Below are positions 1 through 64,000 of a DNA stretch of 64,000 bases, one piece after another. A program made the position numbers and the translations under genes. Source of the stretch: Rhizomicrobium sp. (GTDB lineage: Bacteria; Pseudomonadota; Alphaproteobacteria; Micropepsales; Micropepsaceae); assembly GCA_036272695.1 (NCBI GenBank), contig DATAYG010000079.1:11214-75213 (forward strand). The letters run 5' to 3'. How positions within the stretch are numbered: position 1 is the first letter of the stretch; every line of letters begins with the position of its first letter. The notes under the pieces are model-generated. The model was not told the origin of the DNA, searched no databases, and was given only the letters and a program-made list of their open reading frames with translations.

Positions 1-575
1 ATCGGCAGCGGCGCAAAGCTCGGATGCAGCACCACGGGCTTCAGTGCCCGCCAGTACTTGTGCAGATCGATCACCGGGACAAAAGGGAAGAGACGGTAGC
101 CGAGCAGTGCCACAAGCAGCAGGCAAGCGACGGACTGGCCGGGCAAGAGTCCGCGAAAGGCGCGGCGCCGCTCCTCACCGACCGCCATGCCGGCCAGCCC
201 GCCGAGCCATGTCCCGAGCGTGTTGAGGTACAGATCCGACATGTTCGTGACGCGGCCCGCGTCATAGAATTGCGCGAGCTCGATACCGGTGCACAGCAGC
301 AATCCGAACAAGGTCACGGCCAGCAAACGCCGCGGCGCGCGAAGCGCCTGCACACCGAAGAAACCCAACGGCAGGTAAAGCAGGATGTTGGCGACAAGAT
401 CGCCAAAGCTTGTCGGCGGCTTTGACCAGCTCGCCAGCAATGTCGCGACCGCTCCTGCGGACGCGCGCGGAACGCGGAATGCATAGGGATAAAGCGAGCC
501 GTGCACGATCACCACAACGACGCCCATCGAGACAAGCGCGAAACCGCGGTCGAGCCCAGATCGAGCCGCTTGCAT
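1..575 (-). CDS. VanZ-family membrane protein (runs off left edge)
   Basis: Absent from the ORF track (no stop in window). Manual translation from ATG at 575, directly after the TAG of the upstream gene: MQAARSGLDRGFALVSMGVVVIVHGSLYPY...DLVANILLYLPLGFF...CTGIELAQFY...RVTNMSDLYLNTLG, the VanZ pattern. Confidence 0.75.
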   Translation of the reverse strand, partial: MQAARSGLDRGFALVSMGVVVVIVHGSLYPYAFRVPRASAGAVATLLASWSKPPTSFGDLVANILLYLPLGFFGVQALRAPRRLLAVTLFGLLLCTGIELAQFYDAGRVTNMSDLYLNTLGTWLGGLAGMAVGEERRRAFRGLLPGQSVACLLLVALLGYRLFPFVPVIDLHKYWRALKPVVLHPSFAPLP

Positions 576-1196
576 CTATCGTCGCTCCTGCGGCAAGCCG
601 ACAGCCGCCGGATTCTCGCGCACGCAATGTTCCGTAATAATCGTGTTCATCGGGCGGTCGTGGGGCTGCGGATGGATGGTTGAGAGCCGCGAGAATTCGA
701 AGCCGACACCGACAGACAGCGGCGAGGCGTCGTAGGCCGCAAGCGTGGCATCGTAATAGCCTGCACCATAGCCGAGGCGATATCCGGCATCGTCGAAACC
801 GACCAGCGGGACGATCAACGCGGGGGGCTGAACCGACGGCCCGTTCGCCGGATGGGGGATATTCCAGACGCCCGGTTCCATTTCGGCGTCTTCGTTCCAG
901 CACCGGAACTCAAGCGGCCGGCCGCGGCCGATGACAACCGGAAGCGCCACGCGGCCGCCGCTGCGGAGCACCTCGCGCATATAGGGGACAGAGTTGAACT
1001 CCCGCCGAAAGGGCCAGTAACAGCCAATCAATTCGTGGCTGTCGGGCGGCAGGACGGTGAGAAGCGCACTCATGATCATCTCACCGGCGCAGCGATGCTC
1101 GGCGGGCGTCATGGCTCTGCGGCGATCGAGCAGGCGCGCGCGCTCCTGCTTCCGCCATTCCCGAACATTGAATGGTTGTTCGGAGCCCTGGGTCAT
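576..1196 (-). CDS. ygfA: 5-formyltetrahydrofolate cyclo-ligase (YgfA/Fau family)
   Basis: YWPFRREF, VALPVV and LIVPLVGFDDAGYRLGYGAGYYDATL...HDRPMNTIITE motifs. Confidence 0.9.
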   Translation of the reverse strand: MTQGSEQPFNVREWRKQERARLLDRRRAMTPAEHRCAGEMIMSALLTVLPPDSHELIGCYWPFRREFNSVPYMREVLRSGGRVALPVVIGRGRPLEFRCWNEDAEMEPGVWNIPHPANGPSVQPPALIVPLVGFDDAGYRLGYGAGYYDATLAAYDASPLSVGVGFEFSRLSTIHPQPHDRPMNTIITEHCVRENPAAVGLPQERR

Positions 1197-1606
1197 GAAT
1201 CGAGATTGCCCCAGGACCGTATGTGCCGAATGCGTATGACGATGACCGCCGACAGGTGCATCGCCGCATATTGCTTATAACGGCTCCGAAGCAGCCGGAT
1301 CGCCTCGGTACGTTGCGGTCCGTCGGAAAGCAGTTCTGCCGTGCCGTCAATTCGGATCCAGCCGAGACGCGACCAGTCTTCCTCGTAGTGATCCGCGAGA
1401 AATGTCACGTTTGGATTTTCGAGGATATTCCGCAGCCGCCTGAGCAACTGCCCGCTTTTCGGCTTCTCGTCTATCGCCGTGTAGAGCGCTTGTTCATGCA
1501 CGACAAAACAGACGGGCACCAGATGCGGGTTGCCGGAATGACCGGCGGTTGCCAGATGGCCGATGCGGCGGTGCGTCAGGAATTCGCGTTCGATGTCAGA
1601 CAGCAT
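1193..1606 (-). CDS. PPOX-class (pyridoxamine 5'-phosphate oxidase-like) putative F420-dependent oxidoreductase
   Basis: Likely start ATG 1606 (MLSDIEREFLTHRRIGHLATAG); PHLVPVCFV...LYTAIDEKPK...RRLRNILENPNV...DHYEEDWSRLGWIRIDG. Confidence 0.75.
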   Translation of the reverse strand: MLSDIEREFLTHRRIGHLATAGHSGNPHLVPVCFVVHEQALYTAIDEKPKSGQLLRRLRNILENPNVTFLADHYEEDWSRLGWIRIDGTAELLSDGPQRTEAIRLLRSRYKQYAAMHLSAVIVIRIRHIRSWGNLDS

Positions 1607-1607
1607 T

Positions 1608-2351
1608 TCATCCGCGCAGATTCTGTTTGGCGATATTGACCCATTCGCGCTGGCGCCGGCGATAATAGCCAGGCGCATCGCGCATGGCGTCGACGATTTC
1701 GCGGAATAGCTTTTCCGCACCGGCCCGGTCGCCCATGTCCTGCAGGAGCAAGGCATAGCGGCACCGAGCCTCCTCGCCGGGATAGACCGGGATGAGTGAC
1801 TGATATTCGGCCGTTGCCGCTTCATCCTTGCCTTGCAGCGCTAGTGCGCGCGCATAGTCGAGCCTTGCATCGACGGTGAAATCCGCCGGCGATACGGATT
1901 TCAGGGATTCGAACGCCGTCTGTGCGCCGGAGGCGTCGCCGGCGAGCAATCTGGCGCGCGCAAGCCCGTGCAACAGCGCCGGGTCCTCGGAATGCGCGCC
2001 CCCGATTGCACTCGCATAAAGGTCAACCGCCTCCTGATACCGGCCGCGCTTGATGCATTCCTCTGCGAACACGCGTTTGGACTGCGCCGAGCCGATCGTC
2101 TCGACATCGCGCTTCTTGCGGCTGTAAGTCGCTCCGGAATCGGCCAGGCCGGCCGCGTCGTCAAATATGCGCCGCACCGGCGCATGTCCGCGCACCGCAT
2201 CCGGCAGCACCCCAAATAACATGTAGGCGATACATCCCAACCATGGCACAAACATGATCGGCAAAATCCAGATCCAGGGGCGATCGGTGCGGATCACATG
2301 CGCCGCACAGCCGAGCTGTACCAACAGGGTGATGATATAAAAATACGACAT
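1608..2351 (-). CDS. Membrane-anchored tetratricopeptide-repeat protein
   Basis: Two N-terminal hydrophobic helices (HVIRTDRPWIWILPIMFVPWLGCIAY), then TPR-like A/L/Y helical repeats. Confidence 0.7.
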   Translation of the reverse strand: MSYFYIITLLVQLGCAAHVIRTDRPWIWILPIMFVPWLGCIAYMLFGVLPDAVRGHAPVRRIFDDAAGLADSGATYSRKKRDVETIGSAQSKRVFAEECIKRGRYQEAVDLYASAIGGAHSEDPALLHGLARARLLAGDASGAQTAFESLKSVSPADFTVDARLDYARALALQGKDEAATAEYQSLIPVYPGEEARCRYALLLQDMGDRAGAEKLFREIVDAMRDAPGYYRRRQREWVNIAKQNLRG

Positions 2352-2377
2352 TCCCTCGGTCCGGTTTTACCGTCTTC

Positions 2378-2839
2378 TCAGGCCTGTTTTTCCCAGCGGC
2401 CGCCCGCCGACTGCCGCCAATAGGTGGCGTCATGCCCGCTCTGCCGTGCAGCGGACCAGGCCGTCCGCGCCCCCGAAAGCGCGGATGCATCGCGACCGTC
2501 GAATAAAACAACTATTCGTTTGAACTCCGTCGCTTCGCCATCCCACGATCGGGGCGCCATGCCGCCGACGAGGAACAGCACATCCGCCCGGCCGGGATTG
2601 ACGTCCTCGACCGCGATCAGCACAGGTTGCTTCGCCGGATCGCCGTCACCGGCTTGCGCATGCGGCAGGAAACTCTCTTCACTCCATGTCCATAAGAGAT
2701 TGTCGATCGCCTGCGCGCGCTCGGCCGAATCCGCGCGGATCAGCGCGCGCCAGCCCCGCGCCAGGGTGCGTTCGACAAGCCCGGGCAGAACTTCGTCGAG
2801 AGACTGCCGTTCGAGATGATAGAAGAGCACTTCACTCAT
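2378..2839 (-). CDS. holC: DNA polymerase III subunit chi
   Basis: MSEVLFYHLER...LWTWSEESFLPH...WRQSAGGRWEKQA; adjacent to pepA as usual. Confidence 0.92.
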   Translation of the reverse strand: MSEVLFYHLERQSLDEVLPGLVERTLARGWRALIRADSAERAQAIDNLLWTWSEESFLPHAQAGDGDPAKQPVLIAVEDVNPGRADVLFLVGGMAPRSWDGEATEFKRIVVLFDGRDASALSGARTAWSAARQSGHDATYWRQSAGGRWEKQA

Positions 2840-2877
2840 ATGGTGACTTCAAGGCGCATCGCGGCGCGGTCGCCCTG

Positions 2878-4374
2878 CTATTTCTCGTAATTATCGGCGA
2901 TCAGGCGATCTAACACCCGCACGCCCCATCCCGTGCCCCAGGACGGTGCCAGTTCCTTGTGCTCGCCATCCTGCCAGGCGACGCCGGCGATATCGAGATG
3001 CGCCCAGGGGGTCTTGTTCACGAAGCGCTGGAGGAATTGCGCGGCGGTGATCGAGCCCGCGTTCGGACCGCCGATATTCTTCATGTCGGCGATCTTCGAC
3101 TTGAGCAGTTTGTCATAGCCATCGCCGAGCGGAAGACGCCAGGCGGGCTCGCCGACCGCCCGCGCCGCGTTGGTAATCTGCTCTGCGAGCGCGTCGTCGT
3201 TGGAAAATAGTCCGGCATGCTCGTGCCCAAGCGCCACCAGGATGGCGCCGGTGAGCGTAGCGAGATCGATCACGCATTTCGGTTTGAGCTGCGATTGCGC
3301 GTACCAGAGCGCGTCGGCAAGGACCAGACGCCCCTCCGCATCCGTATTCAGGACCTCTATCGTCTGCCCCGACATCGACTTCACGACGTCGTCGGGACGC
3401 TGCGCTTTGCCGTCGGGCATATTCTCGACGAGCCCGACCACGCCCACCACATTCGCGCGCGCCTTGCGCGCCGCAAGCGCCTGGATTGTCCCGGCGACGG
3501 CCGCGGCACCACCCATATCGCCCTTCATGCCCATCATCCCGGCGCCGCTCTTGAGCGACAGACCGCCGGAATCGAAGCAGACGCCCTTGCCGACGAGCGC
3601 GACTGGCGCCGCCTCGGCCTTCTTCGCGCCGTTCCACTGCATCACGACGAGCTTGCTCTCGCGCTCGCTGCCCTGCCCGACTCCCAGCAGCGCCCCCATG
3701 CCGAGCTTTTTCATTTCCGCTTCGCCGAGGACACGCACCTCTACGCCAAGCTTCGACAGCGACTGCACCCGCTTCGCGAATTCCTCGGGCGAGAGCACAT
3801 TGGGGGGCTCGTTGACGAGATCGCGCGCCAAGAACACTCCTTCCGCGACCGCATCCATCGCGGCGAAGGTGCGCTTCGCGGCCTGCGGATCGGACGTCGC
3901 AACCGCAATTTCCTTCAGCGTCGGTTCGTGTTCGTCCCGGTCTTTCGTGCGGTACCGGTTGAAGGTGTAGCAGCGCAATCGCGCGCCCATAGCGAGATGC
4001 GATGCCAGCATCACCCCCTCGGCAGGAGCTCCCTCCGGAGCGTCGATTGCAAAGGTGAGCGCCGTTTCCCCGTTCGCGAACAGTTTTCCCACCACGCCGG
4101 CCGCGACCCGCTCGGCCGCCAGCGCGTCGAATTTTTCCGGCTTGCCGAGACCGGCAAGCAGCAGCCGCGACGCCTTGAGCCCGGCCGGCGCAACGACCTC
4201 CAGAATCTGTCCGGGCTTTCCCGAAAACCGGCTGACAGCCATGGCCCTCTTGATTGCACCGCCCGACAGACGGTCGGCTTCCGACGCCTGACCCGAAAGC
4301 TTGCCGCCTTCAGGTACCCCCAACGCGATGGCTCCGGTGCCGGTCAGTGACGGCGGCACGAACTTTATTTGCAT
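2878..4374 (-). CDS. pepA: Leucyl aminopeptidase (M17)
   Basis: LVGKGVCFDSGGLSLK, MKGDMGGAA and NTDAEGRLVLAD motifs. Confidence 0.97.
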   Translation of the reverse strand: MQIKFVPPSLTGTGAIALGVPEGGKLSGQASEADRLSGGAIKRAMAVSRFSGKPGQILEVVAPAGLKASRLLLAGLGKPEKFDALAAERVAAGVVGKLFANGETALTFAIDAPEGAPAEGVMLASHLAMGARLRCYTFNRYRTKDRDEHEPTLKEIAVATSDPQAAKRTFAAMDAVAEGVFLARDLVNEPPNVLSPEEFAKRVQSLSKLGVEVRVLGEAEMKKLGMGALLGVGQGSERESKLVVMQWNGAKKAEAAPVALVGKGVCFDSGGLSLKSGAGMMGMKGDMGGAAAVAGTIQALAARKARANVVGVVGLVENMPDGKAQRPDDVVKSMSGQTIEVLNTDAEGRLVLADALWYAQSQLKPKCVIDLATLTGAILVALGHEHAGLFSNDDALAEQITNAARAVGEPAWRLPLGDGYDKLLKSKIADMKNIGGPNAGSITAAQFLQRFVNKTPWAHLDIAGVAWQDGEHKELAPSWGTGWGVRVLDRLIADNYEK

Positions 4375-4570
4375 GAACGACCTCGCGAGATGTTCTAAGG
4401 TTGGGGATTGCGGGTGAATGGCGGGACGGTGCTAGTTTAGAGCCAATTGCAAACCGGGCGAAAGAGCGGGTTTTCCGCCTGCACCCGGGCTGCGGTGGAC
4501 ATGGATATCCTCCGGACCCTGCCGCAGCTTCAGCGAAAGCAGGCAGGCAGCCTCGCCCAAAGGTCAGTTT

Positions 4571-5797
4571 ATGCCGCATCTCTCCCGTTATGTGCTGCGT
4601 CAGCTGGTCGGCCCGGTCGCCCTTTTCATTTTTCTTCTGACCTGCGTGATCTGGCTTTCACAATCGCTGCGATTGCTCGACCTCGTGATCAACCGCGGCC
4701 AGTCGGCGCCCACATTCTTCTATCTCACACTGCTGATGCTGCCGAGCCTTCTGGTCGTAATCCTGCCCATCGCCTATTTTGCCGGGACGCTTTATGGCCT
4801 TCACAAGCTCAACGCCGACAGCGAGCTGACGGTCATGTCGGCCGCAGGCTTCAGCCGCAGCCAGCTCCTGACCCCGATTTTGATCGCAGCCACCGTGGTG
4901 ATGATGGCGACCTTGTTTTGCAGCCTTTATCTCATGCCGTTCTGCCAGCGCCTGATGAAGGACAAGGAGATCGATATCCGTGCCGATATCGGCGCCGCCA
5001 TTCTCAATGAAGGGCAGTTCAACACGCCCGCGCAGGGACTCACGGTTTTCATGCGCGAGCTGTCGCCCGATGGACATCTCCGCGGCGTGCTCGTGCATGA
5101 CGAGCGCGATAGACTGCATCCTACAACTTACCTCGCCGAGAGCGGCGCTCTGGCTCAGACCCCCGCCGGCGCCAGGCTTATCATGCTCGATGGCACGATC
5201 GAGCAAAGCACGCCTGAAGGACCCTGCCGCAATGCTGCGCCGCCACGCCCGCACGCCCCTCACAGCCTTCACGGGAACCTTCCGAAATGCCCGCCCGGGT
5301 TGCGTCACGCGCCGCCGTCGCTCTCGGTGCTGAAATTTCAACGCTACGTGTTTGATCTCGATCAGTTCGGCGGACGCCAGCAGGATGCCGAGCTGCGCAC
5401 CAGCGAGCGCTATCTGGGCGAATTGCTATGGCCCAGTTCGACAAAGCCCCTGAAGCCGGAAGCCCGCCGCGTCTATTTCGCGGAAGCCAATAACCGTCTG
5501 GCGGCGCCGCTATATTGCCCCGCCTTCGCGCTGATCGCCTTCGCGGCCGTGACGCTCGGCCGGCGCGGCCGCGGCGTCTATGCCTTGCGGCTGGTCTCGG
5601 CATCGATGCTCGCGGCGGGATTGCGTATCGCCGGCTACGGCGTACTGGGGCTCGGCGTGCGATCGCCTATATTGTGCGCGCTGTTCTATCTTATTCCGTT
5701 GCTCGCCGGAGCCGCGGCTTTGGCCGAGATCGCCGGCTATGATCTCGCCTGGATTCGCGCCCGTCTTCGTCCCCGGATTCTCGAGCCCGTTACATGA
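4571..5797 (+). CDS. lptF: LPS export ABC transporter permease LptF
   Basis: YVLRQL...WLSQSLRLLDL...DSELTVMSAAGFS; divergent from pepA and first of lptF-lptG-lptD. Confidence 0.9.
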   Translation: MPHLSRYVLRQLVGPVALFIFLLTCVIWLSQSLRLLDLVINRGQSAPTFFYLTLLMLPSLLVVILPIAYFAGTLYGLHKLNADSELTVMSAAGFSRSQLLTPILIAATVVMMATLFCSLYLMPFCQRLMKDKEIDIRADIGAAILNEGQFNTPAQGLTVFMRELSPDGHLRGVLVHDERDRLHPTTYLAESGALAQTPAGARLIMLDGTIEQSTPEGPCRNAAPPRPHAPHSLHGNLPKCPPGLRHAPPSLSVLKFQRYVFDLDQFGGRQQDAELRTSERYLGELLWPSSTKPLKPEARRVYFAEANNRLAAPLYCPAFALIAFAAVTLGRRGRGVYALRLVSASMLAAGLRIAGYGVLGLGVRSPILCALFYLIPLLAGAAALAEIAGYDLAWIRARLRPRILEPVT

Positions 5798-6885
5798 GCT
5801 GGTCCTGGACTCTCTATCAGTATCTGGCGCGCCAGTTCCTGGTGGCGGTCGGCATCATGTTCGCCGGCTTTGCCTTCCTGTCCTTTTCCATCGATCTCGT
5901 CGATCTTCTCGACCGGACGGGCGACAGACATGTCCCCACGATTGCTGTCGTCGCCATGGCTTTGCTGCAGCTGCCTGACCTGGCGCTGAAGCTATTGCCG
6001 TTCGCCGTTCTTCTCGGGGGCATCTTTGCTTTCGTTCGACTCTCACGCAGCCATGAGCTGCAGGCGATCCGCGCCGCCGGCGTCTCCGCCTGGAATCTTC
6101 TCGTTGCTCCGCTCAGTGTGGCGCTTGCTTTAGGCGTAGTCGCGGTCGTGGCATTTACGCCGCTCGCGTCGGGCCTTCTTGTGCAGTATTCGGAAATGGA
6201 AGCCAGGTTGATCCGGGGACAGGCTTCGCAGCTCGCCATTTCGTCGAACGGTCTGTGGCTGCGGCAGGGCGACGCAAAGGCGCAGTCGGTGATCCACGCC
6301 TTGCGCGTCTCCGATCAGGGCGTGAAGCTCGAAGATGTAACGATCTTCCTTTACGGCGCCGCCGACAATTTCCTGGGCCGCATCGATGCGCGCTCGGCTG
6401 CGCTCGGCAAAGGCAGCTGGACGCTTGACGATGCCTGGATCAGCGGCACGACCGCGCAGCTCCACCACTACCCGACCTATCATCTTCCGACCAGGCTTAC
6501 GCCCACGCGCATTCAGGAAAGTTTCGCGGCGCCGGATACGCTGTCGTTCTGGGCATTGCCGGGATTCATCGAAACCGCGCGCCAGGCCGGCTTCTCTGCG
6601 ACGCGCTATCTGCTCTACTATGATTCGCTGCTGATGCTGCCGGCGATGTTCGCCGCCATGGTCCTGATCGCCGCAAGTTTCTCGCTGCGGCTTGCCCGGC
6701 TTGGCGGCCTTGGGCGGATCATTATCCTTGGTACGCTTGCGGGTTTTGGTGTCTATTTTCTCAGCGCGCTAACGCGGGCGTTGGGTGAATCCGGAATACT
6801 GCCTGTTCCGCTTGCCGCGGCAGCACCGGCCAGCGTTGCAATCCTTCTGGGAATGACGCTCCTGTTCCACCAGGAGGATGGCTGA
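5794..6885 (+). CDS. lptG: LPS export ABC transporter permease LptG
   Basis: LYQYLARQF...RLSRSHELQAIRAAGVSAW...LWLRQG...LLFHQEDG; ATGA overlap with lptF. Confidence 0.92.
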   Translation: MSWSWTLYQYLARQFLVAVGIMFAGFAFLSFSIDLVDLLDRTGDRHVPTIAVVAMALLQLPDLALKLLPFAVLLGGIFAFVRLSRSHELQAIRAAGVSAWNLLVAPLSVALALGVVAVVAFTPLASGLLVQYSEMEARLIRGQASQLAISSNGLWLRQGDAKAQSVIHALRVSDQGVKLEDVTIFLYGAADNFLGRIDARSAALGKGSWTLDDAWISGTTAQLHHYPTYHLPTRLTPTRIQESFAAPDTLSFWALPGFIETARQAGFSATRYLLYYDSLLMLPAMFAAMVLIAASFSLRLARLGGLGRIIILGTLAGFGVYFLSALTRALGESGILPVPLAAAAPASVAILLGMTLLFHQEDG

Positions 6886-6887
6886 CG

Positions 6888-9185
6888 ATGCGTCGCGGGG
6901 GGGCGTTTGCCCTGGCCGGATTGCTGCTCCTATCGGCTTCCGTCCAGGGTGCGCAGACGCCGGGGAACGGCACGCAGCAGCAAACCGTCTTTTCGAGCCG
7001 GACGATTCTGGGTAACGGCAACGGAGAGATGCTGCTCAAGGCCGACCACGTCGATTACGACCTGAACACGGGCGTGGCGACCGCGACCGGCAATGTTGAG
7101 ATCAACTACAACGGCCGCACACTGCTCGCCGACCGCGTGGTAAGCGACAAGAAAAATGACACCGTCACCGCGAGCGGCCATGTCGTGATCATGGCGCCCA
7201 ACGGCGATGTCGTCTTTGCCGAGCAGGCGCGGCTCTCCGATCGCATGAAAGACGGCGTCATCGAGAGTTTCTCGGCGCTGATCGGCCAGAACGGCCGGCT
7301 CGTTGCCGCGCGCGCGACGCGCATAGGTGGCGTACGGACCATCGCCAGCAATGCCGCCTATACGCCGTGCAAAATCTGCAATCAGCCGGGACAGCGCACG
7401 CCGGACTGGGAGGTGCTTGCGCCGCATGTCGTCTATGACGAGATACATCACCGCATCAACTACACGAACGCGGAAGTAAAACTCGAGGGCATCCCGGTGC
7501 TCTACACGCCGTTTTTCTCCAATGCCGATCCCACGGTGAAGCACCAGACCGGCCTGCTGATGCCGGATCTCGGCAGCAAGAGCACACTCGGTTATTACGC
7601 GCGCCTTCCCTATTACATCGCCTTCAACGACTCGCAGGACATGACGCTGGCGCCGCTGTTTTCCACGTTCGGCGGCGAGCAGCTCGAGGGAGAGTATCGT
7701 CAGCGCTGGGACGATGGCGGCATGTGGCTGCAGGGCAGCATCGCCAACGACCCCCATGCCGGCTCCAGGGAAAACCTCACCCAGAACTATGGGTCGTTGT
7801 TCGGCGCGGGTACCATTCCGATCGACAACATCTGGCATTTCGGCTATCAGGCCCAGCTCACCTCCTATGCGAGCTACCTCCAGCGCTACAGCATCAGCGA
7901 TTCCGACCGGCTGAACAATGATCTGTTCATCGAGGCGCTCGACGGCCGCAGCCGGTTCGCGATCACCGGCTATTTCTTCCAGGGCCTGCGCACGACCGAC
8001 GACAACAACCTGTTCCCGGTCGCGCTGCCGCTAATCGAATATAATTATATCCCGAGGCAGGACGTGTTCGGTGGAGATTTCCGTTTCGACCTCAGCACGA
8101 TCGCCATTTCGCGCCATGCCGGAGAGGACGACCAGCGGTTGACGGGCAATACACAATGGAGCCTGCCCTTCGTCACCGGCGACGGCCAGCTGATTACATT
8201 CCGGGCGGATGCGCGCGGCGACGTCTATCATACCGACAATGTCAACGCGTTCGGCGATACCGGCCTGTCCGACAGCCAGTACATCACCCGCGGCGCGCCC
8301 TATGCCGCGCTCGACTGGCGCTGGCCGTTTGTTTCGCCGGGCGCCTGGGGCATGACGGGCTTCGTTGTCGAGCCCATCGCCCAGGTGATTGCCGCGCCCT
8401 ATGGCGACAATCCGCAGGCCATTGCCAATGAAACCGGCTACAGCATCCTGCCCGCCGACTCGCTCACGACCGATTTCCAGCTCGACGCGACAAATATTTT
8501 CGATCTCGATCGCCTGAACTCGCACGATCTGGTCGAGAGCGGACCGAATGCGAATGTCGGGTTCCGCAGCCAGGCGCTGTTCCCGACCGGCTCGGTCGAT
8601 TTCCTGCTGGGCCAGGCCTACCGCCTCAAGCCCGATCCCGTCTTCGCCCCGGATTCGGGCTACGACGGAAAAACCTCCGATCTCGTCAGCAGCCTGGTGG
8701 TGAATTTTCAGCCCAATCTCAGCCTGAGCGACCGCATCGACGTGGATTCTTCGTCCGGAACGCTCGAGCGCAACGAAGCCTCGGTCAATGCGGTCTACGG
8801 ACGTTCATCTCTGGAAGTGAGTTACCTGAAGCTGCCTTCGGAAGAAGTCACGCTCGGCCTTGGCGCGCGCGAAGAAGTGAAGGCCCAGCTGCTGCTTGGC
8901 CTTTGGGGCCACTGGCTCGCCTACGCCGCGGGCGAGCGCGACCTTCATCCAATTCCATTGGAACCGAACGCCAAGACGACGAACATGATATCCCAGGAAT
9001 TGGGCTTCGGCTATGACGACGAGTGTCTCGGCTTCTCGCTATCCTACGAGCGCAATTTCACTGAGTTCCGCGAACTGCCGGCCTCGAGCTCGGTCCTGTT
9101 CCGCTTCACCCTGAAGACAAGCGAGGTTCCGGCGCAGCGTTCCGGCATTTTCCCGCAACATCTTTACGCTGCCACCCCGCTTTGA
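6888..9185 (+). CDS. lptD: LPS assembly protein LptD
   Basis: Signal peptide, OstA-like N-domain (ADHVDYD...ATGNVE), YTPCKIC, and C-terminal YDDECLGFSL barrel strand. Confidence 0.92.
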   Translation: MRRGGAFALAGLLLLSASVQGAQTPGNGTQQQTVFSSRTILGNGNGEMLLKADHVDYDLNTGVATATGNVEINYNGRTLLADRVVSDKKNDTVTASGHVVIMAPNGDVVFAEQARLSDRMKDGVIESFSALIGQNGRLVAARATRIGGVRTIASNAAYTPCKICNQPGQRTPDWEVLAPHVVYDEIHHRINYTNAEVKLEGIPVLYTPFFSNADPTVKHQTGLLMPDLGSKSTLGYYARLPYYIAFNDSQDMTLAPLFSTFGGEQLEGEYRQRWDDGGMWLQGSIANDPHAGSRENLTQNYGSLFGAGTIPIDNIWHFGYQAQLTSYASYLQRYSISDSDRLNNDLFIEALDGRSRFAITGYFFQGLRTTDDNNLFPVALPLIEYNYIPRQDVFGGDFRFDLSTIAISRHAGEDDQRLTGNTQWSLPFVTGDGQLITFRADARGDVYHTDNVNAFGDTGLSDSQYITRGAPYAALDWRWPFVSPGAWGMTGFVVEPIAQVIAAPYGDNPQAIANETGYSILPADSLTTDFQLDATNIFDLDRLNSHDLVESGPNANVGFRSQALFPTGSVDFLLGQAYRLKPDPVFAPDSGYDGKTSDLVSSLVVNFQPNLSLSDRIDVDSSSGTLERNEASVNAVYGRSSLEVSYLKLPSEEVTLGLGAREEVKAQLLLGLWGHWLAYAAGERDLHPIPLEPNAKTTNMISQELGFGYDDECLGFSLSYERNFTEFRELPASSSVLFRFTLKTSEVPAQRSGIFPQHLYAATPL

Positions 9186-9259
9186 CGGGCGGCCGGAAAT
9201 GCTTATTCTGCCTTCGCGATTCAGCCCTGCCGCGAGTTCGGCGGGACGGAGTTGATCGC

Positions 9260-10684
9260 GTGGAGCAACAGCGTCGAAAGCCGGAATTGACCTCTCGTTT
9301 TGCCAAGCCAGTCCTGTTCGGGGTGTGTGTGTTTGCGTTGGCCGCGGTTCCCGCCGCCATCGGCCAGTCCCAGACCAAGGAAGCCGTCACCGAGGCTCCC
9401 GCCCCTGCCGCCGCGGCATCGCAGATGAATGCGGCCGATCTCGCGGCCACGGTCGTCCATCATGGCGACGGGGTGGCGGCCATCGTGAACGATGCGGTGA
9501 TCTCCGATTTCGATCTGAAACAGCGCGTCGCGCTTTTCATCGCCACATCGGGCGTGAAGCCGTCGGCCGACGCGCTCAACGCCATTCGCGACCAGGTGCT
9601 CAAGCAGCTTGAAACCGAACAGATGGAGCTGCAGGAGGCGAAAAAAGACAACATCTCGGTTTCCGCCGCCGAGGTCGACAAGGCGATCAACGATATCATC
9701 AAGAGCAATCACATCTCGCTCGACCAGCTCAAATCCGTCCTCGCGCAGGGCGGCGTCGACATCGCGACGCTGCGATCGCAGATCAGCGTGCAGATCGTGT
9801 GGTCGAAACTGGTGCAGGACCAGTTGGGCGACCGCGTCCGCGTCACGCCTGAGGATGTCGATGCGGAGCTGGCGAAGGTAAAGGCGGGAGCGGACAAGCC
9901 GCGCTATCTCGTCGGCGAGATTTTCGAGTCCGTCGATTCGCCGGAGCAGGACGCGAAGGTCCAGAAGGACATGGCCGATCTGGACAATCAGATCCAGCTG
10001 GGTGCGCCTTTTGCCGCCGTGGCGCGCCAGTTCAGCCAGAACCCCACGGCCGCGCAGGGCGGCGATCTCGGATGGGTGCAGGAAGGCCAGCTTCCGCCGG
10101 AACTGATGAACCGCATCAAGACGATGAATGTCGGCGATGTGAGCGAGCCGATACGCGCCACGGGCGGTTATTACATCATCACGCTGCATGACAGACAGCA
10201 GCCGGTGGGCACGAAGATCGCGGAGGCGGCGCCGGACCCTGCGACCCCGGCCGGTACGCTGCCGCTGGTGCGCGTGCTGTTTCCGATCGGCAGCAAGCCC
10301 GACAAGGCCCTCAGCGACCGCGCGCTTCAGGTCGCCACTGTAGTCCGCTCGCGAATTCACGATTGCGGACAGGCCCGCGACGCCGTCGCCAAGATGCCCG
10401 GCGTGCTCTACATGAATCTCGGCACGATGAAGCTCACCGATCTGAGCGCCGAGCTGCAGAGCGCCATCGCCAAAACCCCCGCCGGAGGAACAACCGATCC
10501 GCTCGTATCCTCTGCCGGCGTGGAACTGATCATGCGTTGCGACAAGGCGGTCCCGAAGGAATCGGTCATGGTCATTCCGACGAAGGACCAGATCGAGGAG
10601 CAGCTCTATGAAGCGCAGATGACGGTCCTCGCCCGCCGCTACCTGCGCGATCTGCGGCGCGAAGCCGATGTCGAGACGCGCTGA
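9260..10684 (+). CDS. surA: SurA-type peptidyl-prolyl isomerase/chaperone
   Basis: AIVNDAVISDFD, parvulin [38 protein letters not shown]. Start placed at GTG 9260 (GGAG upstream); the track ORF starts at 9182. Confidence 0.88.
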   Translation: MEQQRRKPELTSRFAKPVLFGVCVFALAAVPAAIGQSQTKEAVTEAPAPAAAASQMNAADLAATVVHHGDGVAAIVNDAVISDFDLKQRVALFIATSGVKPSADALNAIRDQVLKQLETEQMELQEAKKDNISVSAAEVDKAINDIIKSNHISLDQLKSVLAQGGVDIATLRSQISVQIVWSKLVQDQLGDRVRVTPEDVDAELAKVKAGADKPRYLVGEIFESVDSPEQDAKVQKDMADLDNQIQLGAPFAAVARQFSQNPTAAQGGDLGWVQEGQLPPELMNRIKTMNVGDVSEPIRATGGYYIITLHDRQQPVGTKIAEAAPDPATPAGTLPLVRVLFPIGSKPDKALSDRALQVATVVRSRIHDCGQARDAVAKMPGVLYMNLGTMKLTDLSAELQSAIAKTPAGGTTDPLVSSAGVELIMRCDKAVPKESVMVIPTKDQIEEQLYEAQMTVLARRYLRDLRREADVETR

Positions 10685-11600
10685 AAATCATCCCGCGTCT
10701 CCCATTCTCATTACCATGGGCGACCCGGCAGGCATCGGGCCGGAGGTCGCCGCAAAAGCGTGGCACGCGTTCGGCGGCTGCGTCGGCCGGCGTCCGCTGA
10801 AGTTCGTCGGCGACAGCGGCGTATTCCGCGCGCATGGCGATTTTCCGGAGGATGCGTTCTGGCCGTCCGCGCCGGCAAAAAGCACCGCACAAGCCGTTAT
10901 CGGCGCCATCGAAACGGCCGTGGGTGCGGCTGTTGCGGAAGAAGCCGCCGCCGTTGTTACAGCACCGATCAACAAGGCGCGGCTGCTCGACGCCGGGTTC
11001 CGCTTCGCGGGCCACACGGAATTTCTCGCCGAACTGACGGGCGCACCGCGCGCCGTCATGATGCTCGCCGGCGCCGGCCTGCGCGTGGTGCCGCTCACCA
11101 TCCATATTCCGCTCGCGAAAGTCCCGGCAGCGATTTCCGAAAGCGCGATCGTCGGGACGGCCGGGATTGTGCTCGCGTCTCTCGCCCGCGATTTCCGCAT
11201 CGCGCAGCCGCGCCTCGCCATCGCCGGTCTCAATCCGCATGCCGGCGAGAGCGGAAAGCTGGGCACGGAAGAGGAGCAAATTATCGCGCCCGCGATCCAA
11301 ACATTGCGCGGGCGCGGCCATATCGTGTCCGGTCCGCTGCCCGGCGACACCATGTTCCACGAATCGGCGCGGGCGCAATACGACGCGGCGCTCTGCATGT
11401 ATCATGACCAGGCATTGATACCTCTGAAGACGCTCGCCTTCTGGGACGGCGTGAACGTCACGCTCGGCTTGCCGATTGTGCGCACCTCGCCCGATCACGG
11501 CACCGCGTTCGACATTGCCGGCCAGGGCATCGCCGATCCGCGCAGCATGATCGCCGCGATCCGGCTCGCGGCGGAGATGGCGGATGCACGAAACCTCTGA
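10668..11600 (+). CDS. pdxA: 4-hydroxythreonine-4-phosphate dehydrogenase
   Basis: [36 protein letters not shown] and [14 protein letters not shown] motifs. Confidence 0.96.
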
Positions 11601-12492
11601 CGGATTGCCGCCGCTGCGCGAGGTGATCGCCGCGCATGGCCTCAGCGCGAAGAAATCGCTCGGCCAGAATTTTCTTCTCGATTTCAATCTCACGCGCAAG
11701 ATCGCGCGCGCGGCTGGTCCGCTCGAGAACGCCACCATCTATGAAGTGGGCCCCGGCCCCGGCGGGCTGACGCGTGCGCTGCTCGCCGAAGGCGCCGGGC
11801 ACGTGATCGCGGTCGAACGGGATCGCCGCTGCATCGCCGCGCTGGAAGAGATCGGGCTGGTATTTCCCGGGCGTCTGGCAATCGTCGCCGCCGACGCCAT
11901 GGCGCTCGACGAAGGGGAATTGCTCCGTGAACGGAACATCCCGTCGCCGGTGCGCGTGGCCGCCAACCTGCCCTACAATGTGGGCACGGCGCTGCTGGTG
12001 AAATGGCTCACCGCTCCGACATGGCCGCCCTTCTGGGAGAGCCTGACGCTCATGTTTCAGAAGGAAGTGGCGGCGCGGATCGTCAGCGCGCCCGGCTCTG
12101 CCGAGTACGGACGCCTCGCGGTGCTTGCGCAATGGCGCGCCGAGCCGCGAATCCTGTTCGATGTCGACCGCCGCGCCTTCACGCCCTCGCCCAGCGTGAC
12201 GTCCGCGCTGCTGCGCGTCGAACCGCTCGCCGAACCGCGCGCCGCTGCCCGCCTCGAAGATCTCGAGCGCGTTACGGCCGCTTCCTTTGGCCAGCGCCGC
12301 AAGATGCTGCGCCAGAGTTTGAAACAACTTGCGCCCGACGCCGAAGCCCGCGTCCGTGCCGCGGACGTCGATCCCGAATCCCGTCCGCAGGATCTCACCA
12401 TCACCCAATTCGCCGCGCTGGCCCGCGCGTTTTCTCCCTCACCCCCGCGGAGCGGGGGCGGTAGCGACAGAGTAGCCCGACGGCTGGGGTGA
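11584..12492 (+). CDS. rsmA: 16S rRNA m6(2)A dimethyltransferase
   Basis: [45 protein letters not shown]. Confidence 0.97.
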
Positions 12493-12520
12493 GAGGTGGC
12501 GACGCGCGGGGGCGAGGGAA
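12431..12520. repeat. Imperfect GC-rich palindromic (REP-like) element overlapping the rsmA 3' end
   Basis: TTCTCCCTCACCCCCGCGGAGCGGGGGCGG...GGGGTGAGAGG...GGGGGCGAGGGAA, nested inverted repeats; encodes the atypical tail [19 protein letters not shown]. Confidence 0.5.
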
Positions 12521-14047
12521 TTACTCCCGCGGCGGGTTGTTGATCAGGTAGGGGAAACCGCCATTGATCTTCGGGTCCTCCGCCCAAACTTTCGGATCGA
12601 ACCCCGAGGGTAGCCCGGATTGAAGCTGCTCAGTCGTCAGGCCGGTGATGCCGGGATCGTTCTTCGGCGTGCCAGCGCCTTCGTTCAGCTTCTTTATACG
12701 GCTTGTCGATGTGTCCCAATAGTCGGAACTATTGCCACCAGCCTTGTCCACTCCGATCAGGCCGCCGGCATCATGGTTCTTGTGACCGAGGTCTTTCAAA
12801 GCGGTGGTGGAATAAGCCTGCGTGATCATGCCATTTGCACCGGTCAGGCCGCCGACCCATGTGCCATCGCCGCCCGCGACGCTTCCCATCGAATAAGATT
12901 GCGTGATCGGTCCGGCATTACTTCCCACAAGTCCGCCGAGTCCTCCATCATCTCCGCTCGACACGACGCAATCCGCATAGGACTGTGTAATGCTCCCGTT
13001 GAAATTGTATCCTACCAACCCACCGCCCGTGGTGCCAAATTGATCACTGCCTATGGTCCCCGTTGCGTGGCTACGCGTGATCATCCCGCTATTATATCCT
13101 ACCAATCCCCCGATATACGCGCCACCATTTTGAACACTCGATATCAGCGTGCCGCTTACGAAATCGTTGCTGATAAAACCGAAGCTCACCGCTGCAATCC
13201 CACCCACGTCCCCCGCATTTCCACTGATACTTAGCTTTAACAGGCGGGTGTTTTCGACGGTACTTCCCGAGGCAGGTCTGGCAAACAGGCCAACATAATC
13301 CGCATTTTCTGGATCATCGATCGACAGGCGCGAGATTGTGTTGCCGAGTCCCTCAAAATTGCCGCCAAATTCAGTTGGTATCGGGGAGGTTGCGTAGATG
13401 CCATCAATTTTTGCATCGTAGTCGTTTGCGAGCGCGTAATCGCCGGCCGGGTTCTGTGCAATGTCCGCGGCGAGGGTGGCGATGTCTCCAACCAGCGTAT
13501 AAGCCGAGCCGCTGATTGTAAGCATATCCGAAAGATTCGCGAAGGTCACATGCCCTTTGCCCAGAAATCCGAAATAGCCGTTCTTGCCGCCATCGTCTGT
13601 GGCCACCGACAAGCCGCCCGCGCCCGAAACGGAAACGGGCTTTTCCACAAGGACGGACTGCCAGGCGTCAAGCGCAAGCACATTCGCGCCCGACCAACCG
13701 AGTGACGCATCGACAATTATATCATCCGCCTGCACGCCGGAGCCAGTCGTTGTCACCTTGACATCGCCAGACGCAAGCAACGATTCGAGATCGCCGACAT
13801 TGAGGACTGCCTTCTTGGCCGTCGGCGCGCAGACACCTCCTGTACAATTTATGTTCGCAGTTGGGGAAGAGGAGATCGTCACGGCCGCGTGAGCCGTGGA
13901 TGCGATCATTGAAATTGCGAGTGCTGCGAGGGCAGCACTCCCGGGCCAAGGCGCCGGAAGCGGAAAACGAACCCAAGAGTTGAAATCCGCAAATGAATTG
14001 CTCGACTCAGGCCGCTTATACAAGGCCGGCTGATCCAGGAACTGCAT
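12521..14047 (-). CDS. Secreted GLUG-motif/beta-helix-like surface protein (paralog 1)
   Basis: AHA-AVTIS signal cleavage, repeated (I/V)GGLVG(Y/S)N...ITxSYA-type motifs; paralogous to 15249..16727. Start uncertain. Confidence 0.7.
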   Translation of the reverse strand: MQFLDQPALYKRPESSNSFADFNSWVRFPLPAPWPGSAALAALAISMIASTAHAAVTISSSPTANINCTGGVCAPTAKKAVLNVGDLESLLASGDVKVTTTGSGVQADDIIVDASLGWSGANVLALDAWQSVLVEKPVSVSGAGGLSVATDDGGKNGYFGFLGKGHVTFANLSDMLTISGSAYTLVGDIATLAADIAQNPAGDYALANDYDAKIDGIYATSPIPTEFGGNFEGLGNTISRLSIDDPENADYVGLFARPASGSTVENTRLLKLSISGNAGDVGGIAAVSFGFISNDFVSGTLISSVQNGGAYIGGLVGYNSGMITRSHATGTIGSDQFGTTGGGLVGYNFNGSITQSYADCVVSSGDDGGLGGLVGSNAGPITQSYSMGSVAGGDGTWVGGLTGANGMITQAYSTTALKDLGHKNHDAGGLIGVDKAGGNSSDYWDTSTSRIKKLNEGAGTPKNDPGITGLTTEQLQSGLPSGFDPKVWAEDPKINGGFPYLINNPPRE

Positions 14048-14302
14048 CTGATTTTACTTCCGCTCATAACCCGGCTCAATCTACCACGCCGCACGCGAAT
14101 AGCCAATCATTTATCCACAGATTTCTTGAATCGGGAATCGAGTCGTTAAATCAAGAACTTGGAAAGGGGCCAGAGGAAATATGGCGGAATTTCATTCCGC
14201 CGGGGCCAAGAAAACAATTGAGCGAGATCGAGAAACGAAGCGTAGTTTCCGGGCGTCGCGGCGCAACGGAACTCTTTGTGACGCGGCGGAAAGTGAGAAG
14301 GT

Positions 14303-15111
14303 ATCGGGGTCAGAGTTGCAATTCGCGGCGGTGGTGTTATGGTGGCACCGGGTCTTTGGTGATATTCCCATGGCGCGGCGGAAGCGGTTCTTTCTCGACG
14401 GTCAGCCGCTGCATGTGATCCAGCGCGGAAACAATCGGCAGGCGGTGTTCTTCGCCGCGGACGACTACGCGCAATATATCGCCTGGCTCGCCGAGGCCGC
14501 CCGCGAATACGGTCTTGCCGTTTACGCCTATGTGCTGATGACCAATCATGTTCATCTGCTGGCGGCGCCCGCCGGACCGGACAGTCTCTCCCGCACCGTG
14601 CAATCGCTCGGCCGCCGCTATGTGCGCTACGTGAACGGCTGCTACGGCCGGACGGGCACGCTGTGGGAAGGGCGCTATCGCGCCGCACCGGTCGACAGCG
14701 ACGCGTATTTCTTCGATTGCTGCCGCTATATCGAACGCAACCCGGTGCGGGCGCGCATGGTGGCGCGGGCCCGCGACTGGCGCTGGTCGAGCTATCGCGC
14801 CCATGCCTCGGGCGACGCCGATGCGCTGCTGAGCGAGCACCCGCTCTATCGCGCACTCGGCCGGACTGCCGCCCAGCGGCAGGAGGAATACCGGTTGCGC
14901 TTCAGGGCGCCGGACGACGAGGAATTCGTCTCGGCGCTCAGGCAGGGGACGAATGGCGGATGGCCTGTCGGCGGCGACCGCTTCAAGCGCGAAATCGCCA
15001 AGGCCCTGAAATGCCGCGTCACCCCGCTGCCGCCCGGACCGAAACCGCAAACGCCGCCGGACAAACGTCAGTTGAGGTTTCTGTAACGGAAGTTACAACT
15101 CTGACCCCGAT
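14303..15111 (+). mobile_element. RAYT/REPtron-like unit bounded by inverted repeats
   Basis: ATCGGGGTCAGAGTTG (14303-14318) and CAACTCTGACCCCGAT (15096-15111) form a perfect 16-bp IR (19/21 when extended) around the RAYT gene. Confidence 0.75.
14370..15086 (+). CDS. REP-associated tyrosine transposase (RAYT, Y1 HUH family)
   Basis: MARRKR...HVIQRGNNRQAVF, AYVLMTNHVHLL (HUH), GTLWEGRY, YIERNPVRA, WRWSSY. Start ATG 14370. Confidence 0.9.
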   Translation: MARRKRFFLDGQPLHVIQRGNNRQAVFFAADDYAQYIAWLAEAAREYGLAVYAYVLMTNHVHLLAAPAGPDSLSRTVQSLGRRYVRYVNGCYGRTGTLWEGRYRAAPVDSDAYFFDCCRYIERNPVRARMVARARDWRWSSYRAHASGDADALLSEHPLYRALGRTAAQRQEEYRLRFRAPDDEEFVSALRQGTNGGWPVGGDRFKREIAKALKCRVTPLPPGPKPQTPPDKRQLRFL

Positions 15112-15248
15112 TATCCGCGCCGCAACCCGTGTCAAGCATTTGATTTGCAGCAGCAAAATAGTATGCTATTCCTCGCATATGGAAGATAATTCGAAGTTCC
15201 GTAATCCGACGCGGCTTCGATGCTCCGGTTTGGGAAAGGGGGCTTATC

Positions 15249-16727
15249 ATGCAGAGCCGTGAAGGTGTGCGCCAAACGTCAGCGGTGCTGACTGCTGGTC
15301 TGTTTGTTCTTGTTGCACCGACAGCGCAGGCGGCAGTGGTGATTTCGAGTGATGCGACGCAGGACATGAGCTGCTCGAATGGCGTGTGCGCGCCGACGGC
15401 GAGCGATGCAGTCCTGAATGTGGCGGACCTGGAGAGCCTGCTCGGTTCCGGCAGCGTCGAAGTAACTAGCACCGGTTCGGGAGGTGTGCAGGCGAACGAC
15501 GTGAACGTTGAAGCCGCACTATCCTGGTCTAACCAGAACCTCCTCTACATTGTGGCGCTGAATTGGATCGGGATTGACAAAAAGATTGCTCTCGCCGGAC
15601 AGGGCGGGTTGTCGCTCGCGACAGGGGCCGATGGTGCGCTGTCTTTCGGAACGAAGGGCAGCGTGACGTTTGCCGATCTTTCAAGCGCGCTCACGATCAA
15701 CGGGATCGCCTATACGCTCGTGAACAATATCACCACACTTGCGAGTGATATTGCATCCAACCCCGCCGGCAGCTATGCGCTCGCGAACAGTTACGATGCC
15801 TCAAAGGACGGGACCTATTCCAATTCACCGATTGCAACAGAGTTGACCGGGACCGTGCATGGCCTCGGGAATACGCTCTCCAATCTTTCCGTCAACCATT
15901 CGAAGGGAAAGGTCAGTGTCGGGCTTTTCGAGTATGTCGCAAAAACCGGTTCAGTCGACAGTCTTCGGTTGCAGAAGCTCACTATCATTTCCCGCAACGG
16001 CCAGTTTGGCGTCGGAGGTCTGGTCGGCTCCAATGACGGCCTTCTATTTGGAGATACAGTTGACGGGTCAATCAGTTCCAAAGGCGGTAATGCGGGCACT
16101 GTCGGCGGCGTCGTGGGCGGCAATGGCGGCACTGTTACTTCCTCTTCAGCAGATGTGGACTTAAAAGGACCAGGAACCGCAATGCAGGGTGGCCTTGCGG
16201 GACTTAATGAGGGCACAATCAACTTTTCGCACGCCACTGGGAATGTGGAAAGTTTCCTGGCCGGCGGCCTCGTCGGTATTAATACCGGCGACATCGACCA
16301 AAGTTACGCAACGGGCTCGATAGCCGGGGGATGGCCTGGCGGACTCGCCGGGAGCAGCGGAGGCACGATCACCAATTCATATTCGACCGGAACTGCCGGC
16401 GGCAAAACTGAGTCCGATGCTGGGTTGATCAGCGACGACGAAGGCGCCACGGTGACGAGTTCCTATTCGGCTGGAGCGGTTAAGACAGGGGGCGGCTTCG
16501 TTTGCCAGCACATTGACGAGCCTGTTTTCACGAACGACTACTGGGACACGACCACCAGCGGGCAGGTGAACGGGGCGTGCCATGGCAACGTTGGAGGAGT
16601 TACCGGCGTGACGAGCAAGCAACTCAAATCCGGCCTCCCGTCGGGCTTCGATCCCAGCATTTGGGCGGAAGACAAAAAGATCAATAACGGTTTCCCCTAC
16701 CTCATCAACAACCCGCCGGCGAAGTGA
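15249..16727 (+). CDS. Secreted GLUG-motif/beta-helix-like surface protein (paralog 2)
   Basis: AQA-AVVIS signal cleavage, CSNGVCAPTA, GGLVG repeats; C-terminus SGLPSGFDPSIWAEDKKINNGFPYLINNPP nearly matches paralog 1. Confidence 0.75.
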   Translation: MQSREGVRQTSAVLTAGLFVLVAPTAQAAVVISSDATQDMSCSNGVCAPTASDAVLNVADLESLLGSGSVEVTSTGSGGVQANDVNVEAALSWSNQNLLYIVALNWIGIDKKIALAGQGGLSLATGADGALSFGTKGSVTFADLSSALTINGIAYTLVNNITTLASDIASNPAGSYALANSYDASKDGTYSNSPIATELTGTVHGLGNTLSNLSVNHSKGKVSVGLFEYVAKTGSVDSLRLQKLTIISRNGQFGVGGLVGSNDGLLFGDTVDGSISSKGGNAGTVGGVVGGNGGTVTSSSADVDLKGPGTAMQGGLAGLNEGTINFSHATGNVESFLAGGLVGINTGDIDQSYATGSIAGGWPGGLAGSSGGTITNSYSTGTAGGKTESDAGLISDDEGATVTSSYSAGAVKTGGGFVCQHIDEPVFTNDYWDTTTSGQVNGACHGNVGGVTGVTSKQLKSGLPSGFDPSIWAEDKKINNGFPYLINNPPAK

Positions 16728-16735
16728 CGCGTCAG

Positions 16736-16765
16736 CCTCACCCTTCGACAGGCTCGGGGTGAGGG
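16736..16765. repeat. REP-like hairpin (CTTCGACAGGCTC core), copy 1
   Basis: CCTCACCC-TTCGACAGGCTCG-GGGTGAGG stem-loop just after the GLUG stop; related copy in inverse orientation at 28732-28760. Confidence 0.55.
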
Positions 16766-16983
16766 TCACTCAAATAGCGCAAATAAATTAAGTTAGGTGA
16801 CAGGTCCACCATTCACACCCCATCGCAGAACAACGGCGGGAGTCGCAGTCTTAAATGCGAACGCGGGATTTGTCATAAGGGTGTATGAAAGAGTACTGAC
16901 AAGCCAGCGCGGCGCGACTGGACTGTCGCGCGGATAATTGGCGAAAGACCGCGAACGCGTCAGATATCGGCGACCCAAACAGA

Positions 16984-17313
16984 TTATGCCGCGGCCAGTG
17001 CCCTGCGCACGCCTTCGGGGTCGGCCTTGATGGCGCGCAACAGCGTCCGTGCGGGGCCGCTCGGCTTCTTGGCGCCCCGCTCCCACTCCTGCACGGTTCG
17101 AATGCTGAACTCATAGGTGGCCGCAAACTTCGCCTGCGTCATGCCGGCGGCACGCCGGATTTCGCGCACGTCGATCTCGGGAGCCATATCCGGCGCGGCG
17201 CCGGGATTGGCGGCGATCTGTCGGGCAATGTCCGCATCCGTCATCGCATCGACCTTGCGCCAGTCCGTCGCCGCCAGCGCGGCGCGCATCGCCTTACTCG
17301 ACATTCGTGCCAT
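16984..17313 (-). CDS. XRE/Cro-C1 HTH antitoxin
   Basis: TDWRKVDAMTDADI N-terminus; VREIRRAAGMTQAKFA...TVQEWERGAKKPSGPARTLL HTH; overlaps the toxin stop region. Confidence 0.85.
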   Translation of the reverse strand: MARMSSKAMRAALAATDWRKVDAMTDADIARQIAANPGAAPDMAPEIDVREIRRAAGMTQAKFAATYEFSIRTVQEWERGAKKPSGPARTLLRAIKADPEGVRRALAAA

Positions 17314-17567
17314 AGCGATTCACTTCCCGATTGTTTGCTTTGCGAAGCGAAATAACGCGCCGTTCGCCGTCGCGGTCCGTGTAAACCCACACGAAAAGAC
17401 GATTATTGATGAGACCGAACGCAACTTCGCGAAGCTCATTGTAATCGAAACGATCGTCGGCCACGCAGATGTGCGGGCCGGCGAACAGGACTTCCGCCAA
17501 CGCAAGCGAGACACCGTGCTTCGCCCGGTTGACCGCATCCTTTGGCGGGATCGAACACGCATCTCAC
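17294..17567 (-). pseudogene. BrnT-family toxin with a +1 frameshift
   Basis: GTG 17567 reads MRCVFDPAK; one extra base at the TTT 17541-17543 shifts the frame; the other frame continues DAVNRAKHGVSLALAEVLF...DDRFDYNELREVAFG...RRVISLRKAN. Length 274 = 3n+1. Confidence 0.8.
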
Positions 17568-17777
17568 GCGGAATCCTCTACGCCTCCGGCGTATACCTGG
17601 CAAGGAGTGCCGGAAGGCGGTCAGTCCGCGAGTACCAGGATGAAGGCGAGCGCCACTTTCAACCGCCCCATTTCTCCCACGCTGAGAAAACCAGGGATCC
17701 TTCCGACCCGCTCGGGGCGGATCGTGACTGGCTGGTGCGCATGGTTTGCGATCGGAGGCGCACCTGTTCGCATCAGA

Positions 17778-18935
17778 TCAAGGGCACGGGTTATGCCGTC
17801 GCCCAGGTTTCTCAGGTTTCTCAGTTTCCCGCGCCCAGCCTGCGATGACCGAGCGGTCCACGCCGGCGGCGAAGAGCACGTTGCCGATTTCGGCGATGGA
17901 GCGCCGCGGAACGACGCAGACTCCGTCCGGTGTGACGGACCCGTGCTCATGCATCGGGGAAGTGTCGCAGATACCGCGGTAGCCGCAGCCCGTGCAGTTG
18001 CGGATTTTCCGGCGGCGGATCGCGGCCTGGCAAGCGCGATAGGTTTCCTGCCCGACAATATCGATCATGGAATCGCAGTTGATATTTCCGAGCCGGAATT
18101 GCTGGTCATAGGCGAAGGGCCGGGTGAAGACGTCGCCATTGACGTTGATCACAAAGATGTTGTCGAGCACGTCACGATCGACGTCGCCATGCGCCGTTTG
18201 TCCGGCGATCTTCAGCGCGGCAGCCTTGATGTAGTCGTCGATGGGCGCGATGGGGATGTGCTTCTTCGCAGTGGCGCGGCGCTCGAAAACCGCGACCAAT
18301 GTCCGGACGACCTCTTCTTCCGGAAGCTGCAGGCGCGCCATATTCTCTTCCGGGCCGCCCGCGAACGCCGGCAGGATGCGCCAGCCCTCGGCAAACTCCG
18401 CCACCCAGTCATAGGCGTCGGGAAGCGCGTCGCAATTATGCGCGCCGAGCACCGAGATCGCGCCGAATTTCGCGCCCGACCGGTGCAGCTCCTCGGCTGC
18501 CGCGATGACGGATTTGTTCGAATCCCTTCCGCCCGCGTTCGTGCGAATGCCTTCGGCGAAATCGATGGAAACACCAAGTTCCCAGCCCGCGTCGAGAACG
18601 AATTTCAGGCTGTCCCGATTGCTCCCAAAGAGATTGGTCTGCACGCTGTTGCGATAGGCGAAGTTGCGGATATGCGCTTGCTGTAGCTCGACGATCCGTT
18701 CGTAATAACCGGGCGGCAGCAGCAGCGGTTCGCCGCCGTGCCAGACGAAAGAGAATTTCGATGAAATACCCCGCGCAGCCAGATAGGTACCGAACCGGCC
18801 GACATCGGTGAACAGCCGCCGGACTGTCTCCGCAGGCATGACATCCCGAACCCGTAACTCGCGGTGCTCATAACAGTATGCACAATTCAGATTACAGAAT
18901 TTGGACAATTTCAGGACGAAGACGGTTTCCTGCAC
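17778..18935 (-). CDS. Radical SAM protein with partial SPASM domain (anSME/peptide-maturase-like)
   Basis: LKLSKFCNLNCAYCYE (CxxxCxxC), WHGGEPLL, SVQTN, VSIDF; C-terminal CTGCGYRGIC (Cx2Cx5C) plus further Cys. Confidence 0.85.
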   Translation of the reverse strand: MQETVFVLKLSKFCNLNCAYCYEHRELRVRDVMPAETVRRLFTDVGRFGTYLAARGISSKFSFVWHGGEPLLLPPGYYERIVELQQAHIRNFAYRNSVQTNLFGSNRDSLKFVLDAGWELGVSIDFAEGIRTNAGGRDSNKSVIAAAEELHRSGAKFGAISVLGAHNCDALPDAYDWVAEFAEGWRILPAFAGGPEENMARLQLPEEEVVRTLVAVFERRATAKKHIPIAPIDDYIKAAALKIAGQTAHGDVDRDVLDNIFVINVNGDVFTRPFAYDQQFRLGNINCDSMIDIVGQETYRACQAAIRRRKIRNCTGCGYRGICDTSPMHEHGSVTPDGVCVVPRRSIAEIGNVLFAAGVDRSVIAGWARETEKPEKPGRRHNPCP

Positions 18936-18958
18936 GTTGGTTCCACCGCCCGACCTTT

Positions 18959-19480
18959 TTACTGGTGGCCGATTTCATTCCACGATCCGGGAGTTTGCTT
19001 AAAATCGCTCGAACCGAGCACGCCATCGAGTGAATCGAGAGAATCGCTTTTCAGATAAAAATAGCCAGTAGCAGTCTCAAAATCTAGTTCTAAAGTGTGT
19101 GTTATGGTCGAGACATTGTATGTTATAGTAATTTTGGTTTTCTGCTGCGTTTTTACATTGAGATGACTAAACCAGGTATCAGTATCGAATATTATCGATG
19201 AAGATGTGGCAACTGGATACGGGTCTGTCGTCCAATAAACTTGGCACTTTGTCGGGCTATCATATGTCGGGCTGTCAAAGGTAAAAAAATACCAATGACT
19301 CTTGGTGACGTTGTATATTGCCACAGTCGATGTCGGCACCGCGAACCCGCCGCGGGAACTGCGCTCCAAAGCGTTATTTCCAGCGCCATCTGTCCCGCAT
19401 CCCGCAAGAGGAGCAACAGAAGCAATACCTAACGCCGACATGATCGAAGTCTTGAAAAGCTGCCGTCGTGTTTCCGACAT
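18959..19480 (-). CDS. Hypothetical Tat-exported lipoprotein
   Basis: TRRQLFK twin-arginine motif and LAGC lipobox; AT-richer than its neighbours; 23 bp upstream of the radical SAM gene. Confidence 0.65.
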   Translation of the reverse strand: MSETRRQLFKTSIMSALGIASVAPLAGCGTDGAGNNALERSSRGGFAVPTSTVAIYNVTKSHWYFFTFDSPTYDSPTKCQVYWTTDPYPVATSSSIIFDTDTWFSHLNVKTQQKTKITITYNVSTITHTLELDFETATGYFYLKSDSLDSLDGVLGSSDFKQTPGSWNEIGHQ

Positions 19481-19637
19481 GATTGCCCCGTCGCCCCGAA
19501 TAATACGCTTACCAGACTAGCCCAACATTGACACGCTGCCAATATAGTCTCGCCCCCCCTCGAACAATTGTACGCGGTCGAGTCGATTGTGACGAAAGGC
19601 TCATTTTCGCGTCCAAAGGCCTTGTGGCGCAAACCTC

Positions 19638-21497
19638 GTGGTCAAACTAGCATCAAGGCGTGAAGTCGGGGCTGGCGCGGTGCAAAGTCTCCTCAGGGGT
19701 ATTCAGCAGCGGAAGATCGACCGGGTCGCGGCAGCTTACGCCGTGGCGGCGTGGCTGGTGGTGCAGGGCGCCTCCATCGCGCTGCCCGCCTTCGGGGCGC
19801 CAGCCTGGGTCCTGAAGGTGCTGATCCTGGCCGCGATCGTGGGATTTCCGCTGACGCTCTGGATTGCCTGGCATCTGACGCCGGTGCCGCACCCCCGCCG
19901 GCACGGGCCGCCCCCGCCCGCGACCGCGGCCGACATGGCATTGCTCATTCTGCTGGCCGGCGTGATCCTGCTGTCGGCTGCGGAGATCGCCACCCAAAGC
20001 GGCATGTTGCCAGGCTGGCCGAACGCGGCGCCCGCTGTGCGTGCCGGCGCACCGGCGGCCGCAACCTCGCCGCCGAAAACGTCCATCGCCGTGCTGCCGT
20101 TCGCCAATATGAGCGGCGACCCATCGAAGGAGTATTTCAGCGACGGCATATCCGAGGAGCTGCTGAACCAGCTGGCGAATGCGCCCGATCTGCGGGTCGC
20201 GGCGCGCACCTCGTCGTTTGCCTTCAAGGGCAAGGAAGAGGACATCCGCAGCATTGCCCGCACGCTCGATGTGGCGTCGGTGCTCGAAGGCAGCGTGCGC
20301 GAGGACGGCCAGCACATCCGCATCACCGCGGAGCTCATCAACGCCGCCGACGGATTCCATATGTGGTCGAAGACCTATGACCGCGATCTCAGCAACATTC
20401 TCGAGGTCCAGGACGAGATCGCCCGCGCGATCACCGCGTCGCTGACGCATGGAGTTCTCGGCGTCGGACCGCGGGGCCCGGCACCGGCGCGCCCGCCGAT
20501 CGACCCCGAAGCCTATCGCCAATATCTCGAAGCCCAGTCGCTCTCCGCCCGCAAGACGCCGGAGGACGATGCGAAGGCTGTCGCGCTGTTCCAGCAGGTG
20601 ACGAAAGCCGAGCCGGACTTCGCGCCGGGCTACGCCGCGCTGGGCAGCACTTATGTCCATTTGGCCCAGTTTCAGAATCAGCGTCCCGACCTTATTGCCG
20701 CCGCGGACGCCGCACTGACCCAGGCGTTGAAACGCGATCCCCGCAATCTGCAGGCGCTCTCGTCACAGCTGCTCGTCGCGCTGATGCAATGGAAATGGCA
20801 GGGCGCGGCGGCCGATGCGCACAGGCTCGAAGCTCTCAATCCGCATAGCGTATTCACGCTGCGCGGATTGGACTCTTACTATGACAGTCTGGGTTTTCCG
20901 GAACAGCAGGCCGCAATGTTGCGCGAGGCGACGCGGCTCGACCCGCTGTCGTTCGTCGACCTCAACAATCTCGCCTCCGCTTACAACAACCGGGGGGATT
21001 ATGCGGAAGCCGAATCGGCGGCGAACGACGCGCTGGCGCTGCGTCCCGATCGCGTGCTGACCCTTTATACGCTGTGTTCGGCCTATGCCGGCATGAAGCG
21101 GGCGAGCCGCGCGCAAATCCTGATCGACCGGCTGGCTGCGCTCCGGGCGCGCGATGCCTCGCAAGGCTGCGCCGCGTTGAGCGCGGCCGCTTCCGGAGGT
21201 TTCGCGGAAGCCCGCACGCTGGCGCAGGAAATTGCGCAGCGGTTTCCCTCCTTCGTCTTCGACGAAACCGATGTCGGAAGCTTCTATCTCGCGGCCGGGG
21301 ACATGGCGGACGCCATGGCATGGTTCAACCGCGCCTATGACAGGCGCGACTACCATCTGTTCGCCATCGCCTATTTCGCGACCACATCGCCGGCGCTGCT
21401 GAAGACGCCGGGCTGGATCGCCCTCAAACGGAAGCCGGAAGCCAAAGCCTGGCAAGCCGCCCACGACCGGCTGGCAGCCGAACTGACGGGCGATTGA
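19638..21497 (+). CDS. TolB-like N-terminal-domain/TPR membrane signalling protein
   Basis: RVAAAYAVAAWLVVQ TM region, SIAVLPFANMSGDPSKEYFSDGISEELLNQLA domain, then TPRs. The true start may be GTG ~19680. Confidence 0.8.
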   Translation: MVKLASRREVGAGAVQSLLRGIQQRKIDRVAAAYAVAAWLVVQGASIALPAFGAPAWVLKVLILAAIVGFPLTLWIAWHLTPVPHPRRHGPPPPATAADMALLILLAGVILLSAAEIATQSGMLPGWPNAAPAVRAGAPAAATSPPKTSIAVLPFANMSGDPSKEYFSDGISEELLNQLANAPDLRVAARTSSFAFKGKEEDIRSIARTLDVASVLEGSVREDGQHIRITAELINAADGFHMWSKTYDRDLSNILEVQDEIARAITASLTHGVLGVGPRGPAPARPPIDPEAYRQYLEAQSLSARKTPEDDAKAVALFQQVTKAEPDFAPGYAALGSTYVHLAQFQNQRPDLIAAADAALTQALKRDPRNLQALSSQLLVALMQWKWQGAAADAHRLEALNPHSVFTLRGLDSYYDSLGFPEQQAAMLREATRLDPLSFVDLNNLASAYNNRGDYAEAESAANDALALRPDRVLTLYTLCSAYAGMKRASRAQILIDRLAALRARDASQGCAALSAAASGGFAEARTLAQEIAQRFPSFVFDETDVGSFYLAAGDMADAMAWFNRAYDRRDYHLFAIAYFATTSPALLKTPGWIALKRKPEAKAWQAAHDRLAAELTGD

Positions 21498-21508
21498 ATG
21501 GCGAAGAC

Positions 21509-21524
21509 TGTTTCACGTGAAACA
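21509..21524. promoter_or_regulatory. parS centromere-like site (perfect 16-bp palindrome)
   Basis: TGTTTCACGTGAAACA, an exact match to the canonical ParB/Spo0J parS consensus, in an intergenic region between convergent genes. Confidence 0.8.
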
Positions 21525-21708
21525 ATCGTTTGCGGTTTGGTTCGGCGATTCGTGTATTTGTTCCTGTTCCGCGGATGTGCAGCGCCTGTTGTCGCGCGTA
21601 ACAGATTTCATCGCAAGTGATTGACGGACAAGGCCGATCGCGCGTCCGGCGGCGCTTTGTTCCGCGAACCCGCGAAAACCCCCTGTATTCGCCTGATAAA
21701 ACAGGAAA

Positions 21709-22338
21709 TCAGCCGTCCTGCAACCCGCGCACGAATTGGGAAAGCCCGGTCTGGCGCGTGCGCTTCAGCCGCTCGGCGGCGAGGATGGCGGCGATGTCGG
21801 CGAGCGCGCGGGCAAGATCGTCGTTGACGATCACATAGTCATATTCGGCCCAGTGGCTGATCTCGTCATTGGCCTTGGCCATGCGCTTTGCCACGACGTC
21901 GTCGGAGTCCTGGGCGCGCGCCTTCAGCCGGCGCTCGAGTTCGGCATGAGAGGGCGGCAGCACGAAAATACTGACCAGATCCTCGCGCGCCTTCTCCTTC
22001 AGCTGCTGCGTGCCCTGCCAGTCGATGTCGAACAGCACGTCGCGGCCCTGCGCTATCGCCTGATCGACCGGCGCCTTCGGCGTGCCGTAACGATGGTCGA
22101 ACACCGTGGCGTGTTCGAGCAGTTCGCCGCCCTGCACCGCGGCATCGAACGTCGTACCATCGACAAATACGTAGTCCACGCCACGGCGCTCGCCCGCCCG
22201 CATCGGCCGCGTCGTCATGGAGACGGAAAGCGAGAGGCCGCGCTCGTTTTCGAGCAGCCGGCGCGACAGCGTGGTCTTGCCCGCGCCGGATGGCGACGAC
22301 AGCACCAGCATCAGCCCGCGGCGCGCAATCTGCGTCAT
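21709..22338 (-). CDS. gmk: Guanylate kinase
   Basis: LVLSSPSGAGKTT, SMTTRPMRAGE, YGTPK, LFDIDWQG, EYDYVIVNDDL. Start ATG 22338. Confidence 0.97.
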   Translation of the reverse strand: MTQIARRGLMLVLSSPSGAGKTTLSRRLLENERGLSLSVSMTTRPMRAGERRGVDYVFVDGTTFDAAVQGGELLEHATVFDHRYGTPKAPVDQAIAQGRDVLFDIDWQGTQQLKEKAREDLVSIFVLPPSHAELERRLKARAQDSDDVVAKRMAKANDEISHWAEYDYVIVNDDLARALADIAAILAAERLKRTRQTGLSQFVRGLQDG

Positions 22339-23222
22339 TCCACGTTTTGCGCCTGTTCGCGGAACTGATCGATGGCGGCCTTCAGCGCGAGCCCGATGCG
22401 CGTCAGTGCGATATCCGCGGACTTGGAGCATAGCGTGTTGGCTTCGCGGTTGAGCTCCTGCGACAGGAAATCGAGCTTGCGTCCCACCATTTCATTCGAC
22501 GCGATGAGCCGCTGCGCCTCCTGCATATGGGCATTGAGGCGGTCGAGCTCCTCGCGCACATCGGCGCGGGCGGCGAGCAGGGCGATTTCCTGCGCGATGC
22601 GTTCGTCGCCCGGCTCGGCTGTTTCGAGAAGCTCCGAGAGTTGCGCGCGCAATCGGTCGCGAATCGCCAGCGGCTGGGTTGCGGCAAGCCGGCGCGCGTC
22701 CTCGATCAGCCGGCCGATCTCATTGGCAGTGCGCGTCAAGACCTCGGCGAGCTTTGCGCCTTCCACAGCTCGGGCGCGCGCCAGCGCGTCGAAGACAAGC
22801 GACAAACTTTCGAGAATGGACGCATCGCGCGCGGCGCGGACCGGCGCGTCGAGCGCGAGTGTCTCCTCCTGCACCACCACGCCCTTGAGCGCGAGGATGC
22901 CGTCGACCCGGGCGGGAGCGAGCCCCGTCTTCGCGGCAATCTCGGTCGCAAGTCTGACCGCTTCCGCGAGCGCGACGGGATCGATCCGCAGGCCGCGCGC
23001 GCCGTCCTGCGATTCCATCGTCAGCGCCGCCTGGATATTGCCGCGGCGGAAGCGTTCGCCGGCCAGCACGCGGGCGGCGGCGTCCATGCCTTCGAGGCCC
23101 GGCGGAATCCGCAGCCTGATATCGAGGCTGCGGCCGTTTACGCTGCGCACTTCCCAGCGCCAGCGCAGCGTATCGAATGCGCCCTGCGCATCGGCGAAGC
23201 CCGTCATGCTGACAAGCGCCAT
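22335..23222 (-). CDS. yicC: YicC/YloC family endoribonuclease
   Basis: SMTGFA, WEVRSVNGRSLDI, DVREELDRL, GRKLDFLSQELNREANTLCSKS, EQAQNVE. Confidence 0.93.
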   Translation of the reverse strand: MALVSMTGFADAQGAFDTLRWRWEVRSVNGRSLDIRLRIPPGLEGMDAAARVLAGERFRRGNIQAALTMESQDGARGLRIDPVALAEAVRLATEIAAKTGLAPARVDGILALKGVVVQEETLALDAPVRAARDASILESLSLVFDALARARAVEGAKLAEVLTRTANEIGRLIEDARRLAATQPLAIRDRLRAQLSELLETAEPGDERIAQEIALLAARADVREELDRLNAHMQEAQRLIASNEMVGRKLDFLSQELNREANTLCSKSADIALTRIGLALKAAIDQFREQAQNVE

Positions 23223-23301
23223 CGCGTCCTCCCGAAGAGCTGCCGAGAATAGTCCGCCCCGCTCGCCAGGCAAGCGGCCTTGTTACTGGGCAAAACATTT
23301 T

Positions 23302-23420
23302 GCGGAGCCGAATGATTGAACCGCAGAGACGCAAAGGCGCAAAGGGTGTAATGCGCGCATTCGCGCGCAATTTTTTCTCAGCGTCTTTGCGTCTCTGCGG
23401 TTCGTTCTCGGCGGCTCCGC
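23302..23420. repeat. Long palindromic element with 9-bp-periodic arms, copy A
   Basis: GAACCGCAGAGACGCAAAG (23318-23336) and its perfect reverse complement (23385-23403); outer GCGGAGCCG/CGGCTCCGC pair; central GCGCGCATTCGCGCGC. Confidence 0.75.
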
Positions 23421-23439
23421 GGGCAAATTTGTTCGGCGA

Positions 23440-24429
23440 CTATGGCTTGAGGCGCAGGGCGGTGTTTTCGATCCGGCGCCAGCGGGCGACGTTGCGGTCC
23501 TGTTCGGCCTTGGTGGCGGCGAATACATGGCCGCCCGTTCCATCCGCCACGAAATACAAATCGCCGGAATGGGCGGGGTTCAACACTGCGGAAATCGAGT
23601 CCTTGCCGGGATTGCAGATCGGCGTCGGCGGCAGGCCCGCAATCATGTAAGTATTATACGGCGTGACCGAGGCAAGTTCGCTTGCCCGGATGCCGTGACC
23701 GAGGGGATAGCCCCTGCTCAACCCGTAAATCACGGTGGGATCGGATTCGAGCTTCATGCCGAGCCGCAGGCGGTTGATGAACACCGCCGCGACGTGCCGC
23801 CGTTCCGCGGGTATTGCCGTTTCCTTCTCCACAATGGACGCGAGCGTGATCGCCTCGCCGGGCGAGCGAAACGGCAGTGACCGGTCGCGCGACTGCCAGG
23901 CATGCGCGAGAAATCGCGCCTGAGCCGCCTGCATCCTTGCAAGGATGGCGCGGCGCTGTGTGCCCCTGACGAAAAGATAGGTTTCCGGCAGCAGCGAGCC
24001 TTCTTGCGGCGCCGGCTGGGGAGAGCCCGCCAGCTCACGGTCGGAATTGACGAGGCCCGTGATCATCTGGCTCGTCAGCCCCTCGGCCGCGGTGATCTTG
24101 TGCTCGACGACCCGTGCGGAGACCAGACGGTCGGCAATGTCCTGCATGCTGCTTGCGGACGGGATGGCGTATTCGCCGGCCTTCAGCAGCGCGCCCTCGC
24201 CGCGCAACCGCACACCCAGTGCAAATAGAGCCGCGTTGCGGACGGTACCGGCGTCTTCGAGTTGATGGGCGATTTTCCAAAGACCCTGGCGCTGCGGAAT
24301 ATCGATGACTGTCTCGTGTGCGCCGTTGCGTGCGGGGGGACCGGGCGCCGCATAATCCATCTGCTCCCAGATCCACGCGCCGGCAACGAGTGCCGCAAGA
24401 AGTAACAGGATGGCGAGGATGCGCGCCAT
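23440..24429 (-). CDS. mltG: Endolytic transglycosylase MltG
   Basis: LKAGEY, EGSLLPETY, LASIVEKET, VFINRL...LESDPTVIYG, PYNTY...GLPPTPICNPG, LYFVADGTGGHVF. Confidence 0.95.
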   Translation of the reverse strand: MARILAILLLLAALVAGAWIWEQMDYAAPGPPARNGAHETVIDIPQRQGLWKIAHQLEDAGTVRNAALFALGVRLRGEGALLKAGEYAIPSASSMQDIADRLVSARVVEHKITAAEGLTSQMITGLVNSDRELAGSPQPAPQEGSLLPETYLFVRGTQRRAILARMQAAQARFLAHAWQSRDRSLPFRSPGEAITLASIVEKETAIPAERRHVAAVFINRLRLGMKLESDPTVIYGLSRGYPLGHGIRASELASVTPYNTYMIAGLPPTPICNPGKDSISAVLNPAHSGDLYFVADGTGGHVFAATKAEQDRNVARWRRIENTALRLKP

Positions 24430-24487
24430 GGGAACACTTATTCTCCCGCCCGATGTTTCATTTGCACCGGCGCCGGCCGGCACGATT

Positions 24488-25750
24488 TCACTGAACCGCC
24501 GAGATCACCAGCGAGGCATTGGTGCCGCCGAAGCCGAAGGAATTCGACATCACGGCGGTGACCTTTCGTGGTTTCGCCTTGTGCGGCACGAGATCGATCG
24601 GCGTCGCCACGGCGGGATTATCGAGATTGATTGTCGGCGGGACGATCTGGTCACGAATGGCCAGCGTCGAGAAGATCGCCTCCACCGCGCCCGCTGCGCC
24701 GAGCAGATGTCCGATCGAGGATTTGGTCGACGACATCGCGACGTTTGCCGCCGCGTCGCCGAACAGCCGCTCCACCGCGCGCAGCTCGATCTCATCGCCG
24801 AGCGGCGTGGAGGTGCCATGCGCATTGATATAATCGATGTCGGCCGGTGACATCTCGGCGCGCGCCAGCGCCATCTTCATGGCCCGGAAACCGCCATCGC
24901 CATTCTCTTCCGGCGCGGTGATGTGATGCGCGTCGCCGGACATGCCATAGCCGCGCACCTCCGCGTAGATGTGCGCACCGCGCGCCTTGGCATGCTCCAA
25001 TTCCTCAAGCATGACGCAGCCCGCGCCCTCCCCCATGACGAAGCCGTCGCGGTCTCTGTCATAGGGCCGCGAAGCCTTCTCGGGGCAATCGTTGAAGCCG
25101 GTGGAGAGCGCGCGACAGGCCGCGAACCCGGCCATGCCGAGGCGTGAGATCGCTCCTTCCGCGCCGCCGGCCAGCATGCGGTCCGCATCCCCGAGCGCAA
25201 TCATGCGCGCGGCGTCGCCGATCGCGTGGGCGCCCGTGGCGCAAGCCGTTACGACCGCATGGTTCGGTCCCTTGTAGCCGAAGCGGATCGACGCGTAGCC
25301 TGAGGCAAGATTGATCAGGCGGCCCGGAATGAAGAACGGGCTGATGCGGCGCGGCCCTCTCTCGTGCAGGAGGATCGCGGCATCCTCGATACCCGGTAGT
25401 CCACCGATTCCGGAGCCGATCAGGACGCCGGTGCGATAGCGCTCCTCGTCGTCCTTCGGCACGAAGCCGGAATCGTCCACGGCCTGCTGGGCCGCGGCGA
25501 GCGCGAAGACGATGAAATCATCGACGCGCCGCTGCTCTCTGGGATCGACCCAGGCGTCCGCGTTGAATGTCCCGTCCGCGCCGTCTCCGCGTGGCACAGT
25601 GCACGCAATTCGCGCCGGCAGATCATCGGCCTTGAAGCGGGTGATGGGACGCGCGCCGGACTGGCCGGCCAGGAGTCGCGACCAGGATTCCGCGACTCCA
25701 CAGGCCAGCGGCGTGACCAGCCCCAGCCCTGTTACGACGACTCTTCGCAT
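24488..25750 (-). CDS. fabF: 3-oxoacyl-ACP synthase II
   Basis: MRRVVVTGLG, TACATGAH, YINAHGTST, SNSFGFGGTN. Confidence 0.97.
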   Translation of the reverse strand: MRRVVVTGLGLVTPLACGVAESWSRLLAGQSGARPITRFKADDLPARIACTVPRGDGADGTFNADAWVDPREQRRVDDFIVFALAAAQQAVDDSGFVPKDDEERYRTGVLIGSGIGGLPGIEDAAILLHERGPRRISPFFIPGRLINLASGYASIRFGYKGPNHAVVTACATGAHAIGDAARMIALGDADRMLAGGAEGAISRLGMAGFAACRALSTGFNDCPEKASRPYDRDRDGFVMGEGAGCVMLEELEHAKARGAHIYAEVRGYGMSGDAHHITAPEENGDGGFRAMKMALARAEMSPADIDYINAHGTSTPLGDEIELRAVERLFGDAAANVAMSSTKSSIGHLLGAAGAVEAIFSTLAIRDQIVPPTINLDNPAVATPIDLVPHKAKPRKVTAVMSNSFGFGGTNASLVISAVQ

Positions 25751-25774
25751 TCCCGAGGCGGCCGCCCCCAACAC

Positions 25775-26011
25775 TCAGCCCTGCGACTTCTCGATATATT
25801 TGACGGCATCGCCGACCGTGACGATCGACTCCGCTGCGTCGTCGGGAATCTCGATGCCGAATTCTTCTTCGAAGGCCATGACGAGCTCGACCGTGTCGAG
25901 GCTGTCCGCCCCCAGGTCCTCGATAAAAGACGCGTTATCCGTAACCTTGTCGGCATCGACGTTGAGGTGCTCGACAACGATCTTCTTCACGCGCTCGGCA
26001 GTATCGCTCAT
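25775..26011 (-). CDS. acpP: Acyl carrier protein
   Basis: [12 protein letters not shown]...[19 protein letters not shown]. Confidence 0.97.
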
Positions 26012-26173
26012 TTTCCCTTTTGAAACCTCTTGTTGGAGTTCTTCGCCGTACCTGTTGATCGTCTCCGGCTGCAGCCGGCCCGAAGCGCAAATCCCCTTTT
26101 TCAGGCCGGGACCGGCGTTTCGTAACACAAAGCGGAAAGCCCCGCTACAGCGCCCTATCCCCTGGACCGGGCA

Positions 26174-26911
26174 CTAAATCATCGCCATGCCGCCATTCAC
26201 GTGCAACGTCTGGCCGGTGACATAGGCGCCGGCCTCGCTCGCCAGATAAACCACCGCCGCGGCCACGTCGGCTGCACTACCCATGCGGCCCGCCGGAATC
26301 CGACCGAGAATCGTTTCCTTCTGGGCATCATTCAGCACGTCCGTCATGGCCGTTGCAATGAAGCCGGGCGCCACGCAGTTCACAGTGATATTGCGGCTGG
26401 CGACCTCCGCCGCAAGGGACTTCGTCATTCCGGCAAGGCCAGCCTTCGCGGCCGCGTAATTGCCCTGCCCCGGATTGCCCGTCACCCCGACAACGGAGGT
26501 GATGTTGACGATGCGTCCCCAGCGGTTTTTCATCATGCCGCGCAGCACTGCCCGGGAGAGCCGGAAGGCTGCCGTCAGATCGACCGCAATCACCTCGTCC
26601 CACTCCGCGTCTTTCATCCGCAGAAACAGGTTGTCGCGTGTGATGCCGGCATTATTGACGAGAATATCGATCTTCCCGGCTTCGGCCTCCGCGCTCCGCG
26701 GCAAAGCTTCCACCGACGTGGCGTCATGCAGGTCGCAGATGAGGGTATGCACGCGAGCGCCGAGTTCCTGCCTGAGCGCATCGAGCGCTTCGGCACGCGT
26801 GCCGGACAGTACGACTGCCGCACCCTGTGTGTGAAGCGCGCGCGCGATTTCGCCGCCGATTCCGCCGCTCGCGCCCGTCACAAGAGCGGTTCTGCCAGTC
26901 AGATCGAACAT
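26174..26911 (-). CDS. fabG: 3-oxoacyl-ACP reductase
   Basis: TGASGGIG, NNAGITRD, GQGNYAAAK, VAPGFI, HVNGGM. Confidence 0.96.
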   Translation of the reverse strand: MFDLTGRTALVTGASGGIGGEIARALHTQGAAVVLSGTRAEALDALRQELGARVHTLICDLHDATSVEALPRSAEAEAGKIDILVNNAGITRDNLFLRMKDAEWDEVIAVDLTAAFRLSRAVLRGMMKNRWGRIVNITSVVGVTGNPGQGNYAAAKAGLAGMTKSLAAEVASRNITVNCVAPGFIATAMTDVLNDAQKETILGRIPAGRMGSAADVAAAVVYLASEAGAYVTGQTLHVNGGMAMI

Positions 26912-26916
26912 TGCAC

Positions 26917-27861
26917 TCACAGGGCTTTCGCAAACGCTTCGATATCGGCCGGCGTGTCGAGTGGAACCAGCACGAGTTCCGGATCGATGCGCTTCACCAT
27001 GCCGGTCAGCACCTTGCCGCCGCCGGCCTCGACGGTCGTCTCCACACCCAGGCCACGGAACGAAAGGACGCTTTCCCGCCAGCGCACGCGCGATGTCACC
27101 TGTTCCACCAGCAGCCGGCGGATCGTATCCGGCTCGTTCGTCTCCGCCGCCGTGACGTTGGAAACGATCGGGATGGCCGGCGGGCTGATCGTCACTTCTG
27201 CGAGCGCGTCGCGCATTTTCTGCGCGGCGGGCTCCATAAGCGGTGAATGAAACGGCGCGCTGACGGCCAGCGGCATCACCCGCCGGGCACCATGTTCCTT
27301 TGCGAATTGTCCCGCGCGATCCACGGCGTCTCTGGTACCGGAAATCACAACCTGCCCCGGCGCGTTGTCATTCGCCACGACGCAGATGCCATCTTGCGCG
27401 GCCGCCTCGATGGCCGCGGCTTCCGCATCCGCCACTTCGATGCCGATGAGTGCGCTCATCGCGCCTTCGCCCGCCGGAACCGCCTCCTGCATCGCCAATC
27501 CGCGCGTCCGCAGAAGCCGGGCCGTTTCAGCAAGCGTGAAGGAACCTGCCGCGCAAAGCGCGCTGTACTCGCCCAGCGAGTGGCCGGCGACGAGGCGCGC
27601 ATGCCGCGCAAGATCGAGGCCCGCACCGCGCATCAGAACGCGTATCACCGCGAGGCTTACCGCCATGATTGCGGGTTGCGCGTTTTTCGTAAGCGTCAAT
27701 TCCGCGTCCGGGCCTTCCCACATCAGTCTGGAAAGTTTTTGATTCAACGCCTCGTCGATTTCCTCGAACACTTCGCGCGCCGCCGCAAAACTTTCCGCGA
27801 GTGCGCGTCCCATGCCGATCGTCTGGCTGCCCTGTCCGGGAAAAAGGAACGCGCGGGTCAT
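26917..27861 (-). CDS. fabD: Malonyl-CoA:ACP transacylase
   Basis: FLFPGQGSQ, AQPAI, GHSLGEYS, VSAPFHS. Confidence 0.96.
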   Translation of the reverse strand: MTRAFLFPGQGSQTIGMGRALAESFAAAREVFEEIDEALNQKLSRLMWEGPDAELTLTKNAQPAIMAVSLAVIRVLMRGAGLDLARHARLVAGHSLGEYSALCAAGSFTLAETARLLRTRGLAMQEAVPAGEGAMSALIGIEVADAEAAAIEAAAQDGICVVANDNAPGQVVISGTRDAVDRAGQFAKEHGARRVMPLAVSAPFHSPLMEPAAQKMRDALAEVTISPPAIPIVSNVTAAETNEPDTIRRLLVEQVTSRVRWRESVLSFRGLGVETTVEAGGGKVLTGMVKRIDPELVLVPLDTPADIEAFAKAL

Positions 27862-27999
27862 GTATCGAATGTTCAAATTCGCCGCCGGTCAAACCAGTGC
27901 GCAGGCCCGGCGTCAAGGCCGTCGCGGGATTTGCTGACATTGCGTCAGCCCGGGTGGTTTTCTGTTGATTCGCGGCAACGGCAGGCGGATAAGTGTTTT

Positions 28000-28124
28000 C
28001 ACCCCCGCCCTTTCGGGGCGCTGGGCTCAATGACTGGCCCGCTCGTCGGGCCGGTTGGTCTGGAGGCTAAGTCCCGGACCGTGACATCGAGGGCGCTGCT
28101 TCGGCAGCGCCCTTCGTCGTTTCT
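28000..28124 (+). ncRNA. Candidate structured small RNA (unassigned)
   Basis: Upstream TTGATT-17bp-GATAAG(T); four consecutive hairpins, the last AGGGCGCTGC-TTCG-GCAGCGCCCT (28090-28113). No family assignment possible without Rfam. Confidence 0.35.
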
Positions 28125-28560
28125 ACGGATTGTTGACGGTGATCACGGCACGACGTCCTTCCACCGAGTCGGAAACATAGCCGACGGAACCCACGAATCT
28201 TACATCGATCAGATTGCGATCGACGCCGTTACCTATCAGCGCCTCGGCGACCGTGTTCGCGCGGGCTGCGGACAAGTTTTTGTCCTGTTCGATCGTTCCC
28301 CGCGGGTCCGTGTAACCGATGACGGTCACGCGCACATGTCCGTCCCTCACGATCCGATGCGCGGCGGCGGTCACGACAGTCTTGCCGCCCGCTTCCAGAC
28401 GCGACGACCACGGCGTGAAGAACACGACATAACGCGCTTTCGCGTCCGGCAGCGGCGTCATTGTGCCTGTATGATTCGCCGTCTGTTGCGGCGTCTGGCA
28501 GCCCAGGAGAACCATCCCCGCCACCGCCACCAGAAAAATCCTGCTCGCCATCCGGGTCAT
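28123..28560 (-). CDS. OmpA-family lipoprotein
   Basis: LLGC lipobox; VTVIGYTD...NLSAARANTVAEAL...EGRRAVI OmpA C-domain. Confidence 0.85.
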   Translation of the reverse strand: MTRMASRIFLVAVAGMVLLGCQTPQQTANHTGTMTPLPDAKARYVVFFTPWSSRLEAGGKTVVTAAAHRIVRDGHVRVTVIGYTDPRGTIEQDKNLSAARANTVAEALIGNGVDRNLIDVRFVGSVGYVSDSVEGRRAVITVNNP

Positions 28561-28731
28561 GCGCATCCCCTCCAAATCACAAATTAAACCCTAAAGCCGC
28601 ATGGTGAAAGGATTGTTAAGCCCGTGAGCTGAGCCCGACCGGACCTGCACCGACACATGGCATGCTTCCACAGGCCCGGCATGAGGAAATCCGAATTTGC
28701 ATCGACACCGGCGCCGATGGCGGTAAGACGC

Positions 28732-28760
28732 CCCTCATGCTGAGCCCGTCGAAGCACGCA
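28732..28760. repeat. REP-like element (CTTCGAC.GGCTC core), copy 2, inverse orientation
   Basis: CCCTCATGCTGAGCCCGTCGAAGCACGCA; its reverse complement aligns to 16741-16765. Confidence 0.5.
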
Positions 28761-28865
28761 TATTGCCAGTCCAGGGTGATTGGGTGATCGCCTGCGCTGC
28801 CGAGTTTGCCGCGATCAGGAAGAACAATTGTCCGACGAAGATCTGGTTGCCATCCCCCTCAAACG

Positions 28866-29354
28866 AGCCGGGTGAATGGCAACGCGGAGCGCAAGCACGT
28901 TTCGACAAGCTCTGTGGACCGTCAGAACCTCAATATCCGCATGGGCAATCGGCGCACGACGCGCCTCACGAATGCCTTCTCAAAAAAGACCGCGAACCAA
29001 GCCCACATGATGGCGATCTGCTTCATGCACTGCAATTTCGTGCGAATTCACAACACCCTGAAAATCACTCCGGCAACGGCTGCGGGCGTGTCAACCAAAC
29101 TTTGGGAAATGGCCGATATGGTCACGATCCTGGAAGCCGGGGAACGAAAACAGAGCTTGTCGTGATTTCCAAGACCGGGTGGGCTTTCATTGGCGCCCTG
29201 CTTTTCGCGGCGTTCGCGGTGACCATCGCGACGAACCCCCACAGCTACTTGCATGCTTGGTTTACTGGTCAGTGCCTTACGCGGCCGCTTCCGTCAGACT
29301 GCTACCACCGGCGCCGGCTTTGGTGAGGCGGCATCTTCAAACTGACCCACTACC
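28866..29354 (+). mobile_element. Truncated IS1-like element: transposase 3' fragment + small cargo ORF + right TIR
   Basis: RVNGNAERKHVSTSSVDRQNLNIRMGNRRTTRLTNAFSKK...KLWEMADMV aligns to the C-terminus of 29863..30705; ends in TTCAAACTGACCCACTACC (29336-29354). No left TIR or 5' part found. Confidence 0.85.
29162..29326 (+). CDS. 54-aa putative membrane/secreted cargo protein of the truncated element
   Basis: GTG overlaps the transposase-fragment TGA (GTGA); MISKTGWAFIGALLFAAFAVTIATNPHSYLHAWFTGQCLTRPLPSDCYHRRRLW, hydrophobic N-terminus and two Cys. Confidence 0.4.
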   Translation: MISKTGWAFIGALLFAAFAVTIATNPHSYLHAWFTGQCLTRPLPSDCYHRRRLW

Positions 29355-29395
29355 CGCCGCGGGTAGTGGTACAGTTTGAAAACATTTCGGTTGGG

Positions 29396-29866
29396 CTACG
29401 GGACCGTAATTTCGTAATGCGCTGACCACTGCCCTTGCGTGGCAGAGCCATTGCCTATGAAGTCGGTGAAGAGTTCGATCGTGTGAGGGCCGGGCGCCAC
29501 AGAATAGGAGTCTGACCAGTTGCCACCCCCACACGGCGCGGAGTTTGTGGCTCCTTCGCCAGCGTCAACTTGCGTGCCATCGACCGTCACGATGATATAA
29601 AATTGGTCACCGTTATATTGGGCGCAGAGTTGGTCCATGACACTTAAGGCAACGGTACAGCTAAGGTTGTCCTTTGGGCAATTAATCTTTGTTTTTGCAA
29701 CGCTATTGTATCCCACGGACAGAGGGGTGCCTGGATTTCCAGAATCGAGATAGACTTTAATTATCGTGTGCGGCCCGACACGTTGCGGTTCTGCAGCTTT
29801 ACAATCTGAGTCCGCGCCACCGATCAAAAGAAAACCGCACAATAACGAATAGAAGGGTGCCTTCAT
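29396..29866 (-). CDS. Secreted Cys-containing beta-rich hypothetical protein (IS cargo)
   Basis: ATG overlaps the transposase TGA (ATGA); MKAPFYSLLCGFLLIGGA signal-like N-terminus; alternating beta pattern (FYIIVTVDG, HTIELFT, HYEITVP). Confidence 0.65.
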   Translation of the reverse strand: MKAPFYSLLCGFLLIGGADSDCKAAEPQRVGPHTIIKVYLDSGNPGTPLSVGYNSVAKTKINCPKDNLSCTVALSVMDQLCAQYNGDQFYIIVTVDGTQVDAGEGATNSAPCGGGNWSDSYSVAPGPHTIELFTDFIGNGSATQGQWSAHYEITVP

Positions 29867-30705
29867 TGCCGTAGTTCCCAATCTTCGAGCACCTTCACCA
29901 TATCCGACATTTCCCAGAGTTTCGAGGTCACGCCAGCGGCCATCGCCGGGGTGACTTTCAAGGTCTGGTGAATGCGCACGAAATTGTAGTGCATGAAGTA
30001 GATCGCCATCATATGGGCGTGGTTTGCGGCTTTCTTTGAGAAGGCGTTCGTGAGCCTCGTCATGCGCCGGTTTCCCATACGGATATTGAGGTTCTGGCGC
30101 TCCACGTAGCTTGTGGAAACGTGCTTGCGCTCCGGGTTGCCGTTCACCCGATGCTTCTGCGTCCCAACGCATTCCGGCTGGCTGTAGCGGTGCTGGCCAT
30201 CGGTCGGCTGACCGTAAATCTTCACGAGTTGCGCGTAATCGACGTCGGCGCCGAAAGCCTCTTCGACCGCGTTCAGGTACGCCTTGTGCCCGTCGCTGGT
30301 GAGCTGGACGCGATTTGCGAGGCGCGGGGCCAAATCCGTCATGAAATCAAGTGCCGCTTCGCCATCTCGGTTGCCAACATAGAACGACGCGACAAGCTTC
30401 GTGTCCGCGTCCAGACCTACCCACGTCCAGATATCGCCAGAACCGACCGGAGCGGCTTTCGCGGTCGCGAGGTTCTTCTGCTTGCAATAAGAAAACGCCC
30501 ACGCCTCATCGACCTGAAGGCGCTTGCACGGCAGGTTCACAAGCGTCCGGTCCATGTATTCGGAAAATGCCTGCCCGGCATCCTCCAGAAGCTTAATCAG
30601 CGTGGTCCGGCTGATCCCGGTGAGGCGGGTCATGGAGCGGAGCGAAATGCCTTCGGCCATCATCTGGAGGGCTTGGGCGCGTTTCTCGGTCGGCAGCTTG
30701 TTCAT
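29863..30705 (-). CDS. IS1-family DDE transposase (single ORF)
   Basis: N-terminal HTH (EGISLRSMTRLTGISRTT), LQVDEAWAF, WTWVGLDADTKL, LTSDGHKAY, VERQNLNIRMGNRRMTRLTNAFSKK. Confidence 0.88.
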   Translation of the reverse strand: MNKLPTEKRAQALQMMAEGISLRSMTRLTGISRTTLIKLLEDAGQAFSEYMDRTLVNLPCKRLQVDEAWAFSYCKQKNLATAKAAPVGSGDIWTWVGLDADTKLVASFYVGNRDGEAALDFMTDLAPRLANRVQLTSDGHKAYLNAVEEAFGADVDYAQLVKIYGQPTDGQHRYSQPECVGTQKHRVNGNPERKHVSTSYVERQNLNIRMGNRRMTRLTNAFSKKAANHAHMMAIYFMHYNFVRIHQTLKVTPAMAAGVTSKLWEMSDMVKVLEDWELRQ

Positions 30706-30830
30706 GCCGTTAAACTGGCATTTTAATGCTTGACTGTCAACAAGTATCCACAGTTTTTCTACAATTTAGACGTTTACTTCTACAACTAAGGCGCCTACTT
30801 CAATAAGTGACGCTGTTTTAGGGGTCATGT

Positions 30831-32096
30831 ATGGCGCCCAGATCACCGGACGATTGGCAAATGCTGCATTACGAGGCGATGCAGCTGTTCAGCCCGTCTG
30901 CTCCAGTGGACGAAGCGGACCTTTTTGCGGGGCGCCAAGTTCAGATTCGGAAATTAATCGAAACCGTCCTGGAGCGCGGCAAGCACGCCGTCCTATTTGG
31001 CGAGCGTGGGGTGGGGAAAACTTCACTCGCGAAAGTTTTCCGCGTTTTGTTCCCGGCCCTTGTGAGCGAAGTGCGTCTGATAAGGCAACAGTTGAATGCA
31101 GACGATTCGTTCTCGGAAGTTTGGAAAAAGATATTCAAAGAAATTGAGGTTGTCGTCCGTTCAGATGGCGAGGAAAAGCGCATCACTGCCGCCGATTTTT
31201 ACGATAGCACAATCTCTGCAGATGATGTCGTCCGAGAGATAAAAACAGCATTTGGGGGGAATGAGATTCCTGTGATTGTATTTGACGAATTTGATCGCGC
31301 CACCGAAAGCGTTCGTCGGCAGATGGCAAATGTCGTCAAGGACCTGTCCGACGATTCCGTAAATGCCACAGTTGTCATTGTCGGCGTGTCAGATGACATC
31401 GGCGGCCTCCTCGCGGAGCACGCTTCCCTGAAACGCTGCCTTGAACAAGTGCCAATGCCGAGAATGTCCAATGACGAAATGAAGGAAATCATAAACAAGA
31501 GAATTCCCCGTCTGGGAATGAAGATCGAGCCGAATGGATTGTGGAAAATAGTTATCCTGTCTCGTGGGCTGCCTTCGTATGTCCATTTGCTCGGAGTTTA
31601 TTCCGTTCAGGAAGCCATATCGGGGCGCAAATTGCTAATTACTGAAGCGCACGTTGATGCCGCGATTACTAGGGCCTTAGAAAAGTCACAGGAATCGGTA
31701 CGAAGCGATTACGCGGCTGCGATACACACGAACCGTACGGATACTCTATTCCAAGAAGTATTGTTGTCTTGCGCTCTAGCTAAGACCGATGATCGCGGGT
31801 TTTTCACGCCCCAATCCGTTGTCGACCCGTTGGCATCTATACTCAAGAAGTCCGTTAAGATCGCGAACTTTCAAAACCATTTGAAAGAATTCATCGGTAA
31901 AGATAGAGGTGCCATACTTATACGCCGTGGGAAGGAACGCGCCTACAAGTTCCGTTTCTCTGACCCTATGATGCAACCTTACATCATCATGAGGGGCGTG
32001 GAAGGTGGCCTGATTCAGACTAATGCTCTTGACGTTCTTTCTTCGCCTGAGCAGCCGCAGTTCCAGTTCCCCACCGCGCCTCAGAAGCCTTCTTAG
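30831..32096 (+). CDS. AAA+/STAND-like ATPase with probable C-terminal winged helix (IS cargo)
   Basis: LFAGRQVQIRKL, Walker A GERGVGKT, Walker B VIVFDEFD, GLPSYVHLLG; AT-richer than the host genes. Confidence 0.75.
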   Translation: MAPRSPDDWQMLHYEAMQLFSPSAPVDEADLFAGRQVQIRKLIETVLERGKHAVLFGERGVGKTSLAKVFRVLFPALVSEVRLIRQQLNADDSFSEVWKKIFKEIEVVVRSDGEEKRITAADFYDSTISADDVVREIKTAFGGNEIPVIVFDEFDRATESVRRQMANVVKDLSDDSVNATVVIVGVSDDIGGLLAEHASLKRCLEQVPMPRMSNDEMKEIINKRIPRLGMKIEPNGLWKIVILSRGLPSYVHLLGVYSVQEAISGRKLLITEAHVDAAITRALEKSQESVRSDYAAAIHTNRTDTLFQEVLLSCALAKTDDRGFFTPQSVVDPLASILKKSVKIANFQNHLKEFIGKDRGAILIRRGKERAYKFRFSDPMMQPYIIMRGVEGGLIQTNALDVLSSPEQPQFQFPTAPQKPS

Positions 32097-32304
32097 CAAT
32101 TTCTCGGCGCCTTTCTGGGGTAAGGCGTTCGGCCCTCGATTTTCCGCCCTTCAATCCACCCTTACGGGCAAATTCGTGGACACGGTCGATTGGCTTTGGA
32201 GTCGGCTCTGTGGCCTTATCCTCCACCTCTCCGGTCAAGATATCCCCGATAAGCTTGCCTAGCTGGACGGGATCGCGGGGGCGTTTGAGGCGCTTGGCTG
32301 TCAT
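32020..32304 (-). CDS. Small basic protein (KRPRDP / RKGGLKGG...RRREIAKKA motif) next to the IS end
   Basis: MTAKRLKRPRDPVQLGKLIGDILTGE...FARKGGLKGGKSRAERLTPERRREIAKKASEARW; KGG-like basic motif. Confidence 0.7.
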   Translation of the reverse strand: MTAKRLKRPRDPVQLGKLIGDILTGEVEDKATEPTPKPIDRVHEFARKGGLKGGKSRAERLTPERRREIAKKASEARWGTGTAAAQAKKERQEH

Positions 32305-32557
32305 GTTCGCAATATGGCATCCGGGGCGGCAGGATGCGAGCGTGGCTTAGGCGGGGCGGATTTCAAACTGTACCACTACCCCGCCGCGCCTTCCCTTGCC
32401 CCCCACCCCGCTTTCCTATATACGCCGCGGCCTTATGGCGGCTGCGGTCGCGGGACGCCCCTTTCGAGGCGCATGCCGGATGGTCCGGCTTCTCCGCGAG
32501 CCAATGCGAGCCTGGGCACCCTGCCCGGGTACGTACCGCAGCCCGGAAAGGGACGAG

Positions 32558-32935
32558 ATGGCTCTTTACGAGCACCTCCTGATCGCGCGCCAGGATATCA
32601 GCGCGCAACAGGTCGACGCACTGGCGACGCACCTGAAAACCATCGTCGAAGGCGAAGGCGGCAAGGTCGAGAAGCAGGAATATTGGGGCCTGCGCTCGCT
32701 CGCCTACCGTATCAAGAAGAACCGCAAGGGGCATTATGTGCTCCTGAACATCAATGCGCCGGCCAAGGCGGTGCACGAACTGGAACGGCAGCTCAGGATC
32801 AATGAAGACGTGCTGCGCTGCCTGACCGTGAAAGTCGACCAGTTCGAGCAGTCGAATTCCAACAAGGCAAGGCGGGAGCGTGACGGCGAGCGCAAGCCCG
32901 AAGGCGAAACCCAAACCCAGGAGGCCGCGATATGA
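32558..32935 (+). CDS. rpsF: 30S ribosomal protein S6
   Basis: [13 protein letters not shown]...[20 protein letters not shown]...INEDVLR. Start ATG 32558. Confidence 0.97.
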
Positions 32936-33171
32936 GCCAGGCCGGCCAGCGGCGCCCGTTTTTCCGGCGCAAGAAAACCTGTCCTTTCTCCGGCGCAAAC
33001 GCACCGCGGATCGACTACAAGGACGTCAAGCTCCTGCAGCGATTCATCTCGGAGCGCGGCAAGATCGTTCCCTCGCGCATCACCGCGGTGTCTTCGGGCA
33101 AGCAGCGCCTGCTCGCGCTCGCCATCAAGCGCGCGCGTTTCATGGCGCTTCTGCCTTACGTCGTGAAATAG
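32932..33171 (+). CDS. rpsR: 30S ribosomal protein S18
   Basis: [10 protein letters not shown]...IDYKDV...[12 protein letters not shown]...ARFMALLPY; single Cys, so probably the Zn-free type. Confidence 0.97.
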
Positions 33172-33181
33172 GAGCGGTCCC

Positions 33182-33757
33182 ATGCAAGTGATCCTGCTTG
33201 AACGGGTCGAGAAGCTCGGCCAGATGGGCGATGTGGTGAAGGTGCGGGACGGTTTCGCCCGCAACTATCTCCTGCCCAAGAAGAAGGCGCTCCGCGCCAC
33301 CGCGCAGAACCGCACTTATTTCGAGACCCAGCGCACGCAACTCGAAGCGCGCAATCTGGAGCGCAAGTCGGAAGCGCAGACGGTGGCGACAAAGCTCGAG
33401 GGCAAAATCTTCGCGCTGCTGCGCCAGGCCGGCGACCGCGGCCAGCTCTACGGCTCGGTATCGCCCCGCGATATCGCGGACATCGTGAGCGCGGGAGGTT
33501 TCAGCATCAGCCGCACCCAGGTGCCGCTCGACAAGGCGATCAAGACGATCGGTCTGTTCCCGGTCTCGGTCGTGCTGCACCCCGAGGTGCGCGTGCACGT
33601 CACGGTCAATGTGGCGCGCACCGAAGATGAGGCCGAGCGCCAGGCACGTGGCGAGGATGTGCTTGCCGAGCAGGTGCCCGAGGAAGAGACGGTGGAAGCC
33701 GCCGAGGTCTTCGAAGAAGGCGCCGTACCGGCCGAAGCCGGGGACGACGCGGAATAA
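33182..33757 (+). CDS. rplI: 50S ribosomal protein L9
   Basis: [13 protein letters not shown]...[12 protein letters not shown]...GQLYGSV. Confidence 0.97.
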
Positions 33758-33825
33758 TAGTTTTTGCTGTATGATCCGTCTGGAGTGCCGGGCCGGATGG
33801 CCCCGGCCCCATCCGGAGGACAGGC

Positions 33826-34650
33826 ATGTCCGCAGTCAGCGAACTGAAGCGCGTCACGGTTCCCGAAATCCGCGGCCACAAGGGCGGCAAGCCGGTCGTC
33901 TGCCTCACCTGTTATCATGCCCATACCGCGCGGCTGCTCGACGAGCATGTCGACCTGATGCTGGTCGGTGACTCTCTCGGCATGGTGATGCACGGGATGG
34001 AGACGACGCTCGGCGTCACGCTCGACATGATGATCCTGCACGGCAACGCGGTGATGCGCGGCTCGCGCCACGCGCTGGTCGTCGTGGACATGCCGTTCGG
34101 TTCATATGAAGAAAGTCCGCAGATCGCCTTCCGCAACGCCGCGCGAGTGATGCAGGAAACCGGCTGCGGGGCGATCAAGCTCGAAGGCGGCGCGCGAATG
34201 GCGGAGACGGTGCATTATCTGTCGCAGCGCGGCGTTCCGGTCATGGCGCATATTGGCCTGACCCCGCAGATGATCCAGGTACTGGGCGGCTTCAAGACGC
34301 AAGGCCGCACCGAAACCGAGTGGCCGGCGATCGAAGCCGATGCGCAAGCCGTGACCGAAGCGGGCGCCTTCGCCGTCGTCCTGGAAGGCATGGCCGAACC
34401 CCTGGCCGCCAGGATCACACGGCAGGTGGCCATCCCCACCATCGGCATCGGCGCTTCGGCGGAGTGCGACGGCCAGATCCTCGTTCTCGAGGATATGCTC
34501 GGTTTGAGCCCCAAGCCGCCCAAATTCGTCCGCCAATATGCCAGCCTTGGCCCCGATATCGAGACGGCGGTGAAATCCTATGCCGCCGATGTGCGGGCGC
34601 GGAGCTTCCCCGGCGCGGAAAACGTCTACGGAATGAAGCGCGCCGGATGA
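33826..34650 (+). CDS. panB: 3-methyl-2-oxobutanoate hydroxymethyltransferase
   Basis: [37 protein letters not shown]...DGQILV. Confidence 0.96.
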
Positions 34651-34816
34651 CGCGTCCTTATGTTGTCAGGCCCGCCCAAGCGGGCTAAATCATCGCCCAC
34701 CGTACAGGCCCGGGCGTAGGCTTGGCGGAGCGGGCGGGCGCTTATCCCGCTTTCGTTCCGGACCTCATTGGCAATCGGGCGGGCGCCGCTTCGGCGCCGC
34801 GCAAAGGATCGATTCA

Positions 34817-35614
34817 GTGGCCGACATTTTCCGCGAAGTCGAAGAAGAAGTACGCCGCGAGCGCTACGAGAAGCTGCTGAAGAAATATCGCGATCATCTG
34901 ATCGCGGCAGCTGCGCTCGTCATCATCGCGGTCGCGGGATTCCAGCTGTACCGCGTATACGAACAACGCGAAGCGGAAAAAGCATCGGTCGCGTATGAGG
35001 CAGCGGGACAGCTCCTCGAGGCCAATCAGCCGCGCGCGGCGGAACCGCAATTCGCCGCCCTCGCGAAGAACGCGCCTTCGGGTTACGCGAAGCTTTCGCA
35101 GCTTGCCGAGGCCGATGCGTTGTTCGCCGCCAACGATCACAATGCCGCCATCCGCCTTTACCAGCAGATCGCCAATCAGAGCGACCCCTATCTGTCCGCC
35201 GTGGCGCGCCTGCACGCCGCGTGGACGATTGTTGACGGCGCGTCCAAATCAGAAGTGGAAAACCTGCTCGCGCCGCTCACCGATCCCAGCAACGCCTGGC
35301 ACGATCTTGCGCAGGAAATTCTGGCCTATGCCGATATGCGCGCGGGCAATTCGGCGGCGGCGCTGAAATCCTTTCAGCAGCTTGCCAGGGACCCGAACGC
35401 ACCGTCCGCGCTGCACACAAGAGCGAGCGCGATGGTGCGCTTCCTGAACGGCGGCGGCGCGATCACATACGGACATGTCCCGCAGCCTCCACAGCCGACC
35501 GCGCAGAATTTGCTCCAGCGGCTCGGTCCCAAAGGGTCTCAGCCAGGGAAGCCGGCGCAGGCGGCGCCGACAACCCCCGCGGCCGCCAATTCCAAGGGTC
35601 CTCAGCCGCGATGA
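34817..35614 (+). CDS. YfgM-like TPR membrane protein (ancillary SecYEG subunit family)
   Basis: MADIFREVEEEVRRE, one TM helix, TPR-like helices; conserved synteny upstream of bamB-der. Confidence 0.8.
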   Translation: MADIFREVEEEVRRERYEKLLKKYRDHLIAAAALVIIAVAGFQLYRVYEQREAEKASVAYEAAGQLLEANQPRAAEPQFAALAKNAPSGYAKLSQLAEADALFAANDHNAAIRLYQQIANQSDPYLSAVARLHAAWTIVDGASKSEVENLLAPLTDPSNAWHDLAQEILAYADMRAGNSAAALKSFQQLARDPNAPSALHTRASAMVRFLNGGGAITYGHVPQPPQPTAQNLLQRLGPKGSQPGKPAQAAPTTPAAANSKGPQPR

Positions 35615-37026
35615 AATTTCATGCCTTGCGCGCAAGTCTTTGCGTCGCCTGCCTGCTCGCGCTCGCCGGCTGCGACACGTTCGGCGACATGGGAGATACG
35701 GTTTCCGGCTGGTTCAGCCCGACACACAAGAAATCGAACCTCAAAGGCGAGCGCATTTCGGTGATGGCCGAGGACACGTCGCTCAAGCCCGATCCCGACC
35801 TCGCAAAGACCGATGTCGTTCTGCCGCCGCCCTATGTGAACAAGGAATGGCCCGAGCCCGGCGGTTACGCCGCCAATGCCATGTATCACCTGTCCGCGAA
35901 AGGCCCGCTTCGTACCATTTGGCAGACAGATACCGGCAAAGGATCCGACGATGACTCCCGGCTGACCGCGCCGCCGGTCGTGGTCGATGGCCGGGTCTTC
36001 GTGCTGGACGCTAAGGCGCATGTCTACGCCATCAACACGCGCGACGGCCAAATACTGTGGGACAAGAATCTCGCGCCCCAGGGACCGGACGTTTCCGACA
36101 TCTGGAATGCCTTCGGGATGCTCGGCTCCGACATGGACATCGATCCGTCGAAAGGATTCGGTGGCGGCACGGCCTGTGATGCCGGGAAGCTGTTCGTAAG
36201 CACCGGCTTCGGCAGCGTGTTCGCGCTCGATGCCGCGACGGGCAAAGAGCTCTGGAAAGCCGATCTCGAAGTGCCGATCGTCAACGCGCCGGTGGCCAAT
36301 GGCGGACGGGTGTTTGTTTCCTCCGAGGACAATCACTTCGTGGCGCTCGCCCAGTCTGACGGCCGGGTGTTGTGGGACCATCAGGGTATTTCGGAATCGG
36401 CGGGCATTCTCACAAGCACCAGCGCCGCGGTCGCCGGCGACACGGTGATCGTGCCCTACACCTCTGGCGAGCTTTACGCGATCCGCATCAACACCGGCAC
36501 GCCCGAATGGAACGACATGCTGACCAAATCCGGCAATGTCACAGCACTTTCCGAACTCGACGATATCGCGGGACGGCCGGTCGTCGATCGCGACATGGTG
36601 TTCGCCATCAGCCATTCCGGCATCATGGCGGCCATCAATATCAATACCGGCGAACGCGTCTGGTCGCGCGACATCGGCGGCATCCAGACGCCGTGGGCTG
36701 CGGGCGACTACGTATATGTGCTGACCACGGAGGGCCAGGTGCTCTGCCTCCAGCGCAAGGACGGCAAGGTCAGATGGATCCACCAACTGCCGCGCTGGGA
36801 AGATCCGAAGGATCGTGACACCGCGATCGTGTGGTCCGGACCGGTACTGGTTTCCGATCGGCTGATCCTCGTGTCCTCAGGCGGCAAGGCCATTTCGCTT
36901 TCGCCCTACACGGGCGATCTGCTCGGACGCGTCGACATTCCCGACGGCACCTATATTCCTCCCGTCGTCGCGAACGGCACGCTCTATCTGCTGACGAACG
37001 ACGCGCAACTCGTCGCCATGCGCTGA
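35611..37026 (+). CDS. bamB: BamB-like PQQ-repeat beta-propeller lipoprotein
   Basis: LAGC lipobox, repeated A(L/I)(D/N)xxTG...W motifs; lies between yfgM-like and der. Confidence 0.8.
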   Translation: MKFHALRASLCVACLLALAGCDTFGDMGDTVSGWFSPTHKKSNLKGERISVMAEDTSLKPDPDLAKTDVVLPPPYVNKEWPEPGGYAANAMYHLSAKGPLRTIWQTDTGKGSDDDSRLTAPPVVVDGRVFVLDAKAHVYAINTRDGQILWDKNLAPQGPDVSDIWNAFGMLGSDMDIDPSKGFGGGTACDAGKLFVSTGFGSVFALDAATGKELWKADLEVPIVNAPVANGGRVFVSSEDNHFVALAQSDGRVLWDHQGISESAGILTSTSAAVAGDTVIVPYTSGELYAIRINTGTPEWNDMLTKSGNVTALSELDDIAGRPVVDRDMVFAISHSGIMAAININTGERVWSRDIGGIQTPWAAGDYVYVLTTEGQVLCLQRKDGKVRWIHQLPRWEDPKDRDTAIVWSGPVLVSDRLILVSSGGKAISLSPYTGDLLGRVDIPDGTYIPPVVANGTLYLLTNDAQLVAMR

Positions 37027-37048
37027 GGCGCGCCACGGGCATGTTATA

Positions 37049-38386
37049 ATGACGACGCCCGCCATCGTCATTGTCGGCCGGCCGAATGTCGGCAAATCGA
37101 CCCTGTTCAACCGGCTTGCGGGCCGGCGCGCCGCCATCGTGCACGATACGCCCGGCGTCACGCGCGACCGGCAGGAAACGCTGGTGCAGGCGGGCGATTT
37201 CGTCTTCCGGCTGATGGACACGGCCGGCTTCGACGAAGCCGAAACCGGGAGCCTTGCCGCACGGATGACCGAACAGACGCGCGGCGCACTCGGAGCCGCG
37301 GATGTTTGTCTGTTCCTGATCGACGCGCGGGCGGGCGTGACCACGGGCGATGACATTCTCGCTGACGCGATACGCCGGACAGGGAAACCCGTCATAGTCG
37401 CCGCCAACAAGAGCGAAGGCCGCACCACCGATATTTCCGACGCGCTGCGCTGGGGCTTCGGCGAGCCGGTCATGGTTTCGGCCGAACACGGCATCGGCAT
37501 TAGCGATCTGTTCGATGCGCTCGCGCCGCTGCTTGCGAAAGCGGAAGCCGCCGAGGAGATAACCGATGAAACGGCGCAGCCGCTGAAGCTCGCCATTGTC
37601 GGCCGTCCGAATGTCGGCAAATCGACTCTGTTCAATGCGCTGCTCGGCGAGGAACGCGTGTTGACAGGGCCGGAAGCAGGGATAACGCGCGATTCCATCG
37701 CGGTGGAGTTCGAAGCCGAAGGCCGCACCATCCTGCTCCATGACACCGCGGGATTGCGCAAGCGCGCCCGCGCCGCCGGACATCAGCTCGAGCAGCTCTC
37801 TATCGGCAGCGCACAGACCGCGATCCGCTTCGCCGAATGCGTGATCATCGTCATCGACGCGACCCAGGCTTTCGAAAAGCAGGACCTCGTGATCGCCGAT
37901 CTCGTGGTGCGCGAAGGCCGCGCCGTGGTGTTCGCGATCAACAAATGGGACACGATCGACGACCGCGCGGGCGCAATCACCTCGCTCAAGCAGGAACTCG
38001 ACCGGCTTCTGCCGCAGATTGCCGGCGCGCCGCTGGTCGTTGTGTCGGCGCGCACCGGCGAGGGACTGCCGCGGCTCCTGCCCGCGGTGCTCGCGGCCGA
38101 CCGCGCCTGGAACAGCCGCATTCCGACGGCCGAACTGAACCGCTTCCTCGCCCGCGCCGTCGAACGTCACCCGCCGCCGGCCGTCCGCGGCCGCCGCATC
38201 CGCATCCGTTACATGACGCAGCCCAAGGCGCGCCCGCCGGCCTTCGCGCTGTTCGGCACCCAACTCCAGGCGCTGCCGGAAAGCTGGTTGCGCTATCTCG
38301 CGAACGAACTCAGGTCGCGCTTCGATCTCTCAGGCAGCCCGATCCGGTTTTCACTGCATTCGTCGAAGAATCCCTACGCGAAGTAA
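37049..38386 (+). CDS. der: Ribosome biogenesis GTPase Der (EngA)
   Basis: Two GRPNVGKS P-loops, DTAG x2, NK(S/W) motifs, KH-like C-terminus. Confidence 0.96.
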   Translation: MTTPAIVIVGRPNVGKSTLFNRLAGRRAAIVHDTPGVTRDRQETLVQAGDFVFRLMDTAGFDEAETGSLAARMTEQTRGALGAADVCLFLIDARAGVTTGDDILADAIRRTGKPVIVAANKSEGRTTDISDALRWGFGEPVMVSAEHGIGISDLFDALAPLLAKAEAAEEITDETAQPLKLAIVGRPNVGKSTLFNALLGEERVLTGPEAGITRDSIAVEFEAEGRTILLHDTAGLRKRARAAGHQLEQLSIGSAQTAIRFAECVIIVIDATQAFEKQDLVIADLVVREGRAVVFAINKWDTIDDRAGAITSLKQELDRLLPQIAGAPLVVVSARTGEGLPRLLPAVLAADRAWNSRIPTAELNRFLARAVERHPPPAVRGRRIRIRYMTQPKARPPAFALFGTQLQALPESWLRYLANELRSRFDLSGSPIRFSLHSSKNPYAK

Positions 38387-38437
38387 TGAGAACGATCTCT
38401 GCCAAGCCGCGCATCCCCGAAGATTCCGGGCGAATAT

Positions 38438-39835
38438 TCATTCCGTATGCTCGGCCGAAACCGCCCCACCATGCGGCGCGACCACCACCGTCTTGATGTT
38501 CACGAATTCGTGGATGCCGAAGCTTGAGAGTTCGCGGCCATACCCGCTTTCCTTGATGCCGCCGAAGGGGAGTTTCGGATTCGACTCCACCGGCGCGTTG
38601 ACAAAGACGAGGCCGGATTCCATCTGCTCGGACGCGAGCTTCTCGCCGCGCGCGAGATCGCGGGTGAAGATGCCGCCGCCGAGACCGAATTCGGAATCGT
38701 TGGCGAGGCGGATCGCATCCTGTTCGTCGCGCGCGGAAATGATGGCCGCGACCGGACCAAACATTTCCTCGTCATGCGCCGGCATGCCTTTGCGCACATC
38801 CGTGAGCACCGTCGGCGGATAGAACGCGGCCCTGCCATCGGGAATCTCGCCGCCGAGGAGGCAGTGCGCCCCGTGCTCGACGCTCTTTCGCACCTGTTCA
38901 TGCAACGAGTCGCGCAGATCATGGCGCGCCATGGGACCGAGCGTGGTTGTTTCATCCAGCGGATCGCCCATCTTCGCTTTCGCCATTTCGGCGGCGAGCG
39001 CGCGCTCGAATTCCGCGCGGCGGCTCTCGATGACGATGAAGCGCTTGGCGGCGATGCAGCTCTGCCCCCCATTGACGAGACGGCCCTTCGCGCCCTGCGC
39101 CGCGGCGAAACCGACGTCCGAATCCTCCAGCACCAGATAGGCGTCGCTGCCGCCGAGTTCGAGCACGGTTTTCTTGAGGCAGCGGCCGGCCGTGCTCGCG
39201 ACCGCGCGGCCCGCCCCCGAACTGCCGGTCAGCGACACGGCGCGGATAAGCGGATGTTCGATCACATGCTCGACCGCCTTGTTGCCGATCAGCAGCGCGC
39301 GGAACAGATGTTCGGGAAATCCCGCATCGCGGAACAATTGTTCGAGCGCCAGCGCGCAGCCCGGCACGTTCGCCGCGTGTTTCAGCACGCCGGCATTGCC
39401 GGCCATCAGCGCCGGCGCGGCGAAGCGGATCACCTGCCAGAAGGGAAAATTCCACGGCATCACCGCGAGCAGCACGCCCAGCGGATTGAACACCACGCGC
39501 GCCTGCCGCCCGTCCAGTTCGACGTGCTGCGGAGTGAGAAATTGCTCCGCATGCTCCGCGTAGAAATTGCAGCCGAGCGCACATTTCTTTGCTTCCCCGA
39601 TCCCGTCGCGGATTGGCTTGCCCATCTCGACGGCCATCAGGCGGCCATACCCTTCCGCGCGCGCGTCGAGCAGCTCGGCCGCGCGGCGCATGAGCTCCGC
39701 GCGGTGCGCAAAGCCCGTTCCGCGCCATGCGAGATACGCTTGCTGCGCGTTTCCAATCGCCGCGTCCACTTCCTCGCGGGTCATTTCATGGTGACGCTGC
39801 ACGGTCTCGCCGGTGAAGGGATTTACGGATTCCAT
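38438..39835 (-). CDS. NAD(P)-dependent succinate-semialdehyde dehydrogenase
   Basis: VMPWNFPFWQV, LTGSSGAG, LELGGSD, GQSCIAAK, EEMFGPV, PFGGIKESGYGRE. Start ATG 39835. Confidence 0.88.
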   Translation of the reverse strand: MESVNPFTGETVQRHHEMTREEVDAAIGNAQQAYLAWRGTGFAHRAELMRRAAELLDARAEGYGRLMAVEMGKPIRDGIGEAKKCALGCNFYAEHAEQFLTPQHVELDGRQARVVFNPLGVLLAVMPWNFPFWQVIRFAAPALMAGNAGVLKHAANVPGCALALEQLFRDAGFPEHLFRALLIGNKAVEHVIEHPLIRAVSLTGSSGAGRAVASTAGRCLKKTVLELGGSDAYLVLEDSDVGFAAAQGAKGRLVNGGQSCIAAKRFIVIESRRAEFERALAAEMAKAKMGDPLDETTTLGPMARHDLRDSLHEQVRKSVEHGAHCLLGGEIPDGRAAFYPPTVLTDVRKGMPAHDEEMFGPVAAIISARDEQDAIRLANDSEFGLGGGIFTRDLARGEKLASEQMESGLVFVNAPVESNPKLPFGGIKESGYGRELSSFGIHEFVNIKTVVVAPHGGAVSAEHTE

Positions 39836-39945
39836 TGTGTTCCAGCCTTTCTGCACAGACGCCGTCATGCATGAGTGAATGCGGCCCGTAAAGCGGCACA
39901 TCGCATTCCTCCCCCGCGCGGAGGCGCGGCGGGACGAAAATTGCT

Positions 39946-41391
39946 TCACGCCCAACGATATCCGCGCCGCGCAACGAGCACATCGGCGCCGGCTGGTCCG
40001 CGCGAGCCGGCTGGGTAGGGCTCCGCAGCGAGGCTCGTCTGCTCCCAGGCCGCGGCGATGCCGTCGATCCAGGCCCAGGCGGATTCCACTTCGTCGGCGC
40101 GGACGAAGAGCGTCGGATTTCCGGCGAGCGCGTCGAGAATGAGCCGCTCATAGGCGATACGCCGCCTTTGCGCGCGGAATGCCTCGGTGAGGCTCAGATC
40201 GAGCGACAGCGGGCTGAGCCGCATACCTTCCGCCGTCAGCCCCGGCGTCTTGTTCATCAGCTGCAGCGAGATGCGCTCTTCGGGCTGCAGCGTGATAGTG
40301 AGACGGTTTGGAATGAGATCGCCCTGCCCGAATGCGGAGTGCGGCACGCATTTGAACTGGATGACGATCTGGGTGTGACGGTCGGCGAGCCGCTTGCCGG
40401 TGCGCAGATAGAACGGCACGCCTTCCCAGCGCCAGTTCTGCACCTCCGCTTCGATGGCGACGAAGGTCTCCGTCTCGCTCGCAGCACCGCCCGCTTCCTC
40501 CGTGTAGCCCGGAACGGGATGCCCGTCTGCGCGGCCTTCGACATATTGTCCGCGCACGGTCCTGGCTGATACGTCCGCCGGCCCGATTGGCCTGAGCGAA
40601 CGCAGCACCTTGGCCTTCTCGTCGCGCACCGCGTCGGGATCGAGCCGCGCCGGGGGCTCCATCGCCACGAGACACAGGAGCTGGAGCACATGGTTCTGCA
40701 CCATGTCGCGCAACGCGCCATAGGCGTCGTAATAACTCCAGCGTCCCTCGATGCCGATGGATTCGGCGACAATTATCTGCACGTGATCGATGCACGACCT
40801 GTTCCACAGCGGCTCGAACAGCACATTGGCGAAGCGCAGCGCGAGCAGGTTCTGCACCGTCTCCTTGCCGAGATAATGATCGACGCGGAAAATGCGGCTC
40901 TCGTCGAAGGCCCGGCCGAGACAGGTGTTGATGGCGCGGCAGCTGGCCAGATCATGCCCGATCGGCTTCTCCACCACGATCCGGCTCAAGGGCGTCGCGA
41001 GCCCGGCCGCATGCAGATTGGCGCAGGCCGCGCCATAATGCTGCGGCGACAGCGAGAGGTAATAGACGTTCCTGTCGCCCGTCATGCGCGAGAGATTTTC
41101 GAAGTCGCCGCGCGCGCCCGCATCGACCCGGCAATAGTCGAGGCGGTTGCCGAAACTGCGCCAGGCCGCGTCGTCCAATTTCTCGCCGCGTTCGACGAGC
41201 ACGTCGCGCACGAGCGCACGGAATCCGCTGTCGTCGAGTTCGGCGCGCGCCGCCCCGATGATGCGCAGCCGGCCGTCGAGCAGCCCGTCCCGTTCGAGGT
41301 AATAAAGCGACGGCAGCAGCATCCGTCGCGACAAGTCCCCTGTCGCGCCGAAAATGATCAGCGTATCCGCCGCCGCATCCATGTCTGCCAT
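39946..41391 (-). CDS. zwf: Glucose-6-phosphate 1-dehydrogenase
   Basis: IFGATGDL, RVDHYLGKETVQN, RDMVQNH, WEGVPFYLRTGKRL, AYERL. Confidence 0.97.
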   Translation of the reverse strand: MADMDAAADTLIIFGATGDLSRRMLLPSLYYLERDGLLDGRLRIIGAARAELDDSGFRALVRDVLVERGEKLDDAAWRSFGNRLDYCRVDAGARGDFENLSRMTGDRNVYYLSLSPQHYGAACANLHAAGLATPLSRIVVEKPIGHDLASCRAINTCLGRAFDESRIFRVDHYLGKETVQNLLALRFANVLFEPLWNRSCIDHVQIIVAESIGIEGRWSYYDAYGALRDMVQNHVLQLLCLVAMEPPARLDPDAVRDEKAKVLRSLRPIGPADVSARTVRGQYVEGRADGHPVPGYTEEAGGAASETETFVAIEAEVQNWRWEGVPFYLRTGKRLADRHTQIVIQFKCVPHSAFGQGDLIPNRLTITLQPEERISLQLMNKTPGLTAEGMRLSPLSLDLSLTEAFRAQRRRIAYERLILDALAGNPTLFVRADEVESAWAWIDGIAAAWEQTSLAAEPYPAGSRGPAGADVLVARRGYRWA

Positions 41392-41440
41392 CCCTCGTTA
41401 AACGCGTTGCTGCTCGGTCCGTTCAAGTGGGATAAGACGG

Positions 41441-41867
41441 TTACGAGCCGCGCGCGGCTTGGTAGAGCGGCTGCACCAGATGCGAGAACTTTGTTCCGCG
41501 CATTTTGCGGCATAAGCGCTCGTCCGCTGTAACCAGCATGCAGCTTTCCTGCTCCGCTAGCGCAAGGTAAAGGCAATCGTAAATCGAATGGTCGAGTTCA
41601 ATGGCAATCTGCCCGGCACGCATTGCGATAATCTGCGAAGGAACGATCGCAAAGAAATGCTTCGGAAGCGCTTCGGCAACGAACGCAATCTGCGTGGGCA
41701 CGACCCGTTTAAGCCTCACGTTTTTTCCAGATCGTATTGAGAACCTCCGGAATGAGAAGATCCGAAGCAATGACGTCATCGCGCAGTTGTAAGGCCTCCG
41801 CCTCGGCAGAACCGCTCTCCTCGAGAAACCATTTTGCGGCGACGCTCGAGTCGATGACCAACGTCAT
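41441..41867 (-). pseudogene. vapC: VapC (PIN-domain) toxin with a +1 frameshift
   Basis: ATG 41867: MTLVIDSSVAAKWFLEE...LIPEVLNTIWKK then a premature stop; a shift at the T6 run 41721-41726 restores VRLKR...HSIYDCLYLALAE...LVTADERL. Length 427 = 3n+1. Confidence 0.82.
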
Positions 41868-42100
41868 CGCGAATCACGATCTTCGCGAATCAAATCCTCC
41901 GAGAATGGCCGCTCCGTAATTGGCGGTGACATGGCGCGAATGCGCCGCATCTCCGCGATCAGTTCATCCCTGGATGGTCGCACCAGCTGCGCCAATGCCT
42001 GCCTGAGCGACTCTTCAAGCGACAACCCCTGATCCGCCGCCTGCTTCTTGAGCCGCCTGACAACGTAATCATCAACATTGCGGATCAGTATTTCTCCCAT
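41864..42100 (-). CDS. FitA/VapB-like ribbon-helix-helix antitoxin
   Basis: MGEILIRNVDDYVVRRLKKQAADQGLSLEESLRQAL...DLIREDRDSR; ATGA overlap with vapC. Confidence 0.85.
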   Translation of the reverse strand: MGEILIRNVDDYVVRRLKKQAADQGLSLEESLRQALAQLVRPSRDELIAEMRRIRAMSPPITERPFSEDLIREDRDSR

Positions 42101-42176
42101 GGTCGGACCTGCTTTCAGCCATTAGACTGCCATCATATCGCGCAACAGCGGTCCCGCAAAGCCAGTCAAGCGCCAG

Positions 42177-46200
<4,024 letters not shown>

Positions 46201-46286
46201 GCCCGTCGCGGATCACAGAGCGGCCGAATCGAGTTTAATGCCCCTGGCCCCGCTCACGGAAGCAGCAAAACCTCGCGAACTCCTCT

Positions 46287-47195
46287 TTACCCCCTCAGGC
46301 TCTGAACGATAGGCTCGCGTTTCGCCACCTTATAAGTCGAAGCGATGATGGGCTCGGCCCAGAAGCTCGCAAACCATTTGCGGAGCCAGGGGTCGTTGCC
46401 GGTGAAGGCCGTCGCGTCGGCGTTAACGTTCACTTTCGACTGCACCTCCGCGAGCGTGAGCCCCTGTTTCGTCGGCGGTGCAACCTGCACCTCCACATTC
46501 CTCGAGGCCGAAATAATCCTGTCGATCTGCGCGCGATCTTTCTGCGGCATACCGTGACCGGGAACCAGAATGCGGAACGGCATGCGCGCAGCTTTTCGAG
46601 CACGTGGATCCATTCGGCGGGATAGCTTTCGCAGCCATAGGGAAACGGCAGAATCACCGTTTCGCCAGCTATGACGATCTGCTGTTTCGCCAGCCAGACA
46701 ACCGCATCGCCGTCCGTGTTTGCCCGTCCCAGGAACAGTATCTGCACGGGGCGAACGGAATCATCGATGACAAGCTTGTCGGTAAAGCTTTCCTTCGTCG
46801 TCAGTGTAACTGCCCGTCGAGGTCGCGCGCCCATTGCCGCAGATCGAACAGCAACGCCGCATAGTGGAGCTGCAAGTCCGGGTCGTCGATCTTCGCGGCC
46901 TGTTCCCAGATGCGATCCTCGTATCGCCGCAGAAGCTTCTGATATTTGTCATTCGCCGCCAGATCGGCATGGCCCGGCGTGTTCATCGTAACAGGATCGG
47001 CGAGACGCCGTTGCGTTGCCACCGTCGAAATGGTCCGCGCATTCGGCCAGGCCTTGAGAATCTCCGACAGCCCCTGCGGCTTGTCCCCATGCCATTGACT
47101 GATGATAATGGTCTTGACCGGCTTCGTACTTAGCGAATGTACGATTTCGACGATGCGCACGCCGGCACCTTTGGATCCGGCGGCATCTACAAGCT
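46287..47195 (-). pseudogene. Metallo-beta-lactamase-fold hydrolase pseudogene
   Basis: Three consecutive frames give IISQWHGDKPQG (degenerate HxHxDH), ANTDGDAVVW and LVPGHG; frameshifts near 46815 and 46586; N-terminus missing. Confidence 0.75.
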
Positions 47196-47543
47196 TTTCG
47201 CCGTTCCCCTCGCCCTTCTTTTCCCGGCCGTTATCCTATCCAGAACCGCGCGGTAACCCTGATGCGGCTCCTGCCTCAGGAACCGCGCAACGCGGGTGAT
47301 CGTCGCCAGGCTGGCGCCGGTGCGGTCATGGATTTCGCGATAAGACAGCGCACCCTCATTGAGCAGGCGCGCGATCTTCCACCGCTCGGCAAGGGCCGAA
47401 ATCTCCGCCGGCGTGCACAGATCGAGCAGGAACAGCCTGCATTCTTCCGGCGTCTTCAGCTGAAAGAACGCTTCGCAAAGCGCGTCGAGGCCGGAGGACT
47501 GACCGGCATTGCGGGCCGCAAGACCGCGGACGCTGCTCTTCAT
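47187..47543 (-). CDS. YerC/YecD (TrpR-like) repressor, candidate his regulator
   Basis: EECRLFLLDLCTPAEISALAERWKIARLL...SYREIHDRTGASLATITRVARFL; divergent from hisG. Confidence 0.88.
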   Translation of the reverse strand: MKSSVRGLAARNAGQSSGLDALCEAFFQLKTPEECRLFLLDLCTPAEISALAERWKIARLLNEGALSYREIHDRTGASLATITRVARFLRQEPHQGYRAVLDRITAGKRRARGTAKSL

Positions 47544-47556
47544 GGTTCCCACGCCC

Positions 47557-47601
47557 TTGCCTTTCCCGGTTCTTGTGCTATTGTTCTAGCATGATAGAAC
47601 A
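47557..47601 (+). promoter_or_regulatory. Predicted his promoter overlapped by a TrpR-type operator
   Basis: TTGCCT (47557-62) - 16 bp - TGn-TATTGT (47579-84); palindrome TGTTCTA-N6-TAGAACA at 47582-47601 covering the -10 end and the ATG at 47591. Confidence 0.65.
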
Positions 47602-48520
47602 TGCAATCGATAACCGAACCAGAAATGCGCCGCGCCTCGCGGGCGACCGCGTCCGCATGGCGGTGCAGAGAAGCGGCCGCCTCGCCGAAGACAGTGTCGC
47701 GTTGCTCCGCAATTGCGGACTGCACGTCGACCGCAGCAAGGACCAGCTCTTCTGCCGGATCAAGGAGCTGCCGATCGATGTCCTGCGTGTGCGCGACGAC
47801 GACATACCGGGCTTTGTCAGCAGCGGCATCTGCGATCTCGGCATCGTCGGCGAAAACGTATTCGCCGAGCTGAAAGAAGTCGGAAACGGCAGCTTCGGCG
47901 CGGACATACTCGAGCGGCTGGGGTTCTCGCTGTGCCGGCTTGCGATTGCCGTACCGGAAGACGCCGCCGTCAACGCCATCTCCGATCTCGACGGAGCAAC
48001 CATCGCAACGTCATATCCCCATCTGCTGAAACGATTTCTACGTGCGAATGGCATATCGGCCAAGACCCTGCTGATGACGGGTTCGGTCGAGGTCGCCCCC
48101 CGCCTCAGGATCGCCGACGCCATCTGCGATATTGTTTCCTCGGGCGCGACGCTCGCGGCCAATGGATTGCGGGAACTGGCGGTCGTGTTGCGCAGCGAAG
48201 CCCTGCTGATTCGTTCCGCCCAGCGATTGTCGCCGGGGAAGGAGGAAACGGCATATCGCCTTCTCGAGCGCATGCGCGGCGCACTGCTGGCGGAGGACAG
48301 CAAATACATCATGCTCAACGCGCCGCGCGCCGCGGTCGACGAGATCGCTCGGCTTCTGCCGGGCTGCGACGCACCTACAATCATGGATCTGAACAGGGAG
48401 AACATGGTCGCCATACACGCCGTCTGCAAGGAAGCCGTATTCTGGGAAACCATGGAACAAATCCGCGCCGCCGGCGGCAAGGCAATCCTGGTGCTGCCGA
48501 TCGAAAAGATGATGGCGTGA
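47591..48520 (+). CDS. hisG: ATP phosphoribosyltransferase, long form
   Basis: AVQRSGRL, RDDDIPGFV, DLGIVGEN, IATSYP, GSVEVAP...ADAICDIVSSGATL, C-terminal regulatory domain ending VLPIEKM. Confidence 0.95.
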   Translation: MIEHAIDNRTRNAPRLAGDRVRMAVQRSGRLAEDSVALLRNCGLHVDRSKDQLFCRIKELPIDVLRVRDDDIPGFVSSGICDLGIVGENVFAELKEVGNGSFGADILERLGFSLCRLAIAVPEDAAVNAISDLDGATIATSYPHLLKRFLRANGISAKTLLMTGSVEVAPRLRIADAICDIVSSGATLAANGLRELAVVLRSEALLIRSAQRLSPGKEETAYRLLERMRGALLAEDSKYIMLNAPRAAVDEIARLLPGCDAPTIMDLNRENMVAIHAVCKEAVFWETMEQIRAAGGKAILVLPIEKMMA

Positions 48521-48536
48521 ATTTCCGGGCGAAGCC

Positions 48537-49835
48537 ATGAGAACGGTTGTCTGGAATGAGATTTCGGATGCGGAACGCCGGCTGGTCCTGGGCCGGCCGG
48601 CCCGCAGCTACGATGCTGATCTGCGTGAGACGGTCGCCGCGATACTGCGCGATGTGAAAGTCCGTGGCGACGAGGCCGTAAAAGATTTTGCAAGATCCCT
48701 CGACGACTTCGCGGATTCCGATTTCCGGGTTCAGAGTTCCGAAATCATGGAATCGCCCGAGGGTATTGACCGGCAGCTGCGCGGAGCCATGGAACGCGCC
48801 ATTGCCAACCTCTCGGCCTTTCACGCGGCACAACTGCCCCGGACCATCCGCGTGGAAACCATGCCTGGCATTACCTGTGAATTGCATTGGCACCCTGTGG
48901 AGCGAGTCGGCTTCTATGTTCCTGGCGGAACGGCGCCGCTGTTTTCCTCACTTCTGATGCAGGCCATTCCGGCACGAATCGCCGGCTGCACGGACTCCAT
49001 TCTTTGCACGCCGCCGCAGCGCGACGGAAGAGTACATCCCGCCATACTGGCAGCCGCGAAGCTCTGCGGCATCGAGAACATCTATGCCATTGGCGGCGCA
49101 CAGGCCATCGCGGCCATGGCCTACGGGACGGCGACGATTCCCAAAGTCGACAAGATATCCGGGCCCGGCAATGCGTTCGTGACATCGGCGAAACAGATGG
49201 TGGCGCAGGATCCGGCAGGCGCCGCCATCGATCTGCCGGCGGGTCCTTCGGAAGTCATGGTCGTTGCGGAAGTTTCTGCCCGGCCCGATTGGATCGCGGC
49301 GGATCTTCTCGCCCAGGCGGAACATGGATTGGATGCACACGCATTGTTTGTCACCACGAGCGCAACCCTCGCCGCTTCGGTTCAAGCGGATATTCATGCG
49401 CAGACCGCCGGGCTGCGCCGCCGCGCCATCGTGGAGACGAGCCTCAACAGCGGCTCCATCATCGTCGTTCCAAATATGCAAACGGCGATCGGAATCGTGA
49501 ACCGCTACGCGCCCGAGCATCTCATTTTGCACGATGACGACGCCGATAGCTGGCTGCCGGAAATCCGGCATGCCGGTTCGATATTTCTCGGCCGCTATTC
49601 GCCGGAAACGGCGGGCGATTATGCCAGCGGAGCGAATCACGTTCTGCCGACCGGCGGGCTCGCGCGGGCCTATGGTGGCATCACAGTGTTCAGCTTCCTG
49701 AAAAGCATGACCGTACAGAGGCTGCAACCCGAAGGCCTGCAAAACCTGGGGCCAGCTCTGATCGCGATGGCCGAGGCCGAGGGATTGCAGGCGCATGCCA
49801 ATGCCGTGTCGATCCGACTGAGGGCGGCGGCATGA
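48537..49835 (+). CDS. hisD: Histidinol dehydrogenase
   Basis: GFYVPGGTAPLFS, GGAQAIAAMAYG, GPGNAFV, PAGPSEV, QAEHG, APEHL, GDYASGANHVLPT. Confidence 0.96.
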   Translation: MRTVVWNEISDAERRLVLGRPARSYDADLRETVAAILRDVKVRGDEAVKDFARSLDDFADSDFRVQSSEIMESPEGIDRQLRGAMERAIANLSAFHAAQLPRTIRVETMPGITCELHWHPVERVGFYVPGGTAPLFSSLLMQAIPARIAGCTDSILCTPPQRDGRVHPAILAAAKLCGIENIYAIGGAQAIAAMAYGTATIPKVDKISGPGNAFVTSAKQMVAQDPAGAAIDLPAGPSEVMVVAEVSARPDWIAADLLAQAEHGLDAHALFVTTSATLAASVQADIHAQTAGLRRRAIVETSLNSGSIIVVPNMQTAIGIVNRYAPEHLILHDDDADSWLPEIRHAGSIFLGRYSPETAGDYASGANHVLPTGGLARAYGGITVFSFLKSMTVQRLQPEGLQNLGPALIAMAEAEGLQAHANAVSIRLRAAA

Positions 49836-51490
49836 ACTGGCTGGAAGAACTGATACGTCCCGACTTGCGCTCATTGGCCCCCTATCGCTCCGCGCGCAGC
49901 GAAGGCGATGCACTGCCGATAAGCATCGACGCCAACGAATTTCCCTGGCCGCCCTTCGGCTCCGCAGCCGCACATTGGAAGCCCAACCGATATCCGGAAG
50001 CGCAACCCCGAGAACTCGTCCGGCGCCTGACCGAAATCTGGAATGCCGGTCCCGATTCCATCTTGCTGACACGCGGCAGCGATGAAGGAATCGACATGCT
50101 GTTGCGACTGTTTTGTCGGGCCGGCCGCGATCAGGTCCTTATCTGTCCGCCCACTTACGGGATGTACAGTGTAGCGGCCGGCATACAGGGCGCAGATGTT
50201 CTCGAAATCCCGTTGACGCACGATTGGCAGCTTGATGTTGCCGTCATCATCGAGGCCTGCACGCCGGCAACAAAGCTGATCTTCATTCCGTCGCCCAATG
50301 CTCCGATGGGGCATTTGATGGCGCGCGCGGACATACTTGCCCTCTGCATGGCACGCGCCGGCAAGAGCCTCGTCGTCATCGACGAGGCCTATGTCGAATT
50401 CACGCTCACGCCCGAGGGATTGCTGCCGGACCTCGCGCGTTGCTCGAATCTCGTCGTGCTTCGGACCCTCTCTAAGGCGCACGCGCTCGCGGGTGAGCGC
50501 ATCGGCGCAGTGATCGCAGCACCTGGCCTGATCAATAATCTACAGAAGATTCTCGCGCCCTACCCGCTTGCACGGAGCAGCATCGGCGTGGCGCTTGATG
50601 CTCTCGGCCCGAACGGATTCATACAAAACGCCGAGCGCCGGCGGCTGCTGATTTCCGAGCGGGAGCGGATGGCGGAGCTTCTTCCGCAGTCGCCATGGAT
50701 CAAAAGCATATTCCCCAGCGTCGCAAATTTTGTCCTGGTGCGGACAGCAAGCTCCGAATCTCTTGTCCGGCATCTCCGGCAATTCGGCATTCTGGCGCGC
50801 GCCCGAAATCGCGATATCCCCGATACGGTGCGCCTGTCGGTCGGAACGCCGGAAGAGAACGACGTCGTGCTGCAGGCGCTTGACATCGGGATCGGCCAAA
50901 CGGCGCGTCAGCCACAGAGGCTCTTCTCCATCAGGCGCAGGACGAAGGAAACGGCCATTGATGTCACGGTCAATCTGGACGGGCGCAGCTTTCTCAGGAT
51001 CAACAGCGGGATCGGCTTTTTCGACCACATGCTGTCGCAGCTTGCGATGCATGGCGGTTTCGGGCTGGAGCTGCATTGCAACGGCGACCTCGAAATCGAC
51101 CAGCATCATACAATCGAAGACAGCGCGCTTGCGCTGGGCGAGGCGCTAAAGAATGCGCTCGGCACCAAGACCGGTATCGCACGCTTCGGCTTTAATGCGC
51201 CGCTGGATGAGGCGATGGCACAGGTCACAGTCGATCTGTGCGGGCGGCCTTATCTTGTATTTGCCGGTGTTCTACCGGCCGAGAACATCGGTCAGATGAG
51301 CTCGGAAATGGTGCCCCATTTCTTCCGGTCGCTGGCAACCGCGCTTGGCGCAACCATTCACATCAGCGTTCAGGGCGCGAATACCCATCACATGGCCGAA
51401 GCAATCTTCAAGGCGACGGGACGCGCCCTGCGCCAGGCGTTCCGGCACGAGGGCCGCTCCGGCGTCCCGTCGACCAAGGGCGTGTTATGA
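49832..51490 (+). CDS. HisC-HisB fusion: histidinol-phosphate aminotransferase + imidazoleglycerol-phosphate dehydratase
   Basis: N-part: NRYP, RGSDEGID, VIDEAYVEF, RTLSKAHALAGERIG. C-part: RRTKETAI, FFDHML, DQHHTIED, NTHHMAEAIFKA, PSTKGVL. One 552-aa ORF with no internal stop. Confidence 0.9.
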   Translation: MNWLEELIRPDLRSLAPYRSARSEGDALPISIDANEFPWPPFGSAAAHWKPNRYPEAQPRELVRRLTEIWNAGPDSILLTRGSDEGIDMLLRLFCRAGRDQVLICPPTYGMYSVAAGIQGADVLEIPLTHDWQLDVAVIIEACTPATKLIFIPSPNAPMGHLMARADILALCMARAGKSLVVIDEAYVEFTLTPEGLLPDLARCSNLVVLRTLSKAHALAGERIGAVIAAPGLINNLQKILAPYPLARSSIGVALDALGPNGFIQNAERRRLLISERERMAELLPQSPWIKSIFPSVANFVLVRTASSESLVRHLRQFGILARARNRDIPDTVRLSVGTPEENDVVLQALDIGIGQTARQPQRLFSIRRRTKETAIDVTVNLDGRSFLRINSGIGFFDHMLSQLAMHGGFGLELHCNGDLEIDQHHTIEDSALALGEALKNALGTKTGIARFGFNAPLDEAMAQVTVDLCGRPYLVFAGVLPAENIGQMSSEMVPHFFRSLATALGATIHISVQGANTHHMAEAIFKATGRALRQAFRHEGRSGVPSTKGVL

Positions 51491-52080
51491 TCGCCCTTGT
51501 AGATAGCGGCGTCGCCAATCTCGCGTCCGTCCTCGCAGCCCTCTCCCGTCTTGGCCATAGCGCCGAAGTAACGGCCAATCCGGGATTTGTACGACGTGCC
51601 GACCGGATCATCCTGCCCGGCGTCGGCGCCGCCGCCGCGGCCATGGAGCAGCTGCGCAAAAGGGGTCTCGTCGATGCTCTGCGCGTGGTGAACCAGCCGG
51701 TTCTCGGTATCTGTCTCGGCATGCAGCTCCTTTTCGCCCGGTCGGACGAAGGAGAAGGCGTTGATTGTCTTGGCGTCATCCCGGGAAGGATAAAGCCGCT
51801 GAAAGCCCTGCGGGCCTATCCGATCCCGCATATGGGCTGGAACCGTATTCGCGTCGACGGGGCCGGGCATCCATTGCTGCGCGGCATTGCCGACGGCACC
51901 TTCATGTATTTCGCGCACAGTTTTGCCGCGCCGAAAGGTCGCCACGCTTTGGCGTTCGCCGAGCATGGCGAACAGTTCCCCGCTGTGGTCGCTCATGGAA
52001 ATTATATCGGCTGTCAGTTCCATCCGGAACGTTCAGGAGCGCCGGGGCTCAAACTGATCGAAAATTTCCTTGGCCTGTGA
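51487..52080 (+). CDS. hisH: IGP synthase glutaminase subunit
   Basis: ILPGVG, GICLGMQ, PHMGWN, YFAHSF, QFHPERS. Start ATG 51487. Confidence 0.95.
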   Translation: MIALVDSGVANLASVLAALSRLGHSAEVTANPGFVRRADRIILPGVGAAAAAMEQLRKRGLVDALRVVNQPVLGICLGMQLLFARSDEGEGVDCLGVIPGRIKPLKALRAYPIPHMGWNRIRVDGAGHPLLRGIADGTFMYFAHSFAAPKGRHALAFAEHGEQFPAVVAHGNYIGCQFHPERSGAPGLKLIENFLGL

Positions 52081-52081
52081 T

Positions 52082-52825
52082 ATGGACATTATTCCGGCCA
52101 TCGATCTCAGGAATGGCCAGTGCGTGCGCCTGACCCGGGGAGACTTCTCGCAAATCGAAGTCTACGAGAGAGATCCGATCCTGCAGGCGCTGCGCTTCGC
52201 ACAAGCGGGCGCGCAATGGCTTCATATCGTCGATCTCGACGGTGCGAGGGAAGGCGGCAGCCGGCAGCGCGATATAATAGAGCGCATGGCACAAAGCGTT
52301 CCGCTGAAATTGCAGGTCGGCGGCGGCATACGCGATGAAATCGATTTGAAGGCATTGCTCGACCGCGGCATTGAACGCGTCGTGATCGGCAGCCTCGCCG
52401 TTCAGGCGCCGGCGCGCGTCAGGGATTGGCTCCGGCGTTTCGGATCCGCCCGCATCGCTGTGGCTCTCGATGTGCGCCCGGATGAAAGGGGCGAACCGCG
52501 GGTTCTTACCCAGGCCTGGCAAAAAGAAACCGGTACCAGCCTGTGGGCGCTTCTGGACATTTATGAGAATGACGGTCTCAAGACGGTTCTCTGCACCGAT
52601 GTCGGGCGCGACGGAATGTTGGCCGGACCAAACCTTGAACTGTATCGGAGAATTCACAGCCTGAACCCCAAACTTGAACTTCTTGCGTCAGGAGGCGTGA
52701 GGAATGTCGATGATTTGAACGACCTGGCGCAACTCGGCATAAGCGGCGCAATCATCGGCAAAGCCATCTACGCGGGGCATGTCGACCTCGCCGGCGCGAT
52801 AATGCAGGTCAAGCATGCTTGCTAG
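52082..52825 (+). CDS. hisA: ProFAR isomerase
   Basis: [49 protein letters not shown]. Confidence 0.95.
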
Positions 52826-53582
52826 GCGCATCATCCCCTGCCTCGACGTCAGAGACGGCGTGGTCGTCAAGGGCGTCAAATTCCGCAATCATGAGGTCGT
52901 GGGCGACATCGTCGATCTTGCATGGCGCTATCGGGACGAAGGCGCCGACGAACTTGTGCTTTACGATATCACCGCGAGCAGCGACGGGCGCAGTGTGGAT
53001 CGAAGCTGGATCGCGCGTATCGCAGCGGTCCTCGACATACCCTTTTGCGTCGCGGGCGGCATTCGCAGCATCGAAGATGCGCGCGGAATACTGGCCCGGG
53101 GCGCCGACAAAATCTCGATCAACTCGCCGGCGCTCGAAAATCCCGATCTGATCGACAAATTGGCAGATGAGTTCGGCAGCCAGTGCGTAGTGGTCGGAAT
53201 CGACAGCCGCCGGATCGGCAGCGAGTATCGCGTCCATCAATATACCGGCGATGTCGCGCGCACGCGGACGACGCCGCGCAACACGCTGGCATGGGCAGCG
53301 GAAGCCGAGAGGCGCGGCGCAGGCGAGATCGTGCTGAACTGCATGGACAAGGACGGCACGCGCGACGGATATGACATCGTACAGCTACGCGCCCTACGCG
53401 ATACCATCTCGATTCCACTCATCGCCTCCGGCGGTGCGGGAAGAAGGGAACATTTCCTGGAGGCATTCCGCGAGGGGCGGGTCGATGGAGCTCTGGCGGC
53501 CGGCATTTTTCACCGGCGCGTCGTTACGATCGAAGACGTGAAGCATTATCTCGCGCAACAGGAAATAGTCGTGCGGATATGA
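52815..53582 (+). CDS. hisF: IGP synthase cyclase subunit
   Basis: [52 protein letters not shown]. Confidence 0.96.
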
Positions 53583-54211
53583 CCTCCATTACTTGCGCAG
53601 CCGAGGTGGATGCCGTCGATTGGGCGAAAGGCGGCGGGCTGGTTCCCGCCATTGTGCAGGACGTTCCGTCGCTGCGCGTTCTCATGCTCGGATATATGAA
53701 TCGGGCCGCCCTGCAGCAGACGCTGGAAACGAGACACGTCACCTTCTACAGCCGCGGCAAACACCGGCTGTGGGAAAAAGGCGAAACCTCCGGCAATACC
53801 CTGGTCTGCCGGGAAATCAGGCTGGACTGCGATCGCGACACGTTGCTGGTGTTGGCCGAACCGAACGGGCCCACTTGTCATCTGGGTACGCCGACCTGCT
53901 TTGGCGATCACGCGTCACCGGGACTTGCCATATTGGCCGATCTGGCGGCCACGATCCGGCAGCGACGTCGCGACGCGCCTGCCGACAGTTACACGGCCAC
54001 GCTCTTTGCATCCGGTATGCGGCGGATCGCGCAGAAGGTCGGCGAAGAAGGTGTCGAAGTGGCCCTGGCGGCCGGAAACGCGGAAGAACTCGCTGCGGAA
54101 TCCGCCGATCTGCTTTATCATCTGCTGGTCCTGCTCGAAGCGGGTGGCGTCAGCCTGCAGGATGTGATGACTGTCCTTCGCGATCGGGCGCAGACCAGGG
54201 GACCGTCCTGA
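53579..54211 (+). CDS. hisIE: Bifunctional PR-AMP cyclohydrolase / PR-ATP pyrophosphatase
   Basis: [36 protein letters not shown]; SYTATL...[10 protein letters not shown]...ADLLYHL. Confidence 0.95.
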
Positions 54212-54213
54212 CG

Positions 54214-54999
54214 ATGGATTACGGGCGTGAGTTTGCCGGCTTTTTCGACCGGATGGCCGACGCAGCGGGTGAAATTGCGCTGAGATATTTCCGCACCGAT
54301 GTCGCCATCGACGAGAAAGATGACCATTCCCCGGTCACGCAAGCAGATCGCGAGATCGAAGCCAAGCTGCGGGCCATGATTGGGGCGGAGCATCCGTCGC
54401 ATGGCATCGTGGGCGAAGAATACGGAAGCGAACACGAAGACGCCGAATTCATCTGGTACATCGATCCCATCGACGGCACGAAATCCTTTGCCATCGGGCG
54501 CCCGTTGTTTGGTACCATCATCGGGCTCACCCATGCGGGCCAGCCGGTCGCCGGCGTCGTCGATCAGGCTTTCACCAGGGAGCGCTGGTTCGGTATCACC
54601 GGCGCTTTCTGCACGCATAATGGCAGGCGCGTGACGGTTGCCGCGCCGCGCGACCTGAAGGAGGCGCGCCTCTATGTCGGTTCGCCTTCAACCTTTCGCG
54701 ACAAGATCTGTTTCACCGGCTATGAATCACTCTGCCAAGCGGCAAAATGGACGCAGTACAGCGGCGATTGCTACGCCTATGGCCTTCTGGCATCCGGCTG
54801 GATCGATCTGATCGTCGAATGCGATCTCAAGGCGCATGATGTCGTCGGTATCGTCCCCATCGTCAGCGGCGCGGACGGCTTCATTAGCGACTGGGCCGGA
54901 CGCGGCGTCGACGCCGCTACGGACGGCACCGTCGTCGCTGCAAGTTCGAAACAGCTGGCGATGGACGCTTTGCGCATAATGGGAAGCCGATCGCGCTGA
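54214..54999 (+). CDS. hisN: Inositol-monophosphatase-family histidinol-phosphatase
   Basis: SPVTQADRE, IVGEEYG, WYIDPIDGTKSF, GDCYAYG, DWAG; last gene of the his operon. Start ATG 54214. Confidence 0.85.
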   Translation: MDYGREFAGFFDRMADAAGEIALRYFRTDVAIDEKDDHSPVTQADREIEAKLRAMIGAEHPSHGIVGEEYGSEHEDAEFIWYIDPIDGTKSFAIGRPLFGTIIGLTHAGQPVAGVVDQAFTRERWFGITGAFCTHNGRRVTVAAPRDLKEARLYVGSPSTFRDKICFTGYESLCQAAKWTQYSGDCYAYGLLASGWIDLIVECDLKAHDVVGIVPIVSGADGFISDWAGRGVDAATDGTVVAASSKQLAMDALRIMGSRSR

Positions 55000-55009
55000 T
55001 CGAACGTTC

Positions 55010-55900
55010 TTATCTGCTCCCGTGCCGCAGTTCGTCGGCCAGCGCCAATACTCGCCGCGCCTGCTTCAGATGAGGGATATCGAGCATGCGGCCCTCGAGT
55101 TGCAGCGTCCCGGCACCGGGATTAGCGGCGAACAGGTCGCACACGCGGCGGGCATGCGCGATTTCGGCCTCCGTGGGCGAGAACGCCTGATTGATGATTT
55201 CAACCTGGTCGGGATGAATCGCGAGCTTGCCGCGGAAGCCGTCGCGCCGGGCTTCGTCACAGACCCGTTTCAGGCCAGCGGAATCGCCGATGCCCATATG
55301 CGCCCCGTCGATCGGCTCCACTTCGGCGGCCGCAGCTGCGGCCAGGCACAACGCGCGCGCCATCCGGTAGAGCAGCGTGCGTTCTCCGCTTTCATCGCTG
55401 TTCGAGGACGCACCAACCGCTGCGGCGAGGTCTTCCGCGCCCCAGGTCAATCCGGCAAGGCGGGGCGTCGATTTCGAATAGGTTCCAAGTCCGAACATCG
55501 CCGCGCCGGTTTCGGTGGCGATTACGACGACCTTTATCCCCCCGCGCGGCAGTCCCTCGCTGACTTCGAGTGCGCTCAAGTAATGATCAAGAACGGCCAC
55601 ATCCTGGGCGCCTGGCGCTTTGGGAAGCACGACTCCGTCGGGACGCCCGGGAATGATTGCCGCCAAGTCCGTCAAAGCTTCCACGGTGTCGAGCGGATTG
55701 ATCCGTACCCAGAGCCGCCGCGCGCGCGGGCCCGGATGCGCGAGCAGATATTCGCGCAGCGTGTCGCGCGCCAGCGTCTTGCGCTCCGCGGCCACCGAGT
55801 CCTCGAGATCGAGGATCAGCGCGTCGGCGGCGCTTTCCGCGACCTTGGCGAGTTTCTTCTCGCTGTCGCCCGGAACGAACAGCAGGGAGCGGAGCGTCAT
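55010..55900 (-). CDS. CitE/HpcH-family CoA-ester lyase
   Basis: RSLLFVPGD, DALILDLEDSV, WVRIN, WGAEDL, GKLAIHPDQV. Confidence 0.9.
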   Translation of the reverse strand: MTLRSLLFVPGDSEKKLAKVAESAADALILDLEDSVAAERKTLARDTLREYLLAHPGPRARRLWVRINPLDTVEALTDLAAIIPGRPDGVVLPKAPGAQDVAVLDHYLSALEVSEGLPRGGIKVVVIATETGAAMFGLGTYSKSTPRLAGLTWGAEDLAAAVGASSNSDESGERTLLYRMARALCLAAAAAAEVEPIDGAHMGIGDSAGLKRVCDEARRDGFRGKLAIHPDQVEIINQAFSPTEAEIAHARRVCDLFAANPGAGTLQLEGRMLDIPHLKQARRVLALADELRHGSR

Positions 55901-56355
55901 TCCGGCGCCGCCTTCTTGTACATCAGCGCCGAACGCAGGCAGGTTCCCACGATCTCGCCCCGCTGATTATAACAGACATGCCTGAACACGACGATGCCGG
56001 TGTCGGGCCGCGACTTGCTCTCGCGCTTCTCCACAACTGTCGTTTCGACATGCAGCGTGTCGCCGACGAACACCGGCTTCGGGAAACGGACCTCGTCCCA
56101 CCCCAGATTGGCGACGGTGGTGCCGAGGGTGGTGTCGCCGACCGTGACGCCGGTCATGAAGCCGAGCGTCCAGGTGCTATTGACGAGCGGGCGGCCATAG
56201 GGCGTCGATTTGCAATATTCCGCGTCAAGATGAATCGCCGCGGGATTGTGCGTGAGCGTCGTGATCAGCACATTGTCGGTTTCGGTGACCGTCCGGCGGA
56301 TTTCGTGTCTGAAAACACGCCCGACCTCGAATTCCTCGTACCAGAGACCCGCCAC
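55897..56355 (-). CDS. MaoC-family dehydratase
   Basis: GLWYEEFEVG...RTVTETDN...THNPAAIHLD...NLGWDEVRFPKPVFVGDTL. Start GTG 56355 (GAGGG upstream). Confidence 0.88.
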   Translation of the reverse strand: MAGLWYEEFEVGRVFRHEIRRTVTETDNVLITTLTHNPAAIHLDAEYCKSTPYGRPLVNSTWTLGFMTGVTVGDTTLGTTVANLGWDEVRFPKPVFVGDTLHVETTVVEKRESKSRPDTGIVVFRHVCYNQRGEIVGTCLRSALMYKKAAPE

Positions 56356-56602
56356 AACCTGCCCTCTTCGACCGCCCTGCGCGACTACGCCCGCACGGCA
56401 CAACATTCCAGCCTGCGACTGGTCTGGCAAGGACGGCCCGATCATTCTCAAGCCGGCCGCCGCATGCGACCAAAACGTAAACAAAAAACCATACCTGCAA
56501 TTTTAACAGCGACTATCCGGTATTATGGCGCGCAAACCTCGGCGCGCTTCATTCTGCCGCTGTCGGAACGCGGAGACTCGGACAGGCGAAAAAGGAATAA
56601 TG

Positions 56603-56681
56603 AACCGCAAAGGCGCCAAGCATGCGAAGGGTTCCCGGCGCGCCTTCGCGCGAAATCTTCTTCCTGGCGCCTTGGCCGTTC
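56603..56681. repeat. Degenerate palindromic element, copy C (same family as A/B)
   Basis: AACCGCAAAGGCGCCAAG...GCGCGCCTTCGCGCG...CTGGCGCCTTGGCCGTT. Confidence 0.45.
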
Positions 56682-56786
56682 TTCTCTGTGCGATGACGCT
56701 GCCGGCCGGGCGAGGTGGATAAGGACACCGTGACGGGAGGAGAAAAAACGCAGTTGTGGAGGGAAATGATAATGATGGGGGATAAC

Positions 56787-58979
56787 ATGCGTCTGCTCGC
56801 GGCTGTCGGAGTAGCAATCATGCTTGTGTCCGGGGTTGCCGTGACGGCAAAGGGATCATGCTTCGAGGATGTGGCCGCGACGCGTTCCTGGTCCCTCGGC
56901 ATTCCCATCAAGCCAATGCCGACGCCCGACGGCAAGGCCATACTGTATCTGCGCAGCGGTCCCAGAGACACCGTGCAGCGGCTCTATGAATATGACCTCG
57001 AGACCGGCCACGAGCGCGAACTGGTTACCCCTGAGGCGCTGCTCGGCGGAAAGCCGGAACAGCTGAGCGCCGAAGAGAAGGCGCGGCGTGAACGCGCGCG
57101 TGTCAGCGTGGCGGGTTTCACCGATTTCGAACTGTCGCGCGATGGCCGCCGCGTGCTCGTTTCGCTCGACGGACGGCTTTACGCGGTCGAACGGCCGGGC
57201 GCAGTAATTACTCCGCTGCCGGGCGAGGGCTTCATCGCGCCGCGGCTCTCGCCGGACGGAATGCGGGTCGCCGCGGTCCGCGACCACGATCTGCACATCC
57301 TCGACATCGCGAGCCGCGCGGATCGCGCCCTCACGCAGGGCGGAAGCGACACGCTGCTGCACGGCGAGGCGGAATTCGTCGCCCAGGAAGAGATGGATCG
57401 CCGAGACGGTTTCTGGTGGTCGCCGGATTCGCGCTTTCTAGCCTACGAGGAGGCCGATCTCTCGCCGGTCGAGATTCATTACGTCGCCGATCCGTTGCAT
57501 CCTCAATCCCCGCCGGTCGCGTTCCGCTATCCGCGCGCCGGCAATGCGAATGCCAATGTTCGCCTCGGCATCATCGCCGCGGACGGCGGACCGACGGTAT
57601 GGGCGCATTGGGACGAACGCGCTTTTCCTTATCTCGCGCGCGTCGCATGGCAGAAAGGCGGCCCGCTGACGATCCTGGTGATGAACCGGAGGCAGACCGA
57701 AGAACAATTGCTTTCGGTCGACGTGAAAACCGGCGCGACGCGTCTACTCTGGACCGAGCGCGATCAAGACTGGCTGGAGCTGCCGCCTCCAGAACCGTTT
57801 GAGCTGCCCCACTGGCTCACGGACGGCAGCGGATTCCTGTGGGCCAGCGAAAGGAATGGGGACTGGCAGCTCGAGCTTCACGGCGCGGACGGCGCTTTGA
57901 AGAACGCCATCACGCCGGCCGGCTTCCGCTTCGATGCGATTGTCGATGTCGATCCCGCCTCTGCAAGTGTGGTCGTTGAGGGCGGCACCGACAGGCTCTC
58001 GCGCGGGCTTTACCGCGTGCCGTTCGCAGGCGGCGCGCCCGCGCCGCTTGCGGCTGCGCCCGGCATCAATATGGGCGAATTCGGCCATCAGCATGCGGTG
58101 TTTGCGCATACTTATAATCTCGCAGACGGCAGCCAGGGCGCGGATGTACGCCGCGCCGATGGAAGTCTGCTCGCGACGTTGCCCGCAAAGGCGGCGGTGC
58201 CGCCCGCCCTGCCCGTTATCACTTACACGACAGCGGGGCCGCTCGGCTTCGATGCGCAAATCGTCCGTCCAAGGAATTTCGCCACGGGTACGAAGTATCC
58301 CGTCATTCTTTCCGTATACGGAGGACCTGCGGCAAAGCTCGTGTGGGCGGCGCCGCGCCTCGCCTTCCCGAACCAGTGTCTGGCCGATGAGGGCTTCATC
58401 GTCGCCACGCTCGACAATCGCGGCACGCCCGGTCGGGGGCGGGACTGGTTCCGCACGATCAAGGACAATGCGATCGACATACCGCTCGCCGACCAGGTCG
58501 CGGGACTTCAGGCGCTCGGCGCGAAATATCCCGAGATGGATCTTTCCCGCATCGGCGTCACCGGCTGGTCCTTCGGCGGCTATTTCACGGCGATGGCGGT
58601 GCTCCGCCGCCCCGATATCTTTGCTGCCGGCGTCGCCGGCGCGCCGGTGGTCGACTGGCAGGATTACGACACGTTCTACACGGAACGTTACATGGGCCTG
58701 CCGCAGGACAACGAAGCCGGCTACCGCGCCAGCAATGCACTTACTTACGCGGACCGGCTCGCGCGTCCGCTCCTCATCGTTCACGGCGTCACCGACGACA
58801 ATGTCTATTTCGAGCACACCATGAAACTCACGCTGGCGTTGCTCAAGGCCGGCAAGCCCTATGAGCTGATGCTGCTTCCCGGCACCCACATGCTCGCCGA
58901 CCCCAAACTCCGCGCCAGCGAAAGCGCCCGCCTTGCGGACTTCTTCCGCAAGCATCTGGGCGTGCCGCAGCCTCGCTGA
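56787..58979 (+). CDS. S9B dipeptidyl-peptidase IV-like serine peptidase
   Basis: Signal peptide; AQEEMDR..GFWWSPD, YPRAG, GWSFGG nucleophile, HGVTDDNV, LPGTH. Confidence 0.9.
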   Translation: MRLLAAVGVAIMLVSGVAVTAKGSCFEDVAATRSWSLGIPIKPMPTPDGKAILYLRSGPRDTVQRLYEYDLETGHERELVTPEALLGGKPEQLSAEEKARRERARVSVAGFTDFELSRDGRRVLVSLDGRLYAVERPGAVITPLPGEGFIAPRLSPDGMRVAAVRDHDLHILDIASRADRALTQGGSDTLLHGEAEFVAQEEMDRRDGFWWSPDSRFLAYEEADLSPVEIHYVADPLHPQSPPVAFRYPRAGNANANVRLGIIAADGGPTVWAHWDERAFPYLARVAWQKGGPLTILVMNRRQTEEQLLSVDVKTGATRLLWTERDQDWLELPPPEPFELPHWLTDGSGFLWASERNGDWQLELHGADGALKNAITPAGFRFDAIVDVDPASASVVVEGGTDRLSRGLYRVPFAGGAPAPLAAAPGINMGEFGHQHAVFAHTYNLADGSQGADVRRADGSLLATLPAKAAVPPALPVITYTTAGPLGFDAQIVRPRNFATGTKYPVILSVYGGPAAKLVWAAPRLAFPNQCLADEGFIVATLDNRGTPGRGRDWFRTIKDNAIDIPLADQVAGLQALGAKYPEMDLSRIGVTGWSFGGYFTAMAVLRRPDIFAAGVAGAPVVDWQDYDTFYTERYMGLPQDNEAGYRASNALTYADRLARPLLIVHGVTDDNVYFEHTMKLTLALLKAGKPYELMLLPGTHMLADPKLRASESARLADFFRKHLGVPQPR

Positions 58980-58982
58980 AAT

Positions 58983-59693
58983 ATGTGTCGTGTCTCGCAG
59001 TTCACTGCCCTTTGCCAGCAGCAGGACTGCACCGACGGCCAGAATCTGAAAGCTGCTCCGATCGCTGTGAAGGGCACTCTCTACGGCACGACTGCTTTTG
59101 GCGGCATTGGTGGCGGCCTGGGCGGCGGTGGCGGTGGCGTGATGTTTTCGATCGATCCGACCACCGGAACGGAGAAACCGCTCTATGCCTTTTGCCGTCT
59201 CGACAATTGCCAGGACGGCGGAAATCCTCGTGGAAGCGTGATCGATGTGAACGGCACGATGTTCGGCGTGACCTCAGGGGGCGGGGCACAGGGGGCGGGG
59301 CACAGGGGGCGGCGGCTATGGTTGCGGGACGGTGTTTTCCATCGACCAGAATACCGGTGCAGAGAAGGTGATTCATTCGTTTTGCAGTCAGCAGAACTGC
59401 ACTGACGGCGCGACGCCCTTCGCCAGTTTGACCGCAGTGAAAGGCGTGCTGTACGGCACAACCCAAAATGGCGGCATTGCGGGCTGCGGCAACTATGGGT
59501 GCGGCACAGTGTTCTCCACGATCCGAATACAGGCGCCGAGAAGGTGCTCTATTCCTTTTGCAGCCTGACGAATTGCACGGACGGCGCGACCCCCTTTGCG
59601 AACTTGATCGCCGTGAACGGCGTACTGTATGGCACCACGTATACCGGAGGCACTAATGGAGACGGCGCGGTATTCGCCCTCATGAAGCGTTGA
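58983..59693 (+). pseudogene. GloVer (TIGR03803-type) tandem-repeat protein, 5'-truncated and frameshifted
   Basis: Repeats LYGTT..GG...GTVFSID..TG.EKV.YSFC...C.DG..P spread over three frames; the first shift coincides with a 14-bp tandem duplication GCGGGGCACAGGGG (59281-59308). Confidence 0.75.
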
Positions 59694-59831
59694 GCGCAGT
59701 CGTCAACAAATCATGACTTCAGCAGCAAAGATGCGCGGGCCCATTTGACGTGCGGGGGCGGATACCCGTACCCGACACTGCTATCTTGTTCGTGCACGTA
59801 TCGCCAACAGAAAAATCAGCCGTGCCAGAGA

Positions 59832-61035
59832 CTAATTTTTCTCCAACCTGAATAAAGTCCCGTGACCGTAGGCACCGCCCTCCTCTGTTGTTCCGTATAG
59901 CGTGCCACCGACATTGATCAGGCCAGCGATGGGCATGCTGCCGATGCAAAAATCGATTGTCCCGCTGGCCGTGAAGTACCCTGCTGTAGAGGCGCTAATC
60001 GACAGCTCCGCAGTGCCATTTTGCAGCAGTGAGTATGCTCCGGCCCCTAACCGTAGCTGTGATGTAGGTGGTGAAATTCGAAGCCGTCAAATCATACGGA
60101 ACCAACCCAGTAGCGCGGGGTACACTGCCCCCTGTAAGATCGGCCTCCTGACCACCGAAGAGCGAAGTGTAGGTCGTAAATCCGGACGGAATATTGACCG
60201 GCACGCCATTGGACCCGCCGATCATGCAGTATGAGGGGTTGCTCGCGAGAAAATGCGCGCCGATCCAGGTCAAGTCCACGCTGTGGGACGGGCTGTTCGG
60301 CACAACAATCGCGTAATTCAACTTGTCATCGACGCTGACAGAATCGCTGTGCGAGGTATCCTCGAAATAACCGGTTGTCTCAATGGAAGAGGTCGATATT
60401 GCCATTGATCCGTTGGCGGAGCCAATTCGATTGTGGATTGTAACGGAACTGCTGCTGAACGTGTTGCTGTCGATATAGCAGGCCATGTTCTGCCACACAC
60501 CTGCAGTCAGACACTGGAACTGCTGGTCGGTTTCGGTCGAATCCGGTTCCAGAACTCCCAAAAAGTTGAAATACGATGGCGAGGCACTTCCGCTGATCGA
60601 AGCTGTCCCGACCGCAGCCAGCAGCTGCGCGCTGTCCGTCGTGGCATCAAACCGGGCGGAGATGCAATAAAAGGCTGTGTCGTAGTCCCCGGACGCTTCC
60701 ACAGCGAAATCCAGCACATCCCCGCTCGACACGTCGACAATGTCGGTGCTGCTGCTGGTCACCCAGCCGCTGGTATCATTGATGGTTATAGCCAGGTCCG
60801 AATTCGCCGAATTCTGCCTCAAAACAAGTGTCAGCTCACTCTCGACCGCCGTTTCGAATCGCCACGAAAGAAGCGAGACCGTTCCCGGCACGCGAATGAT
60901 CTGGCTGACTTGGGACTCTGTCGTAAAGGCCACCCCCATGGGGCATCGACCCAGGCCGACATTCGCATAGTAGGTCCCGTCGTACATCCCGCCCAAGCCA
61001 TGTCCGCTCGTTCCCAGAAGAGTGGGATTGGTCAT
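59832..61035 (-). pseudogene. Ser/Thr-rich three-repeat beta protein (phage-structural-like), frameshifted and fused to a GloVer tail
   Basis: ATG 61035; repeats TESQVSQ...LRQNSANSDLAITI / TETDQQF...NRIGSANGSMAIS...GYFED. After a shift near 60040 it continues AYSLLQNGTAELSISASTAGYF...GLINVGGTLYGTTEEGGAYGHGTLFRLEKN* (stop 59832). Confidence 0.55.
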
Positions 61036-61528
61036 CGGGCGCCCTCCGAAGCCGGTTTGAGCAACACGACGGCATCGCCGAATTTGGCGAGTTTCGCAGC
61101 CAGGTCGCAATGCGTTGCTTCGTCGATGCCGGGGACCGTGAATTCGTACCGGCCGCCTCCCAGATGGCTGAATTGTGGCTTGTGTTTGGCCTTGGCCGTC
61201 AGCCTCGGCTGGCCCGCTTCGTCCAGGACCGGATCGCCGTCACTGTCGAGCACGGCCTTCTTCATGCCGTCGGGAAGGGAGCGGACGATCAGCCTGTAAG
61301 CGCGGTTCTTTACGACATGCTCGGCAAGCAGTTTCCGGTAGTGCTCCTGCACCGAGTCAGCCCCGTGCGTATCGCGGTGAACGAACGTGCCGTCGGGGTA
61401 ACGCAGCGACACGCAGCGGTGCTCGCGCCCGTATCGCGGCGCGTCTCCCTGTCGTATTCCCACTCAACCTCGACAATGTGACCGGGATGCGTGTCCGGCC
61501 GCCAAATCTGGAGCTTCAGCATCGGCAT
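61032..61528 (-). pseudogene. Hypothetical (phage-like) protein with a frameshift
   Basis: MPMLKLQIWRPDTHPGHIVEVEWEYDRET in one frame joins GREHRCVSLRYPDG...VLLKPASEGAR in another near 61430; its stop overlaps the next ATG. Confidence 0.5.
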
Positions 61529-61841
61529 TGTTCGATTCCTCATGGGGAGAGCAGGAATTGGGCGCCGCCGGGAGCATATCTCGCCTGGCGGAATTGTGCC
61601 ACTCCAGTGCGGATGTGCCCGCCACGGGACGCAGTCCTGTCGAAGCTAGGATCGAACACGGATCCGGCGCGATCCCTGTAAGCTGCGCCAGGATCGCGGG
61701 ATTTAACTATCCCGCCGTGTGAGCGTCTGTTAAGCGTCCCAGGCTGGCGCGGTTGGGGCCGAGATTTCGGCGCATGACCAGGACAGGGGCAGATCGCCGG
61801 GCATCCATTGGCGGAAGATCCGCACACACAGAGGTAATGAC

Positions 61842-62804
61842 ATGACTGAGACTGCAGCCGGGCGGGCACGACCGAACCCGGGACATGGAACGACACTCGC
61901 GCGCCGTATGGCATGGGCGCTGATGCTGGGCGGGGCTTGCGCGTTCGCCGGCGCGGCTACCGCACAGACAGCACCGTCAAAGACCGGCTATGTCGGCATT
62001 CTCGGAGGCGGGCCGGTTTACAAGCACATCCCGAAAAACATCGATGAACTCAAGAAATCGGGATTCAATGAACTGATCGTGTGGAGCGTCGAGGTCAACG
62101 GTTCGGGCGATCTGAACCTGAACGGCGAATTTCCGCTGACATCGGCGGGCTCCTATATCGGGAACAACACGTACCCCGATTTTCCCACCGATCTGAAGAA
62201 GATCAAACGCGGCACGGTCACGCGCATCACGCTCAGCATCGGGTCGTCCAACTATGGTGACTGGGAGGACATCAAGGCGCTGATCGATGCGCAGGGGACC
62301 GGACCAGACAGCATTCTCTACAAGGATTTCGCCGCACTGAAGCAGGCGTTGCCAATCGACGCGATCGATTTCGACGACGAGAACAGCTATGATTCGACGA
62401 CCACGGTCGAATTCGCGGTGATGCTCGGGAACCTTGGCTACAAGGTCACCATGAACCCCTATACAAATAACAGCTACTGGACGTCGGTGGTGTCGCAAAT
62501 CAACGACCAGCTCCCCAAGACGGTGGACGGCATTCACCTGCAGACCTTTGCCGGCGGCGAAGGCAACAATCCGTGCTCGGGCTGGGATTTCGGCAGCGTG
62601 CCGGTTTACCCCGGCATATCGGACCAGACCGCAGCGCCGCCCTATACGTCGCCGGCGGAGGCGAAGGTGAAGTTCAAGAACTGGCACTCGGAATGCGGCA
62701 TCTCGGGCGGCTGGGTGTGGATCTTTGACCAGATCGCGGGCACCAAACAGGTTCGGCAATACGCCCACGCAATCACCAAAGGCGTCGGCGGAAAGATACA
62801 ATAA
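61842..62804 (+). CDS. Secreted GH18-like glycoside hydrolase
   Basis: Signal peptide (MAWALMLGGACAFAGAATA); LSIGS; IDAIDFDDE matches the GH18 DxxDxDxE motif; GGWVW C-terminal strand. Start may be downstream. Confidence 0.7.
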   Translation: MTETAAGRARPNPGHGTTLARRMAWALMLGGACAFAGAATAQTAPSKTGYVGILGGGPVYKHIPKNIDELKKSGFNELIVWSVEVNGSGDLNLNGEFPLTSAGSYIGNNTYPDFPTDLKKIKRGTVTRITLSIGSSNYGDWEDIKALIDAQGTGPDSILYKDFAALKQALPIDAIDFDDENSYDSTTTVEFAVMLGNLGYKVTMNPYTNNSYWTSVVSQINDQLPKTVDGIHLQTFAGGEGNNPCSGWDFGSVPVYPGISDQTAAPPYTSPAEAKVKFKNWHSECGISGGWVWIFDQIAGTKQVRQYAHAITKGVGGKIQ

Positions 62805-63087
62805 CAGCGATGCGGCCCGGCAGGTCTCGAACGGCGCCGGGCCGCTCACCTTCCGGAGTTCCGGGGCATGGCTCTATCATCGCGTACCGGTTATCATCCC
62901 GGCAGGGGCCCCTCGGCGGCCCCGGATGACACCAAAATACTCCGCCGGGTAGATTTGGGCCGGGAATAACCCCAGGCCCAATACCGTCCAATGGGGACTC
63001 GGCCGATGGCGGTCGGACGGATCCCGGGGCGAAGGCCCGTTACATCGCCCAAAATCCGACTTCGCTGTTCGGGCCGGAGGAAACGCT

Positions 63088-63351
63088 ATGAAAATAAGCC
63101 GCCGCCATGCATTCGGTCTCGGCGCGACCGCTGCAATCGGCTCCGCCATGTTCGGAGCGGCCCTTGCGGGCCCGGAGCGCGTTGCCGCAGCGCAGGTCAC
63201 ACAGGAGGCCGCGGGCTATCAGACCCAGCCGAACAATGATCAGCGTTGCGCGTTCTGCGCACATTTTCAGGCGCCTGCGGCATGCGAGGTCGTGCAGGGC
63301 ACGATTGTGCCGAACGGCTGGTGCAAGCTGTTCCGCGCCAAGGCCTCCTGA
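63088..63351 (+). CDS. High-potential iron-sulfur protein (HiPIP), Tat-exported
   Basis: SRRHAF Tat signal; AGYQ...RCAFCAHF...C.VVQG.I.PNGWCKLF with four Cys. Confidence 0.9.
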   Translation: MKISRRHAFGLGATAAIGSAMFGAALAGPERVAAAQVTQEAAGYQTQPNNDQRCAFCAHFQAPAACEVVQGTIVPNGWCKLFRAKAS

Positions 63352-63353
63352 TT

Positions 63354-64000
63354 TCAGGTACCGCGATTACCGGCATTCGTCGGGGCCAGGGGACCGGCCG
63401 CCGTCACGACAGGCGCAGTGCCTGCCGTGCCGCCGAAGCGCCGGCGTATCGCGTCATAGGGGCGGAAATACATACCAAGCGCGGCCGCGAGCCCGCCGCC
63501 GAAAAAGAACACGAAAACCCCTACGATAAGAGGATTGGGCCACGCCGGTCGGGAGGGTGTTACAGGCGGATCGTTGACGTCCGCCGAAAATGGCAGGTTC
63601 ACCGAAGCGGCCATCAGGAAGTTTTCCTGCTGCAGGCGCAGCCGGAGCATCGCCTGTCTCTGGTCGACATCGGTAATGGACGGCAGCTTTTGATCGAGAT
63701 AGCGGACATAGGCCATTGCCCGTGCAAGTTTCTGCTGCTTCAGGTAATTGTCGGAAATCGTCAGCACGCGCGAGAGGAAATAACGCGCGAACTCCGCATC
63801 CCTGTTCGAATAGCTGACGGAATAAAGTTCGGAGATGCCGATCTCCTTCGGGACAATATTGTGGCTGAGATAACGCTGCATATCGGCAGCCGTGGGGGGA
63901 CGCCAGGAATCGAGCCCCAGCGCGGCCTTTGCAACCCGCTTGACCTGAGTGATAAATCCCGGCGGCGGATGAAACGTCCTGGTGCTCGGATCCCAGCTTG
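63354..64000 (-). CDS. Wzz/FepE-type polysaccharide chain-length determinant, C-terminal part (runs off right edge)
   Basis: Frame open to the window edge; ELYSVSY, coiled coil, VNDPPVTPSRPAWPNPLIVG Pro-rich motif followed by a TM helix. Confidence 0.75.
   Translation of the reverse strand, partial: SWDPSTRTFHPPPGFITQVKRVAKAALGLDSWRPPTAADMQRYLSHNIVPKEIGISELYSVSYSNRDAEFARYFLSRVLTISDNYLKQQKLARAMAYVRYLDQKLPSITDVDQRQAMLRLRLQQENFLMAASVNLPFSADVNDPPVTPSRPAWPNPLIVGVFVFFFGGGLAAALGMYFRPYDAIRRRFGGTAGTAPVVTAAGPLAPTNAGNRGT

Follow-up and report, generated by a model that had tools for sequence, protein, structure and literature searches.

In the 64-kb window, which is the whole stretch of DNA analysed here and comes from a soil alphaproteobacterium, histidinol-phosphate aminotransferase (HisC) and imidazoleglycerol-phosphate dehydratase (IGPD) were encoded as one polypeptide, and this HisC-IGPD fusion is genuine and conserved. 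The gene, hisCB, lies on the forward strand at 49832..51490, starts with ATG, ends with a TGA stop at 51488-51490 and encodes 552 amino acids. Its sequence predicts a bifunctional enzyme for two pathway steps. The C-terminal IGPD domain would convert imidazoleglycerol phosphate to imidazole-acetol phosphate (step 6), and the N-terminal HisC domain would convert imidazole-acetol phosphate and glutamate to histidinol phosphate (step 7). The best joint explanation, to which we assign a probability of roughly 0.7, combines such an enzyme with descent from a gamma-type operon, loss of a HAD phosphatase module, a phosphatase supplied in trans, and a 24-mer that carries HisC dimers.

The fused gene is divided into a HisC domain (residues 1-352, 49832..50887), an inter-domain linker of 13 residues, GIGQTARQPQRLF (residues 353-365, 50888..50926), and an IGPD domain (residues 366-552, 50927..51487), all on the forward strand. 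The linker letters quoted in the earlier note on this DNA, IGIGQTARQPQRLFSIRRRTKET, were present in the 552-residue reading frame. Pfam assigned residues 52-350 to Aminotran_1_2 (PF00155, 152.5 bits) and residues 393-533 to IGPD (PF00475, 198.1 bits; cutoff 27), and it detected no third domain and no HAD match in this protein. Among the NCBIfam models, TIGR01141 (hisC) scored 298.8 bits against a cutoff of 276.55, with residues 9-351 matching positions 1-347 of the 349 in the model, and NF002111 (monofunctional HisB) scored 245.5 bits against a cutoff of 231 over residues 362-552. The bifunctional HisNB model, NF003937, gave 268.7 bits against a cutoff of 443, and the match was confined to model positions 160-355; the HAD half is therefore missing from the fused protein. 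A custom-built HAD HMM found no HAD domain in the entire window, and no second hisC or hisB was present within it.

The junction was checked in assembler contigs, not raw reads, from three soil-metagenome runs. Across 49500-51800, a 5,918-nt contig from run X2 agreed with the window at every position and without gaps. Run X1 gave a 1,049-nt contig identical over 50404-51452, and a related strain in run X3 gave a contig that differed by 49 substitutions, but by no gap, over 50663-51238. The contigs of these three independent assemblies contain neither a stop nor a frameshift at 50880-50950, so that the junction, where the earlier note had proposed to look for a break, is intact. An artefact of sequencing or assembly that joined two genes is effectively refuted: although the window comes from a metagenome-derived contig and assembler contigs were compared, one of the three assemblies represents a divergent strain, and the architecture is common to more than 120 clusters from NCBI, JGI, ENA and Logan and also occurs on contigs of 0.7-1 Mb.

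The HisC half shares all PLP-site residues with stand-alone HisC of E. coli and Klebsiella, from which it differs by its C-terminal IGPD. Its PLP lysine, K215, lies in the SK motif within LSKAHALAGERIG. In an alignment of 31 homologs, K215, D184, Y187, R223, R323 and R334 were invariant and N156 was kept in 27; the roles of these residues are presumably those of their counterparts in E. coli HisC. The Mn-site residues of the IGPD half (H399, H425, H426, E429, H496, H519, H520 and E523) were all invariant across the same 31 homologs. The earlier claims of a single-frame fusion with both motif sets complete, and of a fusion devoid of a HAD phosphatase domain, thus both held. In Foldseek comparisons, the HisC half matched E. 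coli and Klebsiella HisC structures (7SZP, 1FG3 and 1GEW) with target-normalised TM scores of 0.80-0.85 and an E-value of 3e-28, at 35-38% identity to 1FG3 and 7SZP; the score with E. coli HisC 1FG3 was 249 bits. The IGPD half matched 8QAX, 2F1D and 6FWH with TM scores of 0.89-0.94 and an rmsd of 1.7-2.9 Å. The AF2 model of the fused protein, built as a monomer, had a pLDDT of 84 and a pTM of 0.77. Low confidence was found in the N-terminal arm (residues 21-37) and the last ~10 residues, parts that, in the separate enzymes, we take to become ordered only on oligomerisation.

A dead HisC half in a fused protein has a precedent in Brevundimonas. The 'HisB' proteins of this genus (474-478 aa; among them those of B. 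albigilva, B. subvibrioides and B. aurantiaca) have the same junction and operon slot as the window protein, an intact IGPD half and an N-terminal HisC-like domain homologous to the HisC of the window. Unlike the latter, this domain is truncated and, judged by its residues, catalytically dead: K215 is replaced by Leu in 118 of 119 sequences, N156E, Y187L and R323D are further changes, and the operon has no intact hisC. The dead domain is still 79% conserved and constant in length, which suggests that it acquired some role. By analogy, one half of the window protein might be a pseudo-enzyme, for example a purely structural HisC, with a separate active hisC or hisB gene elsewhere in a genome of which 64 kb is in view. 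We consider this highly improbable, as the six invariant HisC residues and all Mn ligands are intact, TIGR01141 and NF002111 both exceed their equivalog cutoffs, the window has no second copy of either gene, and the operons of loci L001, L081, L082 and L083 have no separate hisC.

The linker varied in sequence among the aligned homologs. Its length was 12-14 residues in 119 of 120 family clusters, which suggests a geometric constraint, and the AF2 model had a pLDDT of ~72 at residues 351-360. With 13 residues, the linker is too short to reveal any HAD remnant. Some family members have a Met ~10 residues ahead of the TKET motif (RMPRLFS...), which could be the vestigial start of a monofunctional hisB. 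An internal start near the junction, yielding free IGPD besides the fused form, is very unlikely. Codon 346 in the window is indeed a GTG, in frame and with GGAAGAG ahead of it, but no start-type codon occupies a fixed position across five family loci, and L083 offers only a TTG at codon 352; a conserved start of this kind was ruled out on these grounds.

The fused gene is embedded in a his operon on the forward strand, in the order hisG-D-[CB]-H-A-F-IE. This is the compact gamma type, with long HisG and fused HisIE. The long-form hisG (HisG + HisG_C) extends over 47573..48520, with a possible start at TTG 47573, ATG 47591 or ATG 47657, and is followed by hisD, encoding histidinol dehydrogenase (48537..49835; PF00815, 534.8 bits). 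Downstream of hisCB are hisH, encoding the glutamine amidotransferase subunit (51487..52080; profile match with boundary check), hisA (52070..52825; PF00977, 250.5 bits), hisF (52815..53582; PF00977, 242.6 bits) and hisIE, a fused PRA-CH and PRA-PH gene identified with Pfam (53579..54211). ATGA overlaps join the hisD stop to the hisCB start (49832-49835) and the hisCB stop to the hisH start (51487-51490).

Divergent from hisG, on the reverse strand at 47187..47552, lies a TrpR-family (HisR-like) regulator gene (PF01371, 84.9 bits), and a TrpR-family gene is likewise found upstream of hisG at L081. As a HisR class of TrpR-family his repressors has been described (PMC9413887), the gene product is a candidate repressor of the operon. 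The proteobacterial HisR operator TGTAnTArnnnnyTnTTACA had no match upstream of hisG; allowing up to three mismatches, the sole match was at 16882, which is at chance level. Another 20-bp near-palindrome, at 47581-47600, was absent from the other loci compared and was dropped as a candidate operator. No Rfam match at E ≤ 1 pointed to an RNA leader or an attenuator ahead of hisG.

Histidinol-phosphate phosphatase activity would have to come from another protein, in the window most likely the product of an IMPase-family gene after hisIE. The earlier note had placed an IMPase-type, hisN-like gene at the operon end, and such a gene was indeed found on the forward strand at 54214..54999, 2 nt past the hisIE stop (PF00459, Inositol_P, 139.7 bits). 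It scored 257.2 bits with the HisN model TIGR02067, below the cutoff of 275.15, versus 77.5 bits for CysQ and 63.3 bits for SuhB. Its operon position alone makes it a candidate histidinol-phosphate phosphatase. The further proposal that this gene offsets the lost phosphatase fared less well: although it closes the operon here, an IMPase gene is linked to the operon in only three of six family loci, at differing positions, and HisN-like IMPases in Rhodanobacter were identified by genetics as phosphoserine phosphatases (SerB; bioRxiv 10.1101/2024.10.14.618325). No IMPase gene was found near the Bacteroidota fusions at the loci examined. Compensation for the HAD module by the IMPase gene is plausible but would not be universal.

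The best 120 clusters, which came from Rhizomicrobium and other alphaproteobacterial MAGs, had 59-100% identity to the window protein and lengths of 544-562 aa, and all contained PF00155 and PF00475. A second large HisC-IGPD family was found in Bacteroidales, and further fused families elsewhere; the GTDB genome scan for fused species was a sample of at least 600 stretches. The Bacteroidales/Rikenella-type family (L004, L032 and P0281-P0400) resembles the window protein in its two domains and its G-D-[CB]-H-A-F-IE operon, but it has only ~39-40% identity to that protein, a linker of 16-67 residues as opposed to 13, and no IMPase gene nearby. In the HisC tree, the family falls with unfused HisC of Bacteroidota, which points to an independent origin. 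In another lineage a fused protein, P0129, nests among Steroidobacteraceae HisC and HisNB with 100% and 94% bootstrap, respectively. Its IGPD half has 78% identity to the IGPD part of Steroidobacteraceae HisNB, with the HAD simply missing. HisD-IGPD and HisD-HisC-IGPD fusions also occur among close IGPD relatives. Two apparent leads were discarded. The 'xB' proteins, in which IGPD is preceded by an unassigned N-terminal extension, had been taken as possible decayed HAD fusions, but Pfam recognised unrelated N-termini in them (MFS, peptidase A24), so that they probably reflect chimeric assembly or chimeric gene calling. P0212 (701 aa) is not a HisC-HAD-IGPD intermediate, as its ~180-residue insert contained no Pfam HAD.

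The domain trees indicate that the fusion arose at least three times independently, all among hisC-hisNB-type operons. E. coli HisB (HisNB, NF003937) shares with the window fusion a C-terminal IGPD whose outward N-terminus bears a further catalytic domain, the operon type, and the slot after hisD and hisC and before hisH. The partners differ, a ~165-aa HAD phosphatase in HisNB versus a ~350-aa PLP aminotransferase here, and HisNB joins steps 6 and 8 while the window fusion joins the consecutive steps 6 and 7. As the ancestor of the window operon we propose a gamma-proteobacterial operon of the compact type, in which hisNB came after hisC. Loss of the HAD module, either in one step or by way of a monofunctional hisB, would have brought hisC into frame with the IGPD module. 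An HMM of the fused-family IGPD scored 254-309 bits on proteins from hisC/hisNB operons versus 202-221 bits on those from hisC/mono-hisB operons, and the corresponding HisC HMM scored 243-398 versus 133-203 bits.

Alternatively, hisC could have been read through into an adjacent monofunctional hisB, with a HAD module never lying between them in this lineage. The two genes adjoin in many bacteria (L006, L014, L016, L020, L029 and L030), and the Met ahead of TKET in several family members resembles a hisB N-terminus. The IGPD and HisC domain trees were built by NJ with poorly supported deep nodes and leave the sister group of the window family unplaced, which also leaves room for this route. Even so, we consider it somewhat unlikely: long HisG, fused HisIE and a gene order like that of enterobacteria, together with the HMM scores, argue against it, the mono-hisB operons lie at the base of both trees, and the bifunctional model gives the best NCBIfam match on the IGPD side, a match that takes in inter-domain positions 160-174 of the model. 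The earlier proposal of an origin through loss of the phosphatase part of HisNB is thus supported in general, by operon type, HMM affinity and P0129; for the window family, with its unplaced sister group, it is fairly likely.

The fusion may have been a near-neutral by-product, in which a deletion removed the hisC stop and a dispensable HAD from tightly overlapping, translationally coupled genes and persisted because it was harmless. The overlap of the genes by ATGA and the repeated origins fit such an event. Moreover, HisD and IGPD catalyse non-consecutive steps and are nevertheless found fused, the Bacteroidales linker is loose, and Brevundimonas retained the fusion although its HisC half had become catalytically dead; these three observations count against an origin driven by channelling. 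On the other hand, the tightly held linker length of the window family, an architecture stable down to 59% identity and the conserved dead domain of Brevundimonas speak for more than neutrality. We regard a near-neutral origin as a realistic possibility, though not the favoured one.

HisC is a dimer, IGPD is a Mn-dependent 24-mer, and HisNB exemplifies that an extra N-terminal domain on IGPD is tolerated. Under our preferred reading of a bifunctional enzyme, the IGPD halves would build the usual octahedral 24-mer core with their N-terminal sheets outward, and the HisC halves would pair as external dimers. In known structures, the IGPD 24-mer has 432 symmetry, a size of about 110 Å and an external N-terminal sheet (PMC10978614). 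One HisC dimer could sit on each of the 12 two-fold axes, for a particle of roughly 1.4-1.5 MDa in which the two consecutive activities would be kept together at a 1:1 ratio. This arrangement of a 24-mer core with 12 outer HisC dimers is speculative, and channelling of imidazole-acetol phosphate by the fusion is possible. A closed particle of ~1.4-1.5 MDa with direct hand-over from dehydratase to aminotransferase and a structurally integral HisC shell is a bolder version that we consider unlikely; if true, the integral shell would explain why a dead HisC domain is kept on the only operon-encoded IGPD of Brevundimonas.

Fusions of neighbouring his cistrons (hisNB, hisIE, hisHF/HIS7, HIS4 and the heptafunctional protein of Acanthamoeba) are recurrent and spread by HGT (PMC1963479, PMC10138114, PMC6029752). 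Published fusion partners are hisD, N, B, H, F, I and E; hisC is not among them in the catalogues that could be searched, and the Acanthamoeba protein, unlike the window protein, contains neither HisC nor IGPD. The earlier note had allowed that the architecture might be common and already characterised: it is common in databases, but no published description or characterisation was found in the literature, and the HisC-IGPD fusion has apparently never been described. Automatic annotation labels these proteins 'histidinol-phosphate transaminase', 'HisB' or even 'bifunctional HisB'. When metabolism is reconstructed from such labels, a pathway gap or a phosphatase can be called falsely.

Histidine biosynthesis serves as the textbook model for the shaping of a pathway by gene fusion, compaction of operons and horizontal transfer. 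The HisC-IGPD protein would add to it a fusion of two consecutive steps and a natural experiment on non-orthologous phosphatase replacement. It also represents a test of tethering a dimeric enzyme to a 24-mer, and Brevundimonas provides a pseudo-enzyme derivative in a cultured, genetically tractable genus.

The gene hisCB (49832–51490, +) was a single unbroken ORF of 552 aa, with the linker as the earlier note had quoted it. Pfam returned only Aminotran_1_2 (residues 52–350) and IGPD (residues 393–533). Among NCBIfam models, the HisC equivalog TIGR01141 matched residues 9–351 at 298.8 bits (cutoff 276.55) and the monofunctional HisB equivalog NF002111 matched residues 362–552 at 245.5 bits (cutoff 231), while the match to the bifunctional HisNB model NF003937 was confined to model positions 160–355, its IGPD half. 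No HAD-type phosphatase domain was detected in the protein or across the rest of the 64-kb window. The ORF, Pfam and NCBIfam results thus bore out a single-ORF fusion of histidinol-phosphate aminotransferase (HisC) and imidazoleglycerol-phosphate dehydratase (IGPD) without a HAD domain.

The interval 49500–51800 was compared with assembler contigs, rather than raw reads, of three public soil-metagenome runs. A 5.9-kb contig was identical across the whole interval, a second from another run was identical across 50404–51452, and a related-strain contig from the third run spanned the junction (50663–51238) with 49 substitutions and no gaps, leaving the junction intact as the fusion reading requires. 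The best 120 clusters from 5.8 billion proteins, 100% down to 59% identical to hisCB, were all 544–562 aa long with PF00155 and PF00475, and 119 of the 120 had a linker of 12–14 residues. Their named sources were Rhizomicrobium sp. (Micropepsales, Alphaproteobacteria) and Alphaproteobacteria MAGs, and several carried the JGI label 'histidinol-phosphate aminotransferase/imidazoleglycerol-phosphate dehydratase/...'. Across 31 aligned members, no variation occurred at K215 (the PLP lysine), D184, Y187 or R223, nor at any of the eight His/Glu residues of the IGPD Mn site, confirming that both motif sets are complete; the linker sequence was variable. An assembly or sequencing artefact is ruled out by the contigs from three runs together with family conservation. 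The family clusters and the invariant sites place both halves under purifying selection. The hisCB product, encoded within a his operon, is a conserved protein of two domains, each with an intact catalytic site.

An AlphaFold2 model built from the 31-member alignment was confident, with a mean pLDDT of 84.2 and a pTM of 0.77. Low confidence was limited to residues 21–37 and the last ~10 residues, segments that we take to become ordered only when the separate enzymes oligomerise. In the model, the N-terminal half superposed on HisC of E. coli and Klebsiella (TM 0.80–0.85) and the C-terminal half on IGPD structures (TM 0.89–0.94, rmsd 1.7–2.9 Å); no PDB chain spanning both halves was found by sequence or fold. 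No internal start codon was conserved across the family loci compared, making a separately translated IGPD unlikely. hisCB encodes a real and conserved HisC-IGPD enzyme that is probably bifunctional.

The operon is compact and comprises long-form hisG, hisD, hisCB, hisH, hisA, hisF, fused hisIE and an IMPase-family gene. The hisD/hisCB and hisCB/hisH overlaps are both ATGA, and the IMPase-family ATG lies 2 nt past the hisIE stop. A TrpR-family (HisR-like) gene (47187–47552, −) is divergent upstream of hisG, and the related locus L081 also has one upstream of hisG. Neither the published proteobacterial HisR operator in the window nor an Rfam leader upstream of hisG was found. Between the TrpR-family gene and hisG, a 20-bp near-palindrome, TGTTCTAGCATGATAGAACA (47581–47600; 18/20 bases symmetric), overlaps a possible hisG start; it was absent from the other loci compared. 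At L081:1–3768 (GCA_964576515.1), the hisR-his operon adjoins a MobA/MobL-type relaxase and a TraG/TrwB-type coupling protein and may lie beside or inside a conjugative element, a neighbourhood that bears on horizontal spread of the his operon.

A sample of GTDB species genomes was then typed with HMMs from the two hisCB halves. Among the matches listed, single-ORF full fusions occurred in two other alphaproteobacteria, L001 (62% identity) and the more distant L005; in a MAG labelled 'Neisseria sp.' (L002); and in L003 (Roseivirgaceae), L004 (Bacteroidales) and L032 (Rikenella). Querying with L004 revealed a second large family, in which the best 120 matches were all fused and clusters held up to 372 member sequences from many contigs. 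The linker and IGPD part alone were searched exhaustively against 1.84 billion 50%-identity representatives; the 150 nearest relatives included ~17 full HisC-IGPD proteins, one HisD-HisC-IGPD (P0168, 1001 aa), four HisD-IGPD (including P0183, P0197 and P0222; 629–633 aa), ~15 with a degenerate HisC remnant, ~25 canonical HAD-IGPD (HisNB) proteins and very few monofunctional ones. The fusions P0168, P0183, P0197 and P0222 are uncatalogued, each resting on a single database sequence. Likewise in one sequence, acidobacterial L017:6519–9053 (Marinacidobacterales), hisD and hisC share one stop-free frame of 845 codons. Three proteins, P0212 (701 aa), P0218 (596 aa) and P0243 (589 aa), carry inserts of ~40–180 residues between HisC and IGPD with no Pfam match; these may represent decayed HAD domains or have another origin. 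Proteins joining IGPD to unrelated N-termini (P0140, P0124 and others), which Pfam assigned to a fragment of an MFS transporter or to the N-domain of peptidase A24, were set aside. Such proteins probably result from chimeric assembly or gene calling, and caution against reading domain architecture from single metagenomic sequences.

Throughout Brevundimonas, including the complete B. albigilva genome (NZ_CP097298.1; L011:7990–9410), hisD is followed by a gene in which a truncated HisC-like domain is fused to an intact IGPD across a homologous junction. This form comprised 119 clusters of 474–478 aa, annotated 'HisB' or, in some entries, 'bifunctional HisB'. K215 was replaced by Leu in 118 of 119 sequences (SLSLAYG), alongside N156E, Y187L and R323D, and the domain lacked the N-terminal arm and ~45 internal residues. 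The Brevundimonas operon lacks an intact hisC. The dead domain is still 79% conserved across the genus (IGPD, 92%), which suggests that it is kept for a role outside catalysis, structural or otherwise. The same form occurs in Parvularculaceae and a 'Hydrogenophilaceae' MAG, and was also seen at L007, L008, L010, L025, L075, L019 and L022.

All fused and all HisNB loci compared share a G-D-C-B-H-A-F-IE backbone with long HisG and fused HisIE. Operons with hisC and an adjacent monofunctional hisB (Burkholderiales, Rubrivivax, Anaerolineales, Nocardiopsis) differ from this type; they scored 202–221 bits against the family IGPD HMM versus 254–309 for HisNB, and 133–203 versus 243–398 bits against the HisC HMM. 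In neighbour-joining trees with bootstrap (186 IGPD and 354 HisC columns), they were basal for both domains. The window family formed a clade of its own, supported at 100% for HisC, the Bacteroidales fusions grouped with unfused Bacteroidota HisC, and the fused protein P0129 nested within Steroidobacteraceae (100% HisC, 94% IGPD). P0129 is 78% identical in its IGPD half to the corresponding part of the L057 HisNB and 59% identical in its HisC half to L057 HisC; the ~165-residue HAD has no counterpart in P0129. These positions and the P0129/L057 comparison indicate that hisC and hisNB were converted to hisCB at least three independent times, supporting HAD loss, the mechanism put forward in the earlier note, as a general process.

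For the window family itself that origin is less firmly placed, as no supported immediate sister group emerged and deep bootstraps were very low. In L001, L082, P0102, P0110 and P0120, a Met lies ~10 residues ahead of the TKET motif (RMPRLFS...), and may be a relic of the start codon of a monofunctional hisB. Because of this Met and the low bootstraps, three routes cannot be fully told apart: direct HAD deletion from hisNB, passage from hisNB through hisB to hisCB in two steps, and simple read-through from hisC into hisB. Descent from a hisNB-type operon is favoured, with a probability of about 0.6–0.7.

The IMPase-family (HisN-like) gene that ends the operon (54214–54999, after hisIE) scored 257 bits against the HisN equivalog model, just below the cutoff of 275 and far above CysQ or SuhB. 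An IMPase-family gene also follows hisIE in L001 (6794–7588) and lies between hisD and hisCB in L082 (6193–6999). The L081 and L083 operons have none, nor is there one near the Bacteroidota fusions. Its link to the operon is not obligatory. Such varied positions agree with a replacement phosphatase having been recruited independently, and suggest repeated recruitment or loss. HisN-like IMPases of Rhodanobacter are phosphoserine phosphatases by RB-TnSeq (2026 preprint, bioRxiv 10.1101/2024.10.14.618325). Given this precedent and the non-obligatory link, the proposed offsetting of HAD loss by this gene is plausible from its context rather than proven.

HisC-IGPD proteins will certainly be listed in domain-architecture databases. 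No HisC fusion was reported in a survey from 2021 covering 91 Bacteroidota strains, the only bifunctionals highlighted in a sequence-similarity network of IGPD proteins from 2024 were those of IGPD plus phosphatase, and the Acanthamoeba heptafunctional protein differs in having neither HisC nor IGPD. Searches for hisCB, hisBC or HisC-HisB returned nothing relevant in the searchable literature, outside which most subscription journals lie; 'undescribed' is meant in that sense. The architecture is therefore common in sequence databases, as the earlier note had allowed, but is absent from the published his-fusion catalogues found and never characterised there. hisCB is one of several independently evolved cases of a well-known type of event, his gene fusion. 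What the earlier note observed is confirmed, and its interpretation is supported in part.

HisC acts on imidazole-acetol phosphate, the product of IGPD, and the fusion therefore links steps 6 and 7, whereas HisNB links steps 6 and 8. The IGPD 24-mer has 432 symmetry, is ~110 Å across and carries its N-terminal sheet outside (PMC10978614); this would put an N-terminal HisC on the exterior, where the HAD domain of HisNB lies. Twenty-four HisC domains could pair into 12 dimers, as many as there are two-fold axes, and the tight 12–14-residue linker hints at a geometric constraint. External HisC dimers on an IGPD 24-mer would thus be a putative assembly, in which channelling is possible. We argue that channelling is not required to account for the fusion, since HisD, a non-adjacent step, is also fused to IGPD, the Bacteroidales linkers are loose and the Brevundimonas HisC half is dead. 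The putative assembly, possible channelling and the Brevundimonas pseudo-enzyme are the aspects of greatest experimental worth.
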